A DNA stretch of 32,000 nt from Microcystis aeruginosa NIES-2549 (lineage in GTDB: Bacteria; Cyanobacteriota; Cyanobacteriia; Cyanobacteriales; Microcystaceae). Within the stretch, counting starts at the first letter, position 1, and each line of letters starts with the position of its first letter. Both the position numbers and the translations under genes were made by a program. The stretch covers positions 480,001 to 512,000 of the forward strand of contig NZ_CP011304.1 in assembly GCF_000981785.2 (NCBI RefSeq), in the 5' to 3' direction. Positions 1 to 32,000 of this stretch are shown here, one piece after another. The notes below the pieces were generated by a model. It saw only the letters and a list, made by a program, of their open reading frames with translations. It was not told the origin of the DNA and did not search any database.

Positions 1-17770: not shown

Positions 17771-18787
17771 TTATCTTTCTTTGTCAGTTAAATCAATATA
17801 TTCAGTTTGTATTCGTTTATTCTTTATTAGTATTCTAAAATACGGACATTTCCCATTTACTGATAAATCTTTATCATCATTCCCTTTCCTGAATTTAATT
17901 ATTTCAAATTGGTCGGGATTAAATTTATGCAAAAATGTTATTGGCACACCCATATATCCCTTGTAATCTATTGGTATATCTTGTGTTTTATTAACATTAA
18001 TTCCATCATAATTGTCATATTTTGGATATTGAACTTCGTTGCCAAAATATCTTTTTGTGAGTTCTATATCTTCGTGCCGCTTAAAATTATCTAAATTAGT
18101 AAGCCATAAACAATTGTTCGGTGAGATTACTCTATTACCAGAGTTATCTATTCGAGTTTCTGTTCCATATAGTTCATAGTGTTCAGGTACAATAAAACCT
18201 GAAATACCTCTACCAAGATTTATTCCTAACCACGCCTTGTTTTCTTTAATAAGTTTGAAAATTTCTTTATAGGTTATTGCATTAATATTTCCAATTATCA
18301 AAAACTTTTTATCGTATTTAACCAATTGAGCTACATACTCTCTGAATAATGAAAATGGGGGATTGGTAACAACAATATCGGACTGCTTTAATAGTTCAAT
18401 GCTTTCCGAACTACGAAAATCACCATCTCCATTAAAGTAAACTAGGTCTGTTGAACTTGGTTTGTTTTTTTCGCCTTCTGTACCTGTATATTCAAAGAAA
18501 AACCCTTTTTCATCTTCTTCTGTATTAAATAAATTTTTTACTTGCTCTCTATAACAAGATGTTATTATTTTTTTAAGACCTAATTCATTAAAATTTGAGG
18601 TAAAATAATTAAAAAAGTTACTAATTCGGGGGTCATCGCAATTGCAATAAACCACTTGATTTTCAAAATGACTTTTATAATGCTGTAATTCGCTTTCTAT
18701 ATCTGAAAGCTGTGTATAAAACTCGTCACTTTTTGATTTTTTAGCTTTTTGTAATAATTCGTTTGTTGCATTTCTTGCCATTTTCAA
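17771..18787 (-). CDS. EcoRI-family N6-adenine DNA methyltransferase (predicted GAATTC specificity), apparently intact
   Basis: DIVVTNPPFSLF (NPPF catalytic motif). The N-terminus MARNATNELLQKAKKSKSDEFYTQ, then VVYCNCDDPR, GDGDFRSSES, PNNCLWLTNLD and GKCPYFRILIKNKR are colinear with M.EcoRI as I remember it. The gene is strongly AT-rich compared with its flanks. It sits 31 bp downstream of the R-gene remnant on the same strand. Confidence 0.8.
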   Translation of the reverse strand: MKMARNATNELLQKAKKSKSDEFYTQLSDIESELQHYKSHFENQVVYCNCDDPRISNFFNYFTSNFNELGLKKIITSCYREQVKNLFNTEEDEKGFFFEYTGTEGEKNKPSSTDLVYFNGDGDFRSSESIELLKQSDIVVTNPPFSLFREYVAQLVKYDKKFLIIGNINAITYKEIFKLIKENKAWLGINLGRGISGFIVPEHYELYGTETRIDNSGNRVISPNNCLWLTNLDNFKRHEDIELTKRYFGNEVQYPKYDNYDGINVNKTQDIPIDYKGYMGVPITFLHKFNPDQFEIIKFRKGNDDKDLSVNGKCPYFRILIKNKRIQTEYIDLTDKER

Positions 18788-18818
18788 CCTATTTTGATTT
18801 AATAAATCTTTGTTTTAG

Positions 18819-19655
18819 TTATTTACTTTTGTTTATCTGATTAAATATCTCACTGCCTAATACTTTAAGAGAGGTTTTAGAAATTTCAAGCATAATATCA
18901 AACATTTTTTTGACATCCCATTTTTCGCCATTTTCTTGTGTGTATATAGAAGTTGCTTGAAGCATAATTGTTTTATCTTTATGCTTGACAAACTTATTTT
19001 TACACAAATTGGTATTAATGAGCATTCCATAATTTGCAGAAGTTAACCTATCTAATCTATTTAGCGTTCCTGAATTTTATTCAATCGTTACAACCCTTCC
19101 ATCGGTTTTTTTAATTGAAATAGTTTCTGTTAAAAAATTTGAGCCTTCCAGAAATAATACATAGGTAAAATGAGATTCGGATAACATCAAATTAGCGATT
19201 TCAGATATGTTTTTATGGGATCTTTCTATCGCATTACCAGCAGCCATCAAATCTTGATCATTTTTTGCTCCTACAAGTTTTCCTGCTTTGATGTTTTCAA
19301 TGTCTTTACCCTGATGTTTAGCTTCCGAAACTAAAACGATTCTCCAATTACCGTTATCATCTTTTACTTCTATTATTCCACCATCGGGTATAATACTTGA
19401 ATTTGATACAAAAAGTGTTTGTCCTAATTCTGGGTCAATTTTCTTTAATGCTTCGTTTATTTCTTCTTTTTTTATGCTCTTTTTGTATTGAAAAGATAAT
19501 TGAGGAAACTACTTTTCAAGCTGTTCAATTACAAAAAGTGAAATTTTTCCAACAGTTCTGTCGTGTGATTTTGCTTCATCTCCAAATATACCAACTACAC
19601 CTTTAGACTCTTTATGTTGATTCGTTAATTTTTTTGATTGATTCTTTTTAGTCAT
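18819..19655 (-). pseudogene. EcoRI-family type II restriction endonuclease gene: full length and in frame, but interrupted by two nonsense codons (TAG 19509..19511, TAA 19077..19079)
   Basis: My manual minus-strand translation from ATG 19655 gives one 279-codon frame: MTKKNQSKKLTNQHKESKGVVGIFGDEAKSHDRTVGKISLFVIEQLEK*FPQLSFQYKKSIKKEEINEALKKIDPELGQTLFVSNSSIIPDGGIIEVKDDNGNWRIVLVSEAKHQGKDIENIKAGKLVGAKNDQDLMAAGNAIERSHKNISEIANLMLSESHFTYVLFLEGSNFLTETISIKKTDGRVVTIE*NSGTLNRLDRLTSANYGMLINTNLCKNKFVKHKDKTIMLQATSIYTQENGEKWDVKKMFDIMLEISKTSLKVLGSEIFNQINKSK. The PD..EAK catalytic motif and the MAAGNAIER recognition segment of R.EcoRI are present. Confidence 0.8.
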
Positions 19656-20052
19656 ATTGTGCCTTTTCTTTACTTAAATCTTCCACTTTCTGCTACAGAT
19701 AATGTATGTATAACTAAAAATTATACGGAAAATTTCTGGATAACACTCCTCAGAGTAACGATATGGGTTAACTTTCGGCATATCACCCCATCTAGGAGCA
19801 ATCGCTAGAAGTTTTCCCTATATCACGCCCAAAAGCCTGTTAGCCAGATTAGCATATTGCCAAAAACCTTGTTTAACTAAATTTCTGACAATTTAGGCTA
19901 ATTCTAGCGACGATTATTTGATCTGACCGCACCCCTTGACAAAAATTTATCATTATTCGATTCGTTTAATTGTCGGGGGACTCTGTAAAGATTTTTTACT
20001 GGGAAATCCACACCCACCAACAAACTTTTTCCAGCAAATCCTAATTCAACCT

Positions 20053-20086
20053 TTTGCTCCTGTACTTTTAGCAGCACAGGAGCAAA
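20053..20086 (-). terminator. 11-bp stem hairpin just downstream of the ccmO stop (possible terminator, non-canonical)
   Basis: TTTGCTCCTGT (20053..20063) pairs with ACAGGAGCAAA (20076..20086), 12-nt loop. On the minus-strand transcript the U-rich tract precedes rather than follows the stem, so the function is uncertain. Confidence 0.35.
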
Positions 20087-20100
20087 GCTGAAAATAAAAA

Positions 20101-20967
20101 TTAATAACCGTCTTCATCGGTGATAACTTCCACGGGAATCACTTCTTCTAACACTTTTTCCTGCATTTCTTGGCGACGAATTGGTATTTTGGTTTTTTCC
20201 AATTCTGGTAAAGCGACCAATTCCCGTTGTTTTTCCCGGACAGTATTGGGTAACAACATCGGTAAAGGTTCGGGAGTTTCTAACCAGTAGCTGGCCACCG
20301 GTAGAGTATGTTCTAAATCTTCCAATAAACGGGGAATAATCATCACCGCGTGCAGTTCACCGATTTTCTCCGCTTCCCGCATTCCCGCATCAATGGCCAC
20401 GGCCACATTAGCGACGGAACCCCGGATAATGGCCGTACACAAACCATCCCCAATTGTTTCGTAGGAAGCTAACTGCACATCGGCGGATTTTAACATGGCA
20501 TCAGCTGCCCCCACCATAGCAGGAAAACCGCGGGTTTCCAAGAGACCGATGGACATATTGCTCAGTTTGCTGAAACCCCGTTGACTTTGGGCAATTTCGG
20601 CTAAACGGCTACCAATTGGGAAAATTACCTCTAAATTGGGCATCGGTCGGGGAATAACCGATTTAGATACCAATTGTCCGAACTGTGCGGCGGTTTTTGC
20701 CCCTTCTTCCACTGCTAAACGCACATCGGCAATATTACCACGCACGATCGCCGTACAGTGACCACCGCCAATTTTTTCGTAACCCACGAGGGTAACTTCT
20801 GCCGATTTTAGCATCATATCCGCCGTCCCGACGATCGCCGGAAAGCTGAGGGTAGAGACTAAACCCAAGGCACTATCTTTGGGGTGACGCTTGGTTTTCA
20901 TCGTCCTTTGACCGGGGTTAGTTGTGGACGAGGGGGGAATGCTTCCATTAACTCTTAATCTAGACAT
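20101..20967 (-). CDS. ccmO: Carboxysome shell protein CcmO (tandem BMC domains plus C-terminal extension)
   Basis: Two BMC-H domains (ALGLVSTLSFPAIVGTADMMLKSAEV.. and IGLLETRGFPAMVGAADAMLKSADV..), followed by a ..VREKQRELVALPELEK.. tail like CcmO. The start may be the internal MKTKRHPKD rather than 20967. Confidence 0.8.
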   Translation of the reverse strand: MSRLRVNGSIPPSSTTNPGQRTMKTKRHPKDSALGLVSTLSFPAIVGTADMMLKSAEVTLVGYEKIGGGHCTAIVRGNIADVRLAVEEGAKTAAQFGQLVSKSVIPRPMPNLEVIFPIGSRLAEIAQSQRGFSKLSNMSIGLLETRGFPAMVGAADAMLKSADVQLASYETIGDGLCTAIIRGSVANVAVAIDAGMREAEKIGELHAVMIIPRLLEDLEHTLPVASYWLETPEPLPMLLPNTVREKQRELVALPELEKTKIPIRRQEMQEKVLEEVIPVEVITDEDGY

Positions 20968-21114
20968 TGAAGATAAACTTGCCCTAACAGGTACGAAGGG
21001 GGTGATTGTCAGCTATCCTGTTACTATCTAGTCTATCCTGTTAACCTTAATTGCTATTGAAGATTTTTGAGGGATTAGATAAATTTTAGTTATTGTAGCT
21101 TGATCAAATTGTCT

Positions 21115-22194
21115 ATGACAGAACAGCCTCGCAGTACAGATGATCGAATCAGCGAAACGGAAGCGACCGAATTAATGCGCTCGCTGCTTCATAAGGAAGG
21201 AAATTGGGTGAATTGGGGGCAAAAATGTCAAAAACTGCAAAAAGCTGGCTACGATTCCCAGTTAATCTTTGAACAAACCGGGTTTCAAAATGCCCAACAA
21301 AATTTAATTATTGTCGCTGCCCAAGTTTTTGAGAGTTTAATCAAAGCAGGAGCAGATGAAGATTTATTAAGTTACTACATCGGGCCGCGCAGTGATGTGC
21401 TATACGAATTACGGATTCTCAACCAAGAACAAAGATTGGGGGCAGCGAAATTAGCGGCAGAAAAAAGGATTGAGGTGGCTGAAGCACACGATATCGCCAA
21501 AGCTATCCAAGATTTTTCCCGTTTATCCCAGATTCCCAGTGAATTTACCCGTCATCCTGGAGATGCGATCGCTTACCAGTGTTGGAAACGGGGCAAACAA
21601 AAGCGAGATTTAGCCGAAAGAGCGAAATTAATCGCTAAAGGTTTGAAATTTGCCCATTCTGACTCGGCCAGACAGGCGATCGAGTCCTTACTACAAGATT
21701 TTACCGTTACTCCCTCCCGTAGCGCACCGTTGCTACCCGTCCATCGTTTACAGGATGAGGACGAATTAGCCAGAATTATTCCTTTAGTAGGAAGATTTCC
21801 GGTGACGGTAACTGATATAAAACACACAGAAAGTTTGAGCGTCGAGGAACCTTTTCGACTGGTAACGGTGGGGGATAAACAAACGATTGTGCCTCTCCCC
21901 GGTTGGCAAGCAATTCTCAAGGCGATCGATCCTGTAGCTATTTTATGGCCTAGTGATCAATTACCTCGATCGATTGCCACCAGATCCGAGGAAGTGTTAT
22001 TAGTAATCGATCGAGTTTTGGCCGAATGGGACGTGAACAATTATTATCTAGTGGAGAAGGATAATTCCGTTTTTTTACAATGGTTTGATAGTTCCCCCGA
22101 TGTCACCATACTAGGTGAATTAGTCTTGATTTTAAGAGCAAAAAATATCCTCGATGAAAAAAACATCACCGAACCCTGGCAAATGGACGACTAA
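21115..22194 (+). CDS. raf1: RuBisCO accumulation factor 1 (Raf1)
   Basis: KEGNWVNWGQKCQKLQKAGYDSQLIFEQTGF, HPGDAIAYQCWK, KGLKFAHSDSARQAIESLLQDFTV, LPGWQAIL and the C-terminal ILDEKNITEPWQMDD are colinear with cyanobacterial Raf1. I place the start at ATG 21115 (MTEQPRS). The track start at 21100 is TTG. Confidence 0.85.
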   Translation: MTEQPRSTDDRISETEATELMRSLLHKEGNWVNWGQKCQKLQKAGYDSQLIFEQTGFQNAQQNLIIVAAQVFESLIKAGADEDLLSYYIGPRSDVLYELRILNQEQRLGAAKLAAEKRIEVAEAHDIAKAIQDFSRLSQIPSEFTRHPGDAIAYQCWKRGKQKRDLAERAKLIAKGLKFAHSDSARQAIESLLQDFTVTPSRSAPLLPVHRLQDEDELARIIPLVGRFPVTVTDIKHTESLSVEEPFRLVTVGDKQTIVPLPGWQAILKAIDPVAILWPSDQLPRSIATRSEEVLLVIDRVLAEWDVNNYYLVEKDNSVFLQWFDSSPDVTILGELVLILRAKNILDEKNITEPWQMDD

Positions 22195-22438
22195 ATCAGT
22201 GATCAGTGATCAGTAACCAGTGATCAGGTTTAAGCTATTAGTTATGAGTGGGAATAAGAAAATAGATAAACTGATAACTGAATCGAATAAAACTGGTCAC
22301 TGTTAACTTGTAGCTGACGGCATAACTTAAGAAACTAAGAGACATTTTTAAAGGAAAAAGTAACAAAGCGGACAAAGGAGACAGGAGACAAATTCACCAT
22401 ACTTTTGCCTTTTGACTCTTGCCTTTTTCTGGCTGACA

Positions 22439-22466
22439 ACTGATAACTGATAACTGATAACTGATA
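22439..22466. repeat. ACTGATA heptamer x4 ending 1 nt before the csaB ATG
   Basis: actgata actgata actgata actgata t ATG(22468). Read directly. Confidence 0.95.
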
Positions 22467-22467
22467 T

Positions 22468-23505
22468 ATGCGTGCAGTAATTTGTGGATATTATGGGAGA
22501 GGAAACGGAGGAGATGAGGCATTATTAGTGTCTCTATTGCAGATGCTGCCGTCAGCAATTAAACCTATTGTTTTGTCAAATAATCCCAGAGAAACCAGTC
22601 AACGTTATGGAGTGGAAACCTGTCCTAGTCGGGATTGGTGGCAAATTTTTCAAACTCTGAAAAAAGCAGATGTATTTATCTGGGGTGGCGGCAGTTTAAT
22701 GCAGGATGTCACCAGTTTTGCCAGTCCAATTTATTACGGTGGTTTAATGGCTCTTGCTCAATTATTGGGCTTAAAAACTATTGCTTGGGGCCAGGGAATT
22801 GGACCATTAAATAGACCTTTTACCCGTTGGTTAACCAAAAAAGTCTTAAAACAATGTAGTTTAGTTACTGTGCGCGATGATGCTTCGGCTCATTTAGTCG
22901 CTGATTGGGGTATTAGTCCGATTGTTGCCCCCGATCCAGTATGGGCTTTGGACGCTCAATCAGTCAAGGGATTATCGGATTTACCCGCCCCAAGAATCGC
23001 CGTCAATTTACGGCCCCATCCCCTATTAACCCCAGCAAAATTAGATAAATTAACCCGAGCTTTAATCGATTTACAAATCAGTACCGGGGCGTTTATTCTC
23101 CTAGTCCCTTTTCAAAAGTCGCGGGATTTGCCCCTCTGTGAAGCTGTAGCCCGTCAATTAAGGGAAAATTATCAAATCATTAGTTTAGAGGATCCAAGAC
23201 AGTTAAAAGGCTTATTTCGTGGGGTAGAAATGGTGATCGGAATGCGCTTTCATAGTTTGATTATGGCCGCAGCAGAAGATTGTCGTTGTTTTGCCCTTAG
23301 TTATGATCCGAAAGTGTCGCGATTAATTGCCGAAGTACCGATGCCGGGTTGGGAATTAGATCAGTTACCAGAGGCAGTTAATGATATTAGTAACACTTGG
23401 ATTAATTTTTATGCCAATGGAGAGGGATTAACCAGCGATCGCAAACATTTTTTAATAGATCGAGCTTTAATTCATCGAGAAATTTTATCTAGATTGGTGA
23501 GCTAA
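22468..23505 (+). CDS. csaB: Polysaccharide pyruvyl transferase CsaB
   Basis: The N-terminus MRAVICGYYGRGNGGDEALLVSLLQMLP is the characteristic CsaB signature. 345 aa. Confidence 0.85.
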   Translation: MRAVICGYYGRGNGGDEALLVSLLQMLPSAIKPIVLSNNPRETSQRYGVETCPSRDWWQIFQTLKKADVFIWGGGSLMQDVTSFASPIYYGGLMALAQLLGLKTIAWGQGIGPLNRPFTRWLTKKVLKQCSLVTVRDDASAHLVADWGISPIVAPDPVWALDAQSVKGLSDLPAPRIAVNLRPHPLLTPAKLDKLTRALIDLQISTGAFILLVPFQKSRDLPLCEAVARQLRENYQIISLEDPRQLKGLFRGVEMVIGMRFHSLIMAAAEDCRCFALSYDPKVSRLIAEVPMPGWELDQLPEAVNDISNTWINFYANGEGLTSDRKHFLIDRALIHREILSRLVS

Positions 23506-23510
23506 TTTTT

Positions 23511-24134
23511 ATGTCGAGTGCTATTACCGAAGCGATCACGACTATTGCCTTGGATGAGACAAGATTTAATCTCTCCTTAACAGAAGATGGGGCATTTTTT
23601 CCCGAATGGAAAAGTGATTTACTGGCCCTATCTAGCCATGAAAAAAAGAGTTTAGATGAACTAATACAAAAGTATTTATACCAAAGATCGGCAGGACAGT
23701 TATTAGAAGAAACCGTGACTTTATTGTTAGTTTCTCCCCTACTAGCGATTGCGGGTTTTTACGATCCGCCTTTGCGAGTACGCGCAGAGGAATCGGTAAG
23801 CTTAACCGTCGATGATGGGGAAGAAATACTATCGGGTAGAATCGATGTGTTAGTCTGGTTAAATCAGTTTTGGGTGGTAATTGTAGAATCAAAAAAAACC
23901 GCCCTATCGGTTTGGACTGCCTTACCGCAAACCTTAGCCTATTTGATGGCTAATCCCCGGACCGAAAAACCTGGCTTTGCCCTCGTCACCAATGGAGATG
24001 ATATTTTATTGGTCAAATTGAGAGCTAATGCCCATCATTATGCCCTATCTAGGGTATTTGCTCCCTTTATTTCCAGAGAAGAACTATATAGGGTTTTGCA
24101 GATTTTCAAACATATCGGTGCAGCGATCAAATAA
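23511..24134 (+). CDS. Hypothetical protein with a PD-(D/E)xK nuclease-like core (restriction-endonuclease fold), 5 nt downstream of csaB
   Basis: GRIDVLVWLNQFWVVIVESKK gives a D..(hydrophobic strand)..E-S-K arrangement typical of PD-(D/E)xK / HsdR-N-terminal-like domains. This is motif-level evidence only. Confidence 0.45.
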   Translation: MSSAITEAITTIALDETRFNLSLTEDGAFFPEWKSDLLALSSHEKKSLDELIQKYLYQRSAGQLLEETVTLLLVSPLLAIAGFYDPPLRVRAEESVSLTVDDGEEILSGRIDVLVWLNQFWVVIVESKKTALSVWTALPQTLAYLMANPRTEKPGFALVTNGDDILLVKLRANAHHYALSRVFAPFISREELYRVLQIFKHIGAAIK

Positions 24135-24194
24135 AATCAAGATTAGAGCTTATTAGCGAGGAAAAACCTAACCAGAATAATTTTTAGGTGAATC

Positions 24195-24485
24195 CTAATT
24201 GAGATGGGAGTCTTTGGGAATAACATCCAAACCGAGGAGAACCTTTTGGGTATTGGACATATCGCCGATAATTCTTTGTAGGGGTGGGGGAAGTTGTTTG
24301 ACTAAAGTAGGAGTTACGAGAATTTTATCCTGTTCCGCTAATTGGGGCTGTTCGAGAACATCAATTATTTCTACCGTATAAAGATCCGACAACTCCTCGC
24401 GACAGATACGAAAAATATTGGCGATCGCCCTCTGGGATTTACTTGAATCACCCATAATGTAGAGTTTGAGAAGATATTGACTCAT
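24195..24485 (-). CDS. kaiB: KaiB-family (thioredoxin-like) circadian clock protein homologue, probably a KaiB3-type paralogue
   Basis: LKLYIMGDSSKSQRAIANI..VEIIDVLEQPQLAEQDKILVTPTLVKQLPPPLQRIIGDMSNTQKVLLGLD is colinear with KaiB. The ATG overlaps the upstream gene's TGA (ATGA at 24482..24485). Confidence 0.85.
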   Translation of the reverse strand: MSQYLLKLYIMGDSSKSQRAIANIFRICREELSDLYTVEIIDVLEQPQLAEQDKILVTPTLVKQLPPPLQRIIGDMSNTQKVLLGLDVIPKDSHLN

Positions 24486-25348
24486 GATTGCGTGTTATTG
24501 AATAGTTTAATGTTGCTGAGACCGATATAGTATTTACGATAGAAAGAGACGAGATAACCCATCAATTCCAAGACCATGAGACGACCTTCGCTAACGTAGG
24601 CCTGCGCTTTGGCCAGGGTGACATCCTGATTTTTTTGGCGTAGGGTGGTGGTATGAATATCGACCACATCGCGAGGACTCGCTTTTAAGAATCCTAACTT
24701 ATCGGCCAAGCTTCGCAGTCGTTCCGATAGATTATGTTCCACTTTGTATGCTTGTTCTTCTAAAGCTAAATCTAATAACTCTCCGTAATTTTGGACTAAT
24801 TCTTGAAAAATATCGGGAATACTCTGCCTTATTGCCTCAGAACCGAACATTTTCGCCGTTATGCTAGTTTGCACTCCCTTGATTAACTGTTCCAGTTCGC
24901 GAAATTCTTCTTCCTGTTGTTGATGTTTAAGATTGAGGATATATTGCTGACGCTCGATCGCCACACGAATTTGATAGACTAAAAGACTACTATCGATATT
25001 ATTTAACTGAATATAACCGTCAGCACCGAGTTGAAAGGCTTTAACGACTAATTTCTCATCATTGCTAGTAGTTTGAACGACTATCGGTATATCAGAGGCT
25101 AATTCTCTGGTTTTGACTAAGATATTTAAACCGGGGGGGACAGAGATTTCCAAGCTTAAGAGGATAAGATCAAATTTCTCCCCTGCCAGTTTTTCGGCAG
25201 TTTCCTCTAGATCCTGAGCTTGGGTGAGGGTAAAAGTCAACCCCTTGGCCAGGGAACATTGGGGGGCCTTTAACAGCAATCTCTGGATTAATTTAACAGT
25301 CGTCGGTTCGTCCTCTATCAATAAAATCCTACAGAGATCCCTAGTCAT
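24482..25348 (-). CDS. kaiA3: Chimeric receiver-like / KaiA-like protein (KaiA3-type): N-terminal (pseudo)receiver domain plus C-terminal helical KaiA-like domain
   Basis: N-terminus RILLIEDEP..FDLILLSLEI..IPIVVQTTS..GADGYIQL follows the REC fold pattern. Ser65 (codon 25154..25156) occupies the phospho-acceptor Asp position, and no KP Lys follows GADGY. The C-terminus (PRDVVDIHTTTL...RLMVLELMGYLVSFYRKYY) parallels the KaiA C-terminal helices (..VVEIHMELM...LIDVIAHLCEMYRR). It is translationally coupled to kaiB. Confidence 0.5.
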   Translation of the reverse strand: MTRDLCRILLIEDEPTTVKLIQRLLLKAPQCSLAKGLTFTLTQAQDLEETAEKLAGEKFDLILLSLEISVPPGLNILVKTRELASDIPIVVQTTSNDEKLVVKAFQLGADGYIQLNNIDSSLLVYQIRVAIERQQYILNLKHQQQEEEFRELEQLIKGVQTSITAKMFGSEAIRQSIPDIFQELVQNYGELLDLALEEQAYKVEHNLSERLRSLADKLGFLKASPRDVVDIHTTTLRQKNQDVTLAKAQAYVSEGRLMVLELMGYLVSFYRKYYIGLSNIKLFNNTQS

Positions 25349-25575
25349 TGTTAATCGATCGCTAAAATTATCTTTTTTCCCCCTACTTTCATAGTAAGCC
25401 CATCTTTGGGAAACTCAAGGACAAAATCACAGTATAACCTGCCCGCGCATTTAAATTGCTTGATAAGGCACTCTTGCAAGAGGCAACAGTAAAAGGATAG
25501 GCAGTGAAAATGCGTCTTAGCTTATCTCCAGCAAAAGTCAGAAGGGCTAAATTGCTCTTAAAGTCCTTAATTTAA

Positions 25576-25597
25576 CGATTTTTCCCGAAAAAAATCG
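25576..25597 (-). terminator. AT-rich hairpin about 47 nt downstream of the phoX stop (candidate terminator)
   Basis: CGATTTTT (25576..25583) and AAAAATCG (25590..25597) flank cccgaa. On the minus strand it is followed by TTAAATTAAGG. Confidence 0.35.
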
Positions 25598-25643
25598 CTT
25601 TTATACTCCAAGGAAACAATCTATTTCTTTCTTCTCCCTTCTC

Positions 25644-27845
25644 CTATTTTGACTCAATTCGGCGAATCGCCACCACTGCCGGCCGGGGAGGTTGATTAAC
25701 TTGACCACTAGGCCAATTCGACCCTAGGGGTACTTGTCGTATTTGTTCAAATTCCTGTCCATTAGTGGTTTTAAGGGCAAATTTACGGTTTTCAAAGGCT
25801 AAATCTCGACGAATTCCCCCCGCTTCCCCCGGATGCTGTACTGCCAAAAATAACGTCTCTTGGTCGGGAGTAAAGTACAATCCCGTTAATTCCGCATCCA
25901 TGGGAGCGATAGCAAAAGGATAGGGATGCTCTTGACCCTTGGCAAACACCCAAGCGCTATTATTACCAAAAATCCCCAATAAATCCCGTTGACTAACCGG
26001 GACCCCTTGGGGATAACGAGTTTTCATCTCTCGATTTAACCCACCCGTAGAAATATCGCTAACCATCCAGAGATTTCCCTGTTTATCGAAAGCGAGGTTA
26101 TCGGGATTAGAAAAACCCTCACCTTTCTCTGTCGGTTCCCCTCCATAAGCGACCACATCCCAACGAAAACTTAAGGAAGCAGCATCGTTGTTATCTTCCC
26201 TTAAGCTGATAATCCAACCAAATTCGTAGGGGATTTCGCCATTTGGTCCCTTAAATATCTCCTTATCGGCTCCTCCCTCCGCTTCACTGGGACTACCAGA
26301 GGTAAAGGTTATATATAAAGTGCCATTCTCGTCCACTTCCGTATCTTCTGGCCGACCAGTACAAGTGACCCCAACGGCGTTAGCGGCAAAATGAGCATCG
26401 ATGAGAATTGCTCCCTGTTTTTCCGTCCCATTACCTTCATACAGGTCTGCGAGGGTCTTATATTTAGCTTTGTAGGCTAGAATCTCCTCATCGTCCTTAA
26501 ATAGCAGTAATTGATTATCATTGACCGTTCTTTCGGGATTTGGCAAGGCTACCACCCCATCCCCGCGACTAGCGGCAATTTGACTCGGTAGGACGGGATT
26601 TATCTCCGTGTCGGGATTTAAGGGTATCCAATAACCGGTTTTATCGGGGTTGAATTTCGCCCCGTAGAGCATTCCTTTTTCTAGGAGTTTTGAGTTATTT
26701 TTCGCCTTAATATCGCTAATTTTGCCCTCGGAAACAAATTTATAGATATGACCGCCTCTGCGATCGCATCCTGAATAAACCGCCAAGGGTTGCCCCGTTT
26801 GAGCGAGAAAAGCGACCGCTTCATGGCGAAAACGCCCTAACCAAGTGTGTTTTGTGCCATAATCGTCGGGATTGGCAGGATCCACCTCCACCATCCAACC
26901 GTATTTATTTCCCGCTAACCCGAAGACGTTACCCCGGCCATCCACTTCCCCACTATTGAGAATAAAGGGGGTAGTATCGGGATGCAAAGAGGAACCATCT
27001 TTTAACACTACCTCCGTCACTTGGTCTTGAAAGTTCTCCTCGGCACTAAATACGGTCCCCCAAGGCGTTGTTCCCCCGGCGCAATTTTGAAACGTTCCGA
27101 TAATTTTTGCCCCTAATCCGTCATCGTAGCCAAGTTTATCGGTTTTGGTAAAAATTGCTACAGCAGGACCGGTGGCTTTCAGGTAACGACCGTCCTTTAG
27201 TCCAGAGATACCGGTAATGCGGCGATCGGCTTTACTATAGGTACGTTGCCATTTTCCCGTTTGATCTTTAGCGAGGGAAATTACGCCAATTCCCTGATCA
27301 ATTAAGCCTTCTAGGGATATTTCCTCGATTTTTGCCTTTAAGCTGGCATCTTGCAGACGATAGGCGGCAATTTCACCCTTTTCGTTGGTTTTTTCTCGTA
27401 CTTCCTTGACGGGTAGGGTTTTACCAATCACTTGTTCAAAGGTTTGTAGCCAAGTACGACCACTGATATATTCAAAATTAACGGTTAGATAACCTTGACC
27501 CGCACTGGTTTCAATAAAAGATAGATAATCATTGTTATAACCGAAACGGGAATCACCCACTGCATCCCCCCACTGGGCCAGCACATCAGATGTGAATCCT
27601 TGCGGAAGAACGAGATCATCTAGGACTTTATAGGTTTGATAGGCATTTTTTTGGCTTTCATCGCTCATACCGTCAATTTTTAAGGGAATTGGCAGTTTGA
27701 CTGGGGCAAAGTTTAAGCCGAAACTATTAGCAGCGATCGCAGGACTGCTAATCAGAGAGGAATATTTTTTCTCTTGCAGACTGAAAAAAGAGACACCAGC
27801 AGTGGCAGTTAAAAAGGTGAGGAAATTACGGCGAGAAATACTCAT
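25644..27845 (-). CDS. phoX: PhoX-family (DUF839) Tat-exported alkaline phosphatase
   Basis: Twin-arginine signal MSISRRNFLTFLTATAGVS. It is a large beta-propeller-type protein with motifs FNCAGGTTPWGT-like (FQNCAGGTTPWGTVFSAEEN) and PDNLAFD, typical of PhoX/DUF839. 733 aa. Confidence 0.8.
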   Translation of the reverse strand: MSISRRNFLTFLTATAGVSFFSLQEKKYSSLISSPAIAANSFGLNFAPVKLPIPLKIDGMSDESQKNAYQTYKVLDDLVLPQGFTSDVLAQWGDAVGDSRFGYNNDYLSFIETSAGQGYLTVNFEYISGRTWLQTFEQVIGKTLPVKEVREKTNEKGEIAAYRLQDASLKAKIEEISLEGLIDQGIGVISLAKDQTGKWQRTYSKADRRITGISGLKDGRYLKATGPAVAIFTKTDKLGYDDGLGAKIIGTFQNCAGGTTPWGTVFSAEENFQDQVTEVVLKDGSSLHPDTTPFILNSGEVDGRGNVFGLAGNKYGWMVEVDPANPDDYGTKHTWLGRFRHEAVAFLAQTGQPLAVYSGCDRRGGHIYKFVSEGKISDIKAKNNSKLLEKGMLYGAKFNPDKTGYWIPLNPDTEINPVLPSQIAASRGDGVVALPNPERTVNDNQLLLFKDDEEILAYKAKYKTLADLYEGNGTEKQGAILIDAHFAANAVGVTCTGRPEDTEVDENGTLYITFTSGSPSEAEGGADKEIFKGPNGEIPYEFGWIISLREDNNDAASLSFRWDVVAYGGEPTEKGEGFSNPDNLAFDKQGNLWMVSDISTGGLNREMKTRYPQGVPVSQRDLLGIFGNNSAWVFAKGQEHPYPFAIAPMDAELTGLYFTPDQETLFLAVQHPGEAGGIRRDLAFENRKFALKTTNGQEFEQIRQVPLGSNWPSGQVNQPPRPAVVAIRRIESK

Positions 27846-27921
27846 ATTTTCAGGAATAAAGTCAAAACTGATACTCGGACATCGATTAGGTTACATTTTA
27901 TTACAGACCCTTGACATAGGT

Positions 27922-27965
27922 ATTATATATTATCCAAGTTATGACTAAGTTAACAGCCAGTTAAA
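27922..27965 (-). promoter_or_regulatory. Candidate Pho box (three 8-bp direct repeats with 11-bp periodicity) plus a TATAAT -10 element upstream of phoX
   Basis: The minus strand reads TTTAACTG gct GTTAACTT agt CATAACTT (27965..27936). Each repeat matches 7/8 positions of the cyanobacterial PhoB/SphR consensus PyTTAAPyPy(T/A). A TATAAT lies at 27927..27922, 8 nt downstream. The repeats lie 91..120 nt upstream of ATG 27845. Confidence 0.55.
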
Positions 27966-27967
27966 AG

Positions 27968-28072
27968 TAATCAGTAAACAGTAATCGGTGCAAAGACAGC
28001 AGAAAACTGCCATAATCAGTAAACAGTAAACAGTAAACAGTAATCGGTGAAAAGACAGTAGAAAACTGCCAT
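27968..28072. repeat. Direct repeat of a roughly 45-bp unit; the second copy is expanded by two extra CAGTAAA-type heptamers
   Basis: aatcagtaaacagtaatcggtgCaaagacagCagaaaactgccat (27968..28013) versus aatcagtaaacag[taaacagtaaacag]taatcggtgAaaagacagTagaaaactgccat (28013..28072). Confidence 0.9.
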
Positions 28073-28150
28073 TTAATACTGCTCGCTTAATCCATACTGC
28101 ACACTTAAAACTCCAATCTGATAACTGATAAATGAATAGGGGTTTAGCCA

Positions 28151-28474
28151 ATGTCTAACGAAACTGTAACTTATTCCCTAGAAGCCGTCTTGACCAGGAT
28201 TGAGGGAAAAATAGATAACCTACAAAGAGATGTTACTCAAAAATTCGACAAAATCGATGAACGTCTCACAAAATTAGAAATCGGACAAGCCGAAATCAAG
28301 GGAGAGTTAAAAGGAGATATTAAAGCTTTAGATGAGCGATTGACCACGGAAATCAAGGGATTAACGGCACGGATTGCCTATCAGGAATTTACTAACCGGG
28401 GGATTTTAATCGCTTTAGTCGTCGCCATTTTGGGTGGTGCGGCTAAACTTTTTGGGTTTTTTCCTAATCCCTAG
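28151..28474 (+). CDS. Small coiled-coil protein with a C-terminal transmembrane anchor (hypothetical)
   Basis: 107 aa. Heptad-like charged region (IEGKIDNLQRDV..IDERLTKLEIGQAEIKGELKGDIKALDERL), then hydrophobic GILIALVVAILGGAAKLFGFF. No family assigned. Confidence 0.55.
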   Translation: MSNETVTYSLEAVLTRIEGKIDNLQRDVTQKFDKIDERLTKLEIGQAEIKGELKGDIKALDERLTTEIKGLTARIAYQEFTNRGILIALVVAILGGAAKLFGFFPNP

Positions 28475-28511
28475 AAGTGGCTACTAGGCACGGCTAGGAG
28501 CAAGATCAATG

Positions 28512-29198
28512 TCATGAATATTTTGATAAAATTCCTTGTAAAAAAGCGGTAGTTTTTAAATCAATCCCTGTAATTGCCGTGCCAACAACTACCGAATAGG
28601 CACCAACTTCTAGGGCTTTTTTGGCTTCTGTTGGAGTCGATATTCCTCCCTCACAGATAACAGGAACTGATAACTTATTAACTAATTCTTCTAGGAAAGA
28701 AAAACTCGGCGGCTGCAGATGTTTAGTTGCTTCTGTGTAACCGTAAAGAGTTGTACCGACAACATCAGCACCAGCTGCCACGGCATAAATAGCACTTTCG
28801 ATCGAGTCTATATCTGCCATGACTAATTTACCAGTTTCCCGATGAATACGATCGATAATTGTGGCTAAATTTTCATCATTAGGACGCTTTCTGGGGGTAG
28901 CATCCAAGGCAATTATATCGGCACCCGCATCGGCAATGGCGAGAGCATCTTGATATTTGGGCGTAATATATACCGAACAATCGCGATAATTGCGTTTCCA
29001 GAGTCCAATTATCGGTATATCCGGCAATTGTTGACGGGTGGCTTTCAGATGAGCGGGACTATCAATTCTTACCCCACAAGCACCCCTATCCACGCAAGCA
29101 TGAGCCATGGCGGCAATAATTACAGGATCGTGCAGAGATGACTCCACTGGCGCTTGACAGGAGACGATTAAACCCGATTTTAAGGTTTCTATTCTCAT
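28512..29198 (-). CDS. nanE: Putative N-acetylmannosamine-6-phosphate 2-epimerase (NanE family TIM barrel)
   Basis: LKSGLIVSCQA near the N-terminus, then ..GLWKR.., ..IALDAT.., ..ADI.., ..VGTTLYGYT.. and ..VICEGGI..VVVGTAITG are colinear with NanE. 228 aa. Confidence 0.75.
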   Translation of the reverse strand: MRIETLKSGLIVSCQAPVESSLHDPVIIAAMAHACVDRGACGVRIDSPAHLKATRQQLPDIPIIGLWKRNYRDCSVYITPKYQDALAIADAGADIIALDATPRKRPNDENLATIIDRIHRETGKLVMADIDSIESAIYAVAAGADVVGTTLYGYTEATKHLQPPSFSFLEELVNKLSVPVICEGGISTPTEAKKALEVGAYSVVVGTAITGIDLKTTAFLQGILSKYS

Positions 29199-29204
29199 AA
29201 AATT

Positions 29205-29228
29205 GGAAGTGGGGAAGTGGGAAAGTGG
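29205..29228. repeat. Tandem octamer GGAAGTGG x3 (third unit GAAAGTGG), 6 nt upstream of the nanE start
   Basis: Read directly: ggaagtgg ggaagtgg gaaagtgg. Confidence 0.9.
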
Positions 29229-29314
29229 GGGTATTTTCAGTGAACAGTGAACAGTAATCAGTGAAAAAACTCCAATCTGATCACTGATAACTGTTTACTG
29301 ATTTTGGACTTAGA

Positions 29315-29824
29315 TTACTTATAAGCAGCAATACACTGTTCAACTAAAGCGGTTACTGCGTCCACATCTTTCCAACCGAGAATTTCTGTGACTTTTTTCT
29401 CTAGATTCTTATAGGTTTTGAAAAACTCGGCGATTTCGTCCAAGCGATGGGGAGAGACATCTTTAAGAGATTTTACCTCTGCATAACGGGGATCTTTAGC
29501 GGGAACACAGAGAATTTTTTCATCGCGATCACCACCATCGATCATTTCTAGCATACCAATGGGACGCGCCGTAATCACACAGCCGGGGAAAGTAGGCTGA
29601 TCCATGATCACCATACCATCTAAAGGATCGCCGTCATCGGCGAGGGTATTGGGAACAAAACCATAATCACAGGGATATTGTACCGAAGAATAGAGAACGC
29701 GATCGAGAGCAAAGGCGTTTAAATCCTTATCAAACTCGTATTTATTCTTACTACCGGCGGTAATTTCCACTAAAACGTTAATTAAACCGGGTTTCGGTTG
29801 GGCAGGAATGCGCGATAAATCCAC
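29315..29824 (-). CDS. ppa: Inorganic pyrophosphatase (family I)
   Basis: [33 protein letters not shown] and [17 protein letters not shown] are hallmark family I PPase motifs. I place the start at GTG 29824 (VDLSRIP), giving about 169 aa as in other cyanobacterial Ppa. The track ORF extends 14 codons further, to 29866. Confidence 0.88.
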
Positions 29825-29985
29825 AAGCTTTCTCCAAATACAAGACAATAGCGCCTTTAGAGTCACCTAAAAGCGCAAGCGAAATTAAAACACACTTTGA
29901 TTAACTCCGATCCAAATTCTACCCATAAGGGGGATCGGGACGAAGAAAAAAATTTTTACTTTGGCAATCGTCTATCTCAATTCTG

Positions 29986-30180
29986 TCACCTCATTTGCCT
30001 CGTTAGGGAGTAGGATGTGTTACCGGTAAGGGGTTCTTCGGTATAGTTAGGCGTGGAGTTATATCCAATCGCTAACAAGGGTAACGTTAGGGTCAGAATT
30101 GCGATCATGGTTCCGAGTAAGTTTGCCCACCTATGACTAGGAGGTTCGGAAGTCTTCCCTGACGGGTTGCTTGATTCCAT
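29986..30180 (-). CDS. Possible small membrane protein (hypothetical)
   Basis: 64 aa with one clear hydrophobic helix (LLGTMIAILTLTLPLLAIGY). No homology recognised; this could be a chance ORF. Confidence 0.3.
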   Translation of the reverse strand: MESSNPSGKTSEPPSHRWANLLGTMIAILTLTLPLLAIGYNSTPNYTEEPLTGNTSYSLTRQMR

Positions 30181-31053
30181 AAAGGGGTCGTTTTGAACTC
30201 GACAAGTAAAGAATACGAGAGATATATAGAGCAGTCAGCTATCGGCTTTTAGCTTTTAGCAAATTACTGCTATTTTTTGCTTTTGAGCTTGGTTAACGTC
30301 TCGTTAAAAAGCGAAACATTAACAGCAATACTCTCCCTACTAATTATATTTTACCAATTCTTTTCCAGGAGTTCACTCTGATACTTTTCTTGACGATCTC
30401 TCCAGATCATGGTCTGTTGGTGTTTGTCCCTGTTATACTAAATCCGTTGAGTATAGGCTACATATCAGGACAGGCAAAAGGCAATAGGCAATAGGCAAAA
30501 GGAGCAATAGATAATCAGTTTTTAATAACCAGATTTAGTGTTACACTGTGGGTGCCAGCACAGCTTCCTTGTCTGATTCCGAAATCAGGTTATTTACTAC
30601 TCAATCCACAAAAAAAATGTCTGAAGGGCTTAAATATTAAGCGATCCAAACATTTTCTCATTGCAATCGGAGGGTGATATTGACTTTATGTCTTAACTTC
30701 GAGCTTACGATAGAAACCTGGCTGTTAATGTAGCCTATTTAACCAAAATATCGATTTTTTGCTTATTTATAGGGATAAAAAATGGCCTTTGCTTAAAATT
30801 ATCCGAGTTTAGAGACAATTACTTAGTAATAATCTCCCAATAAGCTAGGCCTCAGAGACCGGCAAGGCATCCTCAAGCCTTGATTTGTCCTTGCTTGCCA
30901 TGGACGGCGATCACCAAGGGCGGAGTTAATCTACCAATACAGATATCATAACTCGATCGAGGGAGAAAAACCAAGAACCTGCGAGAAAATTGCCGATTTA
31001 TCCCGGCCAATATTACTGCTCAGATCGCCCCAGATGATGCCGTCAGTCATTCT

Positions 31054-32000
31054 TCAGCGAGAAACCACCTCGCTAGGGGATTCCGATTCCAGGGGGAGAG
31101 AGGGTTTAATTACCCCGTGTTTTGTCTCCTCCGGTGTCACTTGACGGATCACCTCCAAAGCTTCCTTAATCATTACCGCCATGGGAACCGCGACAATCAC
31201 CCCCAGTAAACCGCCCACTCGCGCCCCCGTCAAGACTGAGACTAACACCCAAAAGGGATTTAACCCGGTGACACTGCCCAAAATCCGGGGAGCAATGCCG
31301 TTTTCGACAATTTGCTGCACCACTACAGCCACGGCTAAAACTTGCAGAGCTAAACCAATATCGCGCAAAGCTAGTAAAGCTGTCACCGTGACAATGCCTA
31401 CAGTTCCCCCAAAAGGGATTAAAGCCATGGTGCCAATCAAAAGGCCGAATAGGAGACCAAAAGGGACTTTAATCGATAAAAAGGCCGTGACTAATCCCAG
31501 GGCCATGCAGGTGGCACAAATTACCTGTCCGACAAAGTAATTCTGAAAACTTAAGCGTAGAGTTAGGGAAAAGGGTTGTTGGACGGGTTTGGGCAACCAT
31601 TGGATAATACTCCTCCAGATATCGGGACTGTGGAGAAGCAGATAAAAGGTGAGGATAATAGTTAGCAGCACATCAAGCACGCGCACCACGGTAAAAACGG
31701 TGAGATTAAGGGCTAAATTAACGCTTCTTCCCGCTAGAATTTGCAATTCTGCCCCTAAACGACTGTTAAACTGAGCGATCAGACCATCGAAACTGATCGG
31801 AATCGGTAGATTCATCGTGTCGATTTTGGTATCTAGTTGCATCAGTTGGCGCTGTCCCGAGTCTAACCATTCTGGCAATCTATTGACAAATTGCTGCGCT
31901 TGGGTGAAGACTAGGGGAACTAGGGTTATTCCCACGGCCACAAAAATTAAAATCGTGATCAGGGAAACCACGATCGCAGCTAAACCCCGTTTTAATCCCT
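31054..32000 (-). CDS. AI-2E family (PerM/UPF0118) transporter, 5' partial; the frame is open to the right window edge
   Basis: Polytopic membrane protein with ALIPFGGTVG and GLNPFWVLVSVLTGARVGGLLGVIVAVP, typical of AI-2E/PerM permeases. The frame continues upstream of GTG 31971 (..GLKRGLAAIV-VSLITIL) to base 32000. Confidence 0.75.
   Translation of the reverse strand, partial: GLKRGLAAIVVSLITILIFVAVGITLVPLVFTQAQQFVNRLPEWLDSGQRQLMQLDTKIDTMNLPIPISFDGLIAQFNSRLGAELQILAGRSVNLALNLTVFTVVRVLDVLLTIILTFYLLLHSPDIWRSIIQWLPKPVQQPFSLTLRLSFQNYFVGQVICATCMALGLVTAFLSIKVPFGLLFGLLIGTMALIPFGGTVGIVTVTALLALRDIGLALQVLAVAVVVQQIVENGIAPRILGSVTGLNPFWVLVSVLTGARVGGLLGVIVAVPMAVMIKEALEVIRQVTPEETKHGVIKPSLPLESESPSEVVSR

Follow-up and report, generated by a model that had tools for sequence, protein, structure and literature searches.

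The closest described relatives of the locus analysed here belong to the EcoRI restriction-modification (R-M) system, the pair R.EcoRI and M.EcoRI of the E. coli RY13 plasmids (PDB 1ERI and 1CKQ; Pfam PF02963 and PF13651). It is well known that degradation of the endonuclease gene of an R-M system is a route that leaves a solitary methylase, and it is established that without the endonuclease, post-segregational killing no longer retains the methyltransferase gene. For the EcoRI system it was shown that the methyltransferase promoters PM1,M2 lie within the 3′ part of ecoRIR (PMC3141266). The genome of NIES-843 was reported to contain 62 putative R-M genes as well as 27 solitary methyltransferases, and several of its R-M loci to be disrupted (PMC2779907).

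Here, a stretch of 32,000 nucleotides from Microcystis aeruginosa NIES-2549 (NZ_CP011304.1, positions 480,001 to 512,000), called the window in the following, was analysed for its EcoRI-type locus, composed of an endonuclease gene (R) and a methyltransferase gene (M). With a probability of roughly 0.9, the window carries an inherited R pseudogene, decaying in a near-neutral manner, next to an intact M within a chromosomal EcoRI-type R-M island. The common ancestor of the lineage comprising NIES-2549, NIES-2481 and NIES-3807 would have gained the nonsense mutations E49* (GAG>TAG) and Y193* (TAC>TAA). Afterwards, R would have drifted near-neutrally and gathered missense changes at residues that are otherwise invariant, and the sister strains would in addition have gained a frameshift in a homopolymer and one more stop codon. 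The features of the island and the lesions found in R of other Microcystis are listed in Table 1.

Table 1. Features of the EcoRI-type island, as positions in the window, and lesions of R at other Microcystis loci.
Feature	Position or locus	Strand	Remarks
Low-G+C R-M island	17688..19736	.	0.27-0.32 G+C versus 0.40-0.50 in the flanks; 2.05 kb
Terminator-like hairpin	17749..17771	-	Overlaps the M stop codon; consensus scan only, weak
Intact M.EcoRI-family N6-adenine DNA methyltransferase gene (M)	17771..18781	-	336 aa, NPPF motif, PF13651 E=1.3e-130
Spacer between R stop and M start	18782..18818	-	37 bp, without lineage-specific change
EcoRI-family type IIP restriction endonuclease pseudogene (R)	18819..19655	-	279 codons including the terminal TAA
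Span of the additional missense changes	18831..19631	-	Holds nine missense changes and the single synonymous change
T275N	18832	-	
Two sigma-70-like hexamer pairs, candidate M promoters	18862..18991	-	9/12 matches; weak; inside the 3′ part of R
G241E	18934	-	
P212L	19021	-	
Nonsense codon 193, TAA	19077..19079	-	From TAC (Tyr193)
L191I	19085	-	
P184T	19106	-	CCC>ACC
A7 homopolymer	19106..19112	-	Made by R183K and P184T; site of the 1-bp deletion of NIES-2481
R183K	19108	-	AGA>AAA
P164T	19166	-	
Recognition segment Met137-Arg145, MAAGNAIER	19221..19247	-	Same as in R.EcoRI
G116	19308	-	Sole synonymous change
Catalytic PD...(D/E)XK	19317..19385	-	Asp91 19383..19385; Glu111-Ala-Lys113 19317..19325; all as in R.EcoRI
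Nonsense codon 49, TAG	19509..19511	-	From GAG (Glu); pairs with Glu49 of R.EcoRI
I33R	19558	-	
R9K	19630	-	
S86*	L002 (strain LEGE 91341); P0127		
16-bp deletion near nt 197-216	Five loci		71-aa products
E68*	L089; P0126		
Probably E44*	P0130		43-aa product ending before the Glu44 codon; judged from the protein
+1 at nt 190	L091		
+1 at nt 519	L100, L101, L104		
Frameshift or insertion after codon 73	P0128		
Q79*, secondary	L087		

The endonuclease gene and its surroundings

On the minus strand of the window a single frame leads from the ATG at 19655 to the TAA at 18819 over 279 codons and with zero indels, for which the list of open reading frames holds only fragments of 48, 57 and 68 aa. 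With the stops masked, the encoded protein aligns in phmmer with the EcoRI chains of the PDB over residues 3-275 without any gap (E=1e-127), with 197 of 273 residues identical to R.EcoRI (72%), and it covers the entire Pfam profile PF02963 (positions 1-257 of 257, E=1.7e-144). To 87 intact Microcystis alleles of 278 aa the pseudogene shows 95-97% identity; the intact NIES-843-type EcoRI-family endonuclease (P0008, 278 aa) is present on 124 contigs. The catalytic residues Asp91, Glu111 and Lys113 lie between the two stops, and Arg200 and Arg203, which in R.EcoRI are elements of GAATTC recognition, are also encoded unchanged. The first-pass annotation, made from the DNA letters only, had described one minus-strand frame of 279 codons free of frameshifts, colinear with R.EcoRI, interrupted by exactly two in-frame stops (TAG and TAA) and carrying the Asp91, EAK and MAAGNAIER motifs of R.EcoRI. 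All of this is borne out by translation and homology search, including the coordinates of the stops and of the motifs.

The locus shows all the sequence hallmarks considered for the two EcoRI families, R and M, apart from an uninterrupted open reading frame for the endonuclease of ~277 aa, which is broken at codons 49 and 193. As judged from its sequence, R is a pseudogene of the EcoRI family and not a functional member. It cannot give a catalytically complete product, since translation is cut off at codon 49 and a start becomes available again only at codon 136, downstream of Asp91, Glu111 and Lys113; codons 50-135 do not contain any in-frame ATG, GTG or TTG.

The island is situated beside ccmO, at the same place as in other Microcystis, and on its other side VapBC-like and MazEF-like toxin-antitoxin pairs are encoded. 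Within 16500..20200 no pair of direct or inverted repeats bounding the island was detected, only unrelated short multi-copy elements, and Rfam gave zero matches to structured RNAs in or near the R-M genes. The motif GAATTC occurs four times in the 32 kb of the window versus nine expected occurrences, a mild under-representation in a sample that is too small to be informative. A literature search on restriction and the methylome of NIES-2549 returned nothing specific to the EcoRI-type locus.

Recurrent loss of the endonuclease across Microcystis

Intact alleles at the orthologous locus were found in other Microcystis strains, and two strains share both stops with the window, which answers the strain comparison that the first-pass annotation had proposed as a check. 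The lesion screen covered genome loci, metagenome contigs matching the codon-49 region and the cluster of N-terminal fragments. It revealed at least seven further independent knock-outs of R in other Microcystis, and at least eight, all at this one conserved chromosomal position, if E49*/Y193* is included (Table 1). The 71-aa fragments (P0123-P0125, P0129 and P0131) are found on 67 contigs in total. Close intact R alleles occupy ~279 contigs and truncated N-terminal fragments ~90, a ratio that holds as an order of magnitude only, as sampling is biased. One metagenomic allele (L088) carries Y193* without E49*; it is a mosaic and has only the patch I191-*193-L212 in common with the window, which could be due to recombination or to a chimeric metagenome bin.

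Why R is lost so frequently could be explained by the cost of self-restriction or by redundancy among the dozens of R-M systems of these genomes. It is conceivable, albeit tentative, that the EcoRI-type locus is subject to a population-wide on/off polymorphism, in which the loss of R is adaptive and M is kept as immunity through recombination. Loss of R would then pay by avoiding self-restriction or by allowing freer gene flow, and M would be retained as immunity because either state can be regained or passed on by homologous recombination with R-positive neighbours. The patch carrying Y193* alone in the mosaic allele hints at such an exchange of alleles. The idea that a phage-borne EcoRI-type methylase made R useless was dropped, as the Microcystis phages in the phage collection yielded no EcoRI-type methylase.

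The methyltransferase gene and its expression

The cognate methyltransferase remains, as noted in the first-pass annotation: M is located directly downstream of R in the same orientation and constitutes an intact open reading frame. Its identity to M.EcoRI-family genes from small enterobacterial plasmids amounts to 73-75%, and the protein is identical to AKE62850.1 (NIES-2549) and AOC51241.1 (NIES-2481). The changes of M that are unique to the window comprise three synonymous and one conservative substitution, and the region upstream of R shows no lineage-specific change.

All 17 of 17 full-length Microcystis M alleles, ten of them from strains with a broken R, encode the NPPF motif and are free of stops and indels. 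The replacements found in M are conservative (I>V, K>Q, D>E and L>I). Private variants of M were counted as nine synonymous and nine non-synonymous in strains with broken R, and as eight synonymous and ten non-synonymous in strains with intact R.

These counts bear on the alternative that both genes are decaying and that M is intact merely for lack of time, not because it is maintained as an orphan. Such a reading draws on the fact that a dead R leaves no post-segregational killing to hold M and on the private variants of M (9:9 and 8:10), by which constraint on M would be modest in both groups of strains. However, R genes that were already dead acquired four secondary disruptive lesions, while the longer M acquired zero in the ten strains with broken R, which under equal rates has a probability of p ~0.04. 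Furthermore, the conservative nature of the M replacements speaks against joint decay, as does the comparison of the window with NIES-2481, in which M is identical over 1011 nt and R differs at five sites. Joint decay is for these reasons considered unlikely, and the lesion counts argue modestly that M may still be maintained. With a dead R beside an intact M, the first-pass annotation was fair in speaking of an orphan methyltransferase in the making.

M would probably still be produced and is predicted to methylate GAATTC as a solitary methylase. Its transcription would start either upstream of R, where the sequence is unchanged, or at promoters within the 3′ portion of the dead R. The latter is suggested, weakly, by analogy with PM1,M2 of EcoRI, and if it applies, M promoters inside R might explain why the remnant of R has not been deleted. 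The two candidate hexamer pairs listed in Table 1 belong to a promoter scan that returned six sigma-70-like sites compared with 10.9 in shuffled sequences, i.e., not above background. Cyanobacteria are not known to possess Rho, so any polar effect of the nonsense codons on M should be small.

The two stop codons and the pace of decay

The first-pass annotation had placed both stops at Tyr positions, and had regarded the gene as otherwise undecayed and its inactivation as very recent. The first of these statements holds for codon 193, which was TAC, and it does not hold for codon 49, which is aligned with Glu49 and was formerly GAG. Of the 87 intact Microcystis alleles, 78 have Glu and nine have Asp at residue 49, and the ancestral codon is GAG; it is the codon following the stop, Phe50, that is paired with Tyr50 of EcoRI in the HMMER alignment. 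Each stop is one base away from a sense codon.

The same TAG49 and TAA193 are present in CP012375.1 (NIES-2481) and BJCK01000005.1 (NIES-3807). These strains additionally share with the window R9K, the synonymous change at G116, P184T and G241E. Beyond this shared set, R of NIES-3807 contains L158* (TTA>TGA), S146F and V166G, and R of NIES-2481 contains V166G, V248L and a 1-bp deletion. Its site is the A7 homopolymer, where the substitutions AGA>AAA and CCC>ACC turned ATTAAAAGACCC into ATTAAAAAAACC and of which NIES-2481 has one A fewer; this A-run is absent from the functional gene and was created by the substitutions. Overall, 51 positions distinguish CP012375.1 from the window over 7.8 kb. 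By this comparison, the stops are genuine and were passed on by descent; of the few related pseudogene alleles, that of the window is the least damaged. Both stops arose before at least three strains diverged; two of these strains gathered later lesions, so that the inactivation cannot be called very recent.

The statement that the gene is otherwise undecayed fails as well. Compared with five syntenic Microcystis alleles, R of the window has 11 unique substitutions, i.e., ten non-synonymous ones, two of which are the stops, and one synonymous. The eight unique missense changes are R9K, I33R, P164T, R183K, P184T, L191I, G241E and T275N, and they hit residues that vary little or not at all in the 87 intact alleles. 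P212L is not unique to the window, as one of the five syntenic alleles has it too; of the 87 intact alleles only two carry it. None of the 87 has K9, R33, T184 or E241, and one to three have T164, I191, L212 and N275. Positions 9, 164, 183, 184, 191, 212 and 241 are moreover invariant in 20 more distant homologues of 278 aa and in EcoRI. Among the intact alleles, the nearest one found is P0001/L083 of a sequencing-run assembly; it has T164, K183, I191 and N275 in common with the window, so these four replacements may predate the inactivation. Between this allele and that of the window there are ten nucleotide differences, of which nine alter the protein.

The pattern of substitutions is in line with neutral drift. 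Nearly all G and C bases of R are found at first and second codon positions, and for a gene of 30% G+C such as R, changes of G:C to A:T or T:A are expected to be synonymous in 15%, missense in 73% and nonsense in 11% of cases. Ten of the 11 substitutions in the window lineage are of this kind, and the two stops together with the ratio of 10:1 between non-synonymous and synonymous changes fit these expected outcomes. For the changes specific to the pseudogene clade, nine non-synonymous and one synonymous, there is no significant deviation from the expectation of 80% non-synonymous changes (p=0.38). The changes unique to the window differ between the two genes, with ten non-synonymous and one synonymous in R versus one non-synonymous and three synonymous in M (Fisher p=0.03). 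Among the intact R alleles the polymorphism comprises 12 synonymous and 14 non-synonymous changes, and its contrast to the pseudogene clade is only borderline (Fisher p=0.06), partly because the intact Microcystis alleles also have a high proportion of non-synonymous changes (14:12). By these sequence comparisons, R decays at about the neutral rate.

That R was hit by a very recent, possibly selected, clean knock-out consisting of two Tyr-codon stops in an otherwise pristine gene, as proposed at first, is improbable on these data. The single-base nature of the stops, the lack of indels in the window allele and the full set of catalytic and recognition residues still encoded would suit such an event, and the seven or more independent knock-outs in other Microcystis are compatible with selection against R. 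Yet codon 49 was a Glu codon, eight more conserved residues are replaced, non-synonymous outnumber synonymous changes by 10:1, the stops are common to three diverged strains whose alleles have since been further damaged, and two stops among about ten G:C to A:T/T:A changes, of which 11% each would be nonsense, correspond roughly to the neutral expectation. Selection may have favoured the first inactivating hit but is not required to account for the data.

A sequencing or assembly error or a strain polymorphism, with R being intact and active in the organism, can be dismissed, since consensus errors can indeed yield single-base stops but both recur in three assemblies (CP012375.1, BJCK01000005.1 and the window) that were made from different strains in different projects, and come together with shared missense changes at invariant residues. 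A low level of restriction that persists by readthrough or recoding of the stops (through a suppressor tRNA or in a programmed manner) or by a working split enzyme is equally negligible, as the preserved frame and key residues of the window allele are outweighed by the need to suppress two different stops, by zero tRNA genes within the window, by the frameshift or third stop (TGA) in R of the sister strains, by missense changes at invariant Pro and Gly that indicate a lack of constraint, and, for a split enzyme, by the lack of an in-frame start in codons 50-135, so that the catalytic segment could not be made as a separate fragment.

Significance and comparison with known systems

The locus is an ordinary R pseudogene with a retained solitary methylase, of a kind that is already known. 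Its importance is modest, given that neither the family nor the system nor the process is new. The recurrent, independent loss of R, with M kept in every allele examined, is of mild interest. Moreover, the inherited pseudogene provides a staged example for the origin of an orphan methylase, leading from nonsense to missense changes, to a homopolymer made by substitutions and finally to slippage. In public records the locus appears as 'type II restriction enzyme EcoRI homolog' (a 68-aa fragment, NIES-3807) and as 'EcoRI methylase/methyltransferase' (NIES-2549). For annotation, labels as EcoRI-family pseudogene and as a probably active solitary methylase with predicted specificity for GAATTC would be suitable. 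It is predicted that DNA of NIES-2549-type strains resists EcoRI and that methylation of EcoRI sites matters if Microcystis strains with the intact enzyme are to be transformed.

Compared with the EcoRI system, the locus has R upstream of M in the same orientation, R is colinear over residues 3-275 at 72% identity with identical catalytic and recognition residues, and M, with its NPPF motif, is 73-75% identical to the plasmid-borne M.EcoRI-family genes. In contrast to EcoRI, the locus of the window is chromosomal and cyanobacterial, placed beside ccmO and toxin-antitoxin pairs, its R has two nonsense codons and eight replacements of conserved residues, and the activity and specificity of its M are predicted ones. 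The intact Microcystis alleles (P0008; L001, L003, L004 and L005) are also found next to ccmO and show ~97.5% nucleotide identity over the 2.05-kb island; they encode a full R of 278 aa, whereas the window allele does not. With solitary methyltransferases derived from type II R-M systems it shares the intact M beside a degraded cognate R. It differs from these in that its R is at an early to middle stage of decay, the frame being recognisable from end to end, and in that no independent regulatory role is known or suggested for its M.

Recurrent inactivation of the endonuclease gene

Independent lesions have broken the EcoRI-type endonuclease gene (R) in numerous further genomes and metagenome contigs of Microcystis, namely at the restriction-modification loci L002, L086-L089, L091, L095, L096, L098, L100, L101 and L104 and in the N-terminal fragment proteins P0123-P0131. 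The lesions comprise the nonsense mutations S86* and E68*, a 43-aa product that ends just ahead of codon 44 and is probably explained by E44*, a 16-bp deletion, +1 insertions at nt 190 and nt 519 and a frameshift downstream of codon 73. The methyltransferase gene (M) is undamaged in every one of the broken loci in which the sequence covers it.

The allele of L088 (VYKP01000551.1) carries Y193*, one of the two stops of the window allele, and lacks the other, E49*; its likeness to the window allele is limited to a short patch (I191, *193, L212), which could have originated from inter-allele recombination or from a chimeric metagenome-assembled genome. Among the alleles classified as intact, that of Microcystis sp. 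T1-4 (L005) has the private replacements I23L, T197M, G243S and V248L and that of BLCC-F210 (L004) has W246R; for the intact alleles N:S amounts to 14:12. Functional death may already have occurred in some full-length alleles.

Mutation patterns in R and M

The lineage-specific mutation spectra of the two genes are sharply unlike. In R, 10 of the 11 changes are G:C>A:T or G:C>T:A, with G:C>T:A transversions making up seven of the 11, whereas all four changes in M are A:T>G:C transitions. In the dead gene, AGA>AAA together with CCC>ACC gave rise to an A7 run, from which one A was subsequently lost in the sister strain NIES-2481 (L081). The run is thereby a small-scale case of a slippage hot spot made by substitutions.

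Genomic context

Two toxin-antitoxin pairs lie directly 3' of M (16051..17525, minus strand) and form with the restriction-modification unit a small addiction/defence cluster adjoining the carboxysome gene ccmO. The content of the ccmO-R interval varies between strains: L100-L102 and L104 contain two added genes, neither of them found in the window, encoding an AAA_33-type kinase-like protein of 183 aa and a protein of 265-271 aa. Two unrelated short elements flank the region of the restriction-modification and toxin-antitoxin genes; since the 96-nt element recurs in 41 copies and the 125-nt element in 29 among the compared Microcystis loci, both are probably miniature mobile elements. Elsewhere in the window, Rfam matched the nitrogen-stress-induced sRNA NsiR4 (49.9 bits; gathering score 40).

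Features of the window
Feature	Position	Strand
Antitoxin/PemK-MazF pair	16051..16708	-
96-nt element	16763..16858	
VapB-like/PIN pair	16897..17525	-
M, region compared	17930..18653	
R, region compared	18832..19630	
A7 run	19106..19112	-
ccmO-R interval	19656..20100	
125-nt element	19729..19853	
ccmO	20101..20967	
NsiR4	30614..30694	-

GAATTC is only mildly low in the 32 kb window (4 observed, 9 expected). The palindromic hexamers with zero copies there number at least 14 and include GAGCTC, ATGCAT, CATATG, GTCGAC and GACGTC, which is consistent with the strong avoidance of restriction sites known from Microcystis.

Follow-up and report, generated by a model that had tools for sequence, protein, structure and literature searches.

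Does a gene for a receiver-like protein that overlaps a kaiB, in a neighborhood without kaiC, belong to a Kai clock, and if so, to which one? The question is raised by two minus-strand genes of Microcystis aeruginosa NIES-2549, located within a 32-kb stretch of DNA that we analyzed as a whole (32,000 nucleotides; the window). The first is an ORF of 288 aa at 24482..25348, encoding a putative chimeric KaiA homolog composed of a pseudo-receiver, a linker, and a KaiA-like four-helix domain, and the second is an ORF of 96 aa at 24195..24485, encoding a KaiB of the KaiB3 type. We consider it highly probable (roughly 85%) that the pair represents the Microcystis kaiA3 and kaiB3 genes, whose products would form, together with a KaiC3 encoded elsewhere, a second KaiABC-type post-translational oscillator.

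KaiA3 was defined and named by Köbler et al. (2024, Nat Commun 15:7674, PMC11372060), who reported orthologs in 15 cyanobacteria and listed Microcystis as having a KaiA3 ortholog without D65 and with an unlinked kaiC3. That work thus already contains every element: the two genes as a pair, the name, the function they are likely to have, and both Microcystis peculiarities. The identification is correct, but it is not new. As a discovery it carries little weight, and its value is to some extent practical. Microcystis, the main toxin-producing cyanobacterium of freshwater blooms, probably carries a second Kai oscillator, and an activator without phosphoryl input would make it a natural test case for the contribution of the KaiA3 receiver.

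Layout and neighborhood of the gene pair

ORF calls and direct reading of the sequence agree that the TGA of kaiA3 and the ATG of kaiB3 overlap as ATGA (24482..24485, minus strand), as an earlier note on this DNA had described. The window DNA is about 96% identical to Microcystis loci. The same overlap is present in all 13 Microcystis sequences (the window and 12 loci) and is found also in Pannus brasiliensis, of the sister genus, while in all surveyed loci outside Microcystis and Pannus the two genes are separated by a gap of 8 to 388 nt. The overlap suggests that translation of kaiA3 is coupled with that of kaiB3. The gene on the 3' side (23511..24134) is convergent with the pair, given its position on the plus strand, which agrees with the earlier reading, and the gene on the 5' side, encoding a PhoX alkaline phosphatase, lies on the minus strand at 25644..27845. 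The reported absence of a kaiC nearby holds for the entire 32 kb: no KaiC was detected by Pfam among the large ORFs, no hidden kaiC or kaiA1 was recovered by tblastn (best E = 6 with a Microcystis KaiC3 query), and the window as a whole has no gene for a canonical KaiA.

Directly upstream of kaiA3, a conserved block (25349..25434, minus strand) is probably the promoter and 5' untranslated region, with a candidate -10-like TACTAT at 25391..25396 (minus strand). In several Microcystis genomes, the alignment to the window ends at about 25430-25434, with the block of about 85 nt before the kaiA3 start being kept, and its GGCTTAC(T/C)ATGAA stretch, with the -10-like TACTAT, is kept in Pannus too. 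A scan for consensus promoters and terminators around the operon returned nothing above shuffled sequences. Because the 85-nt block is kept where synteny is lost, kaiA3 and kaiB3 appear to constitute their own transcription unit.

Orthology, synteny, and the location of kaiC3

The 288-aa protein shares 97 to 99% identity with proteins of Microcystis spp. that are named "response regulator," and it shows full-length homology to KaiA3 of the Synechocystis type. With respect to the latter, the comparison was made with a 299-aa protein encoded upstream of kaiB3 in Synechocystis salina LEGE 00031 (locus L054; 47% identity over residues 1-282), an ortholog standing for Sll0485 of Synechocystis PCC 6803. 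In the S. salina locus, kaiB comes next and no kaiC occurs within 9.5 kb, and both the length of 299 aa and this arrangement match Sll0485/KaiA3 as described for PCC 6803.

In a survey of loci encoding relatives of the protein, for which one genome per species was scanned (80 loci), we observe that every locus (80/80) has a kaiB after the gene and in the same orientation, as kaiB3 is directly downstream in Microcystis. A kaiC encoding 500 aa comes after kaiB in most of the cyanobacterial loci and, without exception, in the non-cyanobacterial ones, and the linkage of kaiA3-type genes to kaiB and kaiC3 spans cyanobacteria, Chloroflexota, Nitrospirota, Proteobacteria, Planctomycetota, and others.

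That the 96-aa protein is a bona fide KaiB homolog was borne out by Pfam, with a KaiB match (PF07689) at residues 7-87 (E = 7.5e-29). Its scores remain below both NCBIfam cut-offs for KaiB equivalogs (104.6 against 110 and 99.8 against 145.3), and it shares 67 to 89% identity with cyanobacterial KaiBs encoded after kaiA3 and 47% with the KaiB1 of Crocosphaera. The KaiB1 reference was taken from the canonical kaiA1B1C1 cluster, which falls within three Crocosphaera loci. In a neighbor-joining (NJ) tree, KaiB1 forms a clade of its own (in a comparison of kaiA3-linked KaiBs with KaiB1), and the KaiB of the window is closer to the kaiA3-linked KaiBs than to KaiB1, as is the case for the KaiB3 subgroup; the phylogenetic check that had been proposed for this protein thus favors the KaiB3 type.

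A KaiC3 without adjacent kaiA or kaiB, which had been proposed as a further check, is encoded in other Microcystis assemblies, where we observed it directly, and is known for strain NIES-843 from the published work (PMC11372060). Three Microcystis proteins of the KaiC3 type (P0148, P0197, and P0214) show 87 to 88% identity to the KaiC3 of Hydrococcus, which is encoded in a linked kaiA3B3C3 operon and to which a Pannus protein is 89% identical; the identity of the Microcystis KaiC3-type proteins to KaiC1 is 54 to 55%. P0148, with 87 to 94% identity to KaiC3s linked to kaiA3B3, retains the "HISTITD" phosphorylation site as well as its two Walker A motifs, and its gene stands alone between genes for an aminotransferase and a solute-binding protein (SBP), with no kaiA or kaiB near it. 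On the basis of the S. salina homology and arrangement, the KaiB identities, and the NCBIfam cut-offs, we assign the pair to kaiA3-kaiB3. The parallel with the KaiA3-KaiB3 arrangement of Synechocystis, already drawn in the earlier note, is supported by full-length homology, synteny, and the unlinked Microcystis KaiC3.

The KaiA-like C-terminal domain

When the 288-aa protein was scanned on its own against Pfam and NCBIfam, the receiver domain was the sole match and no KaiA model was hit, and KaiA-likeness was therefore tested by profiles and structure. The Pfam KaiA models carried by true KaiA proteins (PF21714 and PF07688) gave no match in the protein, even at E ≤ 10, so that it lacks the significant PF07688/PF21714 match that marks the canonical KaiA family. 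The AlphaFold2 model of residues 170-283 is a four-helix bundle (pLDDT 93, pTM 0.84) with helices at residues 178-201, 207-220, 225-239, and 245-278, and the domain (residues 178-278) corresponds to 24515..24817 on the minus strand.

The best seven Foldseek matches of this model in the PDB are all KaiA C-terminal domains (1q6a, 5jwr, 1v2z, 5n8y, 1r8j, 4g86, and 1r5q), with probabilities of 0.99 to 1.00, an rmsd of 2.8 Å over 97 to 100 residues, and query-normalized TM-scores of 0.55 to 0.67 (0.60 to 0.67 in six of the seven); target-normalized TM-scores of up to 0.78 occur in KaiA matches lower on the Foldseek list. E-values for the trimmed C-domain model range from 0.035 to 0.5, none of them at or below 0.001, and non-significant Foldseek E-values are usual for small helical bundles. 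KaiA was likewise ranked first for a longer model that contained the low-confidence linker (Foldseek E ≥ 0.12), and trimming the linker raised the TM-scores, with E-values still not below 0.001. The predicted structure thus supports a KaiA-like C-domain at the level of the fold.

In sequence, the similarity of this domain to KaiA is marginal and, taken alone, not significant. Hidden Markov models of the KaiA3 C-terminal domain, which is conserved more strongly than any other part of the family, retrieved KaiA among the top matches from PDB sequences at E = 0.1 to 0.4 (1q6a, 1v2z, and 5jwr), in register over about 73 residues, and unrelated helical proteins (LpiR1 and SHERP) score as well or better in these searches. 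An hhalign comparison with 48 canonical KaiA C-domains aligned 90 columns (P = 0.019, "probability" 2.5%); in the column-shuffle control, the observed score was reached in 5 of 200 cases, none with more than 39 aligned columns, and the addition of non-cyanobacterial sequences to the profile brought no improvement. The KaiA-like C-domain proposed in the earlier note therefore stands as far as the fold is concerned, with KaiA providing the seven best structural matches, whereas the sequence match is weak and a Pfam KaiA match is lacking. Based on the fold, the invariant kaiB/kaiC linkage, and the published biochemistry of the Synechocystis ortholog, and thus by analogy, the 288-aa protein would work like a KaiA, yet it falls outside the canonical Pfam KaiA family.

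A receiver domain without phospho-acceptor

The N-terminal domain has a receiver fold (residues 8-130; 24959..25327, minus strand), with a Response_reg match (PF00072) at residues 8-114 (E = 2.1e-12). Its nearest NCBIfam similarity is to NarL, and NarL (1a04) is among the best solved natural receivers, in line with the NarL-like response regulator receiver fold at the N terminus of KaiA3.

Four sites of a phosphorylatable receiver were compared with family members and solved structures, with a divided result that agrees with what had been read from the sequence earlier. The acidic pair after β1 is kept as E12-D13 (25310..25315, minus strand; E in 110 and D in 108 of 115 homologs in the family alignment), as is the Thr/Ser after β4 (T93). 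At the end of β3, the acceptor Asp is replaced by Ser65, whose AGC codon lies at 25154..25156 (minus strand): "DLILLSLEIS" aligns with "DLILTDINMP" and "DVVILDIMLP" of solved response regulators, with S65 opposite the acceptor Asp, and no Asp from elsewhere occupies the acceptor position in the solved-receiver or family alignments. This column holds Asp in 72 of 115 homologs in the family alignment, and position 65 is Ser in all 13 Microcystis sequences (the window and 12 loci) and Asp in 48 of 63 species-level loci. The Lys after β5 (GADxYxxKP) is also absent, with L115-N116 in its place (25001..25006, minus strand) where "GADGYIQLNN" stands opposite "GADGFITKPF" and "GADDYLPKPF" of solved receivers. 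A missing Lys says little alone, as it is frequent in cyanobacterial KaiA3, even where Asp65 stays.

With Ser65 and no Lys, the domain is not a conventional phospho-receiver, and, judging from these residues, it cannot take part in the usual phosphotransfer from a histidine kinase. Its role is probably structural or based on binding, as for the pseudo-receiver of KaiA, and modification of Ser65 by some other route is conceivable.

Recurrent loss of the acceptor Asp

The acceptor position was surveyed in 63 species-level loci with a receiver, 49 of them cyanobacterial and 14 non-cyanobacterial. Asp65 is absent in 15 of the 63, all of which are cyanobacterial: Ser is found in Microcystis, Lyngbya CCY1209, and Roseofilum, Gly in Pannus and Chroococcopsis, and Asn in Hydrococcus, Pleurocapsa, Cyanothece UBA12306, and others, and Glu and Phe also occur. 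Parsimony on a rough NJ tree gives at least eight independent changes from Asp65 to another residue (S, G, N, E, or F), again all cyanobacterial. Asp, Thr/Ser, and Lys are retained in all 14 non-cyanobacterial receivers, which from these residues look like genuine phospho-receivers.

We also observe that kaiC3 is absent in about 12 species-level loci for which at least 2 kb of downstream sequence could be seen (e.g., Snowella, Geminocystis, and uncultured lineages). Loss of Asp65 and separation of kaiC3 do not correlate across the surveyed loci, with Hydrococcus having Asn65 and a linked kaiC3 and Synechocystis having Asp65 and an unlinked kaiC3. The survey slightly corrects the "two exceptions" of the published account, given the recurrent cyanobacterial loss of Asp and around a dozen kaiC3-separated loci; a 2026 review still calls KaiA3 a genuine receiver with a conserved Asp.

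These observations raise the idea that the KaiA3 receiver has repeatedly become a pseudo-receiver, in cyanobacteria only, and under selection in Microcystis. We hold this idea tentatively, at somewhat less than even odds. If it is true, lineages such as Microcystis would have moved KaiA3 from a histidine-kinase input to a phosphorylation-independent one, replaying the step behind the pseudo-receiver of canonical KaiA and providing natural "input-blind" variants of the second oscillator. Recurrent degeneration of the receiver would then refine the known picture in a small, testable way and would not amount to a new system.

Proposed mechanism and alternative explanations

In Synechocystis, KaiA3 binds KaiC3 and promotes its phosphorylation, KaiB3 opposes this action, and the three proteins oscillate in vitro (PMC11372060). 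Next to what was observed directly for Microcystis, namely gene structure, orthology, fold, synteny, a KaiC3 encoded within the genus, and purifying selection on the pair, we infer all of the biochemistry by analogy with that system. By orthology to Synechocystis, the C-terminal four-helix domain of KaiA3 would dimerize and bind KaiC3, and this binding would stimulate KaiC3 autophosphorylation at the conserved Ser/Thr pair. KaiB3 would bind phosphorylated KaiC3, counteracting KaiA3 and driving dephosphorylation, and the three proteins together would cycle with a period of about 24 h. Through the ATGA overlap, the synthesis of KaiB3 may be coupled to that of KaiA3 so that their ratio is fixed, and any input received by the pseudo-receiver would come by binding and not by phosphotransfer.

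The locus has no kaiC3 and two catalytic residues are gone from the receiver, as might be expected if the pair were a decaying, non-functional remnant of a kaiA3B3C3 operon left after loss of kaiC3. We regard this as very improbable, since the selection data run counter to it: in each of the 13 Microcystis sequences the two ORFs are intact, as is the ATGA overlap, and pooled pN/pS values across these sequences for the receiver, the linker, the C-domain, and KaiB3 are 0.11, 0.12, 0.04, and 0.02, respectively. The kaiA3-kaiB3 pair is under purifying selection, and the low pN/pS together with the intact ORFs indicates that the pseudo-receiver is maintained by selection and is not decaying. Furthermore, a conserved KaiC3 ortholog is encoded elsewhere in Microcystis genomes, and the same split arrangement works in Synechocystis (PMC11372060). 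There is hardly any chance that the 288-aa protein is instead an ordinary orphan response regulator with a helical output domain, next to kaiB only incidentally. Its database names ("response regulator" and "NarL/FixJ family"), the Pfam matches to the receiver alone, and the non-significant sequence-profile similarity to KaiA would fit such a regulator, but the protein has no helix-turn-helix (HTH) domain, the fold search returns KaiA first, the linkage to kaiB is without exception in the 80 loci and that to kaiC3 extends across many phyla, and the Synechocystis ortholog is biochemically a KaiA (PMC11372060).

A KaiA3-KaiB3 pair might also act mainly on the canonical KaiC1 oscillator or on an output pathway and not on KaiC3, seeing that kaiC3 is not co-transcribed with the pair and that an interconnection of the two oscillators has been reported for Synechocystis (PMC11372060). 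This appears improbable, for in Synechocystis the KaiA of Synechococcus is inactive on KaiC3 and KaiB1 is no substitute for KaiB3, which argues for cognate specificity, and KaiA3, KaiB3, and KaiC3 occur together significantly (PMC11372060); the KaiC3 of Microcystis is, in addition, highly conserved. One further reading concerns the input alone and is compatible with the KaiA3 role: the receiver may still be a switch through another route, either by phosphorylation of Ser65 by a Ser/Thr kinase or by binding of a ligand such as oxidized quinone. Purifying selection on the receiver (pN/pS 0.11), retention of E12-D13 and T93, the fixation of Ser in all Microcystis sequences with its recurrence in Lyngbya CCY1209 and Roseofilum, and the reported binding of quinones by the KaiA pseudo-receiver (PMC11372060) all speak for it. 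Close relatives, however, have Gly (Pannus and Chroococcopsis) or Asn at site 65, and simple loss of the acceptor is therefore favored over the need for a phosphorylatable Ser, which leaves this reading rather unlikely, though one to be taken seriously.

Comparison with other Kai systems

The nearest known counterpart of the Microcystis kaiA3-kaiB3 pair is the KaiA3 (Sll0485)-KaiB3 (Sll0486)-KaiC3 (Slr1942) system of Synechocystis PCC 6803 (PMC11372060), which has the same architecture of a NarL-like receiver followed by a KaiA-like four-helix domain, with kaiB3 directly after kaiA3 and kaiC3 at a separate locus without kaiA or kaiB. Unlike Synechocystis KaiA3, the Microcystis protein has Ser for the acceptor Asp and lacks the conserved Lys, and it is somewhat shorter (288 aa against 299 aa for the Synechocystis type). 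The two genes overlap by ATGA in Microcystis, whereas a gap of about 220 nt separates them in the Synechocystis-type locus.

Canonical KaiA (Synechococcus elongatus/Thermosynechococcus; 1r8j, 1q6a, 1v2z, and 5jwr) likewise combines a receiver-like N-domain without acceptor Asp with a four-helix C-domain, and its gene, too, lies directly upstream of a kaiB. The Microcystis protein differs in that its C-domain is only 15 to 22% identical to that of KaiA, its N-domain clearly matches Response_reg, which the KaiA pseudo-receiver does not, and the probable partner of KaiA3 is KaiC3 and not KaiC1. The KaiA3 family forms a clade separate from KaiA (PMC11372060, Fig. 1a and S3).

The kaiA3-kaiB3-kaiC3 operons of Crocosphaera watsonii, Hydrococcus, "Ca. 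Magnetobacterium," and Anaerolineales encode orthologous KaiA3 and KaiB3 in the same order but, unlike Microcystis, have kaiC3 directly downstream. The KaiBC hourglass timers of Rhodobacter sphaeroides and Rhodopseudomonas palustris likewise have KaiB and KaiC outside a canonical kaiABC cluster; these timers are without KaiA and rely on an extended KaiC C terminus (PMC11372060), whereas Microcystis has a putative activator of the KaiA type.

Acceptor replacement in cyanobacterial KaiA3 receivers

Of 49 cyanobacterial species-level loci (among L014 to L059 of our numbered loci encoding KaiA3 relatives), 15 encode a KaiA3 receiver with S, G, N, E or F in place of the acceptor Asp, and at least eight independent replacements are required on a neighbor-joining tree. 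No replacement was found in the 14 non-cyanobacterial species-level loci. The published KaiA3 account names only Pleurocapsa and Microcystis as exceptions (Köbler et al. 2024, PMC11372060).

Genomic context of kaiA3 and kaiB3

With respect to linkage, kaiC3 was not found within 2 to 9.7 kb downstream of kaiA3-kaiB3 in about 12 species-level loci (L011, L029, L031, L045, L048, L049, L051, L052, L053, L054 and L058), compared with only two exceptions in the published account (PMC11372060). The kaiA3-kaiB3 loci without a nearby kaiC3 include those of Pannus, Snowella, Geminocystis and Synechocystis salina, as well as several MAGs.

In several Microcystis genomes (among L001, L002, L003, L006 and L008), the alignment to the window ends about 85 nt 5' of the kaiA3 start codon, and the alkaline phosphatase gene PhoX (25644..27845, minus strand) is therefore not the upstream neighbor of kaiA3 in every Microcystis genome. 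In M. ichthyoblabe (L004), the sequence 5' of kaiA3 diverges from the window nearly as far as the ATG. The minus-strand block at 25349..25434, which contains the motif TACTAT (25391..25396), is retained in most genomes and in part in Pannus.

Outside the cyanobacteria, kaiB-kaiC operons of Dehalococcoidia, Syntrophales, Desulfobacterales and Caldilineaceae encode, 5' of kaiB, a protein that matches the C-terminal domain of KaiA3 only. This match reaches 47 to 59% identity in L072, L076, L077 and L080 (also L078 and L079), with the single receiver replaced by a different or longer N-terminus of up to 463 amino acids. The Ca. Magnetocorallium locus L064 carries a tandem pair of kaiA3-like/kaiB/kaiC sets on one strand (7092..12754), and additional receiver proteins are encoded directly 3' of kaiC in the non-cyanobacterial L060, L063, L066, L070 and L080.

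Other features of the window

The small RNA NsiR4 (nitrogen stress-induced sRNA 4) is matched on the minus strand at 30614..30694 (Rfam, E = 3e-8; 49.9 bits, with the gathering score at 40), in a stretch containing no ORF of 90 aa or longer. An EcoRI-type adenine methyltransferase (17771..18787, minus strand; Pfam E = 1e-130) lies beside 1.3 kb (18800..20100) in which all ORFs are shorter than 70 aa; the enzyme may be an orphan or may have a degraded restriction partner. On the same strand, a PIN-domain gene (16897..17319) adjoins two small overlapping ORFs (16051..16425 and 16406..16708), and together these look like toxin-antitoxin modules (16051..17319). Two adjoining minus-strand genes (4072..5667 and 5885..7375) encode large RTX calcium-binding repeat proteins with seven to eight HemolysinCabind repeat matches apiece. 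Within 20101..22194, the Rubisco accumulation factor gene Raf1 is transcribed divergently from a gene for a 288-aa CcmO-like carboxysome shell protein with two BMC domains.
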